Source of the DNA: Lysobacterales bacterium
GTDB taxonomy: Bacteria > Pseudomonadota > Gammaproteobacteria > Xanthomonadales > SZUA-36
NCBI GenBank assembly: GCA_037384065.1
Contig: JARROJ010000021.1
Span: 20,383-84,382, forward strand
Reading direction: 5' to 3'
Length of the DNA: 64,000 nucleotides
Part shown: positions 1 through 64,000 of the stretch, one piece after another
How positions within the stretch are numbered: the first letter of the stretch is position 1
How the letters are laid out: each line of letters starts with the position of its first letter
Notes under the pieces: generated by a model
Database searches by the model: none
Told to the model about the DNA's origin: nothing
Seen by the model: the letters and a program-made list of their open reading frames with translations, nothing else
Made by a program: the position numbers and the translations under genes

Positions 1-1284
1 CCGTTCGGGCGCCTCCTCGGCCAGCGTCACGGCCGCCTGCACTTCGGCGGCCGCACGTTGCCAGTCTTCCTCATTCGCGGCGTGCACGACCGCCAGCCGG
101 GAGCCGGCCTCGATCGCGGCGCCAGGCTCGGGCAACCCGCTCAGACCGACCGCCGGATCGATCCGGTCTTCGGACCGCTGGCGTCCGCCGCCGAGGCCGA
201 CCACGGTCCAACCGATCGCACGCGCGTCGATCGCGGCCAGGTAACCGGACGACGAAGCATCGACCGGGCGCACCACCGCGGCCCGCGGCAGATAATGTCC
301 GGGCCGCTCCAACAGATCGGCCGGGCCGCCCTGAGCCGCCACCGTTCGCGCGAACGCGGCCGCGGCCGCACCCGAGGCCAGGGATCGCCGCGCCCGGTCC
401 CGGCCCGCCTGCGGCGTTTCCGCCAGTGCGCCCATGTGCAGCAGTTCCCCCGACAGCGCCGTGATGACGTCGTACAGGCGACCGTCGGTGCTGTCGCCCT
501 GCAGGATGCGAATGGCCTCCCCGATTTCCAGCGCGTTGCCGGCGACCGGCGCCAGCGGCGCATTCATGTCGGTCAGCAGGGCGCTGCAACGCACCCCCGA
601 TTCGGCCGCCACCCGGGTCATTTCGCCGGCCAGCGTGCGCGCCGCGCCGATCGTCGGCGTGAACGCCCCGCCGCCGAACTTGATGTCGAGCACCAGTCCG
701 TCGAGGCCCTCGGCCAGCTTCTTTGAAAGGATCGAGGAAATCATCAGCGGCGGTGAATCGACGGTGGCGGTAATGTCCCGCACCGCGTAGATTCGACGGT
801 CCGCCGGCGCCAGTTCGTCGGTCTGCCCGACGATCGCGAGCCCGTTTTCGCGAACGAGGCGGGTAAACCGCTCGATTTCGAGCGCGGTCGTAAAGCCCGG
901 AATGCTTTCCAGTTTGTCCAGCGTGCCGCCGGTATGGCCAAGCCCGCGGCCGGAGATCATCGGCACGTATCCGCCCGACGCGGCGATGATGGGGCCGAGC
1001 ACCAGGCTCACCAGGTCGCCGACGCCGCCGGTCGAATGCTTGTCCAGAACCGGCCCGTTGAGCCCGGACCAGGACAGCACGCGACCGGAATCCCGCATGG
1101 CCCGGGTCAGGAGCGACTGCTCGAGAACGGTCATGCCCGTGAACCAGGTCGCCATGGTGAACGCCGCGATCTGCGGATCAGTCACGCTGCCGTCGCGGAT
1201 GCCCTCGACGAACGCCCGGATTTCGGCCTCGTTCAGGGGCGCGCGGTCGCGCTTCTTGCGAATGATGTTTTCAGCCCTGAACAC
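1..1284 (-). CDS. deoA: Thymidine (pyrimidine-nucleoside) phosphorylase, 3' end truncated by the window edge
   Basis: The minus-strand frame is open from position 1 to a GTG at 1284. My own translation gives VFRAENIIRKKRDRAPLNEAEIRAFVEG at the N-terminus, KHSTGGVGD (c. 1014-1040) and ISGRGLGHTGGTLDKLE (c. 900-960). It is missing from the ORF track because the stop lies beyond the window. Confidence 0.9.
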   Translation of the reverse strand, partial: MFRAENIIRKKRDRAPLNEAEIRAFVEGIRDGSVTDPQIAAFTMATWFTGMTVLEQSLLTRAMRDSGRVLSWSGLNGPVLDKHSTGGVGDLVSLVLGPIIAASGGYVPMISGRGLGHTGGTLDKLESIPGFTTALEIERFTRLVRENGLAIVGQTDELAPADRRIYAVRDITATVDSPPLMISSILSKKLAEGLDGLVLDIKFGGGAFTPTIGAARTLAGEMTRVAAESGVRCSALLTDMNAPLAPVAGNALEIGEAIRILQGDSTDGRLYDVITALSGELLHMGALAETPQAGRDRARRSLASGAAAAAFARTVAAQGGPADLLERPGHYLPRAAVVRPVDASSSGYLAAIDARAIGWTVVGLGGGRQRSEDRIDPAVGLSGLPEPGAAIEAGSRLAVVHAANEEDWQRAAAEVQAAVTLAEEAPER

Positions 1285-1305
1285 CAGGATCGCTCCGCCT
1301 CGCTG

Positions 1306-2196
1306 TCACTGCTCCAGGATCGAGCCGCGTTTCGCCAGCGCCCGGCATTTCTCCGGAGCGAGGGAAACGCGTGCTCCCTGCGGATCATAACAGGCGCACC
1401 GTCCGGTATCCGCAGACCAGGCGCAAACCAGTGAATCTTCCCACTGTTCGCGCTCGGTCTTGGGGCTGCCGTCGGCGTGGAACGCTTCGGGCCGCGCCGC
1501 CTGTTCACGCCCGGTTTCGAAGGCCTGGTAAACCCGCGTCAGATCGTCACGAAAGGCGATATAGAGACCGGAAAGCAGGGCGGCGAAAAGCAGCCAGCGA
1601 AGCAGCGCCACCCGGTTGATGAACCGCGCGGCGGACGGGTTCAGGCGGGCCGCTTCGATGCCATGCAGCGCCCGCGCGACCTGCTCCTCTTCCAGTTTCG
1701 GCTGCCCGGCCCGGCGCAGCCGGGCGAGCAGTTTCTCCGGCGCCACGACCTGGGCCGGCCGCGGTTCGGGAAAGGCCTGCGCGCCGACCAGCACGACAAG
1801 GGGCTCGAACACGGTCATCGGAAAATCGAGCGCCGAGGCCAGCGCTTCGACCTGCACGCGGTTGCGATGCACCGGATTGTCGAAACGGTCAATGCGCCCC
1901 AGGCGCCTGCGCTTCCAGCGCTCCTGGACGGCCGTGCCGGAAATTCGACCGGGCGCATACACGCTCTCGATCACGAAGATCCCGAACCGGGAAACCACGA
2001 CATGATCGATCCGCACCGTGCCGCCCCCGAACGGCAGGACCAGATCGTTGAACACGGTATAGCGGCTCCGCTCGAGTCCGACCGCGAGAATGCGCCGAAT
2101 GCGGCGCTCGGCGATATCGCCCCGAAAACGGGGCGAGCCGAGAAAAAAGACCAACAGGAGAAGGGGCGCTATCCAGGCAAGGTGGATCAACACCAC
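1306..2196 (-). CDS. NERD-domain membrane protein
   Basis: 296-aa ORF with a GTG start. It has an N-terminal TM helix, a NERD-like core (TVRIDHVVVSRFGIFVIESVYAPG), a second TM helix (LLRWLLFAALLSGLYIAF) and a Cys-containing C-terminus. Confidence 0.7.
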   Translation of the reverse strand: MVLIHLAWIAPLLLLVFFLGSPRFRGDIAERRIRRILAVGLERSRYTVFNDLVLPFGGGTVRIDHVVVSRFGIFVIESVYAPGRISGTAVQERWKRRRLGRIDRFDNPVHRNRVQVEALASALDFPMTVFEPLVVLVGAQAFPEPRPAQVVAPEKLLARLRRAGQPKLEEEQVARALHGIEAARLNPSAARFINRVALLRWLLFAALLSGLYIAFRDDLTRVYQAFETGREQAARPEAFHADGSPKTEREQWEDSLVCAWSADTGRCACYDPQGARVSLAPEKCRALAKRGSILEQ

Positions 2197-2203
2197 TCGA
2201 ACA

Positions 2204-2340
2204 TCAGCCGCACTTGGAATAGCCGCAGGACAGGCAGGTGGCGCAATTGTCCATGATCACGACGGCCTTGGTGTGGCACTTGAAGCAGAGCGTGGCGGAC
2301 GCGGGATAGTCCGAGTCGCCTCCGCTTCGGCGCGCTTCTG
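2204..2340 (-). other. Out-of-frame (-1) segment encoding the canonical Cys-rich C-terminal tail of class II RNR
   Basis: The -1 frame relative to nrdJb reads ...GDSDYPASATLCFKCHTKAVVIMDNCATCLSCGYSKCG followed by a stop at 2204-2206, giving a CxxC-x10-CxxC-x2-C-x4-C pattern. Both frames are open across c. 2290-2350. Confidence 0.6.
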
Positions 2341-2889
2341 GTTTAACAGCAGCTGCTGTTGCTCGGAGAGTTCTTCTTTCTCCATCAGGCCGATCTTCTG
2401 CAGATGATGCTCGATCACGGCGCCGATGTCGGCAATGATGGACGGCATGAACTTGCCGCCCGGCTTGAAGTAACCGCCGCGCGGATCGAACACGGCCTGC
2501 AGTTCCTCGGCGAGAAAGGTCACGTCACCGCCCTTGCGGAACACGGCCGACATCAGGCGTGTCAGCGCCACGATCCACTGGAAGTGGTCCATGTTTTTCG
2601 AGTTGATGAAAATCTCGAACGGTCGGCGCTGCTCGTGTTCGGTGCCCGCGTTCAGGACGATGTCGTTGATCGTCACGTACATCGCGTGGTCATCGAGCGG
2701 CGTCTTGATCTTGTACGTCGAGCCTTCCAGCGCCTCCATGCCCTCCGGCCGCATGACCTGCTCGGTCATGCGGATGATCGTGGCGCTTTTGCGCTCCTCG
2801 TTTTCCGGCGCCTGCTGCTTCTGCGCGGCGTCCTGTTCGTCCTTGACGACTTCGTAGCCGACGATCTTGCTGTCTATTCTGATGGTCAT
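2257..2889 (-). CDS. nrdJb: Class II (adenosylcobalamin) ribonucleotide reductase, C-terminal subunit NrdJb-like
   Basis: ATG at 2889. The motifs YKIKTP, PFEIFINSKNMDHFQW, TRLMSAVFRKGGD and VFDPRGGYF match the C-terminal part of class II RNR, as in split NrdJa/NrdJb. The last c. 20 aa (TRTIPRPPRSASSATPRPS) look like out-of-frame read-through. Confidence 0.85.
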   Translation of the reverse strand: MTIRIDSKIVGYEVVKDEQDAAQKQQAPENEERKSATIIRMTEQVMRPEGMEALEGSTYKIKTPLDDHAMYVTINDIVLNAGTEHEQRRPFEIFINSKNMDHFQWIVALTRLMSAVFRKGGDVTFLAEELQAVFDPRGGYFKPGGKFMPSIIADIGAVIEHHLQKIGLMEKEELSEQQQLLLNQKRAEAEATRTIPRPPRSASSATPRPS

Positions 2890-3128
2890 TGCTCTTCAAC
2901 CTGTCTCGTCTGTGCCGATCCCGTGATGGCGCCGAATCGCCCGCCGGGCGCCCGGTCCTGTGGTCTCGGTCGAATTTTCCGAACCCTGGCGTATCACGCC
3001 CTCAATCCTGTTCCCGGGAGAAAAGAGTTGTACGTCCATGTACGCAAAGTCTCCGTGAAGCTGGCGGTCCCAGTTTCCCTCTCCGCCAATTTATCCCTGA
3101 TTGGTTTTTATTCTGGACTTCCGTGCGC

Positions 3129-3162
3129 TTTACACACACTTCCTTTTTACACACACTTCCTT
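3129..3162. repeat. Perfect tandem duplication of a 17-bp unit (tttacacacacttcctt x2)
   Basis: Read directly at 3129-3145 and 3146-3162, inside the nrdJa-nrdJb spacer. Confidence 0.9.
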
Positions 3163-3169
3163 GTCCGGC

Positions 3170-3185
3170 AACGGCCCGGGCCGTT
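3170..3185. repeat. Perfect 16-bp palindrome aacggcccgggccgtt
   Basis: Read directly. It lies 8 bp from the 17-bp tandem repeat in the nrdJ spacer. Confidence 0.85.
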
Positions 3186-3274
3186 CATTCGTCTGTCCCT
3201 GCAGCCTTCTCCCCCGTTCCTCTCCGGCTTCTGCGCGCCGCGCGTCGTGTGCGCGGCTCATTCACTCCAAAAAA

Positions 3275-5422
3275 TCAGAACTTGCCGTAATAACCTTCTT
3301 TCAGTGCGTCGAACAGGTTGGCGGCCGTATGCAGCTCACCGTCGTATTCGACCTCCTCGTTGCCCGCGACCTCGACGACTTCGCCATCGTCCAGTACGAA
3401 GCGGTACTTCGTGTTCTCGAGATCCTTGTCCTTGACGAGGACGCCCTGGAACGCCTCCGGGTTGAACCGGAACGTCGTGCATCCCTTCAGACCCTTGCTG
3501 TGCGCGTAAAGGTAGATGTCCTTGAAATCCTCGTACGGGAAATCCGTCGGCACGTTGGCCGTTTTCGAGATCGAGGAATCGACCCACTTCTGCGCCGCCG
3601 CCTGGATGTCGACGTGCTCCTTGGGCGAAATGTCTTCCGCCGTGATGAAGCAATCGGGCAACTTCGCGGCTTCCTCCTGGGCGTACGGCATCGCGTCGGG
3701 ATTGACCAGCGTGCGGTAGGCCAGCAACTCGTAGCTGTATACGCCGATCTTTTCCTTGGTCTTGCGCCCCTCGCGGATCACGTTGCGGCTGTAGTGATGC
3801 GCGAAGCTGGGCTCGATGCCGTTGGAGACGTTGTTCGCCAGCGACAGGGAAATCGTGCCGGTGGGCGCGATGGACGTGTGATGCGTGAACCGCCCCCCCT
3901 CTTTCGCCAACGCGTCGACCAGTTCCGGCGCGTATTCGGCGACCCGCTGCATGTAGCGACTGTAGCGCGCCCACAGGATCTTGCCGGACACGCGGTCCCC
4001 GACCTCGTAGCCGTCGGCCGCCATTTCCGGACGCCGGCGCAACATATCGCCGGTAACTTCGAATTCGTCGTCCATGATCGGGGCCGGCCCTTTTTCACGA
4101 GACAGCTCCAGCGCCTGTTCCCAGCCCGCCAGCGCCATCTCGCGCGCCACGCGCTCGGTGAATTCGAGCGATTCCGGGCTGCCGTACTTCATGCCCAGCA
4201 TCGTCAGGGTGGAACCCAGACCGAGGAAACCCATGCCGTGGCGACGCTTGCGCTCGATTTCGTCGCGCTGTTTGCCAAGCGGCAGGCCGTTGATTTCGAC
4301 CACGTTGTCCAGCAGACGCGTGAAGACCTGAACGACTTCGCCGTATTCGGACCAATCGAACCGCGCCTCGGGCGTAAACGGGTTTTCGACGAAGCGGGTC
4401 AGGTTGACCGAGCCGAGCAGGCAGGCGCCGTAAGGCGGCAGGGGCTGTTCGCCGCAGGGGTTGGTCGCCCGGATGTTCTCGCAGAACCAGTTGTTGTTCA
4501 TCTCGTTGATGTGATCGACCATGATGAACCCGGGTTCGGCGAAATCGTAGGTCGAGGACATGATCATGTCCCACATCCGCCGCGCCGGTATCGACTTGTA
4601 CACGCGGCAGGCGACCAGGCCGTCCTCGCGCACGATGTAACCGTTGGTGTTCGGCCACTCGCGCCAGATGACCTGCTCCGGATCGTCCAGGTCAAAGGCA
4701 TCGGCCTCGTGCTCGTTGATCGGGAACGCGAGTTTCCACGTCTGGTTTTCGCGCACCGCGTCGATGAACTCGTCGGTGATCAGCAGCGAGCAGTTGAACT
4801 GCCGCAACCGGCCGTCCTCGCGCTTGGCGCGAATGAAATCCATGGCGTCGGGGTGGCCGACGTCGAAGGTCGCCATCTGCGCGCCGCGCCGGCCGCCGGC
4901 CGAGGACACCGTGAAACACATCTTGTCGTAGATGTCCATGAAGCTGAGCGGGCCGGAGGTGTAGGCGCCGGCGCCCGAAACGTAGGCGCCCTTCGGCCGC
5001 AGGGTGGAGAATTCGTAACCGATGCCGCAGCCGGCCTTCAGCGTCAGGCCGGCTTCGTGAACCTTGTCCAGGATGCCGTCCATCGAGTCCTTGATCGTGC
5101 CCGAGACGGTGCAGTTGATCGTGGAGGTGGCCGGTTTGTGCGCCTGGGCGCCGGCATTGGACGTGATGCGGCCCGCCGGAATCGCGCCCCGGCGCAAGGC
5201 CCACAGGAAACGCTCGTACCACGTCTCACGCGCTTCCTTGTCCTGCTCGACGTCCGCGATCGCGCGCGCGACGCGCCGGTACGTATCGTCGATCGTCCGG
5301 TCGATGATTTCCCCGGTTTTGGACTTCAGTCGGTACTTCTTGTCCCAGATATCGAGCGACGCTTCCTGCATCGCGATCTCTTTGGAATCAGTGTCAATCG
5401 GCTCAACCTGCACGCTGCTCAT
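3275..5422 (-). CDS. nrdJa: Class II (adenosylcobalamin) ribonucleotide reductase, large catalytic part NrdJa
   Basis: The ORF-track entry 3275..5587 was trimmed to the ATG at 5422 (MSSVQVEPID...). The trimmed upstream 55 codons would otherwise cover the NrdR boxes. Motifs seen: TSNAGA, STINCTV, NPCGEQPLPPYGACLLGSVNL and HTSIAPTGTIS. Confidence 0.93.
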   Translation of the reverse strand: MSSVQVEPIDTDSKEIAMQEASLDIWDKKYRLKSKTGEIIDRTIDDTYRRVARAIADVEQDKEARETWYERFLWALRRGAIPAGRITSNAGAQAHKPATSTINCTVSGTIKDSMDGILDKVHEAGLTLKAGCGIGYEFSTLRPKGAYVSGAGAYTSGPLSFMDIYDKMCFTVSSAGGRRGAQMATFDVGHPDAMDFIRAKREDGRLRQFNCSLLITDEFIDAVRENQTWKLAFPINEHEADAFDLDDPEQVIWREWPNTNGYIVREDGLVACRVYKSIPARRMWDMIMSSTYDFAEPGFIMVDHINEMNNNWFCENIRATNPCGEQPLPPYGACLLGSVNLTRFVENPFTPEARFDWSEYGEVVQVFTRLLDNVVEINGLPLGKQRDEIERKRRHGMGFLGLGSTLTMLGMKYGSPESLEFTERVAREMALAGWEQALELSREKGPAPIMDDEFEVTGDMLRRRPEMAADGYEVGDRVSGKILWARYSRYMQRVAEYAPELVDALAKEGGRFTHHTSIAPTGTISLSLANNVSNGIEPSFAHHYSRNVIREGRKTKEKIGVYSYELLAYRTLVNPDAMPYAQEEAAKLPDCFITAEDISPKEHVDIQAAAQKWVDSSISKTANVPTDFPYEDFKDIYLYAHSKGLKGCTTFRFNPEAFQGVLVKDKDLENTKYRFVLDDGEVVEVAGNEEVEYDGELHTAANLFDALKEGYYGKF

Positions 5423-5464
5423 TAATTTTTCCGTGTAATTGTTTGGTTTTGTTTGAGTCTGTGG

Positions 5465-5512
5465 GCACAATCTATTGTGCGTTATTTTAATTTTGGGCAC
5501 AAGATATTGTGC
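5465..5512 (-). promoter_or_regulatory. Two tandem NrdR boxes upstream of nrdJa
   Basis: gcacaatctattgtgc (5465-5480) and gcacaagatattgtgc (5497-5512) are 16-bp near-palindromes of the acaCwAtATaTwGtgt type with starts 32 bp apart. An AT-rich TAAAAT-like element lies between them (minus strand), 43 nt upstream of the nrdJa ATG. Confidence 0.75.
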
Positions 5513-5714
5513 CAACGATCGGAAAAGATACGCCCCGGCTCCGGTCGTGTCAAATGACCCGACCGGTGATCGGGCGCAGGACAGCAAGACGGTAAACCGT
5601 TTAAAATCAGTCAGCTGTGAATCCGCTACCGGCTAAGTCCTTGATCGAGCGACAGCCCGTGGCGATAAAAATTCGATTCGTTTCGTCGCAAATCCTACGG
5701 GGCTTCGCAATCGC

Positions 5715-6179
5715 ATGCTGAACATCGTGCTGTACCAGCCGGAAATTCCGCCCAACACGGGCAACGTCATGCGCCTGTGCGCGAACGCGGGCGCGCGGCT
5801 GCACCTGGTCGGGCCGTTGGGGTTCACGCTGGACGACAAACAGCTCAGGCGGGCGGGCCTCGATTACCGCGACCGCGCCGCCGTGACGACGTACGCCGAT
5901 TGGGACGACTGGCTCGAGCGGGTCGGCTGGCAAACCGTCTGGGCTTTTTCGACCCGCGGACAAACCGCGCACAGCGCGGCGCGATTCCATACTGGCGACA
6001 CGCTGTTGTTCGGCCCGGAATCCCGCGGTTTGCCGCGCGCCCTGCTCGACCGGGCGGGGGCCGAACATACCCTGCGCGTGCCGATGCGGGCGGACAGCCG
6101 TAGCCTGAACCTGTCGAATTGCGTTGCGATCGCCCTGTACGAGGCGCTGCGGCAACTGGCGTTTCCGGATCTGAACTGA
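5715..6179 (+). CDS. trmL: tRNA (cytidine/uridine-34 2'-O)-methyltransferase, SpoU/TrmL family
   Basis: 154 aa with NTGNVMRLC, LLFGPESRGLP and SLNLSNCVAIALYEA. Confidence 0.9.
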   Translation: MLNIVLYQPEIPPNTGNVMRLCANAGARLHLVGPLGFTLDDKQLRRAGLDYRDRAAVTTYADWDDWLERVGWQTVWAFSTRGQTAHSAARFHTGDTLLFGPESRGLPRALLDRAGAEHTLRVPMRADSRSLNLSNCVAIALYEALRQLAFPDLN

Positions 6180-6204
6180 ATGCCGGCGCCCGGTGTGGGC
6201 GCCG

Positions 6205-7242
6205 TCAGGCCGTTTCGCTCTTGGGCTCCCGGGCGAGCAATTCGCGAACACACTCGTTCGGATCGCGCCCCTTGTGGATGATGCCGTACACCTGTTCGGA
6301 AATCGGCATGTCGACGCCCAGCCGGCCGGCGAGGCGCCAGATCTCGGCAGCTGTCTTGACGCCCTCGACGACCTGCCCGATTTCCGCGACCGCCTCATCG
6401 ACGGTCTTGCCGGCGCCCAGCGCCAGGCCGAGACGCCGGTTCCGCGACAGGTCGCCGGTGCAGGTCAGCACCAGATCGCCGACGCCGGTCAGCCCGGTGA
6501 GGGTCTCCGGCTTGGCCCCCAGGGCGCGGCCGAGTCGCATCATTTCGGCCAGTCCGCGTGTGATCAGCGCCGCGCGCGCATTGTTGCCCAGGCCCATGCC
6601 GTCCGAGATACCGGTCGCCACCGCGAGCACGTTCTTGACCGAACCGCCAAGCTCGGCGCCGACGATGTCGTCGCTGGTGTAGGCGCGGAAATTGCAGCCG
6701 TGAAGCGCCCGGGCGATGCGCGCGCAATACGCCGGATCGGTGCCCGCCACGGTGATCGCGGTCGGCAGGTTCGCCGCCACCTCCGCGGCAAAGGAAGGTC
6801 CGGTGACGACCGCGAGCGGTCGTTCGTGTCCGAACAAGGCTTCGGCGGGTTCGTGCAGAAACCGGCCGGTCCCCGGATCCAGCCCCTTGCACGCCCAGGC
6901 GACACCCTGACCCGCCTGAAGCCAGGGTGCGATCTGTTTCAACAGACCCGCGAACGCGTGCGACGGCACGACGATCAGCAACTCGTCGGCGCCGCGGACC
7001 GCGGTTTCAAGGTCGGGTTCGGTTTCGAGCCCCTCGGGCAGGGGATAGTCCGGCAGGAACTTTTCGTTCCGACCGGCCCGTCCGACCGCCTCGATGTGGT
7101 CGCGATCCCAGTCCCAGAGCACGACGCGGGAACCGGCGCGCGTCAACTGCATCGCCAGCGCCGTTCCCCAGGAACCGGCGCCGAGCACCGCAAACCGGAG
7201 GGCTTGCGCGTCAGAACGTTCCTGACCTGGAACCTCGGTCAT
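6205..7242 (-). CDS. gpsA: NAD(P)H-dependent glycerol-3-phosphate dehydrogenase
   Basis: 345 aa with VLGAGSWGTALA, the GSVKNVLAVATGISDG motif and a full-length GpsA-like sequence. Confidence 0.95.
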   Translation of the reverse strand: MTEVPGQERSDAQALRFAVLGAGSWGTALAMQLTRAGSRVVLWDWDRDHIEAVGRAGRNEKFLPDYPLPEGLETEPDLETAVRGADELLIVVPSHAFAGLLKQIAPWLQAGQGVAWACKGLDPGTGRFLHEPAEALFGHERPLAVVTGPSFAAEVAANLPTAITVAGTDPAYCARIARALHGCNFRAYTSDDIVGAELGGSVKNVLAVATGISDGMGLGNNARAALITRGLAEMMRLGRALGAKPETLTGLTGVGDLVLTCTGDLSRNRRLGLALGAGKTVDEAVAEIGQVVEGVKTAAEIWRLAGRLGVDMPISEQVYGIIHKGRDPNECVRELLAREPKSETA

Positions 7243-7245
7243 GCG

Positions 7246-7782
7246 TCAGTTGTTTTGCGTGAACTCGGCCTGGACCGTTTCGTCACCGCCCTGATCGCCG
7301 GCATTCTGCTGCTCGGCAGCGGCCTGCTGCATGCGCTGTGCGTAGAGCTGTTCGAAATTGATCGGCTGCAGCGTCAGCGGGGGAAAACCGCCGTCCGCGA
7401 CCAGGTTGCCGATCGCGGAGCGCGCGTACGGAAACAGGGTGTTCGGGCACAGCGTGTTGATCACGGCGTGCATGGTCCGCTCGTCCAGACCGCTGACCAG
7501 GAAAATACCGGCCTGCGCGACCTCCGCCAGGTAGGCGGTCTTGTCGCCGACGGTCGCGGTCACCGTTACGGTCAGCACCACTTCGTGGTTGTCTTCGCCC
7601 AGGTCCTGGACCCGCTGCTGGAGGTTCAGTTTGACCTCGGCCTGGCCGGTGTCCTGGAACACCTGGGGCGCATTGGGGATTTCAAACGAAACATCCTTGG
7701 TGTAGAGCTTCTGAATCTGGAACTGGCCGCCCTGGGCGCCGCCCTGCGGATTGGCCTGCTGCGGAATCTGTTCTTCTGCCAT
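7246..7782 (-). CDS. secB: Protein-export chaperone SecB
   Basis: FQIQKLYTKDVSFEIPNAPQVF and NTLCPNTLFPYAR. The start is taken as the ATG at 7782 (MAEEQ). An ATG at 7791 and a GTG at 7794 are alternatives. Confidence 0.9.
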   Translation of the reverse strand: MAEEQIPQQANPQGGAQGGQFQIQKLYTKDVSFEIPNAPQVFQDTGQAEVKLNLQQRVQDLGEDNHEVVLTVTVTATVGDKTAYLAEVAQAGIFLVSGLDERTMHAVINTLCPNTLFPYARSAIGNLVADGGFPPLTLQPINFEQLYAQRMQQAAAEQQNAGDQGGDETVQAEFTQNN

Positions 7783-7844
7783 GTTGTGCATCACTCGTCA
7801 GGTTGGGCCGCCGCAAACGCGCGGCGGTAAAAACGGGGATTATC

Positions 7845-8273
7845 TCATTTTTTGGTGGTAACGGGGAACTGATCGCTGCGCCATGCCCCCATGCCGCCCT
7901 TCAGGATCGCCACCTCGGTCGCGCCCATTTTCCTGAGGTTGGCGGCGGCGGGAAAGGCGGTGTTGCCGCTGCGACAAACCACCAGCAACTTGCGATCCTT
8001 CAGCTTGAGCACTTCCGCATCCGGATCGGCCAGGCGCGACGGCGGGAAATTTCGCGCGTTCACGATGTGCCCGCGATTGAAATCGGCTACCGGCGAAATG
8101 TCCACGATGACGGCGTCGCCGTCGTTGATCCACGGCACCGCCTGCGCCGGCGTCAATTCGAGAAAGCCCTGGGTGCGACGCCTCAGTTCAGTGAAGATCA
8201 GCACGATCAGAACCGCGAAGAAGCCGCCGACCAGCAGCGGATGGTTGGTCGTGAACTCGATGACCTGTTCCAT
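7845..8273 (-). CDS. Rhodanese-domain membrane-anchored protein (YibN-like)
   Basis: The ORF was trimmed to the ATG at 8273 (MEQVIEF...). It has an N-terminal TM helix and the rhodanese loop VVCRSGNTA. Synteny with secB/gpsA and gpmI matches E. coli yibN. Confidence 0.8.
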   Translation of the reverse strand: MEQVIEFTTNHPLLVGGFFAVLIVLIFTELRRRTQGFLELTPAQAVPWINDGDAVIVDISPVADFNRGHIVNARNFPPSRLADPDAEVLKLKDRKLLVVCRSGNTAFPAAANLRKMGATEVAILKGGMGAWRSDQFPVTTKK

Positions 8274-8433
8274 GCTCCAATCTCTTTTATGAAATAATAT
8301 CGATCTTTCCGGCCACCCGAAACGGGCCGGCCGGTTCGGCGCAGCGCGTCGCGTGACGCGACACATCTGGAGGCGCCGGACCCCTATTACAAGCGAGCGG
8401 CGCGGCACGACCAGACGCGCGTCCGGAGGTTAC

Positions 8434-9984
8434 ATGAGCAACAATCCAGCACGCAAGCCACTGGTTCTGATGATTCTCGACGGCTGGGGTTACCGGGAGG
8501 AGTCCCGGGCCAATGCGATCGCGCTCGGTGAGACGCCCTGCTGGGACAGCATGTGGCGCGCCGACCCCCACACCCTGATCGAAACCTCGGGCGAAGCGGT
8601 CGGACTGCCGCCGGGCCAGATGGGCAACTCGGAGGTCGGACACCTGAACATCGGCGCCGGGCGCATCGTTTACCAGGACTACACGCGCATCGACCAGGCC
8701 ATCCGTGACGGCAGCTTCCAGCGCAACGCGGCCCTGTGCGACGGCATCGACGCCGCAATCGAGCGCGGCGCAACGGTGCACCTCATGGGCCTGCTGTCAC
8801 CCGGCGGCGTGCACAGCCACGAGGAGCAGTTCTTTGAAACCGTGCGGCTCGCCGCCGAGCGGGGCGCCGGCGCGATCGCGGTCCACGCCTTCCTCGACGG
8901 CCGCGACACACCGCCGCGCAGCGCCGAAGCATCGATCCGGCGGATGCAGGCGGTCGTCGACGGCATCCCCGGCGCCTCGATCGCGACCCTGTCCGGGCGG
9001 TACTACGCGATGGATCGCGACAACCGCTGGGACCGGGTCGAACAGGCCTACCGGGCCATCGTGTCGGCCACCGCGGACCAGCGTGCGCCATCCGCGCTCG
9101 ACGGGCTGGCGCAGGCCTACGAACGCGGCGAGAACGACGAATTCGTTCTGCCGACCGTGCTCGACGACGCACCCGGCGTGCGGGACGGCGACGCCGTGAT
9201 TTTCGTGAACTTCCGGGCCGACCGCGCCCGCGAACTGACCATGGCCTTCGTCAACGAGCCGTTCGAGGGCTTCAAGCGAAACCGGGTCGAACTGTCCGCG
9301 TTCGTCACCATGACCGAGTACATGGCGGGTCTCCCGGTCCGCATCGCGTTTCCACCGGAATCGCTGCCGCGGATTCTGGCGGCCGAACTCGCGCAGCACG
9401 GCCTGCATCAGCTGCGCATTGCGGAAACCGAGAAATACGCCCACGTGACGTTCTTTTTCAACGGCGGCGAAGAGACGCCTTTTCCGCTCGAGGAGCGCAT
9501 CCTGATCCCTTCGCCAAAGGTCGCCACCTACGACCTGCAGCCCGAGATGAGTGCGCCCGAACTCACCGAAAAGCTGACCGCGGCGATCCGTTCGCGCAAA
9601 TTCGACGTGATCATCTGTAACGTCGCCAACCCCGATATGGTCGGGCATACCGGCAGCATGGATGCGGCGTTGGCCGCCGTCGCCGCGGTCGACCATTGCC
9701 TGGCCGAAGTGCGCGCCGCGATCGACGAAACCGGCGGCGAGCTGCTGGTCACCGCCGATCACGGCAACATCGAACAGATGACCGACCCTGCAACCGGCCA
9801 GAATCACACCGCGCACACGACCAACCCGGTGCCGTTCCTGTTCCACGGCCGGCCCGCGCGCTTCAGTGGCACGGGCTCGCTGCGCGACATCGCGCCGACC
9901 ATGCTGTACCTGCTCGGACTCGAACAGCCCGAGGAAATGACCGGACGCCCGTTGCTCGAACTGACCGGCGGTGCGGCGGCCTAG
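8434..9984 (+). CDS. gpmI: 2,3-bisphosphoglycerate-independent phosphoglycerate mutase
   Basis: The ORF was trimmed to the ATG at 8434 (MSNNPARKPLVLMILDGWGY). Motifs seen: GNSEVGH, LSPGGVHSH and TADHGN. Confidence 0.95.
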   Translation: MSNNPARKPLVLMILDGWGYREESRANAIALGETPCWDSMWRADPHTLIETSGEAVGLPPGQMGNSEVGHLNIGAGRIVYQDYTRIDQAIRDGSFQRNAALCDGIDAAIERGATVHLMGLLSPGGVHSHEEQFFETVRLAAERGAGAIAVHAFLDGRDTPPRSAEASIRRMQAVVDGIPGASIATLSGRYYAMDRDNRWDRVEQAYRAIVSATADQRAPSALDGLAQAYERGENDEFVLPTVLDDAPGVRDGDAVIFVNFRADRARELTMAFVNEPFEGFKRNRVELSAFVTMTEYMAGLPVRIAFPPESLPRILAAELAQHGLHQLRIAETEKYAHVTFFFNGGEETPFPLEERILIPSPKVATYDLQPEMSAPELTEKLTAAIRSRKFDVIICNVANPDMVGHTGSMDAALAAVAAVDHCLAEVRAAIDETGGELLVTADHGNIEQMTDPATGQNHTAHTTNPVPFLFHGRPARFSGTGSLRDIAPTMLYLLGLEQPEEMTGRPLLELTGGAAA

Positions 9985-11143
9985 GGCCGGCGCCGCGCCG
10001 GCCCTGTTGCTGGGCCTGCTTCTCGCTGCGTCCGCCGCAGCGCAGGATTCCGCCGACCCGGAGCGGGCGCAGGCCGAACGGCAGCTGCACGAGGTGCTGG
10101 CCCAGATCGAACGGCTCGGCGGCGCGCTGCTCGCGGCGCGCCGCGAGCACCGGGCCGAGCAGTCGCGCCTGCGGGAACTCGATCTCGCCCTGCAACGGGC
10201 GGACCGCGCGTACCGGGCGCTCGAAAACGAACGGCGTGAGCACCAGGCCCGACTGACCGAACTCGATCGGCAGCGACGGGAATTTATCGCCACCCTTGAC
10301 GACCGCACCGCCCGGCTGGCCAACCAGCTGCGGGCTGCCTACCGGAGCGGCCGGCAATCCCGCAGCCGCCTGATCCTGAATCTCGACGATCCGGAAATCG
10401 TGACCCGGATGCTGGCCTATTACGACTACGTCAACCGCGCACAGCTCGGGCGAATCGCCGAACTCCGTGACGCGGTCACGACGCTCGACCGGCTGGCGAG
10501 CGAAACCGGGCTGGAGCTCGAGCGCCTGGCCGAGGTGCAACGCGAGCAGCAATCACTGCGGGACGAACTGGCGGCGCAGCGCGGCCAGCGGGCCGAATTG
10601 CTCGCGCGGATCGCGAACGACATCGAGCAGAACCAATCGAGCCTGCGTGAACTCGAGCGGGACCGGAAGGACCTCGAGGCGCTGATCGAGCGTCTGGCCG
10701 ACGTGCTCGCCGACATTCCGCTCGACCTGGACCAGCGCGCCGGCTTCGCCAGTCGCAAAGGGCGGCTTCCGATGCCGCTGAACGGCCCGGTCCGCCACGC
10801 CTTCGGGCAGACACGTGCCGCGGGACTGCGCTGGCAGGGCTGGCTGATCGGCGCCGACACCGGCGCGGAGGTTCACGCCATCGGCTACGGTCGCGTGGCG
10901 TTCGCGGATTGGCTGCGGGGCTACGGACTGCTGTTGATTATTGACCACGGTCAGGGTTTCATGAGCCTGTACGGCCACAACGAGAGCCTGCTGCAGGATG
11001 CCGGCGCCTGGGTGGAAGCCGGCGAGGTGATCGGCGTCGTGGGGGGCAACTCGGGCACGACCCAGGGCCTGTACTTTGAACTTCGCCGGAACGGCAAGGC
11101 GATCGACCCGGCCGCGTGGATCGACCGCCGCCGCGCCCCCTGA
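9971..11143 (+). CDS. envC: Murein hydrolase activator EnvC-like (coiled coil plus M23/LytM domain)
   Basis: GTG start. It has a signal peptide (LLLGLLLAASAAAQ), a long heptad-rich region and the C-terminal LLLIIDHGQGFMSLYGHN M23 fold. Its position after gpmI matches E. coli. Confidence 0.8.
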   Translation: MRRPRAGAAPALLLGLLLAASAAAQDSADPERAQAERQLHEVLAQIERLGGALLAARREHRAEQSRLRELDLALQRADRAYRALENERREHQARLTELDRQRREFIATLDDRTARLANQLRAAYRSGRQSRSRLILNLDDPEIVTRMLAYYDYVNRAQLGRIAELRDAVTTLDRLASETGLELERLAEVQREQQSLRDELAAQRGQRAELLARIANDIEQNQSSLRELERDRKDLEALIERLADVLADIPLDLDQRAGFASRKGRLPMPLNGPVRHAFGQTRAAGLRWQGWLIGADTGAEVHAIGYGRVAFADWLRGYGLLLIIDHGQGFMSLYGHNESLLQDAGAWVEAGEVIGVVGGNSGTTQGLYFELRRNGKAIDPAAWIDRRRAP

Positions 11144-11152
11144 GGAACTCCG

Positions 11153-12469
11153 ATGAAACGAATGTCGACCGCACTGCGACGCCCCGCCCCGCTCCTGGCC
11201 GTTCTGCTGACACTGAGCCCGGGGCCGGCGACGGGCGCGCCACCGGAAAATGACGCGCCGACGGACACCCGCGACGACGCGCGGTCGCTGACCCTCGAAG
11301 ACCTGCGCGCCTTCAGCGACGTCTTCAACCAGGTGCGCCGCAACTTCGTCGACACAGTGGATGAACGGGACCTGATCCAGGCGGCGATCCGCGGCATGCT
11401 CTCGGAACTGGATCCGCACTCGGCCTATCTGGCCGTGGATCAGTATCGCGATCTGGACGACGTGTCGCGCGGCCGCTACGGCGGGGTCGGCATCCGCCTG
11501 AACACGCGCGACGGCAAAATCCGTGTCGACGCCGTGATCAACGGCAGCCCGGCGGACCGGGCCGGCATCGACGTCGGCGACATCATCACGGCGGTGGATG
11601 ACGTCCCGGTGCGGGGCCGGCCGCTCGCCGAAACACTCGAGGGCATCGACGGCGAACCCGGCAGCACCGTGCGGCTGAGCGTCCAGCGTCCGGGACAGCC
11701 GCCGCGCGACGTCACGCTGGAGCGGGAGTTCATCAAACTGCCGACCCTGTCCTACCGCCCCCTGAGCCGGGGCTGGGGCTATTTCCGGATCAGCCAGTTT
11801 CACCGGGACAGCGCCACCGACCTGGCGGCCGCGCTGGCGTCCATTCGCGACGACGGCACCGAACTGGCGGGGCTCGTGCTGGACCTGCGCGGTAACCCGG
11901 GCGGCGTGCTGCAACCGGCCATCGACATCGCCGACGGCTTTCTCGACAGCGGGCGTATCGTATCGACGCGCGGCCGCAATCCCTCGACCCGGATGGAATT
12001 CGACGCCGCGCCCGGCCAGTGGCTGCCGGGCCGCCCAATCGTCCTGCTGGTCGATCGGCGCAGCGCTTCGGCCGCCGAGGTCCTCGCCGGCGCGCTGCAG
12101 GACCACCACCGTGCGCTGATCGTCGGCGAACGGACGTTCGGCAAGGGCTCGGTGCAGTCGGTGCTGCCGCTCCGCAACGGCGGCGGCATCAAGCTCACGA
12201 CGGCGCTCTACTACACACCGAGCGGGCGATCGATCCAGGCGGAAGGCATCGTGCCGGATGTGGCGCTCGATCTGAATGACGATCTGAACACAAACCGAAC
12301 CGAAGGGCGCGAAGCGGATCTTGCCGGCCATCTGCCGGCGGAAACCGGTGCCGACCCCTCGGCGGATCACTTCATGACGGGCGAATCCGGGTTTCCGTTG
12401 CAGGAGATCATGGCCGTGCTGGACGACGCCGGCCTGCTGGCGGACGACGCCCCGGCCGGAAGCGACTGA
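11153..12469 (+). CDS. S41 family carboxy-terminal processing peptidase
   Basis: Signal peptide, PDZ region (GIRLNTRDGKIRVDAVINGSPADRAGI), LVDRRSASAAEV and GERTFGKGSVQ. A GAGGA Shine-Dalgarno sequence precedes the ATG. Confidence 0.85.
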   Translation: MKRMSTALRRPAPLLAVLLTLSPGPATGAPPENDAPTDTRDDARSLTLEDLRAFSDVFNQVRRNFVDTVDERDLIQAAIRGMLSELDPHSAYLAVDQYRDLDDVSRGRYGGVGIRLNTRDGKIRVDAVINGSPADRAGIDVGDIITAVDDVPVRGRPLAETLEGIDGEPGSTVRLSVQRPGQPPRDVTLEREFIKLPTLSYRPLSRGWGYFRISQFHRDSATDLAAALASIRDDGTELAGLVLDLRGNPGGVLQPAIDIADGFLDSGRIVSTRGRNPSTRMEFDAAPGQWLPGRPIVLLVDRRSASAAEVLAGALQDHHRALIVGERTFGKGSVQSVLPLRNGGGIKLTTALYYTPSGRSIQAEGIVPDVALDLNDDLNTNRTEGREADLAGHLPAETGADPSADHFMTGESGFPLQEIMAVLDDAGLLADDAPAGSD

Positions 12470-12481
12470 ACCGGGGTCGGC

Positions 12482-12811
12482 TCAGCTCGAGGAGCGGCCC
12501 GGTGGCGAGACCGGGAACGGGGTGACTTTTTCGCCCGACTCGCGATCGCGAATCAGGCATTGGCCGCGTTTCGCCACTTCCTCGACCCGCAATACGCTCT
12601 GGATCGGCAGGTGCAGCACGCTGGCGTGCTCGAACTCCCGGCGCATCTTTTCCTCGGTCGGATCCACCACCAGGCCTTCGCTGGTCTCAAACACCAGTTC
12701 CGACACCTCGATGAACCCCCACAGACCGCTCGACGTTACGCCGCGGCTGTACAGCTCGTAAACCTTGCCACTGTTCAGGAACACGACCTTGTAGAGTTTT
12801 GCATCGCTCAT
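12482..12811 (-). CDS. DUF1820-family protein
   Basis: 109 aa. LYKVVFLNSGKVYELYSRGVTSSGLWGFIEVSELVF resembles the conserved gammaproteobacterial DUF1820 family, identified from memory of the family only. Confidence 0.65.
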   Translation of the reverse strand: MSDAKLYKVVFLNSGKVYELYSRGVTSSGLWGFIEVSELVFETSEGLVVDPTEEKMRREFEHASVLHLPIQSVLRVEEVAKRGQCLIRDRESGEKVTPFPVSPPGRSSS

Positions 12812-12838
12812 AACGTCCGGGGAACCCTCATCAAGTGC

Positions 12839-13525
12839 TCAAAGGCGAATGTGGAAAAGACCGCGGGCAAGAAAGGCGAAGCTCAACCCGAGGGCAAATC
12901 CCGCCAGGTGCGTCCACCATGCCACAGTCGCATTTATGGGGCCGAAGGCCGTGTAAAGCAACTGCAGCGTGAACCAGGAGCCGATCACGATGACCGCGGG
13001 CACGCGGGCGAACTGGAGGTACAGACCGAGCGGCAGATAGAGCCCGATGCGACGCCGGGGAAACAGCCCGAGGTAGGCGCCGACGACCGCGGAGACCGCG
13101 CCGCTCGCGCCGATGATCGGCGTCGTCAGCGAAGGCAGCCGCAGGGCGACGATGACGTTGGCCAGCGCGCCACCGAGCAGCAGCACGACGACCAGGCCGG
13201 CGGCGCCGACCCGGCGCTCCACGTTCATGCCGAAGACCCAGAAGAACACGAGATTGCCCAGCAGGTGCAACCAGTTCGCGTGAATCAGCAGGGCCGTGAC
13301 GAGACTCAGCGCGGACACGTCCCACCAGCCGGTCGCCGGGCCATGCAGCAGGGCCGCCATCCGGGCCGGCTCCATGCCCGCCACTTCGATCATCACCTGT
13401 TGCCGGATCGGGCTGAGCCCCGAGTAGATGAAAAACATGAAGCAGGCGACGGCGATGAACCCGATCGCCGCGTAGGGCGGCCGAGGCGGACGGTCCGACC
13501 AGGCCGTAACGACACCGTCACGCAA
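12839..13525 (-). CDS. Rhomboid-family intramembrane serine protease
   Basis: Multi-TM protein with HANWLHLLGN, GASGAVSAVVGAY (catalytic Ser) and WWTHLAGF (catalytic His). The start is a TTG. Confidence 0.85.
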   Translation of the reverse strand: MRDGVVTAWSDRPPRPPYAAIGFIAVACFMFFIYSGLSPIRQQVMIEVAGMEPARMAALLHGPATGWWDVSALSLVTALLIHANWLHLLGNLVFFWVFGMNVERRVGAAGLVVVLLLGGALANVIVALRLPSLTTPIIGASGAVSAVVGAYLGLFPRRRIGLYLPLGLYLQFARVPAVIVIGSWFTLQLLYTAFGPINATVAWWTHLAGFALGLSFAFLARGLFHIRL

Positions 13526-13531
13526 GCGCGG

Positions 13532-14317
13532 TCAGCCCTTCACCAGGAACCGGTAGTTCCGCGCCCGGAAGATGGCGCCGTCGCGCCGGATTTCCTCGAG
13601 CACCACGCCGCCCTGCAGTTCGTCCCCTTCCTGCAGCCGGACCCCGTTGACGAGCAGGAACCGGTTCGCCGGATCGTCGGCGTAAACGATCACCGAGATG
13701 CGAAACGGCGGCAGGCTGTCACGCACGCCCTGGGGCAGCTCCCAGTACGTCATCACGCGAGGTTCATACGATGCATCGCGCGCCGCGGTCGCCCCGGGCT
13801 CGGACCGCGCGGCCGGTTTTGGCTTCGGTTCAGGTGCCGACGCCGGCTGCGAGGCCGCTGCCACGGACTCGGGGGACGGCTTCCCGCTCGGTGCGGTCTC
13901 GCCCGGAGGCGCCTTGAATTCGCTGATGTCCTGCAGCGACGCCGTGCGCTGACCGGAAGCCGCGCTGCCTTCATCGGCCGTCGTTTCGGCCGCGGGCGAC
14001 TGCGGTGCGGCGTAGGCCTCGACCGGGGTGCGCGGCGCCTCGGACGGCGTTCCGCCCGGTGCCGCAGGCTGCTCCGGGCCACGCGCCTGCGTTGCGTCCC
14101 GGGCGATCGCCGCCGGCTCCGACGGCGGCTGGAACTGCTGCCAGCCGAACCACGCCATCACCAGGGCGCTGACCACGATGAGCGCCACCGGCAGCCATTG
14201 CCGCAGCGGTTCGCCCGCGTCCGGCGGGGGCGCGTCCGGCGTGCGATGGATATCGGGCTGCGCGCCGAGGCGGCGCTGCTCTTCGGATTTCCTGAGGGCA
14301 TCGAGAAGCATCGACAT
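13532..14317 (-). CDS. gspB: Type II secretion assembly protein GspB/ExeB-like
   Basis: N-terminal MSMLLDALRKSE, one TM helix, an Ala/Pro-rich linker, and a C-terminal YWELPQGVRDSLPPFRISVIVYADDPANRFLLVNGVRLQEGDEL...LEEIRRDGAIF matching the T2SS-B domain. It sits immediately downstream of exeA. Confidence 0.7.
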   Translation of the reverse strand: MSMLLDALRKSEEQRRLGAQPDIHRTPDAPPPDAGEPLRQWLPVALIVVSALVMAWFGWQQFQPPSEPAAIARDATQARGPEQPAAPGGTPSEAPRTPVEAYAAPQSPAAETTADEGSAASGQRTASLQDISEFKAPPGETAPSGKPSPESVAAASQPASAPEPKPKPAARSEPGATAARDASYEPRVMTYWELPQGVRDSLPPFRISVIVYADDPANRFLLVNGVRLQEGDELQGGVVLEEIRRDGAIFRARNYRFLVKG

Positions 14318-14321
14318 CGGC

Positions 14322-16019
14322 CTAGGACTCCGCTCCGGATTCGATCACGAGTTGCGGCCGGTCTATGGTTGGCGCCATCAGGTGCAACAGGGTGTTCGGG
14401 CCGACGATTCCATCCGGCACCAGGCCGTTCCGGCGCTGGAATCCAAGCAGCCAGTTTTCGAATTCGGCGTCGAACACGCCGCCGCCCTCCCAGGGAGGCT
14501 CGGCGAACGACGCGAGCCGCATCACGATGTCGACCGCCGGCCCCGCTGCGCCGCGACGGAGCTCCACCGGCCAATCCGGCGCCTGCGGCCAGGCGACCAG
14601 GAATTCGCCGAACCAGAGCGATTCGACGGTGCTGCGCGCGACCACGGTGTCCTCCCGCGGCGAACCGACCAACAGGCCGTCGTCCCGGAACCCACGCAGC
14701 GGCAGCAGGCGCACGGCGTCGCCGCGCAGAACCAGGATGACGGGCAGGCCGAGCTGTCGAATGCGCGACCAGTTACCAGACTCGCGCAGGCAGGCAAAAC
14801 CGGTACCCGCCACGCCATCGCAGGCGGACTGGATCGCGCCGCCCGCGCCCGGTTCACGCCACAGTTCGGCCAGGACTTCCCAGGCGGTCAGATGCTGCGC
14901 CCGCAGCCAGTCCGCATCCGGCTCGAAGTACGCCGGCGGGGAATCCGGCTCGACCGGCGCGGTGTCCGGCGGCCCGGCATCGACGCTGGAAGCCGGTGGA
15001 TCGGCCGGCGGCGGAACGCTCGGGTCGCTGACGTCCACCGCCGCTGCCGGTGCGTCGCTGACCGACGCAACGACGGGCGGCGGCGCCTCCGCGGAAACGG
15101 GCTCGAAATAACCGCCCCGCCACAGGAACAGGCTGACGACCACCAGCAGCAGGCCCGCGGCGGTCGCGGCGACCCCGCGCCAGGGGTTCGCGCGAATCCG
15201 GGTTTCGCCCGGCTGCACCTCGTCGGCCGCGGCGTGCACCAGCCGCGCGGTCACCCGGACGGTCTCGCGACCGTACGCGCCGGCCAGCGCGCGGTCGGCA
15301 ATGATGTTGATCAGGCGCGGCACGCCACCCGAGCGGCGGTACAGGGCGCGCAGCGCGGAGCGCGTGAACGGGTTCCGTTGCGCGCCCGCCACCTTCATTC
15401 GATGCCGCACGTAGGCGGCGGTTTCGGCTTCGTCGAGCGGCGCCAGGTGGTAGCGCGCGGTAATCCGCTGCGCGAGCTGCCGCAGGTCCTGGCGCTGCAG
15501 CAACTGGCGCAGTTCGGGCTGCCCGAGCAGCACCATCTGCAGGAGTTTTTCCTTCGGGGTCTCGAGATTGGTCAGTAAACGCACCTGTTCCAGGGCGTCG
15601 GGGCTCAGGTTCTGCGCCTCGTCGATGACCACGACGACGCGGTGTCCGCCGGCATGTTGCTCCAGCAAGTAGCGGTTGAGCGCATCGACCATCGCCTTGT
15701 TGCTGTCCGCGATCTCCGTGGTTCGGATTCCGAGTTCCTCGCAGATCGTCGCGAGCAACTCGCGGGGCGTCAGCAGCGGATTGAGCACCAGCGCCACGCG
15801 GGTGTCGGCCGGCAACTGCTCCAGCAGGCAGCGGCACAGCGTGGTCTTGCCGGTTCCGACCTCTCCCGTCAACTGGACGAACCCGCCCGAACCGCCCTGC
15901 CCGACCCCGTACAGCAAATGGGCCAGCGCCTCGCGGTGTTCGGGGCTCAGGTACACGAAGGCCGGGTCCGGCGTTATCGAAAACGGCGCTTCGTTCAGTC
16001 CGAAATACTGGAGGTACAC
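14322..16019 (-). CDS. exeA: ExeA/GspA-family AAA ATPase with C-terminal peptidoglycan-binding domain
   Basis: YFGLNEAPFSITPDP, Walker A GEVGTGKTT, VVVIDEAQ, a TM segment, and C-terminal FQRRNGLVPDGIVGPNT (PG_binding_1-like). GTG start with an AAGGA Shine-Dalgarno sequence. Confidence 0.85.
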   Translation of the reverse strand: MYLQYFGLNEAPFSITPDPAFVYLSPEHREALAHLLYGVGQGGSGGFVQLTGEVGTGKTTLCRCLLEQLPADTRVALVLNPLLTPRELLATICEELGIRTTEIADSNKAMVDALNRYLLEQHAGGHRVVVVIDEAQNLSPDALEQVRLLTNLETPKEKLLQMVLLGQPELRQLLQRQDLRQLAQRITARYHLAPLDEAETAAYVRHRMKVAGAQRNPFTRSALRALYRRSGGVPRLINIIADRALAGAYGRETVRVTARLVHAAADEVQPGETRIRANPWRGVAATAAGLLLVVVSLFLWRGGYFEPVSAEAPPPVVASVSDAPAAAVDVSDPSVPPPADPPASSVDAGPPDTAPVEPDSPPAYFEPDADWLRAQHLTAWEVLAELWREPGAGGAIQSACDGVAGTGFACLRESGNWSRIRQLGLPVILVLRGDAVRLLPLRGFRDDGLLVGSPREDTVVARSTVESLWFGEFLVAWPQAPDWPVELRRGAAGPAVDIVMRLASFAEPPWEGGGVFDAEFENWLLGFQRRNGLVPDGIVGPNTLLHLMAPTIDRPQLVIESGAES

Positions 16020-16032
16020 GTTCGATCGTCCT

Positions 16033-19000
16033 TCAGTCGTTGAGGTCCAGCAGGCTGGCGTTGCCGCCGACGGCGGCGGTGTTCACGGTCAGGGTCCGCT
16101 CGGTGGCGAAACGCAGCATGTAGTGTGGACCGCCCGCCTTGGGCCCGGTTCCGGAGAGCTTTTCGCCACCGAACGGCTGCACGCCGACAACGGCGCCGAT
16201 CATGTTGCGGTTAATATAACAGTTCCCCGCCTCGATCCGCCGGGCAATGTGCCGCTGCGTGCGATCGATCCGGCTGTGGATCCCGAGCGTCAGACCGTAA
16301 CCGGCCGCGTTGATGTCGTCGATGATCCGGTCGAGTTCGCGCGAGGAAAACCGCACGACGTGCAGGACCGGGCCGAAGACCTCCTTTTCCAGCGACCGGA
16401 TGGAGTCGATCTCGAACGCGACCGGCGCCATGAAGTGGCCGTCCAGGCCGGCCGGCAGGGGCGCCCGGGCCAGCAGGCGGAATTGACGCTCCATGCGTTG
16501 CACGTGCGCTTCGAGTTCGCTGCGCGCGGCTTCATCGATGACCGGACCGATATCGGTCTCCAGGCGCCAGGGCTCGCCCACGACCAGTTCCTGCATCGCG
16601 CCGGCCAGCAGCGTGGTGATGCGGTCGGCGACATCCTGCTGCACGAACAGCACGCGGAGCGCCGAACACCGCTGCCCGGCGCTGTGAAAGGCGCTGCGAA
16701 TCACGTCTTCGACGACCTGCTCGGGCAGGGCCGAGCTGTCCACGAGCATCGCATTCTGTCCGCCCGTCTCGGCGATGAACGCGGCGATCGGCGCATCGCG
16801 CGCCGCCAGCGAACGGTTGATGACGTGCGCGGTATCCATCGAACCGGTCAGCGCGACACCGGCGACCCGCGCATCGGCGGTCAGGCGCGCGCCGACGACG
16901 GAGCCCTTGCCGGGCACGAACTGCAGGGCCTGGCGCGGAATGCCGGCCTGGTGCAGCAGCCCGACCGCGTAGGCCGCGACCGCCGGCGTCTGCTCCGCCG
17001 GCTTGGCGAGCACCGTGTTGCCCGCGGCCAGCGCGGCGGCCACCTGCCCGGTGAAAATCGCCAGTGGAAAATTCCATGGGCTGATGCAGACGAACACGCC
17101 GCGGCCGTGCAGGCTGAGTTCGTTGACCTCGCCCGTCGGGCCCGGCAGGCGCTGCGGCGCATCGAAATGCTGGCGGGCCTGCAGGGCGTAATACCTCAGG
17201 AAGTCGACCGCCTCGCGGATTTCGGCAATCGCATCGTGCGGCGTCTTGCCGGCCTCGCGGACGATCAAGGCCATCAGTTCGGCGAAATTCTCTTCCATCA
17301 GGTCGGCCGTTTTCTCGAGCCGTTCGGCCCGTTCGGCGCCGGCGACGGCATCCCAGGCCGGACGAAAATCCCAGGCGGCCTGCAGCGCGCCGTCCAGCGC
17401 CTCGACCGGCGTTTCCCGCACGTCCCCGACCCGGTCGGACCGGCTTGCGGGATTCAGGTTGGCATGGGGTTCGGCGTCCGCCTCGCACGGCGCCGCAAGG
17501 ATCGGTTCGACGTTCCAGCGCGTGCGCGTGAACGGCGCCATGCGCGCCGCGAGATCGAGCACCGCGGACTGGTTCGCAAGGTTGACGCCCTGGGCGTTGA
17601 GCCGCTCGTCACCGTACAGGTGGCGCGGCAGGGGAATCGCCGGGTGCGCCACCGGACGGGTCGAAGCCGCCCGGGCCAGCGGGTCCTCGGCGACTTTCTC
17701 CACGGGCAGGTCCTCGTCCGAGATCCGGTTCACGAACGAGGTGTTCGAGCCGTTCTCGAGCAGGCGGCGGACGAGGTACGGCAGCAGGTCCTCGTGGCTG
17801 CCGACCGGCGCGTACACCCGGCAGGCATGCCGGAAACCCGGTTCCTGCATGACCACGCCGTAAAGTTCGCGGCCCATTCCGTGCAAACGCTGGAATTCGT
17901 AATCGAGCCGATCGCCGGCGAGTTCGGTCACGGCCGCGATCGTGTGCGCGTTGTGCGTGGCGAACTGCGGGTAGAAGGCGGCCCGGTTTTCCAGCACCTT
18001 TTTCGCGCAGGCAATGTAGGAGACATCGGTGTTCGCCTTGCGCGTGAACACCGGATATCCGTCGAGCCCCTCGACCTGGGCGTGCTTGATCTCGCTGTCC
18101 CAGTAGGCGCCCTTGACCAGCCGGACCGGAATTCGACGGTTGTTGGCCCTGGCCAGCGCGGCGAGCCAGTCGATCACGGCGAAAGCGCGCTTCTGGTAGG
18201 TCTGCAACGCCAGGCCCAGCCCATCCCAGTCGGTGAGCGAGGCGTCGGCCAGGACGGCCGCGAACACGTCGAGGGTCAGCATCAGGCGGTCGGCTTCCTC
18301 GGTGTCGACGGTCAGCGCGATGCGATTGGCCCGCGCCAGCTGCGCCAGTTCGAGGAGTTTCGGCGTGAGTTCGCGCAGCACCCGTTCGCGTTGAGCGAAC
18401 TCGAACCGCGGGTGGAGCGCGGACAGTTTCACCGAAATGCTGGGCGCCTCGAAGAGGTCGTCCGATCGATCGCTCCGGCCGATCGCCTCGATCGCCGCGC
18501 GATAGGACGCCATGAAGCGCCGGGAATCGGCGTCCGTCAGCGCCGCCTCGCCGAGCATGTCGAAGGAATGGCGGTAGGGCCGGTGCTTTTTCTCCAACGA
18601 CCGTTCGAGCGCCTCGTCGATCGTGCGTCCCATGACGTACTGAAAACCCATGATCCGCATGGCCTGGCGGATCGCGGTGCGGACCAGCGGCTCGCCGCTG
18701 CGGTTGACCATGCGCTTGAGCGTCGTCCGAAAATTGCTTCGGGTTTGCTCCGAAAGGGCGACCAGCTTGCCGGTCAGCATCAGTCCGAAGGTCGATGCGT
18801 TGACCAGCACCGAGGAACTTTTGCCCAGGTGCGACTCCCAGTCGGCGTCGCCCAGCTTGTCGGCGATCAGTTTCTCGGCGGTTGCGCTGTCCGGAATACG
18901 CAGCAGGGCCTCGGCGAGGCACATCAGCACCACGCCCTCCTCCGACGAGAGGTCGTACTGCTGCATGAACGCGTCCAGCACGCCACGCTCGTGCCGCCGG

Positions 19001-19167
19001 TCGCGAACCGCCTGGACCAGCGCCCGGGCGCGCGCGTCGATGCGTTCACGCGTCTCCGCGTCGAGCGCAACCCCGTCCAGCAGCGCGCTGACGCACTCGG
19101 CCTCGTCGGCATCGTACAACCGGTCGATTTCGGCGCGGTACGCGTCGGTTTCCTCGGGCTGCGGCAT
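16033..19167 (-). CDS. putA: Bifunctional proline dehydrogenase / L-glutamate gamma-semialdehyde dehydrogenase PutA
   Basis: Full-length match to PutA architecture: LVKGAYWD, FQRLHGMG, ISPWNFPLAIF, ETGGQNAM and SAGQRCSALR. The track start at 19278 is a TTG, so the first ATG at 19167 is preferred. No obvious N-terminal RHH DNA-binding domain. Confidence 0.92.
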   Translation of the reverse strand: MPQPEETDAYRAEIDRLYDADEAECVSALLDGVALDAETRERIDARARALVQAVRDRRHERGVLDAFMQQYDLSSEEGVVLMCLAEALLRIPDSATAEKLIADKLGDADWESHLGKSSSVLVNASTFGLMLTGKLVALSEQTRSNFRTTLKRMVNRSGEPLVRTAIRQAMRIMGFQYVMGRTIDEALERSLEKKHRPYRHSFDMLGEAALTDADSRRFMASYRAAIEAIGRSDRSDDLFEAPSISVKLSALHPRFEFAQRERVLRELTPKLLELAQLARANRIALTVDTEEADRLMLTLDVFAAVLADASLTDWDGLGLALQTYQKRAFAVIDWLAALARANNRRIPVRLVKGAYWDSEIKHAQVEGLDGYPVFTRKANTDVSYIACAKKVLENRAAFYPQFATHNAHTIAAVTELAGDRLDYEFQRLHGMGRELYGVVMQEPGFRHACRVYAPVGSHEDLLPYLVRRLLENGSNTSFVNRISDEDLPVEKVAEDPLARAASTRPVAHPAIPLPRHLYGDERLNAQGVNLANQSAVLDLAARMAPFTRTRWNVEPILAAPCEADAEPHANLNPASRSDRVGDVRETPVEALDGALQAAWDFRPAWDAVAGAERAERLEKTADLMEENFAELMALIVREAGKTPHDAIAEIREAVDFLRYYALQARQHFDAPQRLPGPTGEVNELSLHGRGVFVCISPWNFPLAIFTGQVAAALAAGNTVLAKPAEQTPAVAAYAVGLLHQAGIPRQALQFVPGKGSVVGARLTADARVAGVALTGSMDTAHVINRSLAARDAPIAAFIAETGGQNAMLVDSSALPEQVVEDVIRSAFHSAGQRCSALRVLFVQQDVADRITTLLAGAMQELVVGEPWRLETDIGPVIDEAARSELEAHVQRMERQFRLLARAPLPAGLDGHFMAPVAFEIDSIRSLEKEVFGPVLHVVRFSSRELDRIIDDINAAGYGLTLGIHSRIDRTQRHIARRIEAGNCYINRNMIGAVVGVQPFGGEKLSGTGPKAGGPHYMLRFATERTLTVNTAAVGGNASLLDLND

Positions 19168-19359
19168 CAGAAAGCCGCTGATATCCTCGCCGTTGACCAC
19201 TTGAATCTCCCTGCGCACCGGGCCCGGGCTCGGTCCCGCGACCGCGCGATCGCTGCGTTGATTGGTGAAACCACGCAAGTTTACTCGTCGGGCCGAAACA
19301 AGAAAACTTCCATTAATATTATGAAGTTCTCTTGCCGAAGCTTTGATTCGGCCAGTACA

Positions 19360-19902
19360 ATGCGTTGCCGGACCGGTTTCGGGCCGGCAATTGGAGAGAC
19401 TGAGACATCATTCGTGATCGCGTCCTGGAAAAGTGCGGACGGATCCGTCGTGCGGATCCGGGCAAAAAGCAATTTTTCACTGGACGCCCGCGGCCTGGTC
19501 ACCGTCGTACTGGCGCTGGCCACGGTAACGCTGTTCCTGGCCGGACTGCTGGCCTGGCAGGGCTTCTGGCCGATTTTCGCGATCGCGTTGGTCCAGGTGG
19601 TACTGGTCTCATGGCTCATCGTCCGCACCTGGGAGAATGCCTGGGCGGTCGAAACCATAGAGATCGGAGCCGATCGCATTCGGATCGTGAGCCAGCGCTA
19701 CCGCGCACGCCATGAAATCGAACTGCGCACGGCGTGGGCGGTCGTCGAGACGGAACAGCCGGATATCCTCTGGTACGACCCGACCATCCGCCTGCGTTCG
19801 GGCAACCGGTCCGTGGAGCTCGGGCGGTTTCTGACCGCGGACGAAAAGCGCCAACTGGCGGAACAGCTGGAGCGCGCCATAAGCAGGTACAGCGCCCTGT
19901 AG
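19360..19902 (+). CDS. Two-TM membrane protein upstream of coxB (DUF2244-like)
   Basis: This is the tail of the otherwise spurious 15676..19902 ORF. The hairpin TM pair is GLVTVVLALATVTLFLAGLLAWQGFWPIFAIALVQVVLVSWLIV. The start is uncertain: ATG 19360, GTG 19414 or GTG 19450. Confidence 0.55.
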   Translation: MRCRTGFGPAIGETETSFVIASWKSADGSVVRIRAKSNFSLDARGLVTVVLALATVTLFLAGLLAWQGFWPIFAIALVQVVLVSWLIVRTWENAWAVETIEIGADRIRIVSQRYRARHEIELRTAWAVVETEQPDILWYDPTIRLRSGNRSVELGRFLTADEKRQLAEQLERAISRYSAL

Positions 19903-19941
19903 ACCGGGCGCAACGTTTGATTCTTGAGACTTGAGGTTCCA

Positions 19942-20769
19942 ATGAAAAAGCAAAACACGTTCATCGTCGTGGCCGCTGTCACCGCAGCGGTGATCGCCGC
20001 TACGTGGCTGCTGCTCGCTGCGCCCGCGCTGACCGGCAACCAGATCAACATGACCCGCGGCGTGACGTCCCAGTCGGTGATCAACTACAACCTTCACATG
20101 ACGATCCTCTGGGTCTGCATCGTGATCGGCGTGATCGTGTTCAGCGCCATGTTCGTCTCCATCGCGCTGCATCGGAAATCCCGCGACCACGAAGCGGCCA
20201 AATTTACCCACAGCACCAAGGCCGAGGTGGTCTGGACCATTATTCCGGTGCTCATCCTGGTGGTCATGGCGGTGCCGGCGACGCGCGCACTGATCAACAT
20301 GGAGGTGGCGCCGGAAACCGAAATGACGGTCAAGATCACCGGCTTCCAGTGGCGCTGGAAATATGAGTACGTCGAAGACGACCTCAATTTCATTTCGTCC
20401 CTCGATCCGGAATCGAATGCCGCGCGGCAGCTCGAGTCCGGCGAAGATCCGGCCAATGTCGACAACTACCTGCTCGAAGTCGACAACCCGCTGGTGCTGC
20501 CGGCCGACACCAAGATCAAATTCCTGATCACCGCCGACGACGTGATCCACTCATGGTGGGTGCCGGCGCTTGGCTGGAAGCGCGACGCGATCCCCGGTTT
20601 CATCAACGAAGCCTGGACCGAGATCAAGGAACCCGGCATCTACCGCGGACAATGCGCGGAACTGTGCGGCAAGGATCACGGGTTCATGCCGATCGTGCTG
20701 CACGTGCTGCCGCGCGATGAGTACGTCGCGTGGGTCGTGCACCAGCAGGACCAGCTGGCGGCCAACTAG
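19942..20769 (+). CDS. coxB: Cytochrome c oxidase (aa3-type) subunit II
   Basis: ATG at 19942 preceded by GAGG. Two TM helices and the CuA site HSWWVPALGWK...CAELCGKDHGFM. Confidence 0.93.
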   Translation: MKKQNTFIVVAAVTAAVIAATWLLLAAPALTGNQINMTRGVTSQSVINYNLHMTILWVCIVIGVIVFSAMFVSIALHRKSRDHEAAKFTHSTKAEVVWTIIPVLILVVMAVPATRALINMEVAPETEMTVKITGFQWRWKYEYVEDDLNFISSLDPESNAARQLESGEDPANVDNYLLEVDNPLVLPADTKIKFLITADDVIHSWWVPALGWKRDAIPGFINEAWTEIKEPGIYRGQCAELCGKDHGFMPIVLHVLPRDEYVAWVVHQQDQLAAN

Positions 20770-20817
20770 TCCTCATCCGGACCCCGCACGAAAACCATCA
20801 GAACAGGAACAGATGAC

Positions 20818-22452
20818 ATGAGTATCGAGAGCACTCATAGCCACGACACGCAATCGCAGGCCGAACATCACGACCACAAGCCGACCGGCTTCCTCAACCG
20901 TTGGCTGTTCACGACGAACCACAAGGATATCGGCACGCTGTACCTCGTCTTCGCGCTGCTGATGTTCTTCACCGGCGGTACGATGGCGATGGTGATTCGC
21001 GCCGAGTTGTTCGCCCCGGGGCTGCAGCTGGTCGAACCCGACTTCTTCAACCAGATGACGACCATGCACGCGCTGATCATGGTGTTCGGCGCCGTGATGC
21101 CCGCCTGGGTCGGCTTCGCCAACTGGATGCTGCCGATGATGATCGGGGCGCCGGACATGGCGCTGCCGCGCATGAACAACTGGAGCTTCTGGATCCTTCC
21201 GTTCGCCTTCGCGATGCTGCTCAGCACGCTGTTCATGGATTCCGGCGGTCCGGCCGCGGGCTGGACGCTGTATCCGCCGCTGAGCCTGCAGGGCGGACAG
21301 AGCTTCGCCTTCGTCGTGTTCGCGGTGCACATGATGGGCATCTCCTCGATCATGGGCGCGATCAACGTGATCGTGACGATCCTGAACATGCGCGCGCCCG
21401 GCATGACCCTGATGAAGATGCCGCTGTTCGTCTGGACCTGGCTGATTACCGCCTTCCTGCTGGTCGCCGTAATGCCGGTCCTGGCCGGCGCCGTGACCAT
21501 GCTGCTCACGGACCACTTTTTCGGCACCAGCTTCTTCAACGCCGCCGGCGGCGGCGACCCCGTGATGTTCCAGCATATTTTCTGGTTCTTCGGACATCCC
21601 GAGGTGTACATCATGATCCTGCCGGCGTTCGGCGTGGTTTCCGAAATCATCCCGACGTTCTCGCGCAAGCCCCTGTTCGGCTACAAGGCGATGGTCTACG
21701 CGACCGCGAGTATCGCCTTCCTGTCCTTCATCGTCTGGGCGCACCACATGTTCACGGTCGGCATGCCGCTGGCCGGCGAGCTGTTCTTCATGTACGCGAC
21801 CATGCTGATCGCGGTGCCGACCGGCGTTAAGGTCTTCAACTGGGTCAGCACGATGTGGAAGGGCTCGATGACCTTCGAGACACCGATGCTGTTCGCGATC
21901 GCGTTCGTCGTGCTGTTCACCATCGGCGGACTGTCCGGGCTGATGCTGGCGATCGCCTCGGTCGACCTGCAGTACCACGACACCTATTTCGTGGTCGCGC
22001 ATTTCCACTACGTTCTGGTGCCGGGCGCCGTGTTCGCCCTGATGGCCGGCGCCTACTACTGGCTGCCGAAGTGGACCGGCCACATGTATTCCGAGAAGTG
22101 GGGCAAGATCCACTTCTGGATGTCGGCGATCTCGGTCAACGTGCTGTTCTTCCCGCAGCACTACCTGGGCCTGGCCGGCATGCCGCGCCGCATCCCGGAT
22201 TACTCCACGCAATTCGCCGATTTCAACATGATTTCGTCGATTGGCGGATTCGTGTTCGGCGCCTCGCAGCTGCTGTTCGTCGGCGTTGTGATCCATTGCG
22301 TGTACAAGAGCCGCCAGGCGGCCAGCGACCGGGTCTGGGAAGGCGCGAAGGGGCTTGAATGGACCGTGCCGTCACCGGCGCCGTACCACACCTTCGACAA
22401 GCCGCCGAAGATCGACGCGACCACCATCGCGCACGCGGACACGTCGCACTGA
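20818..22452 (+). CDS. ctaD: Cytochrome c oxidase subunit I
   Basis: 544 aa with WFFGHPEVYI and HHMFTVGM. Twelve-TM heme-copper oxidase pattern. Confidence 0.97.
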   Translation: MSIESTHSHDTQSQAEHHDHKPTGFLNRWLFTTNHKDIGTLYLVFALLMFFTGGTMAMVIRAELFAPGLQLVEPDFFNQMTTMHALIMVFGAVMPAWVGFANWMLPMMIGAPDMALPRMNNWSFWILPFAFAMLLSTLFMDSGGPAAGWTLYPPLSLQGGQSFAFVVFAVHMMGISSIMGAINVIVTILNMRAPGMTLMKMPLFVWTWLITAFLLVAVMPVLAGAVTMLLTDHFFGTSFFNAAGGGDPVMFQHIFWFFGHPEVYIMILPAFGVVSEIIPTFSRKPLFGYKAMVYATASIAFLSFIVWAHHMFTVGMPLAGELFFMYATMLIAVPTGVKVFNWVSTMWKGSMTFETPMLFAIAFVVLFTIGGLSGLMLAIASVDLQYHDTYFVVAHFHYVLVPGAVFALMAGAYYWLPKWTGHMYSEKWGKIHFWMSAISVNVLFFPQHYLGLAGMPRRIPDYSTQFADFNMISSIGGFVFGASQLLFVGVVIHCVYKSRQAASDRVWEGAKGLEWTVPSPAPYHTFDKPPKIDATTIAHADTSH

Positions 22453-22466
22453 GGCGGGCCGTGACG

Positions 22467-22589
22467 ATGACTTCCGGCCAGGATCCGAAGGCGCAGCGGA
22501 AACGGGTGGTGATCACCGCCTGGGTCCTGGCCGTTGTCGCCCTGGCCATTTTCACCGCGTTCATCCTGTCCGGAGTACTCAGAGCATGA
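22467..22589 (+). CDS. Small (40 aa) single-TM protein between ctaD and ctaG (cytochrome oxidase small assembly protein-like)
   Basis: MTSGQDPKAQRKRVVITAWVLAVVALAIFTAFILSGVLRA. Its TGA overlaps the ctaG ATG (ATGA at 22586-22589). Its position is conserved in proteobacterial cox clusters, from memory. Confidence 0.5.
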   Translation: MTSGQDPKAQRKRVVITAWVLAVVALAIFTAFILSGVLRA

Positions 22590-23164
22590 ACCGGCCGAAC
22601 GATAAACGGCCGGCCAACGGCAGGCTCGCCGGCAAACTGGCCCTGATCGCCGTCGGAATGTTCGGTTTCGGTTTCGCGTTGTGGCCGCTGTACAACGTGT
22701 TCTGCGACATCACGGGCCTGGGCGGACGCGGTGTCAAGATCGAGCAGTCCGCCACCGGCGGAGCGCAGTCGGACCGCCAGGTGCGGATCCGCTTCGATGC
22801 GACGGTCAATTCGAACCTGCCCTGGGATTTCGAAGCCGTCGACAAGTCGCTGACGGTCACGCTCGGTGAAATGAGCGAGGCGCATTACCGGGCCACCAAC
22901 CCGACCGGCGAAGCCCTGGCGGGACACGCGATTTTCAACGTCACGCCGCCGGAGGCCAGCCTGTATTTCGTCAAGACCGAATGTTTCTGCTTTACCCAGC
23001 AGATTCTGCAGGCCGGCGAGACCCGCGACATGCCCGTCTACTATTTCATCCAGCCGGATTTACCGGAGCACATCAAGGAATTGACCCTGTCGTACACGTT
23101 CTTCCAGGACCCCGGCGCGCGCGTCGCGCAAACCGCTACGACGACAGGACGCAACGAGGAGTAA
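22586..23164 (+). CDS. ctaG: Cytochrome c oxidase assembly protein CtaG/Cox11
   Basis: The ORF was trimmed to the ATG at 22586 (MNRPNDK). It has a TM anchor, the CFCF copper motif (VKTECFCFTQQ) and LSYTFF. Confidence 0.92.
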   Translation: MNRPNDKRPANGRLAGKLALIAVGMFGFGFALWPLYNVFCDITGLGGRGVKIEQSATGGAQSDRQVRIRFDATVNSNLPWDFEAVDKSLTVTLGEMSEAHYRATNPTGEALAGHAIFNVTPPEASLYFVKTECFCFTQQILQAGETRDMPVYYFIQPDLPEHIKELTLSYTFFQDPGARVAQTATTTGRNEE

Positions 23165-23175
23165 GAGGATTGCCC

Positions 23176-24045
23176 ATGGCCCATCACGCAGACGACCATT
23201 ACTACGTTCCGCACGGCACCCGGTGGCCGATCATCGGTTCGATCGGCATGATCCTGATGCTCGGCAGCGCCGCGTACTGGGTCAACGAGTCCAGCGTCGC
23301 GCCGTGGACCTTCCTGGCCGGCGCGCTGGTGATCGTTTACATGCTGTTCGGCTGGTTCGGCGACGTGATTCGCGAAAGCGAGGCCGGCATGTACAACGAG
23401 CAGGTCGATACCTCGTTCCGCATGGGCATGCTCTGGTTCATCTTCTCCGAGGTGATGTTCTTCGCGGCCTTTTTCGGCGCGCTGTTCTACGCCCGCGCGC
23501 TGGCCGTGCCGTGGCTGGGCGGCGAGGGAACCGGCGCGTTCACCAACCAGATCCTGTGGCAGGGTTATGACGCCGTCTGGCCGACGGCCGGCCCCGGCCA
23601 AGTGGGCGGACCGTTCAGTACGATCCATCCCTTCGGCATTCCGTTCCTGAACACGCTGATCCTGCTGACCTCCGGCCTGACCATCACGCTGGCGCACCAT
23701 GCGCTGAAGAAGAACCATCGCGGCAAGCTGATCGGCTGGCTGTGGGCCACCGTCGCGCTGGGCGCAGTGTTCATCGGCTTCCAGGTTTACGAGTACAAGG
23801 AGGCCTACCAGCACCTCGGACTCACGCTGGGCTCCGGAATCTACGGTTCGACGTTCTTCATGCTGACCGGGTTCCACGGCATGCACGTGACACTGGGCGC
23901 CATCATGCTGGCCGTGATCGCGTTTCGCTGCATGAAGGGTCATTTCAAGCCGGAGCACCACTTCGGCTTCGAGGCGGTGGCGTGGTACTGGCATTTCGTG
24001 GACGTGGTCTGGCTGGGCCTGTTTATTTTCGTGTACGTCTACTAG
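23176..24045 (+). CDS. coxC: Cytochrome c oxidase subunit III
   Basis: ATG at 23176 (MAHHADDHYYVPH). Motifs FIFSEVMFFAAFF, FMLTGFHGMHV and WYWHFVDVVW. Confidence 0.93.
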   Translation: MAHHADDHYYVPHGTRWPIIGSIGMILMLGSAAYWVNESSVAPWTFLAGALVIVYMLFGWFGDVIRESEAGMYNEQVDTSFRMGMLWFIFSEVMFFAAFFGALFYARALAVPWLGGEGTGAFTNQILWQGYDAVWPTAGPGQVGGPFSTIHPFGIPFLNTLILLTSGLTITLAHHALKKNHRGKLIGWLWATVALGAVFIGFQVYEYKEAYQHLGLTLGSGIYGSTFFMLTGFHGMHVTLGAIMLAVIAFRCMKGHFKPEHHFGFEAVAWYWHFVDVVWLGLFIFVYVY

Positions 24046-24088
24046 CCCGGCCGAAACGGCAGCCCCACGGGCCGGCGGGGTCGTTGGC

Positions 24089-24376
24089 TCAGCGGCTGTC
24101 GTCGGGCGCCTGCGACTGTTCCTGCAACTGCATGCCGACCGGCCCCTGGTGCGGTTTGACCCAGCCCATCTGGTACGCGACCCACAGGAAAATAAACAAA
24201 ACGAGCGACAGCCCGATGCGCCAGGTCAGGCGCTTGACGGTCCGGTCGCCCTCGCCATGATCCTTGACCAGGAACACCAGGGCCGACGCCAGGCTGTAGA
24301 GAATGACGACCAGAAAAACGATAATCAGGATCTTGATAGCCACGGCCGCACCCTCCGAGATAGCATGTGTTTCCAT
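24089..24376 (-). CDS. Twin-transmembrane-helix small protein (DUF2909/HIG1-like)
   Basis: IKILIIVFLVVILYSLASALVFLVKD...RIGLSLVLFIFLWVAYQMGW forms two TM helices. It lies inside the cox cluster on the opposite strand. Confidence 0.65.
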   Translation of the reverse strand: METHAISEGAAVAIKILIIVFLVVILYSLASALVFLVKDHGEGDRTVKRLTWRIGLSLVLFIFLWVAYQMGWVKPHQGPVGMQLQEQSQAPDDSR

Positions 24377-24429
24377 TATATCGAATCCGTCACCGCACCG
24401 GTGAATGACCGCGTGACCGGCGTCTGACC

Positions 24430-25179
24430 GTGCGATTCAGAACGACATTCGGACTGACCCTGCTGCTGTTCCTGCTCGCGGCCCTGTTCGCGCGTCTCGG
24501 CTACTGGCAGCTGGAGCGCATGACGCAGAAAGAACAACTGTTCGAACGCTTCGAAAGCGCGCCGGAACTGACGCTCGCCGAGGCGATCCGCGCCGACGCC
24601 GAATTCGCCCGGGTACGCGCCTGGGGACGATTCGATACCGAGCGGCACCTGTTGGTCGACAACAGGATTCACCAGGGTCGGGCCGGGGTGCACGTACTGA
24701 CCCCGTTCCAGACCCGCGATGGCATGCTGGTGCTCGTGAACCGCGGCTGGCTGCCGATGCCCGCCGACCGGCGTTCCCTGCCGAAGGTGACCACCGATGG
24801 CGCGCCGCGCGAAATCAGTGGCCGGCTGAAACGCCTGGAAAGCCCGGGCCCGCGTCTGGGCGAGACCGATAAACTTCGAACGGACCGCTGGCCGCAGCTC
24901 GTCACCTGGCTGGACCACGCCCCGGTCGAGCGCGCCCTGGCGGCGGATGTGGAGCGCTGGATCATCCTGCTCGACGCCGGTCAGCCGGACGGTTTCGAAG
25001 GCCGCGACTGGGTGCCCGCGACGATGGCGCCTGCAACGCACGGCGCGTACGCCCTGCAATGGTTTTCACTGGCGGCGGCCGCGATCGTGATCTGGATTCT
25101 GCTCGGCCTGCGTAACGGCCGGGACGCGCGAACCGAGCCGCAACGACACAAGGAGACGCCCGATGACCCAACCCGGTAA
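24430..25179 (+). CDS. SURF1-family cytochrome oxidase biogenesis protein
   Basis: GTG start. N-terminal TM followed by LGYWQLERM, VLVNRGWLP, and C-terminal HGAYALQWFSLAAA plus a TM helix. Confidence 0.8.
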   Translation: MRFRTTFGLTLLLFLLAALFARLGYWQLERMTQKEQLFERFESAPELTLAEAIRADAEFARVRAWGRFDTERHLLVDNRIHQGRAGVHVLTPFQTRDGMLVLVNRGWLPMPADRRSLPKVTTDGAPREISGRLKRLESPGPRLGETDKLRTDRWPQLVTWLDHAPVERALAADVERWIILLDAGQPDGFEGRDWVPATMAPATHGAYALQWFSLAAAAIVIWILLGLRNGRDARTEPQRHKETPDDPTR

Positions 25180-25771
25180 ACGCCTATCGCCGCGCGTGGC
25201 GCTCGTCGTCATCGCCGCCCTGTTCGTCCTGCCCCTGGCGGCGGCCTGGCTGATGTACAGCGGCGTGATCGATTTCACGCCCGGACACACGCGCAATCTG
25301 GGCGAATTGGTCGAACCGCCCGTGCCCGTGGATCTCGCCGGGCTGGAAGCGGCCGATCCGGCTCGTGCGCCCACGCGCGAGTTGCCGCGCCACTGGACGA
25401 TAATCCACAGACTACCGGCACCGTGCGGGCCGAACTGCGAAGCCGTCATCACCGCGTTACGGCAGATTCACCGCGCGGCCGGCCGTGACCGGTCGCGTCT
25501 GCGCATCCTGCTCGTGCACGGTCCGCAGACGACGGTCGACGCCGCGCGGATCGAGGCGATCCACCCGGCCTTTCTTCTGGCCGTGGATACCGACGGCCGC
25601 CTGCTCGACACCCTGGCCGGGATCGCCGGGGACACCGGCGCGCCCGGCCATACCTACCTGATGGACCCGCTCGGCAATATAATGATGTTTTACCGCGCCG
25701 GCTACGATCCGAACGATCTCAAAAAGGATCTCGAGCGGCTTCTGACCTGGTCGAAACTGGACGATCAATGA
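25163..25771 (+). CDS. SCO1/SenC-like thioredoxin-fold protein (putative copper chaperone), cox-cluster associated
   Basis: AGGAG Shine-Dalgarno sequence before the ATG. It has an N-terminal TM helix, the CxxxC motif [10 protein letters not shown] and a downstream [16 protein letters not shown] (SCO-type His...YLxDxxG). The position equals the unnamed ORF between SURF1 and ctaA in Pseudomonas-type clusters. Confidence 0.6.
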
Positions 25772-26766
25772 CATCTTCAACCCTGCACCGCGCGGCGCTC
25801 CTGGCCGTCGTCGTCGCCTTCGTAGTCGTCGTGCTGGGCGCGTACGTGCGACTTTCTCACGCCGGCCTCGGATGCCCGGACTGGCCGGGGTGTTACGGCC
25901 AGTTGACGTGGCCGGTGGCGTCGGCCGACATCCACGCCGCGAACACGGCGTTCCCGGAACGGCCGGTCGATATCGGCAAGGCCTGGAAGGAGATGGTGCA
26001 TCGTTACCTGGCCGGTTTCCTGGTGTTACTGGTCGTCGCCATCAACGTCCTCGCGTGGCGAAGCCGCACGAGCACGCGGATCAAGGCGCTGGCCGTTTCC
26101 ATCCTGGCCCTGATCCTGTTCCAGGCGGCGCTGGGCATGTGGACCGTGACGCTCAAGCTGAAGCCGATTATCGTCATGGCGCACCTTCTGGGCGGCCTCG
26201 CGACGTTGAGTCTGCTGCTGTGGCTGACGCTCGGAACGCGGGCGCGCGAACCGGCCGCGCCGTCCGCCTACCGGCCATTCCGCACGGGAATTCTGCTGGC
26301 GCTCGCGGTACTGGTGCTGCAACTGGCGCTGGGCGGCTGGACCAGCGCGAACTACGCGGCGCTCGCCTGTCCGGACTTTCCGACCTGCCAGGGGCAGGCG
26401 TGGCCGGAAATGAACTTCCGCGACGGCTTCGTCCTCTGGCGCGAAGTTGGCGTGGACTACGAGGGCGGCGTGCTCGACCTGCCCTCGCGCACGGCCATCC
26501 AAATGGCGCATCGGATCTGGGCCCTGGCCACGTTCACGGTGCTCGGACTGCTGGCAATCGGCCTGTCGCGCAGGCGGGCGACACGCCCCGGCGGCCTGCT
26601 GCTGGGCGGCTTGCTGCTGCTCCAGGTGACGCTCGGCATCCTGAACGTCTGGCTGTTCCTGCCGCTGCCGAACGCCGTCGCCCACAACGCGACGGGCGCC
26701 CTGCTGCTGGCCACCACGGTCTGGCTGCTGCACCGCGCGCGCGCTCCGAGCGAGTCGCGACCATGA
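25768..26766 (+). CDS. ctaA: Heme A synthase (COX15/CtaA)
   Basis: Multi-TM protein with [28 protein letters not shown] and AHR/HNA His ligands. ATGA overlap with the preceding gene. Confidence 0.85.
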
Positions 26767-27638
26767 CTGCCGTAGCACGGCGTTACCTCGAACTGTGTAA
26801 GCCGAAGGTCGTTCTGCTGATCGTATTCACGGCCGTGGTCGGCATGTTCCTGGCCGTTCCCGGCTGGCCACCGCCCGTCGCGCTGCTGGCCGGAACGGTG
26901 GGAATTGCGCTTGCCGCCGCCTCCGCCGCGGCCATCAATCATCTGCTGGATCAGCGGATCGACGCGGTCATGGCGCGGACGCGCAATCGCCCGTTGCCCC
27001 AGGGTCAGCTCGGCGTAAACCAGGTGCTCGTTTTCGCGGCCATTCTCGGCGCGGTTTCGATGACCCTGCTGATCGTCTGGGTGAATACCCTGACGGCCGT
27101 CCTGACATTCCTGTCGCTGATCGGTTACGCGATCGTCTACACGGTGTGGCTCAAACGGGCGACGCCCCAGAACATCGTGATCGGCGGCGCGGCCGGGGCG
27201 GCCCCACCGGTGCTCGGCTGGACCGCGGTAACGGGAACGGTGGACCACAATGCGCTGATCCTGTTCCTGATCATTTACGTCTGGACCCCGCCGCACTTCT
27301 GGGCCCTGGCGATTCATCGGCGGCAGGACTACGCCGCCGTCGACATCCCGATGTTACCGGTGACGCACGGCGTCCACTTCACGCGCTGGCATATTTTCTT
27401 TTACACCATCCTGCTGGTCCTGGTGACCACCCTGCCGTACCTGACCGGCATGAGCAGCCTGTTCTACCTGGCCGGAACCACCGTGCTCAACCTGGGCTTC
27501 CTGTGGTACGCGTTCCGGTTGTTGCGCGAAAACGACGAGCGCCTGCCGATGCAGACGTTCGGCTACTCGATCATCTACCTGATGGTGTTGTTCGCTTTTC
27601 TCCTGACCGACCACTACCTGCAGATGTTGTTGCGCTGA
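26763..27638 (+). CDS. cyoE: Protoheme IX farnesyltransferase (heme O synthase)
   Basis: ATG at 26763 overlapping the ctaA TGA. Motifs [29 protein letters not shown] and [10 protein letters not shown]. Confidence 0.93.
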
Positions 27639-27729
27639 ACGCCTGTTACCGGGCGCGCTTTGGCACTAAAATACACCCTTCCCGAAGGATTCCGAGTGGG
27701 TCGGGCAAGCAGCCCGGCGGAGTACGTCG

Positions 27730-30669
<2,940 letters not shown>

Positions 30670-30680
30670 AGACTACCGGG

Positions 30681-31526
<846 letters not shown>

Positions 31527-31653
31527 TGATCCTCCTGAAGCAGCGCGCAATTTTAGCACACTTCGGCCATGATTTTAGCCACGAGGGTCCGCCTTCGGAC
31601 CCGCATGGCCGAACTCTTGCACACGCTGCGTGAAAATGTTGTCAACTGTCGAG

Positions 31654-31680
31654 TTAGACCGGCTGCACCGGCCAGAGTTC
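31654..31680 (-). promoter_or_regulatory. Candidate sigma-E (RpoE)-type promoter upstream of rpoH
   Basis: The minus strand reads GAACTC-N16-TCTAA. Compare E. coli rpoH P3 (GAACTT-N16-TCTGA) and the general ggAACtt-N16-TCnaA consensus. It lies c. 130 nt upstream of the rpoH ATG. Confidence 0.45.
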
Positions 31681-31729
31681 AGTGCCTGAATGCCCATGAA
31701 TATCAGCAGATTGGAGCCTTTTTCGCGAT

Positions 31730-32695
31730 TCAGGACGACTTGCGGCGCACCGGGTCCTCCACGCGGAACTGGCGCAGGTACCGCTGCACCGACCACCAGG
31801 CCCCGGCCAGCCCCAACAGGCCACCGGCAACGAGCACGACGGCAGCCCCGGACACGCCCGGACCCTGCAGCCGGATCGCGTTGCCATAAGCATCCTGCAG
31901 GCGTTCGACCGGCGACTGAAGGTAGGCCAGCGCGACCGCCAGCAGCAACAGGGCCAGGGCCGCGCCCATCAGCCCGTACCAGAACCCCGAATACAGGAAC
32001 GGTTGTCGAATGTATCCGTTCGGCGCACCGACCATGTTCAATACCTTGATTTCGCCGGCCCGGTTGGCGACGTCCAGGCGGATCGTATTGGCCACCACCA
32101 GCACGACCGCGATCGACAGCACCGCGGACAACAGGCGAACGAAGGCGTCACCCAACGCGACCCATCCCGCCAGGCGTTGCATCCACTTGTGGTCCAACTG
32201 GACCGCCTCGACCGCGCCCTGACCACCGAACCAGTCCGCCACCGCCGCCGCCATTTGGTCGACCGGCGTCGCGCCGCTCGGGGGCGTAACCAGGAGCACC
32301 CAGGGCAGTGGATTCGTCTCGAACAGGTCCGCCGCCTCGCGCAACCCGGAACGCTCCAGAAATTCCGCCATGCCCTGCTCGGGGCTGATCAGAACGACGG
32401 AAACACGGAACCGCTCCTCGGCCGCGGCGGCGAGCGCGCGGGCCTCCGTCTCGTCGGCGGCCGGCTGCAGGAACACGCTGAGGGAACCCCAGTCCTCCTG
32501 TCGGAAATCCATCCCGTGCAGGTTCTTCATGACGACGGCAAGCCCCAGCGGCAGAGCCATCGCGATGCCCAGCACCAGCACGGTCATCAGGGTGCCGGTC
32601 CAGTGCTGCACGAGGCTCCCGAGGCTCGAGAAGAGGCTGTACAACTGACGGCGCCCCCAGGCCCGGAATTTCTGCTTCGGCGTGAGCATGCTCAT
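31730..32695 (-). CDS. ftsX: Cell-division ABC transporter permease FtsX
   Basis: 321 aa with four TM segments and an FtsX-type N-terminus (LYSLFSSLGSLVQHW). ATGA overlap with ftsE. Confidence 0.9.
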   Translation of the reverse strand: MSMLTPKQKFRAWGRRQLYSLFSSLGSLVQHWTGTLMTVLVLGIAMALPLGLAVVMKNLHGMDFRQEDWGSLSVFLQPAADETEARALAAAAEERFRVSVVLISPEQGMAEFLERSGLREAADLFETNPLPWVLLVTPPSGATPVDQMAAAVADWFGGQGAVEAVQLDHKWMQRLAGWVALGDAFVRLLSAVLSIAVVLVVANTIRLDVANRAGEIKVLNMVGAPNGYIRQPFLYSGFWYGLMGAALALLLLAVALAYLQSPVERLQDAYGNAIRLQGPGVSGAAVVLVAGGLLGLAGAWWSVQRYLRQFRVEDPVRRKSS

Positions 32696-33381
32696 GCCTT
32701 TCCGCGGCCGACTTCTTCGGCCGCGATATCGTCCACCAGGCGGCCATCCGCAAGGACCAGGACGCGCCTGCCCATCGAACGGATGAGGGCAAGGTCGTGA
32801 CTGGCGATCAGGACCGTCGTGCCCTGCCCGTTCAGCTGCGCGAACAGATTGAAGAGTTCCTGGGACAGGTCCGGATCGAGATTGCCGGTCGGTTCGTCCG
32901 CCAGCAGCAACGGCGGCATGCTCACGATGGCGCGGGCGATACCGACGCGCTGCTGCTCGCCGCCTGAAATCTCGTCGGGCAGGGCATCTTCGCGGTGCAG
33001 CAACCCGACCTGGTCCAGCGCCGCCCGCACCCGGCGCCCGATTTCCCGGTAGCCCAGGCCGGCGATCATCAGCGGCAAAGCGACGTTGTCGAAGACCGGC
33101 TTGTCCGGCAGCAGCCGGTGATCCTGGAAGATCATGCCGATGGCCTGGCGGGTGCGCGGGGCGCGCCGGGAAGGCACCCGGTCGAGGTCATGGCCATTGA
33201 CGCGGATCCGGCCGGCCGTCGCCCGCTCCAGCAGCAGCACCAGGCGCAACAGCGTGCTTTTGCCCGCTCCGGAATGACCGGTGAGAAAGGCCATCTCGCC
33301 CCGGCCGAGGTCGAAGCTCACGTCCCGCAGGGCGCTGACGCCGTTCGCGTACCGCTTACTGACGTGCTCGAAGGTGATCAT
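32692..33381 (-). CDS. ftsE: Cell-division ABC transporter ATP-binding protein FtsE
   Basis: ATG at 33381 ([11 protein letters not shown]). Motifs [23 protein letters not shown] and [12 protein letters not shown]. Confidence 0.93.
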
Positions 33382-33407
33382 TCGCGCCCGCAACCCGCCA
33401 CGCCGGT

Positions 33408-34766
33408 TCAGCCCTGTGCGTCGTTACCGCCCTCGGACCGACGGCGCCGCCGTGGCCGGCGTTTGCGGCTGCGCCGGGGCTTGTCGCCATCGCTATGGCC
33501 GCCCGCCTCGCGCGACCGCGGCCCATGCCCGCCCTTGCGGGGCCGGCCCCGTGACTCCGTGCGCGGCCGGGGCGCCGCTTTCTCGATTTTCGGCAACAGT
33601 TCGGGCTCGGTCTGCTCCATCGGAATCGGGTAGCCGATGTAATCCTCGATTTCGGGCAGGTGAAAGGCGTAGTTCTCGCACGCGAAACTGATGGCTGCGC
33701 CGCGGGCCCCCAGGCGCGCCGTGCGCCCGATCCGATGCACGTAGTCGGGCGCGTCCTGCGGCAGGTCGAAATTGATCACGTGGGTCACGTCCGGAATGTG
33801 CAGGCCACGCGCCGCGACGTCCGTCGCCACCAGGATCGGGATTTCGCCGTCGTGGAAACGGCGCATGAGGCTCTGGCGCTTTTTCTGGGGAACGGCGCCG
33901 GAAATCGATGCGGCATGGAAACCGTTCGCTTCCAGCGTGCGCTGCACGCGGTCGGTGGCGACCCGCGTATTGGTGAAGATCATGAACCGACCCTCGCCGA
34001 TGCGGCGCAGCAGGCCGATCAGCAACGGCAGCTTCTCGTTGTTTGCCGGATAGTAGACCGACTGGGTCACGTGCTCGGCCGTCACCTGCTCGGTCTCGAC
34101 TTTCAGCAATTCCGGCTCGTTCATGTGTTCGTACGCCAGTTCCAGCACGCGTTGGGAAAGCGTTGCCGAGAACATCAGGCACTGGCGCTCGTCCAGCGGC
34201 GGCAGGCGGCGCAAGACGTAGCGGATGTCCTTGATGAAGCCGAGGTCGAACATGCGGTCCGCCTCGTCGAGCACCATGACCTCGATGTGCTTGAGGTTGA
34301 ACACGTCCTGCTTGAAATAGTCGATGATCCGACCCGGCGTGCCGATCAGGACATCGACGCCGTCCTCCAGGGTTTTGCGCTGCTTTTCATAGTCGACGCC
34401 CCCGTAGGCCAGGCCCAGCCGCAAGCCGGTCTGCCCGCCGAGCTGCACGGCGTCCTTGTGAATCTGCAGCGCGAGTTCCCGCGTCGGTGCCAGCACCAGG
34501 GCGCGGGGATGGCGGCCCGGCTCCGCGGGGGCGCTTTTCAGCAAGCGGTTGAAAATGACCAGCAGGAACGCCGCGGTCTTGCCGGTGCCGGTCTGCGCCT
34601 GGCCGGCGACGTCGCGACCGCCCAGTGCGAACGGCAGGGTCAGCGACTGGATCGGGGTGCAGTGCGTAAAACCGGCGTCGAGGAGCCCCTGCTGTACCGG
34701 TTCGAGCAGTTCCAGTGAAGTGAACGCAAGGTCGGTCAGGGGTTTGTTGGAATCATTATCGGGCAT
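33408..34766 (-). CDS. rhlB: ATP-dependent DEAD-box RNA helicase RhlB
   Basis: [25 protein letters not shown] and HRIGRTAR, plus an Arg-rich C-terminal tail. ATG at 34766 (the track start at 34772 is a GTG). Conserved rhlB-trxA-rho neighbourhood. Confidence 0.9.
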
Positions 34767-35010
34767 TGTCACTCACTTGCTTCCGTCCGGCATCCGCCTG
34801 CCGGCTTCTGATCACTGATTAGAGTTCGGTACGCGCGGTCATGGCCTTGAAAAGTGCCGCACGCGCCTTGAAATCGTTGAACAGTTCAGTTGAAATGAGG
34901 GCCGGTACCGAACGGCGGTTCTCTGGCCGGACCCTGAAAGTTACACACATATTAACCGCGCTGCATTCCATGTTCCAGTGACGGCAGTGGCGCGCCATGG
35001 AGAAAAAACC

Positions 35011-35337
35011 GTGAGTGATAAGATTACCCATGTCACCGACAGCACTTTCGACAGCGAAGTGCTCAATTCCGACGTTCCCGTCCTGGTCGACTACTGGGCG
35101 GAATGGTGTGGCCCCTGCAAGATGATCGCCCCGATCGTGGACGAGATCGCAGACGAGTACGGCGAGCGCCTCAAAGTCGCCAAAATGGACATCGACAGCA
35201 ACATGATGACACCGCCGCAATACGGCATTCGCGGAATTCCGACCCTGATGATTTTCCGGGACGGCAAGGTCCAGGCCACCAAGGTCGGCGCCGTCAGCAA
35301 AGGCCAGCTCAAGGCATTCATCGACGAAGTCGTCTGA
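35011..35337 (+). CDS. trxA: Thioredoxin 1
   Basis: GTG at 35011 preceded by [22 protein letters not shown]...[14 protein letters not shown]...YGIRGIPTL is collinear with E. coli TrxA. Confidence 0.93.
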
Positions 35338-35660
35338 CCCCGCCCGTTCGCCGCCAGCACGGCTGCGAACATCGCCAGCGGGTCGCCCGGTGACTGGACG
35401 GCCCGCGACAATCATGCTACTTTAGCGCCATCTGCGGCCGGGCCTCCCGCCCGGCGCCGCTGCTTCCCATGACGACCGCCGGTCCGGGCACAACGGAATC
35501 CGGCTGTGCATAGAAAATGGTTTAAACGATCCGCGGCAACCAGGCCGCGGGCTGCTGATTGACTCGATCGGGCCGGCCATGCGCCGATCCGACGAACCGA
35601 ACCGGACATTCAAGACCATCCCTCCGAGCAACAGGCACTGCACATTGCCCAGGTAATTTC

Positions 35661-36917
35661 ATGAACCTCACAGAACTGAAACAGAAACCGATTTCCGAAT
35701 TGCTCACGATCGCCGATGAAATAGGGCTCGAAGGCGTTGCGCGAACGCGCAAGCAGGACATCATCTTTTCCATCCTCAAGGCGCATGCCAAGAGCGGTGA
35801 AAGCATCTTCGGGGATGGCGTACTCGAAATCCTGCAGGACGGATTCGGTTTCCTGCGCTCCGCCGACAGTTCCTACCTGGCCGGCCCGGACGACATCTAC
35901 GTCTCGCCCAGCCAGATCCGGCGCTTCGCCCTGCGCACCGGCGACATGCTGTCGGGAAAGATCCGGCCGCCGAAAGACAGCGAGCGCTATTTTGCCCTGC
36001 TCAAGGTCCAGGAGATCAATTACGAATCGCCGGAGGCCGCCAAGCGCAAGATCCTGTTCGAAAACCTGACGCCGGAATTTCCGACCCAGCAACTCACGCT
36101 GGAGCGCGGTTCGGGCAGCACGGAAGACATCACCGCGCGGATCATCGACCTCGTGTCCCCGATCGGCAAGGGCCAGCGCGGCCTGGTCGTCTCACCGCCC
36201 AAAGCGGGCAAGACCATCATGCTGCAGAACATCGCGACCAGCATCCGGGCCAACGCCCCGGACTGCAAGATGATCATTCTGCTGATCGATGAGCGCCCCG
36301 AGGAAGTGACGGAAATGAAGCGCTCGGTCGACGCCGAGGTCATCTCCAGCACCTTCGACGAACCGGCCTCGCGCCATGTCCAGGTCGCCGAGATGGTCAT
36401 CGAACGGGCCAAGCGGCTGGTCGAACACAAGCACGACGTGGTGATTCTGCTCGACTCCATCACGCGTCTCGCCCGCGCGTACAACACGGTCGCCCCGTCG
36501 TCCGGCAAGGTTCTGACCGGTGGTGTGGACGCCAATGCGCTGCAGCGTCCGAAACGGTTCTTCGGCGCGGCGCGCAACGTTTCCGAGGGCGGTTCGCTGA
36601 CCATTATCGCCACCGCGCTGGTCGATACCGGTTCGAAGATGGACGAGGTGATCTACGAGGAGTTCAAAGGCACCGGCAACATGGAGGTTCACCTGAGCCG
36701 CCGCATCGCGGAACGCCGCACCTACCCCGCGATCGACATCAACCGCTCGGGCACGCGCCGCGAGGAGCTGATGATCGGCCAGGATCAACTGCAGAAGGTC
36801 TGGATTCTGCGCAAGCTGCTGCACCCGATGGACGAGGCCCAGGCCATCGAGTTCATGCTCGACAAGCTGAAGGCCACCAAGACCAACGCCGAATTCTTCA
36901 ACTTCATGAAACGGTGA
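35661..36917 (+). CDS. rho: Transcription termination factor Rho
   Basis: ATG at 35661 ([15 protein letters not shown]). Motifs GFGFLR, Walker A PPKAGKT and LIDERPEEV. Confidence 0.97.
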
Positions 36918-39253
36918 CCCGGCTGCGCAGAATTCTCGCGCCGCTGATCCTGGGGCTTGCATCCGTCCAGGCCGGAGCGGACCCGGGCGGCCTGCTCGAC
37001 CTGGACATCGACCCGGACACCGGACGGGTCGAACTCGCGTTCGAAACGCTACCCGCCGATTACCTGTACGTCACCGGACTGCAAACCGGGGCCGGGTCCA
37101 ACGACCTGGGCTTTGACCGCGGCCAGCTGGATCGGACGCGCCTGGTTCGCTTCGAGCGGTTCGGCAACCGGGTCCTGCTGATCGAGCCCAACCTCGCGTT
37201 CCGTGCGCGCACGGATGATGCGTCCGAACGCCTCGCGGTCGAACAGGCGTTCGCGCAGTCGGTCCTGGCCGGTTTCGAGGTCGTCGACAGCGAACGCCCC
37301 GGTGTGCGCATCGACCTGACGCCGTTCCTGCTCTCGGACGCGCCACGTCTCGCGGCCCGCATCCGCGAACTCGAACAGGGCGAATTCAGCATCGACCCCG
37401 AGCGTTCCGCGGTCGACCCCTCCGCCGTGCGTAATTTCCCGGACAACGCGTTACTGCCGGCGGTCATCACGTTTGCCGGTAAAGAGCCCGGGGCATTCAT
37501 TCGCGACGTCACCCCAACCCCGGATTCGTTGTCGATCCGCCTCACGCACCAGTTCATCCGTCTGCCCGACGACGGTTACCGGCCGCGCGCGTTCCATCCG
37601 CGCTCCGGGTTTTTCGCGCTCGCGTTTCGCGACTATGCGGCCCCGCTGGACCGCGAGGTCGAACAGCGATTCATCTACCGCCACCGCCTGGCGCCCGGCG
37701 AAACGCTGCGCTACTACGTCGATCCCGGCGTGCCCGAGCCGGTGCGCAGCGCGCTGCTCGAGGGCGCATCCTGGTGGCGCGAGGCGTTCGCCGAGGCAGG
37801 CTTTGCAAACGGATTCGCCGTCGACGTTCTGCCGGCGGACGCGGACCCGCTGGATGCCCGTTACAACGCGATCCAGTGGGTGCATCGGGCCACGCGGGGC
37901 TGGTCCTACGGCTTCAGTATTTCCGACCCCCGGACCGGCGAAATCATCAAGGGCCACGTGAGCCTCGGCTCCCTGCGGGTCCGCCAGGATCAGCTCATCG
38001 CGGAAGCCCTGACCGCGCCGTTCACGGCGCCGGGAGACCGATCCGAAGCCGCGCAGAACATGGCGCTGGCCCGCATCCGGCAACTGGCCGCCCACGAAGT
38101 CGGTCACACGCTGGGAATCGACCACAATTTCGCCGCGTCCTTTTCCGGGGACGCCTCGGTCATGGATTATCCGCATCCGAACCTCTATCTCGGCGACGAT
38201 GGACGGGTGCGTCTCGACCGCGCCTACGCGCGCGGCGTCAGCCCCTGGGACAAGCTCACGATCCGCTACGGTTACGGCGTCTTTCCCGCGGACCGCGAAC
38301 CGGCTGCGCTGGACGACATCCTCGCCTCGGCCCGGCGCCAGGGCATCGGCTTCCTCGGCGACCAGGACGCGCGGCCGCCCGGCAGCGCCCATCCAGACGC
38401 CCACCTGTGGGACAACGGCGGCGATGTCCTGGCGCGGCTCGACGAAGTGATGGCCATCCGCCGCATCGGGCTCAGTAATTTCTCGCCCGCGGTGATCGAT
38501 TTCGGCACGCCGTTGTTCGAAATGGAACGAAAACTGGTCCCGGTATTCCTGTTGCACCGCTACCAGCTGGAGGCGACGGCCAAGCTGCTGGGCGGCCTGA
38601 GGTACGGTTATGCCGTGCGCGGTGACCGCGACACGGTCCTCGCGCCCGTCAGCGGCGAGGTGCAGCGCCGGGCGCTCACCGCCCTGCTCGGCCTGCTCGC
38701 ACCCGAACAGCTGGCCCTGCCGCCGTCGCTGCGCTATCTCATTCCGCCGCCGCCCCTGGAGCACGCACGCGACCGTGAATTCTTTGGCGGAACCACCGGC
38801 GCGCCCTTCGACCACCTCGCACCGGCGCGAGCGGGGGCGGAACTGGTCATTCGGGAACTCCTGCAACCGCAGCGGCTCGCGCGCCTGCACGAACAGCAGT
38901 CGCTCGATCCGGGCCTTCCCGGCCCGGACACCGTCATCGACGGTCTGCTGCAAGCCACCTGGCTCGCGAAACCGGAACGGGACACCTACCTCGAAGCGAT
39001 TCGCAGCGAGACGGGCTGGCCGGTTCTGAGCGAGCTGATGCGACTGGCGTCGACGGAAACCGAAAGCGATGCCGTGCGGGCGACCGCGCTCGCTACGCTG
39101 CTGCGGCTGGAACGGGAACTGGACGGCGCCGCGCACCGCCGCAGCCACGCCGCCACGGCGGCGCGCCAAAAGATTCGCGCCTTCCTCGAAAACCCGGCGG
39201 GCGGCCTGCCGATCCAAGAGCAACGGGTGCCGCCGGGCTCGCCGATCGGCTGA
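36914..39253 (+). CDS. Secreted zinc-dependent metalloprotease (DUF5117/DUF4953-type zincin)
   Basis: The GTG start overlaps the rho stop (GTGA). It has a signal peptide ([15 protein letters not shown]) and the HExxH-containing [16 protein letters not shown]. 779 aa. Confidence 0.75.
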
Positions 39254-39259
39254 TCCGGA

Positions 39260-40708
39260 TCAGGTCACCAGGGTCGCGACGAAGTCCGTCACCGGCAGCG
39301 CTTCGAGCGCAGCCTGCTTCGAGCAGGCCGCCTCGGCGCGTTGCGCCTGCTCCTCGCCGTAATGCTCCGCCATGGCGTCCCGGAACTTGTTCACCAGCAC
39401 CGGGATGCCCTCGTCACGGCGGCGCCGGTGCCCGATCGGGTAACTGACCTCGACCCGCTCGGTGTGGCTGCCGTCCGCGAAGAAAACCTGCACCGCATTG
39501 CCGATGCCCCGCTTTTCCGGATCGAAGTAATCCCGCGTGAACGCCTCGTTCTCCGTCACCTCCATCTTCGAGCGCAGTGCGTCGATGCGCGGGTCCGCTG
39601 CAACCTCGTCGTTGTAGCTGTCCGCGGTCAAGCGGCCGAAGATCAGCGGCACCGCGACCATGTACTGGATGCAGTGGTCGCGATCGGCATAGTTGTCCAG
39701 CGGGCCCGTCTTGTCGATGATTCGCGCGCCGGCCTCCTGGGTTTCGATGACGATCCGCTCGATGTCGTCGATCCGGTCTTTGACTTCCGGATGCAGGGTC
39801 ATGGCGCACTCGACCGCGGTCTGGGCATGGAATTCCGCCGGGAACGAGATCTTGAACAGGACATTCTCCATCACGTAGCTGCCGTAGGGCCGCTGGAAGC
39901 GGAACGGCTGCCCCTTGAACAGGACATCGTAAAAGCCCCAGACATCGGCGCTCAGCGCCGACGGGTACCCCATCTCGCCCCGCAGCACCATCAGCGCCAG
40001 CGTCACGGCGCGGCGACAGGCGTCGCCCGCGGCCCAACTCTTGCGCGACCCGGTGTTCGGCGCGTGACGGTAGGTGCGCAGCGCGCCGCCGTCGATCCAC
40101 GCGTTCGACACGGCGTCGATCACCTGCTGCCGTGTACCGCCCAGCATGTGCGTCACCACCGCCGTCGAAGCCACGCGAACCAGCAGGACGTGATCCAGGC
40201 CGACCCGGTTGAAGCTGTTTTCCAGCGCCAGCACACCCTGGATTTCGTGCGCCTTGATCATCGCCGTCAACACGTCACGCATGGTCAGCGGCGCCTTGCC
40301 TTCCGCCACGTTGCGGCGCGAGACGTAGTCGGCCACCGCCAGGATCGCCCCGAGGTTGTCCGAGGGATGCCCCCACTCGGCCGCGAGCCAGGTGTCGTTG
40401 AAATCGAGATAGCGAATCAGCAGGCCGAGATTGAACGCGGCCTGCGCCGGTTCGAGTTCGTGCCCGGTACCCGGCACCCGCGCACCGCCGACCATCTCCG
40501 CACCGGGCACCATCGGCCCGAGCAGGCGCGTGCAGCCGGGAAACTTCATCGCCAGCGCGGCGCAGGCAAGACTGTCCATCAGACAGTAGCGCGCCGTGGA
40601 ATAGGCCTCGACGCTGTCGATCTCGTAATCGCAGACGTAATCCGCGATATCGACCAGGACCTGGTCGTAGTCCGGTCGTTGTGCCGCTCGGATGCCGATT
40701 TGTGACAT
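39260..40708 (-). CDS. prpD: 2-methylcitrate dehydratase (MmgE/PrpD family)
   Basis: 482 aa, full-length PrpD-like ([37 protein letters not shown]). prpB and prpC lie nearby. Confidence 0.9.
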
Positions 40709-40819
40709 GGGAACCTCGTTGGTTTTTGGGATACTATGAACCCCTTATTCTAGTGGAGGAGCGAGAGCGGGACCACGTGATCGTCACCCGTAACCGGGTG
40801 CGTTAAGGCCCGGCCATGG

Positions 40820-41368
40820 ATGCCTATGTGGAAAAGCTCTGTCGAAAGCTGGGGGCGGACGGCCCGCGCGCTGCACTGGACGATGGCGATACTGATCGCG
40901 CTCCAGGCCGCGCTCGGCTGGATCGCCAGCGAACTCGACCGCTCGCCGCTGCGCGCTGATCTCATGACCGGCCACAAATCGCTCGGCATCACCCTGCTCG
41001 CCCTGCTGGCGTTGCGCCTCGCCTGGCGCTTTTTCGATGTCCGGCCGGCGCCACCGGCCAATACCCCCGCCTGGAGCGACCGAACGGCCAGGGTCGTCCA
41101 CGCCCTGATCTACGTCGCCCTGTTCGGCCTCGCCGTTTCGGGCTGGCTGGCGGCTTCGACGACGATCCTGCCATGGAAACTCTGGTGGCTCATCCCGTGG
41201 CCATCGATCGCCTCGCCCGACCCCGGGATGCATCGCCTCGCCGAGGACCTTCACGCGCTGTCGCTCTGGGCGCTGATCGGCCTCCTCGTGCTGCACGTGG
41301 GCGCGGCGCTGAAGCACCATTTCGTCGACCGCGACGCCGTCCTGGCCCGCATGTGGCGCGGCCGATGA
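40820..41368 (+). CDS. cybB: Cytochrome b561 family protein
   Basis: Four TM helices with conserved His residues (ALHWTMA, GHKSLG, VHALIY, LHVGAALKHHF). Confidence 0.85.
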   Translation: MPMWKSSVESWGRTARALHWTMAILIALQAALGWIASELDRSPLRADLMTGHKSLGITLLALLALRLAWRFFDVRPAPPANTPAWSDRTARVVHALIYVALFGLAVSGWLAASTTILPWKLWWLIPWPSIASPDPGMHRLAEDLHALSLWALIGLLVLHVGAALKHHFVDRDAVLARMWRGR

Positions 41369-41928
41369 GAGCGATCGGCGCCCTGCTGATGATCCTCGCC
41401 GCATCGGCGCCGCTGGCCGGCACTGCGTCACCGGAGAGCATCGTCAGCGAAAAGGGCGAGGTCCGCTTCACCGCGCGTTACGAGGGTCAACCGCTGGACG
41501 GTGTGTTCCGGCGCTTCCGCGTCGAAATGCCGGTCGAGCCGGCAACGGGCGAGCCGGGCGGACTGCGCGTCGTGATCGCCACGGGATCGGCCGACATGAA
41601 CGATGCCGACGTCAACCAGGAACTCAGGACGACGATTTTCTTCGATGCGGACCGCTTTCCCGACGCCGTTTTCACCAGCGACACGATCAGCCGCGCGCCG
41701 GACGGAACGTACTCCGCGGCCGGCGCGATCGAGGTCAAGGGTGCGACCTATCCGCTCAGCGTGCCGTTCCGCCTGCGCGATACCGGCGGCGCCCGGGAGC
41801 TGACCGGTGAAGTCAGCGTGTCGCGCCTGGCGTGGCGAATCGGGCTGGGCGAGTGGGCGCAGACCGACCTGATCGCCGACGAGGTCGTGGTTCGCTTTCG
41901 GGTCGAGTTTACGGGCGCGTCGCCTTGA
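41365..41928 (+). CDS. YceI-family periplasmic polyisoprenoid-binding protein
   Basis: ATG at 41365 overlapping the cybB TGA. Signal peptide, FDADRFPDAVFTS and GAIEVKGATYPLSVPF. Confidence 0.85.
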   Translation: MRAIGALLMILAASAPLAGTASPESIVSEKGEVRFTARYEGQPLDGVFRRFRVEMPVEPATGEPGGLRVVIATGSADMNDADVNQELRTTIFFDADRFPDAVFTSDTISRAPDGTYSAAGAIEVKGATYPLSVPFRLRDTGGARELTGEVSVSRLAWRIGLGEWAQTDLIADEVVVRFRVEFTGASP

Positions 41929-42632
41929 AGCGATTACTGGCGTTGTCGCTGCTGACGCTGCTGGCCGCGTGCACCCTCGCGCCGGAGAGCGCGCCACCGC
42001 GCGACGAAACCGCAGACCAGGCAGTCGCGTGGCCCCCCTACCCCTACCGGGAACGTGCCGCAGCAGACGCGGTTTACCTGCTCGACCCGGCACGCTCCTC
42101 GATCGATTTCGTGGTGCGACGCGAAGGCCCGCTGGCCCGCTTCGGGCACGATCACGTGCTCAGCCCGACCGCGCTGGAAGGCTGGTTCCTGGCCGCGGAC
42201 ACGCCGGAAGCGGTCCGCGCGGACCTGCGCTTCCCGACCCGCGAACTGGCGATCGACGACGCGCCGTCCCGCGCGCGCTACGCGCTCGATACCACGCCCG
42301 ACGCGGAAGCCATCGCCGGCACGCGCGAAAACCTGTTGCGCGAAGTGCTGCGCAGCGAGGACTGGCCGGTCGTCACGGTCACGCTCGACCCGGCGGCCAT
42401 GACGGACACCGGCGGCGACGTTGGATTCAGCCTGCGCTGGGGGGGCGCGGAATACCGCTTGCAACGGCCAGTGGACATGGTTCGCGATGCCCGGGAAATC
42501 CGGCTCAGCGGGACGTTCCGGGTTCGCCAGACCGAAATTGGCATGACGCCGCTGTCGATCATGGGCGGCGGCCTGCGCGTCCGCGACGAGATCGAGGTGC
42601 ACCTCGACCTGCGGGGCACCCGCCTCGAGTAA
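41925..42632 (+). CDS. YceI-like lipoprotein (divergent paralogue)
   Basis: The TTG start overlaps the preceding stop (TTGA). It has the lipobox LLTLLAAC, SSIDFVVRREGPLARFGHDHV and a C-terminal beta-barrel-like region. The start codon call is tentative. Confidence 0.62.
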   Translation: MKRLLALSLLTLLAACTLAPESAPPRDETADQAVAWPPYPYRERAAADAVYLLDPARSSIDFVVRREGPLARFGHDHVLSPTALEGWFLAADTPEAVRADLRFPTRELAIDDAPSRARYALDTTPDAEAIAGTRENLLREVLRSEDWPVVTVTLDPAAMTDTGGDVGFSLRWGGAEYRLQRPVDMVRDAREIRLSGTFRVRQTEIGMTPLSIMGGGLRVRDEIEVHLDLRGTRLE

Positions 42633-42666
42633 AGCGCGGCCCGACGGCACGCCGCCGGGCCATCGC

Positions 42667-43800
42667 TCAACGCTGGTCGATCGGCACGTAGTCGCGCGGC
42701 CCCGGGCCGGTGTAATCCGCACTGGGCCGGATGATCCGGTTGTTCGCGCGTTGCTCGAACACGTGCGCGCACCACCCGGTGATCCGCGACATCACGAAGA
42801 TCGGTGTGAACAGCTTGGTCGGAATGCCCATGTAGTTGTAGGCGCTGGCGTGGAAGAAATCCGCGTTCGCGAACATGTTCTTTTCTTCCTTCATGGTCCG
42901 TTCGACCGCGTCCGATATGTCGAACAGGGTCGCGTCGCCGCGCATCTCGGACAACTTGCGGGACCATTCCTTGATGATCGCGTTGCGCGGGTCGCGCACG
43001 CGGTACACCGCGTGTCCGAAGCCCATGATCAGCTCTTTCGCCGCCAGCTTGCGCTTCACGTCCGCGACCGCTTCCTCGACGCTGCCGTATTGCTCGATCA
43101 TGGCCATCGCCGCCTCGTTCGCGCCGCCGTGCAGCGGGCCGCGCAGGGAACCGATCGCCGCGGTGATGCAGGAATGCATGTCGGTCAGGGTCGAGGCGGC
43201 CACGCGCGCGGTGAAGGTCGACGCGTTGAACTCGTGTTCCGCGTAAAGGATCAGGGAAACGTCCATGACCCGGGCCGGAAGTTCGTCCGGCGCCTCGCCA
43301 TGCAGCATGTGCAGAAAATGGCCGCCGATGCTGTCGTCATCCGTCTCGGTCTCGATGCGGACGCCGTCGTGCGAAAAACGGTACCAGTAGAGCAGGATGG
43401 ACGGCAGCACGGCCAGCAGGCGGTCCGCTGTTTCCATCTCGCGGCTGAAATCACCTTCCGGCTCGATGTTGCCGAGGAACGAGACACCGGTGCGCATCAC
43501 GTCCATCGGGTGCGCATCGGCCGGAATCCGCTCGAGCACCTCTTTCAGGGGCTGGGGCAGGCCGCGCATCGTGCGCTGGCGGCCGGTCCATTCGTCCAGC
43601 GCCGCCCGCGTCGGCAGTTCGCCGCGCATGATCAGATAGGCCACCTCGTAAAAGGTCGCCTCGGCAGCGAGGTCCTGTACGTTGTAGCCGCGGTAGCGAA
43701 GGTTGTTGCCGGCAGCGCCGACCGTCGAGATACGGGTTTCACCCGCGGACTGGCCGCGCAGGCCGGCGCCGCTGTTCTTTCTGACTTGATCTTCTGCCAT
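42667..43800 (-). CDS. prpC: 2-methylcitrate synthase
   Basis: ATG at 43800 (MAEDQVRK). Citrate-synthase family motifs: LRGPLHGGANE, GFGHAVYRVRDPR and the NADFF region. Confidence 0.9.
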   Translation of the reverse strand: MAEDQVRKNSGAGLRGQSAGETRISTVGAAGNNLRYRGYNVQDLAAEATFYEVAYLIMRGELPTRAALDEWTGRQRTMRGLPQPLKEVLERIPADAHPMDVMRTGVSFLGNIEPEGDFSREMETADRLLAVLPSILLYWYRFSHDGVRIETETDDDSIGGHFLHMLHGEAPDELPARVMDVSLILYAEHEFNASTFTARVAASTLTDMHSCITAAIGSLRGPLHGGANEAAMAMIEQYGSVEEAVADVKRKLAAKELIMGFGHAVYRVRDPRNAIIKEWSRKLSEMRGDATLFDISDAVERTMKEEKNMFANADFFHASAYNYMGIPTKLFTPIFVMSRITGWCAHVFEQRANNRIIRPSADYTGPGPRDYVPIDQR

Positions 43801-43840
43801 GATTGATCCTCTTTTCAATGGACCGAACGGTTCATTCGGG

Positions 43841-44734
43841 TTACCGCTCCCCGGTTCCCGCGAACAGTTGGTCCAGTTTCTCCTCGTAGGCGTGGTAATC
43901 GAGATACGCGTAGAGTTCCTCGCGCGTCTGCATGATGTCGACGACGTTCCGCTGGTGGCCGTCTTCGAGCAGGGCCCGGTAGACCGTTTCCGCGCCGCGA
44001 TTCATCGCCCGGTAGGCGCCGCAGCAATACAGCACGATATCGACGCCGGCCGCCCCGAGCTCCGGCGTCGAGAACAGCGGCGTCTGGCCGAATTCGGTGA
44101 TGTTGGCGAGAATCGGCACGCCGACCGCGGACCGGAACGCCGCGTACTGCTCGAGATCCTGCACGGCCTCGGGGAAGACCATGTCGGCCCCGGCCTCGAC
44201 ACAGGCCACGGCGCGCTCCACGGCCTTGTCCATGCCCTCGACGGCCAGCGCATCGGTACGCGCCATGACCACGAAGTCGTCGTCGCCGCGGGCGTCGACC
44301 GCGGCCTTGACCCGGTCCACCATCTCGGCCTGCGGCACAATCGCCTTGCCGGGACGGTGGCCACAGCGCTTGGCGGCGACCTGGTCCTCGATGTGCATGC
44401 CCGCCGCCCCGGCCCGGACCAGCGACCGAACCGTGCGCGCAATGTTGAACGCACCGCCGAACCCCGTGTCCGCATCGACCAGCAGCGGCAGGTCGCAGGC
44501 GGCGGTAATCCGGTTGACGTCGACCAGCACGTCTTCCAGGGTGCTGATGCCGAGATCGGGCAGCCCGAGCGAATTCGCCGCGAGGCCGCCCCCGGACAGG
44601 TAAATGGCGCGGTGGCCGATCGCCTGCGCCATCCGCGCCGTGTACGCGTTAATCGTACCGACGACCTGCAGCGGGGCGTGCGTCGCGACGGCCTGCCGCA
44701 GGCGCCGACCCGGTGACGGACGCGGACCGTTCAA
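43841..44734 (-). CDS. prpB: Methylisocitrate lyase
   Basis: There is no in-frame ATG. The TTG at 44734 gives (M)[30 protein letters not shown], collinear with the E. coli PrpB N-terminus. Motifs: [10 protein letters not shown] and KRCGH. Confidence 0.88.
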
Positions 44735-45708
44735 AGCAGGTCTTCGACGGCTGCGCGCTCCTCGCGCAGTTCGGCTTCCGTCGCGTCCATACGCTCGCGG
44801 CTGAACGCGTCGATCTCGAGCCCCTGAACGATTTCGAATCGCCCGTCGCGGCAGGTGCACGGGAACGAGTAGATGATGCCGGGCTCGATCCCGTAACTGC
44901 CGTCCGCCGGAACCGCCATCGACACCCAGTCGCCATCCGGCGTTCCGAGGGCCCAGCTGCGCATGTGGTCGATCGCCGCGGACGCGGCCGAGGCGGCCGA
45001 CGACGCGCCGCGCGCCTTGATGATGGCGGCGCCGCGCTGCTGCACGACCGGAATGAAGGTATCGCGATACCAGTCCGTGTCGACATCACCGGCGACCGTG
45101 CGCCCGTCCACCTCGCAGAAGCGGATGTCCGGGTACTGGGTCGCGGAGTGATTGCCCCAGACGACCATCTTCGAGATGTCGGCGTGATGGCGATCGATGC
45201 GGCCCGCCAACTGGGCCAGCGCACGATTGTGATCCAACCGCGTCATCGCCGTGAAGTTGCGCGGATCGATGTCGGGCGCCGCGGCCTGCGCGATCAGGGC
45301 ATTGGTGTTGGCGGGGTTGCCCACGACCAGCACCTTGACCTCGCGGCTGGCGACCTTGTTCAGCGCCGCGCCCTGCGGGCCGAAAATCTGGCCGTTGGCG
45401 GACAGCAGGTCGCTCCGTTCCATGCCCGGGCCGCGCGGCCGGGCGCCGACCAGGAGGGCGTAATCCGCCTCGTTGAACGCGGTTTCCGCGTCATCGGTCG
45501 CGACGATGTCGGTCAACAGCGGAAAGGCGCAATCGCGCAGTTCCATGACGACGCCTTCCAGCGTGCCCATGGCCGGTGGAATCTCCAGCAACTGCAGAAT
45601 GACCGGCTGCTCCGGACCCAACATGTCTCCGGCCGCGATGCGGAAACACAACTGGTAACCAATCTGGCCTGCTGCACCGGTAATGGCGATTCGAACGGGA
45701 CGATTCAT
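44731..45708 (-). CDS. mdh: Malate dehydrogenase (LDH2-like/long type)
   Basis: AGGAG Shine-Dalgarno sequence. Motifs [28 protein letters not shown] and TRLDHNRA. The stop overlaps the prpB TTG. Confidence 0.95.
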
Positions 45709-45858
45709 AGTTTTGACTCCTGGCGATCTGACGTAAAAAAGCAGTCTGAGGGGGCCCTCGAATTACAGCGCCCCGCAACCGTTGTATTATTCTAGCTGAT
45801 TATTCCCGCTCGCCCTTGACGCAAGTATTGATGCTGATCATTTTTCGGAGTCCTATCG

Positions 45859-47586
<1,728 letters not shown>

Positions 47587-47591
47587 GCGGA

Positions 47592-48707
47592 ATGAAAATC
47601 GTCATCGACCGCAACATCCGCGGCGCCGCGGCGACCTTCGGGCGCCACGGCGAACTGCAGGCGATGGACGGCCGGGCCATTCGACGAGCCGACCTGGTCG
47701 ACGCCGATGTGCTGATCGTGCGCACCGCCACGCGCGTCGATCGCGACCTGCTGGACGGCACGCCGGTGCGCTTTGTCGGCACGACCTCCATCGGCACGGA
47801 TCACCTCGATATCCCCTACCTGGACGCGGCCGGCATCGCCTGGTCGAATGCGCCGGGGTGCAACGCCGATTCCGCGGCCGAGTATACGCTGGCGATGATG
47901 TGGCTGGCCTGCGAGCGGCTCGGTCGCCGCCTTGCGGATCAGCGCGTCGGCGTCATCGGCTGCGGCAACGTCGGCTCGCGGGTGCAGAGACTGCTTCGGG
48001 CGATCGGCGTCGACAGCATCGCCAATGATCCGCCGCTGGCCGACCGCGGCGTCGCGGGCCTGGTCGCACAGGACGAGGCCCTGTCCTGCGACATCGTCAG
48101 CCTGCACGTGCCGCTGACGCACGACGGGCCGTATCCCACGCACCGCATGATCGACGCTGACCGGCTGGCCGGGCTGCCGGCGGGCGCACTGCTCGTCAAC
48201 GCCGCGCGCGGCGACGTGATCGACGGCGACGCGCTGCTCGACGCCGTGCGCGCAGGGCGCATTCGGGTCGCGCTCGACTGCTGGCCGGGCGAACCCTTGA
48301 TCGAACCGGAACTGCTGCAGCGCAGCACCGTCGCCACCCCGCACGTGGCGGGCTACAGCGACGACGGCAAGCGCAACGGCACGCGCATGGTCTACGAGGC
48401 GTATTGCCGTTCAGCGGGTATCGCCCCGTCCGCCCCGGCGCCCGACAGCCGGCGACTGGCGTTGTCCATCGACGCGCCGGAAACGGCCCTGGACGAAGCG
48501 CTGACAGCCGCCTGCTTCGTGGCCCGGCACGATGGCGAGATGCGTCGTCTCGCGACCGAGCAGACGGCCGGAATCGCGCGCGGTTTCGATCGCCTGCGCA
48601 AAAACTACCCGTTCCGGCGCGACTTTCAGGGTTGGGACGTGGACTGCCCGGACCGGGCCAGCGCGCGCCTGCTGACGGCACTGGGATTCGCGGCCCACGG
48701 CGGCTGA
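47592..48707 (+). CDS. pdxB: 4-phosphoerythronate dehydrogenase
   Basis: 371 aa with the D-2-hydroxyacid dehydrogenase fold (GVIGCGNVGSRV, NAARG, TPHVAGYS) and a PdxB-type C-terminal extension. Confidence 0.88.
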   Translation: MKIVIDRNIRGAAATFGRHGELQAMDGRAIRRADLVDADVLIVRTATRVDRDLLDGTPVRFVGTTSIGTDHLDIPYLDAAGIAWSNAPGCNADSAAEYTLAMMWLACERLGRRLADQRVGVIGCGNVGSRVQRLLRAIGVDSIANDPPLADRGVAGLVAQDEALSCDIVSLHVPLTHDGPYPTHRMIDADRLAGLPAGALLVNAARGDVIDGDALLDAVRAGRIRVALDCWPGEPLIEPELLQRSTVATPHVAGYSDDGKRNGTRMVYEAYCRSAGIAPSAPAPDSRRLALSIDAPETALDEALTAACFVARHDGEMRRLATEQTAGIARGFDRLRKNYPFRRDFQGWDVDCPDRASARLLTALGFAAHGG

Positions 48708-48937
48708 ACCCGAACGCACCGGTCAATCGGTGCGCCGTACGGCCTCGACCTGCGCATCGGACAGGCCGACGACGCGCGCCGAATGCGCTCCGCGGTGAGT
48801 TCGAACGCCCGGGCCGCGCTCACGCCGGCTTTCGCGGGCCTGAATCGCCTCTGCCGAGCGGCTAAGCTATTGCTTTTCAAGGGTAGGACGCGTATCGTGC
48901 GCCGCCTGCCGGACATACCGGCCAACAGGACGGAACC

Positions 48938-50773
48938 GTGATCGAAAACCTTCGAAACATCGCCATCATCGCCCATGTCGACCATGGCAAGACGACGCTC
49001 GTCGACCAGTTGCTGCAACAGTCAGGGACGCTGGGCGACCGCGCCGCCGCGCCGGAGCGCGTGATGGATTCGAACGAGTTGGAGAAAGAGCGCGGCATCA
49101 CGATCCTCTCGAAGAACACCGCCATCGAGTGGAACGACGGCGCGAACGAGTATCACATCAACATCGTGGACACCCCGGGTCACGCGGATTTCGGTGGCGA
49201 AGTCGAGCGCATTCTCAGCATGGTGGATTCGGTGCTGTTGCTGGTCGACGCCGTCGACGGGCCGATGCCGCAGACGCGGTTCGTGACGCAGAAAGCCTTC
49301 GAGATGGGGTTCAAGCCCATCGTCGTCATCAACAAGGTCGACCGTGACGGCGCACGGCCGGACTGGGTGCTCGACCAGACCTTCGAACTGTTCGACCAAC
49401 TCGGCGCGAGCGACGAGCAACTCGATTTTCCGGTGGTCTACGCCTCGGCCCTGCGCGGGTACGCCAGCCTCGACAGCGAGACGCGCGAGGGCGACATGCG
49501 GCCGCTGTTCGAAACCATCGTCGAGCAGGTGGCGCCGCCGCCGGTGAACGTCGACGGCCCCTTCCAGATGCGCGTCTCCTCGCTGGACTACAGTTCCTAT
49601 GTCGGCGTGATCGGCATCGGCCGCGTGCAGCGCGGCACCGTCAAGCCCAATCAGCAGATCTGCGTGATCGACGTCGACGGGCACCCGCGCAACGCCCGCG
49701 TGCTGCAGGTGCTGGGGTTCCATGGCCTGGAACGGATCGAAGTCCCGTCGGCGCGGGCCGGCGACATCATCGCGATCACCGGCGTCGAAAACCTCCAGAT
49801 TTCCGACACGCTGTGCGACCGGTCCGCACCGGAGGCGTTGCCGGCGCTGACGGTCGACGAGCCCACCATCAGCATGACCTTCCGCGTCAACAACTCGCCG
49901 TTCGCCGGGCGCGAGGGGAAGTACCTGACCAGCCGCCAGTTGCGCGAACGCCTGATGCGCGAAGCCAGCCACAACGTCGCGCTGCGCGTCGAGGACACCG
50001 AAAACCCGGAGCGCTTCAAGGTTTCCGGGCGCGGGGAACTGCACCTGTCGATCCTGATCGAAACCATGCGTCGGGAAGGATATGAACTCGCGATTTCCAG
50101 GCCGGAAGTCATCCTGCACGAAACCGAACATGGCCGGGAAGAGCCCTACGAGACGCTGGTCGTCGACCTGGAAGCCGACTACCAGGGCGCGGTCATGGAG
50201 CGCCTCGGCGAGCGCCGGGGCGAGCTGAAGAACATGCAGCTCGACGGCAAGGGTCGGGTTCGACTCGACTACCTGATCCCGGCCCGGGGCCTGATCGGCT
50301 TCCAGTCGGAATTCCGCACGCTGACCGCGGGAACCGGCCTGATGTTCCACGTGTTCGATCACTACGGCCCCTGGCGCAGCGGCGACATCTCGAAGCGCAG
50401 TAACGGCGTCCTGATCTCGAACGGCACCGGCAAGGCCCTGGCCTATGCCCTGTACAACCTCCAGGAACGCGGCCGGATGATCATCGAGCCGGGCGTGGAC
50501 GTTTACGAGGGCCAGGTGGTGGGCGTCCACAGCCGCGCCAACGACCTGACCGTGAACCCGCTGAAAGCGAAGCAACTGACGAACATCCGCACGGTGCTGA
50601 AGGACGATGCCGTGCAGTTGGCCGCGCCGATAAAAATGACGCTGGAGCAGGCGCTGGAGTTCATCGAGGACGATGAACTGGTCGAGGTGACGCCGGACGC
50701 GATCCGCATTCGCAAGATCCACCTGCTCGAGCACGAACGCAAAAAGGCCAGCCGACAGAAGGACGAGGGCTAG
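48938..50773 (+). CDS. typA: Translational GTPase TypA/BipA
   Basis: GTG start. Motifs [33 protein letters not shown] and NKVDR. 611 aa. Confidence 0.96.
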
Positions 50774-50837
50774 AACCGCTTCCCGGCGGTCCGGCCGGCC
50801 GGGGCGGCAATTCGGGACCGCGAACCCGCGAGTGGGG

Positions 50838-52232
50838 TCAGGTTCGGCCGCGGCCGTGCTTGCCGACGATCAGCATGGCCATTTCGAGCGACTGCTCGTA
50901 GTTGAGGCGCGGATCGACGGTCGACTTGTAATCGCGCTTGAGGTCCTCGTCGGACAGGTTGCGCGCCCCGCCGGTGCATTCCGTCACGTTCTCGCCGGTC
51001 AGTTCGAGGTGCACGCCGCCGAGGATCGAGCCGTTGTCCTCGTGAATATCGAACGCCAGCTCCATCTCGTTCATGATCTTGCGGAAACGCCGGGTCTTGA
51101 TGCCGTCGCCGGTGGACTCCGTGTTGCCGTGCATCGGATCGGAAATCCACAACACCGGGCTGCCGTGCGCCTGCACGGCCCGGATCAGCGCCGGCAGTTT
51201 CTCCTCGATATGGGCTTCGCCCATCCGGTGGATCAGCACGATCCGGCCCGGCGACCGTTGTGGGTTCAGGCGATCCAGCAACCCGGTCAGCCAGTCCGCG
51301 TCCATGCCCGGGCCGACCTTGATCCCGATCGGATTGCGAATGCCGCGGAAATATTCGACGTGGGCGCCGTCCAGTTGCGCCGTGCGCATGCCGATCCATG
51401 GAAAGTGCGTGCCGAGGTTGAACCAACCCCACTGGCGCGGCACCTGCCGGCTCTGGGCCTGCTCGTACGGCAGGTGCAGGGCCTCGTGCGAGGTGAAGAA
51501 ATCGACCCGGCGCAGGCTGCCCACGTCCCGCCCGGTGATGGTTTCCATGAACCGCAGGGACTTGCTCAGGCTTTCGGTGATCTCGTGGAATTCGCCGGCC
51601 AGCGGGGAATGCTCGACCCAGCTCAGATCCCAGTACTCGGTGTGGTGCACGTCGGCGAAACCGCCGTCCACCAGCGAGCGCACGAAATTCATCGTCATCG
51701 CCGAGTAGGCGTGCGCCTTCAGCAGTCGGTCCGGGTCGGGGACCCGCGCCGCTTCGGTGAATTCGACGTCATTGACCAGGTCGCCGCGGTAACTGGGCAG
51801 GGTCACGCCGTCCCGCGTCTCGGTATCCGCCGAGCGCGGCTTGGCGTACTGACCGGCAAACCGGCCAACGCGCACCACGGGCATCTGCAAGCCGTGGATC
51901 AGGGCGAGGCTCATCTGCAGCAGCACCTTGAGCCGGTTCGTGATCAGCGGCGAGCAGACCTCGTTGAAATTCTCGGCGCAATCACCGCCCTGCAGGAAAA
52001 AACGTTTGCCGGCCTGGGCCTCCGCGATCTGGTCGCGCAGGGACAGGATTTCCCAGGACGTGACCAGCGGGGGCAGTTCCGCCAGCTTGCGCAGGGCGGC
52101 CTCGAGCGCTTCCGGATCGGGATAGTTCGCCTGCTGCAGGGCCGGATGCCGCTGCCAACCGTCGGGCCGCCAGTCGGGCGCGGGATCGTTCGGGTTGACC
52201 GGACTTGCCGGCGTTCTTGGTACTGCACTCAT
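50838..52232 (-). CDS. Class II 3-deoxy-7-phosphoheptulonate (DAHP) synthase
   Basis: 464 aa with FFLQGGDCAENF, RVGRFAGQYAKPRS and WISDPMHGNT, typical of the plant/actinobacterial-like AroA(II) class. Confidence 0.9.
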   Translation of the reverse strand: MSAVPRTPASPVNPNDPAPDWRPDGWQRHPALQQANYPDPEALEAALRKLAELPPLVTSWEILSLRDQIAEAQAGKRFFLQGGDCAENFNEVCSPLITNRLKVLLQMSLALIHGLQMPVVRVGRFAGQYAKPRSADTETRDGVTLPSYRGDLVNDVEFTEAARVPDPDRLLKAHAYSAMTMNFVRSLVDGGFADVHHTEYWDLSWVEHSPLAGEFHEITESLSKSLRFMETITGRDVGSLRRVDFFTSHEALHLPYEQAQSRQVPRQWGWFNLGTHFPWIGMRTAQLDGAHVEYFRGIRNPIGIKVGPGMDADWLTGLLDRLNPQRSPGRIVLIHRMGEAHIEEKLPALIRAVQAHGSPVLWISDPMHGNTESTGDGIKTRRFRKIMNEMELAFDIHEDNGSILGGVHLELTGENVTECTGGARNLSDEDLKRDYKSTVDPRLNYEQSLEMAMLIVGKHGRGRT

Positions 52233-52242
52233 GATATCGGGC

Positions 52243-52749
52243 TCAGATCCTGTCGCGTCGGTTGTAAATCAAGAGACCGATGGTACCCACTGTGAACACC
52301 GTATACCAGACAAACGTCCAGCCCGGCATGCTGAGGCCGAGGAACTGCCAGATCACTTCGGCGCATTCGCCCGAGCCGTAGAAAACCTCGTTCAGCACGT
52401 CGGTGAAGGGCATCGTTTCGAGCATGTAGTTCAGCCCCATCCCGCAGTCGGGCACCTGGTCGGCAGGCAGGCTCTGCAGCCACAGGTGACGCCCGGCGAT
52501 GAGCATGCCGGCGATGCCGCCCAGGATCACGAGGAGTGCGTAGAACCAGCGCCCGGTGCGACCCGGACCGTGTACGGCGCCGACCAGCGCGACCGCGCCG
52601 ATGAACATGAACGTGACGCGCTGGAACACACACAGCGGACACGGGTCCAGGAAGTCGACGTGTTGCACGTACAACGCGTAGGAAACCATGCCGAAACACG
52701 CCAGGGCGACGATGAAAAACCAGACTCGGGGCCGGAACAGTAAACTCAC
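52243..52749 (-). CDS. dsbB: Disulfide bond formation protein DsbB
   Basis: This is the 3' tail of the ORF-track entry 52243..54576. The GTG at 52749 follows GAGGA (7-nt spacing). It has four TM helices, CPLCVFQR and a second Cys pair (VPDCG...GSGECAE). Confidence 0.85.
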   Translation of the reverse strand: MSLLFRPRVWFFIVALACFGMVSYALYVQHVDFLDPCPLCVFQRVTFMFIGAVALVGAVHGPGRTGRWFYALLVILGGIAGMLIAGRHLWLQSLPADQVPDCGMGLNYMLETMPFTDVLNEVFYGSGECAEVIWQFLGLSMPGWTFVWYTVFTVGTIGLLIYNRRDRI

Positions 52750-52875
52750 ATTCACATCCTCGATGTTGCCCTCGCACCGGCGAGCAGCGCTTCCGCGGCA
52801 CGAAAGACCCGGCTTAGGTAACCGGGTTGATTTATAATGAAAGGTCCGCCCAACCGGACACGACAGGCACGAATA

Positions 52876-54555
52876 ATGAGCGCTATCCCCAGCAATTACA
52901 AGACCGCAGGACGCGCGCCGATTCACGCCCCCACGGGCTCCGCGCTGAGCTGCAAGGGCTGGCACCAGGAAGCCGCGATGCGCATGTTGATGAACAATCT
53001 CGATCCCGATGTCGCCGAAAAGCCGGACGAGCTGATCATTTACGGCGGAACGGGAAAAGCGGCGCGCAACTGGGCCTGTTACGAGCAGATCGTCGCCACG
53101 CTGCGACGCCTGGAAAACGACGAGACGATGCTGGTGCAGAGCGGCAAACCGGTCGGTGTCTTCCGCACCCACGAAGAGGCGCCCCGCGTGTTGATCGCCA
53201 ATGCCAACCTCGTGCCGCGCTGGGGCACCTGGGACGTGTTCCGCGATCTCGAGCGCAAGGGACTGACCATGTACGGCCAGATGACGGCCGGCAGCTGGAT
53301 CTACATCGGCTCGCAGGGCATCGTTCAGGGCACGTATGAAACGTTCGCGGAGTGCGCCAACCAGCACTTCGACGGCAGCCTGTCCGGCAAACTGGTGGTG
53401 ACGGCGGGGCTCGGCGGCATGGGCGGCGCGCAGCCGCTGGCCGTAACGATGAACGACGGCCTCTGCCTGGCGGTCGAGGTCGACCCCCGGCGCATCCGGC
53501 GCCGCGTGGAAACCGGTTACTGCGACGTGATGTCGGACGATCTCGACGAGGCCCTCGGACTGCTGGAAGAGGCGCAGGGCGGTCTCTCCGTCGGTCTGCT
53601 CGGCAACATCGCCGACGTGCTGCCGGAACTCGAGCGCCGCGGCATCGTTCCGGACGTCATTACCGATCAGACCTCGGCGCACGACCTGCGCTACGGGTAC
53701 ATCCCGGCCGGCTACTCGCTCGAGGAGGCCGACCGCCTGCGTGAGACGGACACGGAGGCGTACGACAATGCGGTGCTCGACTCGATGGTCGTGCACGTGC
53801 AGTCCATTCTGAATCTGCAGAAGAAAGGCGCCGTGTGCTTCGATTACGGCAACAACCTGCGCGGCCAGGTGGCGGATCACCGCGGCATGGCGGAGGCCTT
53901 CGACTACCCGGGATTCGTTCCGGCCTATATCCGCCCCCTGTTCTGCAAGGGCGCCGGCCCCTTCCGCTGGGCCGCGCTGAGCGGCAACCCGGCCGACATC
54001 CAGGCCACCGACGAGGCGATTCTCGAACTGTTCCCGGACAAGGAAGGCCTGCACCGCTGGGTGAGGAAGGCGCGCGAGAAGATCCGCTTCCAGGGCCTGC
54101 CCTCCCGGATCTGCTGGTTGGAATACGGCGAACGGGCCGAAGCGGGGCTCAAGTTCAACTGGCTGGTTCGCACCGGCAAGGTCGATGCGCCGATCGTCAT
54201 CGGCCGCGACCACCTCGATACGGGTTCCGTTGCATCCCCGAACCGCGAGACCGAGGCCATGCGCGACGGCTCGGACGCGATCGCGGACTGGCCGCTGCTG
54301 AACGCAATGCTCAACACCGCCTGCGGCGCCAGCTGGGTATCGATCCACCACGGCGGCGGGGTCGGCATCGGTTATTCGCTGCACGCCGGAATGGTCTGCG
54401 TCGCGGAAGGCAGCGAGATGGCGGACCGCCGGCTCGAGCGCGTCCTGACCGCGGACCCGGGCACGGGCGTGATGCGTCACGCCGACGCCGGTTACGAGAC
54501 CGCCGTCGAAACCGCCCGCGAGCGCGGCGTCGACCTGCCGATGATCAACGGCTGA
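52876..54555 (+). CDS. hutU: Urocanate hydratase
   Basis: [29 protein letters not shown] and [24 protein letters not shown]. The start is ATG 52876 or ATG 52837. A perfect TATAAT at 52833-52838 overlaps the upstream ATG and favours 52876. Confidence 0.94.
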
Positions 54556-54559
54556 AGCG

Positions 54560-56056
54560 ATGGTCCGGGTCGCCACGCTGTATCGCGATCTGGCCGACCG
54601 GATGGCGGAACTGCGGTCGGCCCACGAGGCCGTCGCCGCGAGCCGCTCGGTGGTGCTGCGTGCGCTCGACGACGGCCGCGCCCATTACGGCATCAACACC
54701 GGCTTCGGCAGTCTTGCGAACCGGCGGATCGGCCCGGAGCAACTGAGCGAACTGCAGCAGAACATCCTGCTCAGCCACGCCTGCGGTGTCGGCGACCCGG
54801 TCCCGACTGCGATCACCCGCCTGATGCTGCAGCTGAAAATCCACGCCCTGGGCCTGGGGCAATCCGGCATCTCGAGAACGACCTTCCGCCAACTGCTGGC
54901 GATCGAGGAAAGCGGGCTCGTGCCGTGGGTGCCGAGCCGCGGCAGTGTCGGGGCATCCGGCGACCTCGCGCCGCTGGCCCACCTCTGCCTGCCGCTGATC
55001 GGCCGCGGCGAAGTCTGGAACGGCGATTTCAGCGGCAAGGAAAAAGCCGAACGCGCGATGCGTCGCCTGGAACTCGAACCGATCGCCCTGCAGGCCAAGG
55101 ACGGACTCGCCCTGATCAACGGCACGCAGCTGATGACCGCCTATGGCGCCTTCGTTCTCGAGCGCGCCCGCGTCCTGCAAACCGAGGCGGACATTCTCGC
55201 CGGGATGAGCCTGGAGGCCCTGCAGGGCAGCGCCGCGCCGTTCGATCCGAGAATCCACGCGATTCGTCCGCATGCCGGCCAGATCGCCGTGGCGGCGAAC
55301 GTGCGGCGCCTGCTGGAGCACAGTGAAATCCTCGATTCGCACCGCGACTGCGGGCGCGTCCAGGACCCGTACTGTCTGCGCTGCGTGCCGCAGGTGCACG
55401 GCGCCAGCCGCGATGCGCTTGCGTACGCCACCGGAGTGGTCGACACCGAGCTCAACTCGGTCACCGACAACCCGCTGGTATTCGAAAACGGCGACATCAT
55501 TTCCGGCGGCAATTTCCACGGACAGCCGCTGGCCCTGGCGCTCGATTTCGCCGCCATGGCGCTGGCCGAACTGGCCAGCATTTCCGAGCGGCGCACCTAC
55601 CTGTTGCTCGAGGGCGTGGATGGTCTGCCGAAATTCCTGATGCACGACACCGGCGTCAACTCCGGGTTCATGATCCCGCAGTACACGGCGGCCGCGCTGG
55701 TGTCGGAAAACAAGGTGCTGTGCCACCCGGCGAGCGTCGACTCCATTCCGACCAGCCTCGGCCAGGAAGACCACGTCAGCATGGGGTCGATCAGCGCGCT
55801 GAAACTGCTGTCCGTGCTGCACAACGTGGAGCGCGTGCTGGCCGTCGAATTCCTGACGGCCGCCCAGGCGCTGGACTTCCGCGCTCCGCGCAAACCGGGC
55901 CGCGGCGTGCACGTGGCGCACGGCATGCTGCGCGCGCGGATCGGTCACGCGGATCGCGATTACGAGGTGCGCAACGACCTCGACGTCTGCACCGAATTGC
56001 TGCGCTCGGGTGAACTGGCCGATACCGTGCAGGCGTCGATCGGCGCGCTGGACTGA
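54560..56056 (+). CDS. hutH: Histidine ammonia-lyase
   Basis: YGINTGFG and the MIO-forming GSVGASGDLAPLAH. 498 aa. Confidence 0.95.
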   Translation: MVRVATLYRDLADRMAELRSAHEAVAASRSVVLRALDDGRAHYGINTGFGSLANRRIGPEQLSELQQNILLSHACGVGDPVPTAITRLMLQLKIHALGLGQSGISRTTFRQLLAIEESGLVPWVPSRGSVGASGDLAPLAHLCLPLIGRGEVWNGDFSGKEKAERAMRRLELEPIALQAKDGLALINGTQLMTAYGAFVLERARVLQTEADILAGMSLEALQGSAAPFDPRIHAIRPHAGQIAVAANVRRLLEHSEILDSHRDCGRVQDPYCLRCVPQVHGASRDALAYATGVVDTELNSVTDNPLVFENGDIISGGNFHGQPLALALDFAAMALAELASISERRTYLLLEGVDGLPKFLMHDTGVNSGFMIPQYTAAALVSENKVLCHPASVDSIPTSLGQEDHVSMGSISALKLLSVLHNVERVLAVEFLTAAQALDFRAPRKPGRGVHVAHGMLRARIGHADRDYEVRNDLDVCTELLRSGELADTVQASIGALD

Positions 56057-57279
56057 TGCTCGTTCTCGAACACGTCTCCGAACTGGCCACCTGCCCGCCC
56101 GGCCATCCGCAGGACGATGCCGGCCTGATCCGCGACGCCGCACTGGTCGCCGATCACGGCGAGATTCTCTGGGTCGGACGCACCGCGGATCTGCCGGCGG
56201 CATTTCGCCCCGGGCCGTCGTCCGGTCAACGCATCGACTGCAGCGGACGCCTGGTCATTCCCGGTCTGGTCGATTGCCACACGCACCTGTGTTTCGGCGG
56301 CTGGCGGGGCGACGAATTCGAGCAACGACTCGCCGGCGCGAGTTACCAGGAGATCGCCGCCGCGGGCGGCGGAATCCTGCGCACCGTCGCAGCGACCCGC
56401 GCGACCGGTCGCGCTGAACTGCTGGCGAAGGCGCGAGCAGCGCTGGACGGCATGCTGCGCCTCGGCGTGACGACCGTGGAATGCAAGAGCGGCTACGGGC
56501 TCGACGAGGCCAATGAGCTCAAGCAGCTTCACGTGTACCGCGAACTCGACGCCACGCATGCGACCGACCTGGTGCCGACGTTTCTCGGCGCGCACGTCAT
56601 TCCGCCGGAGTACCGTGATGACCGCGCGGGCTACGTCGACCTGCTCTGCAACCGACTGATCCCGGCCGTGGCCGACGAGGGGCTGGCCGAATTCTGCGAC
56701 GCGTTCGTCGAACGCGGCGCCTTTACGGTTGCCGAAGGCCGACGCATCCTGTCCGCGGCCCGCGAGCACGGTCTCGGCATCAAACTGCATGCCGACCAGT
56801 TGTCGGATGGCGGTGGCGCGTCGCTGGCGGCCGAGTTCGGCGCCGTTTCCGCCGAGCACCTGGAATACATCGGTGACGACGGCGTGGCGGACCTCCTCGA
56901 GGCCGGGACGGTCGCAGTCAGCCTGCCGCTGGCCTCGCTCTACCTGGGCGAGCGGTACCTGCCCGCGCGCCGACTGCTGACCGCCGGCGTCCCGGTCGCG
57001 GTCGCAACCGATTTCAATCCCGGCTCCGCGCCCAGCTACCACCTGCCGCTGGCCATGACCCTGGCCTGCGTCAACCAGTCGATGACGCCGCAGGAGGCCC
57101 TGAACGGCGCCACGACCGTTGCGGCCCGCGCCCTCGCCCGCGACGACCGGATCGGTTCCCTGCTGCCCGGTTACCGGGCCGATTTCGCGGTGATCGACAG
57201 CCCGGCCCTGAACCACTGGCTGTACCAGTTCGTGCCCAACGCCTGTCTCGCCGTCTACAAGAACGGCGCGGCCTGCTGA
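56056..57279 (+). CDS. hutI: Imidazolonepropionase
   Basis: PGLVDCHTHL, KLHADQ and ATDFNPGS. The ATG overlaps the hutH TGA by 1 nt. Confidence 0.93.
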   Translation: MLVLEHVSELATCPPGHPQDDAGLIRDAALVADHGEILWVGRTADLPAAFRPGPSSGQRIDCSGRLVIPGLVDCHTHLCFGGWRGDEFEQRLAGASYQEIAAAGGGILRTVAATRATGRAELLAKARAALDGMLRLGVTTVECKSGYGLDEANELKQLHVYRELDATHATDLVPTFLGAHVIPPEYRDDRAGYVDLLCNRLIPAVADEGLAEFCDAFVERGAFTVAEGRRILSAAREHGLGIKLHADQLSDGGGASLAAEFGAVSAEHLEYIGDDGVADLLEAGTVAVSLPLASLYLGERYLPARRLLTAGVPVAVATDFNPGSAPSYHLPLAMTLACVNQSMTPQEALNGATTVAARALARDDRIGSLLPGYRADFAVIDSPALNHWLYQFVPNACLAVYKNGAAC

Positions 57280-57422
57280 TCCGCAACGCCGGATCGCGGG
57301 CGTCACCGCGTGTCGTCAGCCGCCGTGCGGTTCGCGACGCCGCGTGCGCGAAGGGGCGCAGAATCTTCCGCAGACTTGATCCAGGTCTATGTACTCCCCC
57401 TTGCATTTCCTCTAAAATACCC

Positions 57423-57441
57423 CTAAATGAAAATCATTCTC
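57423..57441 (+). promoter_or_regulatory. Candidate Fur box upstream of feoA
   Basis: ctaaatgaaaatcattctc matches GATAATGATAATCATTATC at 14 of 19 positions by my hand count. It ends 20 nt before the feoA ATG and overlaps a possible TTGCAT-N17-TAAATG promoter. Confidence 0.6.
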
Positions 57442-57460
57442 AATTAGAAGTTGAACGTTT

Positions 57461-57697
57461 ATGACCCTCAAAGAACTCCGTCCCGGCCAATCCGCCCGCA
57501 TCGAAGCGGTGGACGCCCATCGCCCCGGCGTCCTTCGACTGATGGTGCTGGGACTGATCGAAGGCGCCGAAGTCCGGTACCGGAATTCCGCGATCGGCGG
57601 AGATCCGATGGAACTCTCCGTTTTCGGCACCGCCATCTCCGTGCGCAAGCAACAGGCGGACAGCTTCCGGGTGACGCCGTTACCGGCGGATGTCTGA
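57461..57697 (+). CDS. feoA: Ferrous iron transport protein FeoA
   Basis: 78 aa, SH3-like FeoA pattern (LKELRPGQSARI...LMVLGLIEGAEV). Overlaps the feoB start. Confidence 0.85.
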   Translation: MTLKELRPGQSARIEAVDAHRPGVLRLMVLGLIEGAEVRYRNSAIGGDPMELSVFGTAISVRKQQADSFRVTPLPADV

Positions 57698-59876
57698 ACC
57701 CGCAGAAACCTACGTACCGATCGAATCGATCGGTATACGCCGGCGTGCGTCCCGCACCATTGCCGTCATCGGCAACCCGAACTCGGGCAAGAGCACCCTG
57801 TTCAACCGCCTGACGGGCCTGCGCCAGACAACCGGCAATTACCCGGGCGTTACCGTCGAGAAACATTCCGGCATCGCCCAACTCGAAACCGGTGCCGTCG
57901 AACTGGTCGATCTGCCGGGAATCTATTGCCTCGGCGGCTTCTCGGCCGACGAAAAAATCGCGGTCGACGTGATCCTCGGACGGCTCGAGGCGGCGACGCA
58001 CCCGGACGGCCTGCTGGTCGTGCTGGATGCGACGCACCTGTACCAGGGCCTGTACCTGCTGCAGCAGTTGATGGAAATGAAGCTGCCCACGGTCGTCGCG
58101 CTGACGATGACCGACGTCGCCACGTCGAGCGGCATCGACATCTCGATCGAAGTCCTGCAACGGCATCTGGGGGGTATCCAGATCGTACCGGTCGTCGCCA
58201 AGACCGGCCGCGGCGTCGACAACCTGAAGGCCGCGCTGGAGGAAATCGGCGACGCCGCCGTGCCGTCGATCCCGGAATCGTGGCCGGAACTCAGCGACGC
58301 GGCCGACCGATTGGCGAACCACGCCAACGGCGAAGTGCCACGGATCGACGTCATCCAGGCGCTGTTGCATCCCGACGGCGATGCCGCCGCGCGGCTCGAG
58401 GATCGTATCGGCCCCGCGCACCTCACCGAGGCCCGCTCGGCGCTGTTCGGCAACGAGCCGCCGCAGGCCTGTGAGGCCCGACACCGCTACCGCTGGGTGC
58501 GCCAGGTGCTCGGCGAGTGCCAGCAGCAGGCGCCGTTACTCGACCGCTTCGGCGCGAAGATTCTGCGCTGGTTCAATCGGCCCTGGCCCGCCACGCTGAC
58601 CTTTTTCATCGTCATGGCGCTGATGTTCCAGGCCGTGTTTTCCTGGGCCACTCCGTTGATGGAAGGGATCGATGGCGCCGCGACCGCCCTGTCCGGCTGG
58701 GTCGCCGCGCACCTGCCGCCGGGCGCCTTTTCGAGCTTTCTCACCGATGGCGTTATCGCCGGGGTCGGCAGCGTCATCGTGTTCCTGCCACAGATCCTGA
58801 TCCTGTTCCTGTTCATCATCGTACTGGAGGACTCGGGCTTCCTGGCGCGCGCTGCGTTCCTGATGGACCGCGTCATGCGCGGCGTCGGCCTGTCGGGTCA
58901 ATCGGTGATCCCGATGCTGTCCAGCTTCGCCTGCGCGGTGCCGGCAATCATGGCTACCCGGGTGATTCCCAACCGGCGGGACCGCATCGCCACGATCCTG
59001 GCCGCCCCGTTCATGACCTGCTCGGCACGCCTGCCGGTCTACGCGCTGTTGATCGCGGCCTTTGTGCCGCAGCAGCGAGTCGGCTGGTTCAACCTGCAGG
59101 GCCTGGTGCTGCTCGGCCTGTACCTGCTCGGCATCGCCGGCGGACTGATCACGGCATGGTTGCTCAAGCGGTCCGCGTTACGTGGCCCCAAGCCGCAATT
59201 CGCCCTGGCGCTGCCCGAGTTTCGCTGGCCAAACCCGCAAACGGTCGCGATCAAGCTGCTGGATCGCGCACGGGTTTTCGTCAAGCGGGCCGGCACCGTG
59301 ATCTTCGCGGTCGCCGTGCTGATCTGGGCGCTGGCGTATTTTCCCCGCTCGGACGACGTGAGCAGCGACCTGGAAGCCGCCGTGCAACGCGCCGAAACGA
59401 CCCTGGACGGCGCACGGCTGGACGCCGAGGTCGAACGCCTGGAACAGGTCGCCGCCGCGGCGCAGCTCGAACAGAGTATGCTCGGCCGTGCCGGGCAGTT
59501 TCTCGAACCGGTGTTCCGCCCGCTCGGCTGGGACTGGCGCGTCTCCGCCGCCGTGATCGCCGGTTTCCCGGCGCGCGAGGTGGTCGTCGCGGTGATGGGC
59601 ACCATCTATGCGGTCGGTGAAGAGGCCGAGGAATCCAGCCTGGCGGGCAAGTTGCGTTCCGCGAGCTGGCCCGACGGCAGCCCGGTCTTCACGCTGCCGA
59701 TGGTGCTCGGTCTGCTGATCTTCTACGCCTGGTGCCTGCAGTGCGCCGCCACCATCGCCGTCATCCGACGCGAAACGAACAGCTGGCGCTGGCCGGTGTT
59801 TGCATGGAGCTATATGACGGTGCTCGGCTATTCCGGGGCCTTTCTCGTCTACCAGCTGGGCAGTATGGCGCACTGA
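57690..59876 (+). CDS. feoB: Ferrous iron transporter FeoB
   Basis: N-terminal G-domain (IAVIGNPNSGKSTLFN, GVTVE, DLPG) followed by a polytopic membrane domain. 728 aa. Confidence 0.95.
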   Translation: MSEPAETYVPIESIGIRRRASRTIAVIGNPNSGKSTLFNRLTGLRQTTGNYPGVTVEKHSGIAQLETGAVELVDLPGIYCLGGFSADEKIAVDVILGRLEAATHPDGLLVVLDATHLYQGLYLLQQLMEMKLPTVVALTMTDVATSSGIDISIEVLQRHLGGIQIVPVVAKTGRGVDNLKAALEEIGDAAVPSIPESWPELSDAADRLANHANGEVPRIDVIQALLHPDGDAAARLEDRIGPAHLTEARSALFGNEPPQACEARHRYRWVRQVLGECQQQAPLLDRFGAKILRWFNRPWPATLTFFIVMALMFQAVFSWATPLMEGIDGAATALSGWVAAHLPPGAFSSFLTDGVIAGVGSVIVFLPQILILFLFIIVLEDSGFLARAAFLMDRVMRGVGLSGQSVIPMLSSFACAVPAIMATRVIPNRRDRIATILAAPFMTCSARLPVYALLIAAFVPQQRVGWFNLQGLVLLGLYLLGIAGGLITAWLLKRSALRGPKPQFALALPEFRWPNPQTVAIKLLDRARVFVKRAGTVIFAVAVLIWALAYFPRSDDVSSDLEAAVQRAETTLDGARLDAEVERLEQVAAAAQLEQSMLGRAGQFLEPVFRPLGWDWRVSAAVIAGFPAREVVVAVMGTIYAVGEEAEESSLAGKLRSASWPDGSPVFTLPMVLGLLIFYAWCLQCAATIAVIRRETNSWRWPVFAWSYMTVLGYSGAFLVYQLGSMAH

Positions 59877-60029
59877 TCCCGCGCCGGGCGGATCGCCGGG
59901 TCACGTATTGATCGACCTTACTGAGTCGCGGAGCCGCTCCGATCATTCCGCGGAGCGCGTCTTTCAATGGGGCGCCAAACGACAGCCTCGCCAATTGCCG
60001 CGGCCGAGTATTCGAACGAAACCGTCGTA

Positions 60030-60575
60030 CTACCCGCGATAGCGTATCGCTGCGAGACCCGCCATCAGGAAGGTCAGAATAATCAGGCCCGGCATTGAAA
60101 GTGTCGGCACGGGCGTAGCCTCGACGGGTGCGACCACCGCGGTCGAACGTTCGGTCGTGTCCTCCGGGCCGTCGCAATCGAAGTCATCCAGATCGACAAA
60201 CCCGTCGTTGTCGTTGTCGATGCCGTCGCTGCACTGGGTCGGCGACTCGGTGGCGTCCTCGCTGTCGACGCAGTTGAAGTCATCCAGATCGACGAAACCG
60301 TCGTTGTCGTTGTCGATGCCGTCGCTGCACTGGGTCGGCGATTCGGTGTCGTCGTTACTATCGACGCAGTTGAAATCCTGCAGATCGATGAAACCATCGT
60401 TGTCGTTGTCGATACCGTCGCTGCATTCGGTCTGCGCAAGGGCCTGGGTGCTAAAAATCAGCAACAGCGCAACAAGCGCAATTTTTGATGATCGCCAGAA
60501 GGCTTTTCGAACAGCTTTCGCGGGGAAAAGTGGATCAAGAACCCGGGTTACGAAACGTGCCTGCATCCTTTGCAT
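60030..60575 (-). CDS. Secreted repeat protein: three Cys-bracketed Asp-rich (Ca-binding-like) modules plus an IPTL-CTERM-type C-terminal sorting tag
   Basis: ATG at 60575 with an AGGAGG Shine-Dalgarno sequence 8 nt upstream. Signal peptide ...SSKIALVALLLIFSTQALA/QTE. Three copies of (E/Q)CSDGIDNDNDGF(I/V)DL(Q/D)DF(N/D)C. The C-terminus VPTLSMPGLIILTFLMAGLAAIRYRG gives the motif, a TM helix and basic residues. Confidence 0.7.
   Translation of the reverse strand: MQRMQARFVTRVLDPLFPAKAVRKAFWRSSKIALVALLLIFSTQALAQTECSDGIDNDNDGFIDLQDFNCVDSNDDTESPTQCSDGIDNDNDGFVDLDDFNCVDSEDATESPTQCSDGIDNDNDGFVDLDDFDCDGPEDTTERSTAVVAPVEATPVPTLSMPGLIILTFLMAGLAAIRYRG
60180..60434. repeat. Tandem 96-bp coding repeats (2 full units plus 1 partial, more divergent unit)
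   Basis: Units 60180-60275 and 60276-60371 differ at about 8 of 96 positions by hand alignment. The third unit (60372-c. 60434) is more diverged. Each unit encodes one 32-aa module. Confidence 0.9.
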
Positions 60576-60794
60576 GGTGAATCCTCCTGGTCTGTTTCGC
60601 CCGTTACCGGCGCCCGAACAGAGCGGCCGAGGAGCGGAATCAGTTGAACGGCATGCTACAGACATTTCGGAAGGGCGTCCAATTCAAGGTTGATTTCCGG
60701 AATCTTTTCGGGCGTTGACCGATCACATCGCGGGCCTTCAGATCGCCGATCTTCAATAAAACCGGGCAATCGTTCGTTTTAACCATTCCTGAAG

Positions 60795-60837
60795 CGGACG
60801 CCGGGATACTTTTCCGCACAAAGACGCCCGGCGTCCG
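60795..60837. repeat. GC-rich inverted repeat (11-bp stem, 21-nt loop)
   Basis: cggacgccggg (60795-60805) pairs with cccggcgtccg (60827-60837). There is no flanking T-tract on either strand. It lies between the DUF3604 gene and the repeat-protein gene. Confidence 0.7.
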
Positions 60838-61012
60838 ATCCTTTCAGACCATGCCAGCCGGTGAATTCACCCCACCTACGGTATCAGCTGAAAATCGGAA
60901 TAAAGCTCTGTTGAGAGTGCACTGGCCGTCAACGATCCGAGGCAGAACCAAAGGCCGTCCGATCGCTTGCCTGCGTTTCGGCCGAGAGCAAGCGCCTATC
61001 CCCGTCGTTGAA

Positions 61013-62899
61013 CTAGGGCGTATACCAGATGGGGCTCGTATAAGCCCGGTCGGTTACTGCCATGGCGGTGCCTTCCGGCATCTCGATCCCGAAATACTTG
61101 GCGTCGTAAGCGGTCCAACGGGGTGTCGGAATCTCGATGACCCGAACGTAATAGAATGCCTTGAGTCCGGAATCGAAATCAGGATCCTTCCAGTAGCCGG
61201 AAAGGACGGCCGAGCCGATCGTATTCGTGTAGGTCGCATTCGCGACGTCGACGGTGTTGCCAACGGAGTCGTGGGCACGGCCGTCAGCGCCGATCTCGCG
61301 GCCACCCGAAACGGCCACGTCATAAATTCGCTCGTGCAGGTCCCCACGCTTGTCGAGCCAGCCCTTGATGATCTGGATGCGGTCCAGGTTCGCGCCATCC
61401 GGATCGCGCAGTGCGCGAACCATGAAACTCGGCGCAGCACCTTCCGGGCCGGGGAGAAGATCGCCGCCCATTGGAACACCCCGGGCATAACCCTGCTGGG
61501 CGAAGTCGGGGCGTTGAACCTCGGAGGGTTCGAAATCCCATCCAGCGAAGACGCGGACGCGCAGGCGAGTGCCTGTAGTGGCGTAAACCTCACGCCTGGC
61601 GAAGGCGTCCCAGATAGCCTCGCGGGTATTTTCAACGGCCCATGCGGCAGCGAGGCCCGAGGCACCCAGGTCGATGTCTCGAATGGAGTAAGCAGGATCG
61701 ACCGGGCTTTCAATGAAGTAGCCGTCACGGCGATGCGGTGAGGGCTCCACGAAGTGAATCTTTCCGAACCAGTTCTCCTCCCGCGTCGACGGGATGGCGT
61801 TATGGCTGTCGGTCGAGCCCACCATGCCGAACTTGAACGGATTCACGCCCACGCGAGCCTCCTCCGCCAAACCGAGTTTCAGCGCCTCACGGGCGTACTC
61901 TGTTCGCAGCATCTCCGGCGTCTTCGGCTCCGTGCCCGTGAGGTTCGACTTGTCCATGAGTTCAAAGTCCGCGAACTCGTCTTCCGGTGAGAGCAGTGGG
62001 TGCGCTTCGCTGGTGCCCTTGGGCTGGGTGACTTCGACAACCCGCTCGAAACGCTGGCGCCGTTTGGCGTAGTCCTTGTCGAAGCGCTTACCGTCAAATG
62101 TTTCGAGCATGAACATCATCCCGTTGGACAAGTTGCCGTTGTGCGGTATGGCGAAGACCCTGCCCCCGGTTTTGCTTTCGTACGCATGGAGGTATTCCCA
62201 GAGGTCTTCCGGATCATCGCTGTCGAAGGCGGAGAACGGCACCACTTGCCGGGTGCGATCCTTCCCGTCCCGGAAGATGACGTTGCGGTGCAGGTTGTTG
62301 CTCCCCGGCCCGGATGTCCACTCATAGCCGATAAAGGTGGTGAAGACACCCGGCTGGTTGAAGCGTTCCGCGTTCTCAATCACCCGTTCCCAGACCCGTG
62401 AGCGCATCTCGGCGCTGTCGATGGGATCCTCGCCCTTTGCATTGAACGCGCTCCACTCATAGGCAGCCTTGATCCCTTCGCCCGCATTGAAATACTCGAG
62501 CCATTTCCGCCCATTCTCGCTCTTCTTGAGGAGAGGGTCTCCACGGTCCAGGTAGTCGTATATCCCGAGGTTCTCGGCATGGTCCGCAACGACCACGAAA
62601 TCGAGCGGGCGGACGAGCTTGAAGGGCAAGCCCGTCTGGCTGGTCACCTGCTCGCCTCGCGCAACCCGGTAGGCAAACTCCGGCCCAAGTGTCGCGCCCG
62701 CGAGACCGGCATCCGCCGACCAGGAGGTGTGCAGGTGGGTGTCGCCGAAGTAAACCTGCTGTGGAAAATCCTGATCGACGTAGGGCGAATAATGCTCGAC
62801 TTTTCCCGAGTGGCTGCCGTCGGGCACGGTAAATTCCTGCGCGACACCGAGCGTAGCCGGGAGGACCAGAAATGCGGAAATCGAAACAAGAAATTTCAT
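61013..62899 (-). CDS. Secreted DUF3604-family protein (putative metal-dependent hydrolase)
   Basis: ATG at 62899 (MKFLVSISAFLVLPATLGVAQE signal peptide). Motifs FGDTHLHTSWSADA, VVADHAE, IGYEWTS, AIPHNGNLSNG, GSTDSHN and C-terminal RAYTSPIWY. The family assignment is from memory of the DUF3604 pattern. Confidence 0.78.
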   Translation of the reverse strand: MKFLVSISAFLVLPATLGVAQEFTVPDGSHSGKVEHYSPYVDQDFPQQVYFGDTHLHTSWSADAGLAGATLGPEFAYRVARGEQVTSQTGLPFKLVRPLDFVVVADHAENLGIYDYLDRGDPLLKKSENGRKWLEYFNAGEGIKAAYEWSAFNAKGEDPIDSAEMRSRVWERVIENAERFNQPGVFTTFIGYEWTSGPGSNNLHRNVIFRDGKDRTRQVVPFSAFDSDDPEDLWEYLHAYESKTGGRVFAIPHNGNLSNGMMFMLETFDGKRFDKDYAKRRQRFERVVEVTQPKGTSEAHPLLSPEDEFADFELMDKSNLTGTEPKTPEMLRTEYAREALKLGLAEEARVGVNPFKFGMVGSTDSHNAIPSTREENWFGKIHFVEPSPHRRDGYFIESPVDPAYSIRDIDLGASGLAAAWAVENTREAIWDAFARREVYATTGTRLRVRVFAGWDFEPSEVQRPDFAQQGYARGVPMGGDLLPGPEGAAPSFMVRALRDPDGANLDRIQIIKGWLDKRGDLHERIYDVAVSGGREIGADGRAHDSVGNTVDVANATYTNTIGSAVLSGYWKDPDFDSGLKAFYYVRVIEIPTPRWTAYDAKYFGIEMPEGTAMAVTDRAYTSPIWYTP

Positions 62900-63134
62900 G
62901 GAACAGCCACCTGCCAAATCTGAACGTTCGGCGAGAGTAGCACAACGCGCCAATTTCGTCGTTCGCGCGAGCGTCCGCTTCGGACCGATTTGAGACGTAC
63001 AACGTGCTCAACGGGCCCCGCATTCTGGTTCCGGTTACCGCACAAAAAAGGATACACCCCGCAAGGCCGGGGATTGCGGAGATGGCGATGATCGCTGACA
63101 ACCCAAGCGCACCCGCGTTCTGAATCCTGCCCTG

Positions 63135-63165
63135 TCAAAGAAAAAGCCCGGCATGAGCCGGGCTT
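63135..63165 (-). terminator. Rho-independent terminator of rplQ
   Basis: The minus strand has AAGCCCGGC-ucau-GCCGGGCUU (9-bp stem, 4-nt loop) followed by UUUCUUUG, 43 nt after the rplQ stop. Confidence 0.75.
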
Positions 63166-63207
63166 CGTGTTTCGCGATGATCGTCCTGAGACGACCCAAC
63201 GGTACGG

Positions 63208-63594
63208 TCACTCCGCTTCGACGCCCTCGTCGGCGCGCGGGCGGTCGACCAGTTCGACGTAGGCCATCGGCGCGCTGTCGCCGGCACGGTAGCCGCATTT
63301 CATGATGCGGAGGTAGCCGCCCGGGCGGTCCGCGTAGCGCGGCCCGAGTTCATTGAACAGCTTGGTGACCACATCGCGGTCGCGCAGCCGGTCGAAAGCC
63401 TGGCGGCGATGCGCCACGCTGTCCGTCTTCGCCAGCGTAATCAGCGGTTCGGCCACGCGGCGAAGTTCCTTCGCCTTCGGCACGGTGGTCTTGATGATTT
63501 CATGCTCGAACAGCGACGACGCCATGTTGCGGAACATGGCCTTACGGTGGGCGCTGTCGCGGTTCAGTTTTCTTCCAGCTTTTTGGTGACGCAT
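63208..63594 (-). CDS. rplQ: 50S ribosomal protein L17
   Basis: [28 protein letters not shown]...GGYLRIMK. 128 aa. Confidence 0.97.
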
Positions 63595-63638
63595 GGTCGT
63601 GTCCTATCTCATTCCGCCGGGCGGGTTCGAACGCCTGT

Positions 63639-64000
63639 TCAGGCGCCGACGAGGCTCTCCGGCGGCCAGTTTTCCAGTTTCATGCCCAACGAGAGATCGT
63701 GCGACGCGAGTACGTCCTTGATTTCCGTCAGGGATTTCTTGCCCAGGTTCGGGGTCTTCAGCAGTTCGACCTCGGTGCGCTGCACCAGGTCGCCGATGTA
63801 CAGAATGCTCTCCGCTTTCAGGCAGTTCGCGGAGCGCACGGTCAGTTCGAGGTCGTCGATCGGCCGCAACAGCACTGGGTCGATTTCCTGTTCCTTCTCC
63901 TCGACTTCCACGACCTGGCGCGCCTTGAAATCGACGAACACGGACAGCTGATCGTACAGGATGTTCGCCGCCAGCTTGACCGCGCCTTCACAGTCCACCG
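63639..64000 (-). CDS. rpoA: DNA-directed RNA polymerase alpha subunit, C-terminal part (5' end outside the window)
   Basis: Alpha-CTD sequence: [56 protein letters not shown]. Confidence 0.95.

Follow-up and report, generated by a model that had tools for sequence, protein, structure and literature searches.

The window analysed here is a 64-kb stretch of DNA from a gammaproteobacterium of the order Xanthomonadales/Lysobacterales, a host represented by MAGs alone. It contains a complete gene for a protein of 181 amino acids (Table 1), located on the minus strand; the first-pass annotation had given no strand. The product consists of a signal peptide followed by three 32-aa acidic modules with two Cys residues each, and it ends with a tail made up of VPTLS, a helix and RYRG. 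The protein is 100% identical to the NCBI protein P8Y54_08850 of a Xanthomonadales MAG, annotated only as a "hypothetical protein", and the gene is found in identical form in two MAG contigs. Promoter/terminator and Rfam scans around the gene gave nothing above background.

Table 1. Features of the gene and its product, with positions in the 64-kb window.
Feature	Positions	Strand	Description	Basis
Complete coding sequence	60030..60575	minus	181 codons plus stop codon at 60030-60032	ORF listing and translation
Shine-Dalgarno sequence	60583..60588	minus	AGGAGG, 7 nt 5' of the ATG at 60573-60575	read from the sequence
Predicted Sec signal peptide	60435..60575	minus	residues 1-47	long basic n-region, core IALVALLLIF, A-L-A/Q site
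Acidic repeat 1	60339..60434	minus	residues 48-79, QTECSDGIDNDNDGFIDLQDFNCVDSNDDTES, Cys pair C51/C70	NF033662, TRF, unit alignments, 7PLP mapping
Acidic repeat 2	60243..60338	minus	residues 80-111, PTQCSDGIDNDNDGFVDLDDFNCVDSEDATES, Cys pair C83/C102	NF033662, TRF
Acidic repeat 3	60147..60242	minus	residues 112-143, PTQCSDGIDNDNDGFVDLDDFDCDGPEDTTER, Cys pair C115/C134	NF033662, TRF
Linker rich in Ala/Val/Thr/Pro	60114..60146	minus	residues 144-154, STAVVAPVEAT	length variable among orthologues (alignment)
Tripartite tail	60033..60113	minus	residues 155-181, (P)VPTLS, hydrophobic helix MPGLIILTFLMAGLAAI, basic end RYRG	PF18203, AF2 helix

The minimal open reading frame picked out in the first-pass annotation is conserved in relatives. 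Its orthologues are P0002, P0003, P0004, P0005 and P0006, and dN/dS values obtained with three of these (P0002, P0004 and P0005) are 0.15–0.29. The gene is under purifying selection; it is real as well as conserved, with a small product that is predicted to be exported. Export is indicated by the N-terminal Sec signal peptide, which the same annotation had proposed and which was judged here by eye from the sequence; its basic n-region, hydrophobic core and ALA/Q site are common to the orthologues, which have the same N-terminal layout as the 181-aa protein. In the AF2 model, residues 19–42 form a helix.

The gene is convergent with feoB and lies 153 bp from its end, with feoAB adjacent. The neighbourhood is conserved in the closest relative/strain only, and the genes for P0004 and P0005 are in unrelated neighbourhoods without feo genes. 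DsbB is also encoded in the window. As the first-pass annotation had noticed, exosortase, rhombosortase and sortase-like genes are not adjacent, and they are absent from the entire 64-kb window as well. A rhomboid gene at 12839-13525 was considered as a rhombosortase and rejected (33.4 bits against 84). A second IPTL-like tail was not found in the window or in ∼6 kb more of this organism, so that one tail in total is present there. No processing enzyme for IPTL-CTERM proteins is named in the literature searched, where IPTL-CTERM barely figures, and nothing there contradicts the statement of the first-pass annotation that no such enzyme is established. The locus had been put forward as a good handle for identifying the sorting machinery. 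With no sortase-like gene nearby, a neighbourhood kept only in the closest strain and a single tail in the window, it offers no real leverage on a sorting enzyme; without a neighbouring enzyme, conserved synteny or multiplicity at this locus, the IPTL-CTERM processing enzyme is as inaccessible as before.

At the amino acid level, residues 48–143 show the exact motif that the first-pass annotation quoted for three 32-aa modules. Tandem Repeats Finder detects a period of 96 nt with 2.8 copies, 88% matches and a score of 395. The ∼32-aa unit has the pattern C-x-D-G-x-D-N-D-x-D-G-x-x-D-x-x-D-x-x-C, within which the ladder D-G-x-D-N-D-x-D-G-x-x-D is complete in all three repeats and has columns that are invariant, or nearly so, in unit alignments. 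In 107 residues of the protein, 35 are Asp or Glu. One relative (L002/P0002), which is 94–96% identical, is without repeat 2. A curated family for this repeat exists, NF033662, of which the first-pass annotation was unaware. The match to this family is 77.3 bits against a cut-off of 41 (E = 5.3e-22) and falls in three stretches that cover profile positions 3–28 of 32.

The name of the NF033662 family, together with four-Cys members such as P0018, implies a criterion of four Cys residues, i.e. two disulfides per ∼32-aa unit. Here each repeat has Cys at positions 0 and 19 alone; there is a Leu at position 14, and no fourth Cys. Thus the protein is classed with the two-Cys subtype, or as a relative, of NF033662 and not among its canonical members. 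The two-Cys subtype is common among family matches. When the protein was used to scan JGI metagenomes and a set holding a single genome for each species, the matches were all distant repeat proteins whose repeats were no more than 62% identical; among them there was no tailed orthologue besides L109, and no conserved neighbouring enzyme was seen.

A relationship to a solved structure is seen when profiles of the unit are compared with the PDB. The only significant match of the two-Cys profile is the teneurin C-rich domain (7PLP, E = 3.5e-4). With the four-Cys profile, 7PLP is matched at E = 9.2e-7 and all other teneurins at E ≤ 1.8e-3. The 1.5 Å structure of the teneurin-4 C-rich domain has three Ca2+ ions bound via E835, D840, D843, D845, D847, D851, D854 and D856, as well as N844, and a C838–C857 disulfide (PMC9058538). 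Two of the Ca2+ sites are thrombospondin type-3-like, and the domain as a whole was described as unlike other known folds (PMC9058538). D840, D843, N844, D845, D847, D851, D854 and both Cys residues have equivalents in all three repeats. The D856 equivalent is Asn, Asn and Asp in repeats 1, 2 and 3, respectively, and that of E835 is missing. Six to seven of the eight acidic Ca2+ ligands, together with C838 and C857, are therefore conserved in the repeats.

An AF2 model of a single repeat has a pLDDT of 93, and the top three Foldseek matches of this model in the PDB are all teneurin-4, with an rmsd of 1.4 Å over 22 columns for 7PLP; the E-values (3.5–5.2, probability ∼0.2) are not significant because the module is tiny. 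The full-length AF2 model gave no Foldseek match in the PDB. The first-pass annotation had described loops of the Ca2+-binding type, rich in Asp and each closed by two Cys residues, and this description agrees well with teneurin-4 as the best solved relative, since C838–C857 and the thrombospondin type-3-like sites appear to map onto the repeat. Of the three resemblances that it suggested for the loops, the one to thrombospondin type 3 is retained via the teneurin Ca2+ sites. The other two are not: the protein has no Excalibur match at E ≤ 10, and the MopE motif PF11617 is unmatched in the protein and reaches its threshold only in the relative P0012.

A metal other than Ca2+ was also considered for the acidic modules, with a function either in iron handling with the adjacent feoAB or in lanthanide binding. 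The lanthanide option comes from the likeness of the loop D-N-D-N-D-G-F-I-D-L-x-D to lanmodulin EF loops. For iron, the convergent arrangement with feoB is suggestive, but it is not shared by P0004 and P0005. For lanthanides there is a weak LanM match (E = 0.056, 13.5 bits against a cut-off of 135), but this is not significant and is mostly over the signal peptide, and an identity with lanmodulin was rejected. In addition, the ligand set fits the solved Ca2+ site residue for residue. A role with another metal is very unlikely.

The C-terminal end of the protein presents a different set of signatures. The final 27 residues are PVPTLSMPGLIILTFLMAGLAAIRYRG, and here VPTLS is followed by a 17-residue hydrophobic stretch and by RYRG at the protein end, with residues 161–180 helical in the AF2 model. 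The succession of motif, transmembrane helix and basic cluster that had been read from the sequence is thus present, with a basic cluster that is weak and has two Arg only. Assignment to the IPTL-CTERM class is only partly borne out. The tail passes the Pfam IPTL-CTERM model PF18203 (25.7 bits against a gathering threshold of 20.8, E = 1e-5), but with TIGR04174, the model named in the first-pass annotation, it fails by 3.6 bits (16.9 against 20.5). The P0002 tail likewise passes PF18203 and fails TIGR04174, and P0003, P0004 and P0006 are below the cut-off in both models. VP(T/V/A)LS, followed by ∼18–24 residues that comprise a hydrophobic helix and a basic end, is nevertheless kept in all four tailed orthologues. 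Membership of the tail in IPTL-CTERM is therefore borderline, as the distant orthologues keep the motif yet fail both models.

Other members of the cargo family add to this picture. VPxLS is conserved in P0003, P0004 and P0006, and also in L109, a protein from another metagenome that is otherwise different. It is at least 486 aa long, has ∼13 repeats and carries a VPVLS tail that scores 20.1 against 20.8 with PF18203. P0005 has no tail, the archaeal homologue P0032 has a PEF-CTERM tag (TIGR03024, 31.5 against 23), and further cargo homologues have Cys-containing tails. Among the attributes listed for tripartite sorting signals, the tail fits attributes 1, 3–6 and 8 (bioRxiv 10.1101/2023.06.07.544157). 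Attribute 8 refers to cargo homologues that are tailless or have another sorting signal; attributes 2 and 7 refer to several unrelated proteins that share one tail in a genome (10.1101/2023.06.07.544157).

One alternative takes the tail for a divergent signal of the exosortase type (PEP-CTERM-like), processed by an exosortase encoded elsewhere in the genome. This is based on matches of P0001, P0002, P0003 and P0006 to NF033207 (midcut-by-XrtH) with E-values of 3e-4 to 0.03; the matched profile region, 28–63, presumably corresponds to the internal sorting-signal segment. The scores are 14–21 bits against a cut-off of 45, however, the P-E-P motif is missing, no PEP-CTERM model is matched even at E ≤ 10, and the 64-kb window has no exosortase. 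An exosortase-type signal is highly improbable.

A second alternative is simpler. The tail may be a permanent anchor and the protein a bitopic inner-membrane protein that shows its Ca2+-binding acidic domain to the periplasm, in which case there is no cleavage and no sorting enzyme, and the likeness to IPTL-CTERM is superficial. The TIGR04174 score below the cut-off, the failure of three of the four other tailed orthologues in both IPTL models, the two Arg after the helix, the single such tail in 64 kb and the lack of a sorting enzyme nearby are all consistent with a plain anchor. Yet V-P-x-L-S, which lies where the helix begins on its outer side, does not vary among orthologues whose linker and helix sequences differ, and it recurs on L109, a cargo of unrelated length. 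The Pfam match (E = 1e-5) and the bona fide PEF-CTERM tag on the same cargo repeat in the archaeal homologue also speak against a plain anchor. A permanent anchor is unlikely.

The preferred reading, to which a probability of roughly 0.6 is given, is that of a small cell-envelope protein that is exported by Sec, has disulfide-closed Ca2+-binding acidic modules and carries a tail that is most likely an IPTL-CTERM-type sorting signal. The protein would be exported via Sec and its N-terminal signal peptide cleaved. Oxidation in the periplasm would then form one disulfide per module (C51–C70, C83–C102 and C115–C134), as homology to C838–C857 of teneurin-4 suggests. Each module is predicted to wrap at least two Ca2+ ions, and possibly three, on the basis of ligand-by-ligand conservation with the teneurin C-rich domain; the candidate ligands are the Asp/Asn ladder C-x-D-G-x-D-N-D-x-D-G-x-x-D-x-x-D-x-x-C and a trailing D-x-x-E. 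The product may take the form of a rigid stalk, short in length and extremely acidic. The VPTLS-helix-RYRG tail would at first serve as an inner-membrane anchor, its Arg residues on the inside. In the weakest step of the scheme, a putative dedicated membrane enzyme encoded elsewhere may recognize the tail near VPTLS and pass the acidic domain to the cell surface, by analogy with other sorting signals. Among IPTL-CTERM proteins, the S-layer protein of Methylomirabilis has been localized to the cell surface (PMC8671808). The 181-aa protein probably has a Ca2+-dependent part in the envelope, as a structural element, a spacer or a binder of cations, and it is unlikely to be an enzyme.

Both the repeats and, though only as a borderline case, the tail belong to families that are already catalogued, and the protein is a fairly ordinary member and not a new kind. 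A "hypothetical protein" gains a defensible description, namely that of an exported protein of acidic repeats, disulfide-stabilized and predicted to bind Ca2+, whose tail is IPTL-CTERM-like. Of possibly greater use than the gene itself is the finding that one and the same repeat is combined, as cargo, with three or more C-terminal sorting tags of different kinds, which marks it as a generic surface-display module. Perhaps the VP(T/V/A)LS-helix-basic tails form a distinct subclass of sorting signals with its own processing enzyme, the minimal protein being the simplest natural substrate. This is suggested by the marginal or lower scores of this tail and of those of P0003, P0004, P0006 and L109 in both IPTL-CTERM models, which may place them outside current models. 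The proposal is quite unlikely, but if true it would make the family a clean query for finding the enzyme by phylogenetic profiling.

Several known systems resemble parts of this protein. The tail is similar to IPTL-CTERM in its location at the extreme C-terminus, in VPTL as a counterpart of IPTL, in the transmembrane helix followed by basic residues, in the accompanying N-terminal signal peptide and in the gammaproteobacterial host. It differs in that the TIGR04174 cut-off is missed, orthologue tails with VPVLS or VPALS fail both models and the basic cluster is short. The PEP-CTERM/exosortase, PEF-CTERM/archaeosortase, MYXO-CTERM/myxosortase and GlyGly-CTERM/rhombosortase systems have a different motif, and none of their models is matched by the tail at E ≤ 10; the 64-kb window encodes no enzyme of any of these four classes. 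They have in common with the tail the design of motif, helix and basic cluster.

The repeats also resemble EF-hand, dockerin and thrombospondin type-3 loops, in that D-x-D-x-D-G-x-I-D-x-x-D fits the canonical 12-residue Ca2+ loop. EF-hand matches in Pfam and the PDB are weak, with all scores below gathering thresholds. In contrast to EF-hands, flanking helices are absent and a disulfide holds the loop instead. With NF033662 the protein shares the ∼32-aa unit, the extreme acidity and the secreted-protein setting, but it has one disulfide per unit rather than two. Clustered at 50% identity, the proteins found with the profile of the unit make up at least 17,871 clusters, and most members of the family are 500–3000 aa in length and have as many as 46 matched stretches each, whereas here there are three repeats and nothing else.

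Teneurin offers the closest structural comparison, and differences are evident here too. Residues 834–871 of human teneurin-4 are present as a single copy with six Cys residues, three disulfides (1-3, 2-5 and 4-6) and a conotoxin-like C-terminal half. The bacterial repeats match the N-terminal 20–28 residues only, three times over, and have only the pair equivalent to Cys 1-3. One is part of a eukaryotic adhesion receptor and the other of a small bacterial protein. What may outweigh the gene itself in usefulness is the homology between a widespread prokaryotic repeat family and that part of the teneurin C-rich domain, its N-terminal half, which binds Ca2+.

The 181-residue protein is a minimal combination of two building blocks that are already catalogued, an acidic repeat from a very large family and a C-terminal tail; the domain identities of repeat and tail are given a probability of about 0.9. 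The first-pass annotation described the small three-module protein accurately, and the strand, which it left unstated, is minus. The repeat array has a period of 96 nt, 2.8 copies and 88% matches (Tandem Repeats Finder), with 72-84% DNA identity among the three units. Of the 107 residues of the predicted ectodomain (48-154), 28 are Asp, 7 are Glu and one is Arg; Lys is absent. Two ORFs in other frames are artefacts of the GC-rich periodic repeat, and their mis-calling as genes could occur.

Features of the protein, its surroundings and a related metagenomic locus (window coordinates unless stated)
Feature	Position	Strand	Remarks
Protein ORF	60030-60575	-	181 codons; ORF listing and translation
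Ribosome-binding site AGGAGG	7 nt before ATG	-	direct reading of sequence
Predicted signal peptide MQRMQARFVTRVLDPLFPAKAVRKAFWRSSKIALVALLLIFSTQALA	followed by QTE...	-	long basic n-region, hydrophobic core, Ala-Leu-Ala cleavage-type site
Repeat units 1-3	residues 48-79, 80-111, 112-143		32 residues each
Linker	between units and tail		11 residues, Ala/Val/Thr/Pro
C-terminal tail			PVPTLSMPGLIILTFLMAGLAAIRYRG
Other-frame ORF	60157-60693	+	178 aa, Ser/Thr-rich
Other-frame ORF	60083-60439	-	118 aa, Ser/Thr-rich
Secreted DUF3604 protein	61013-62953	-	directly upstream, same strand, 437-bp gap
dsbB	52246-52749	-	
DUF5117/DUF4953 protein	36914-39253	+	779 aa; between rho and prpD; no NCBIfam match
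Rhomboid-family intramembrane protease	12839-13525	-	stand-alone; PF01694, 88 bits
S41 C-terminal processing protease	11153-12469		
Repeat protein, contig L109	2-1462	+	at least 486 aa
FG-GAP repeat lipoprotein, contig L109	1480-2820		follows repeat protein
Multi-pass membrane protein, contig L109	2820-3653		matches O-antigen ligase (Wzy_C) weakly and sub-threshold, E = 9e-4

The gene is real and conserved. Its product is 100% identical to the MAG protein P8Y54_08850, and a second MAG contig (GCA_037384005.1) has 99.1-99.9% identity to the window. Conservation in relatives, on which the first-pass reading depended, is borne out by the orthologues P0002-P0006, with dN/dS values of 0.15 against P0002, 0.17 against P0004 and 0.29 against P0005. 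On L002, the JGI contig of the closest relative (94-96% DNA identity), P0002 equals the protein minus exactly one repeat, a difference of one 96-nt unit across 60147-60434. Among the more distant orthologues, P0006 has a single repeat, P0003 and P0004 have two and P0005 has three, a range of 1-3 units. Since strains that are 94-96% identical differ by exactly one unit and orthologues by up to two, the array expands and contracts in frame.

The NCBIfam model of the acidic double-disulfide repeat, NF033662, matches three stretches of the protein with 77.3 bits (cut-off 41), and the module therefore already belongs to a curated family. Two subtypes are present among 429 units from the 120 best homologues: one has four Cys, at 0, 14, 19 and 25-31, and the other has two, at 0 and 19 or 20. 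The units described here are of the two-Cys form, and thus one disulfide per unit is predicted, not two. A D-x-x-E motif after the second Cys is nearly invariant in this subtype and, as judged from sequence, may provide extra ligands. A search with the two-Cys unit profile yields 17,871 clusters (50% identity) at E <= 1e-3, of which 6,699 reach E <= 1e-10; a single protein can carry as many as 46 matched stretches. The family is represented in Myxococcota, Bdellovibrionota, candidate-phyla-radiation bacteria, Methanosarcinales and DPANN archaea, and most of the proteins concerned are 500-3000 aa long. In the homologue P0032, the repeat is joined to the archaeal PEF-CTERM tag (TIGR03024, 31.5 versus 23 bits); the repeat thus recurs as cargo in different C-terminal sorting systems. 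Other repeat-bearing homologues (P0012, P0047, P0048, P0092, P0108 and P0118) display, at their C-termini, a conserved C-G-[LV]-G-x-E motif, a hydrophobic helix and 4-5 Arg, e.g. SCGLGTELVLVLPLLGTLRRRRRAA. No sorting-signal match was found in NCBIfam/Pfam for P0012, P0048, P0092 or P0108 at E <= 1. This tail may represent a tripartite sorting signal, one containing Cys, that still lacks a model.

The tail of the protein itself had been likened to IPTL-CTERM, with TIGR04174 named as the model. The Pfam model PF18203 recognizes it (25.7 bits, threshold 20.8, E = 1e-5), but TIGR04174 does not (16.9 bits, threshold 20.5, E = 0.0056); the P0002 tail behaves the same way, and both models fail on the tails of P0003 (VPVLS...), P0004 (VPTLS...) and P0006 (VPALS...). 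Membership is borderline. All tailed orthologues have V-P-x-L-S plus 18-24 residues, with a hydrophobic helix and short basic end; linker and helix sequences vary and the V-P-x-L-S design is kept. Measured against Haft's list of attributes for tripartite sorting signals (bioRxiv 10.1101/2023.06.07.544157), the tail shows C-terminal location, conserved motif, helix and basic end, the protein has a signal peptide, and there are homologues without the tail (P0005) or with another tag (P0032). It is the only such tail in the window. Weak, sub-threshold matches to the midcut-by-XrtH model in four orthologues are read as generic similarity among tripartite signals. A Methylomirabilis S-layer protein that carries IPTL-CTERM is localized to the cell surface (PMC8671808); no processing enzyme for IPTL-CTERM is named in the literature searched. 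On the metagenome contig L109 (68% GC), a different cargo, a protein with about 13 two-Cys repeats, likewise ends in VPVLS, a helix and RR, and scores 20.1 bits with PF18203 (GA 20.8). An FG-GAP protein, as on L109, is also found near P0004 on its contig.

Gene order near the locus is rpoA, rplQ, the DUF3604 gene, the repeat gene and, convergently, feoB and feoA, followed by hutI, hutH, hutU, dsbB, DAHP synthase and bipA. Elsewhere the window carries housekeeping genes: ribonucleotide reductase, secB, the cox operon, gcvP, rpoH, ftsEX, rho and the methylcitrate genes. The DUF3604 protein has no NCBIfam match; its counterpart on L002 shares 95.5% identity and remains a neighbour of the repeat gene. 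L002 is the sole relative that keeps this adjacency, and P0004 and P0005 lie amid unrelated genes. The first-pass annotation correctly saw no exosortase, rhombosortase or sortase gene next to the locus, and neither these nor CPBP genes are present within the 64-kb window. The rhomboid protease, which adjoins DUF1820 and the S41 protease, was rejected as a rhombosortase (33.4 bits, cut-off 84) and as GlpG (34.5 versus 250). With no candidate sorting enzyme in the window and a neighbourhood kept only in the closest relative, the locus lacks the leverage on sorting machinery once expected of it. Overall, the first-pass interpretation is partly supported: the Ca2+-loop reading is well supported and the IPTL-CTERM part is borderline.

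The protein would be exported by Sec, its three loops closed in a Dsb-dependent manner and loaded with Ca2+ to give a rigid acidic stalk, which would be retained through the C-terminal helix. Probable processing at VPTLS, by an enzyme encoded elsewhere, is put forward as a candidate final step; C-terminal processing of the tail is a tentative proposal, at slightly under even odds.

Among the likenesses first suggested for the modules, Excalibur is unsupported by the Pfam scan, and MopE is weakly right, as PF11617 reaches threshold solely in the relative P0012 and not in the protein itself. The likeness to a thrombospondin type 3 loop closed by a Cys pair was correct. The protein sequence gives only weak EF-hand matches among all PDB sequences, via the DxDxDG loop. 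The sole significant PDB relative of the unit profiles is the C-rich domain of teneurins: 7PLP (teneurin-4) is matched by the two-Cys profile at E = 3.5e-4 and by the four-Cys profile at E = 9.2e-7. The latter also matches teneurin-2, -3, -4 and fly Ten-m (E <= 1.8e-3), and nothing in PDB besides teneurins. Every solved teneurin is matched by the four-Cys profile (7PLP, 7BAM, 8FIA, 8R50 and 6CMX), with E between 9e-7 and 2e-3. AlphaFold2 gives mean pLDDT of 84-92 for the repeat blocks of the full-length protein and 93.2 for one unit alone. The full-length model has zero Foldseek matches in PDB. The top three for the one-unit model are teneurin-4 (on 7PLP, rmsd 1.4 A over 22 columns, 55% identity), with E-values of 3.5-5.2, which for a module of this small size do not reach significance. 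In the papers examined on a bacterial origin for teneurins, no link with NF033662 is mentioned.

The 1.5 A structure of the teneurin-4 C-rich domain, a domain that the structure paper describes as resembling no other known fold as a whole, has three fully coordinated Ca2+, two of whose sites resemble thrombospondin type-3 repeats (PMC9058538). The ligands are E835, D840, D843, D845, D847, D851, D854, D856, N844 and three backbone carbonyls, and C838-C857 is among the disulfides (PMC9058538). In the HMMER alignment of 22 teneurin residues with xxCSDGIDNDNDGF(I/V)DLxDFxC, C838 and C857 are the Cys pair of each unit, and D840, D843, N844, D845, D847, D851 and D854 are present in all three. D856 corresponds to Asn, Asn and Asp in units 1-3 and C852 to Leu, and E835 is without a counterpart. 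By homology, each unit is probably a disulfide-closed loop for at least two Ca2+. These alignments establish homology between the prokaryotic NF033662 family and the N-terminal half, which binds Ca2+, of the C-rich domain in metazoan teneurins.
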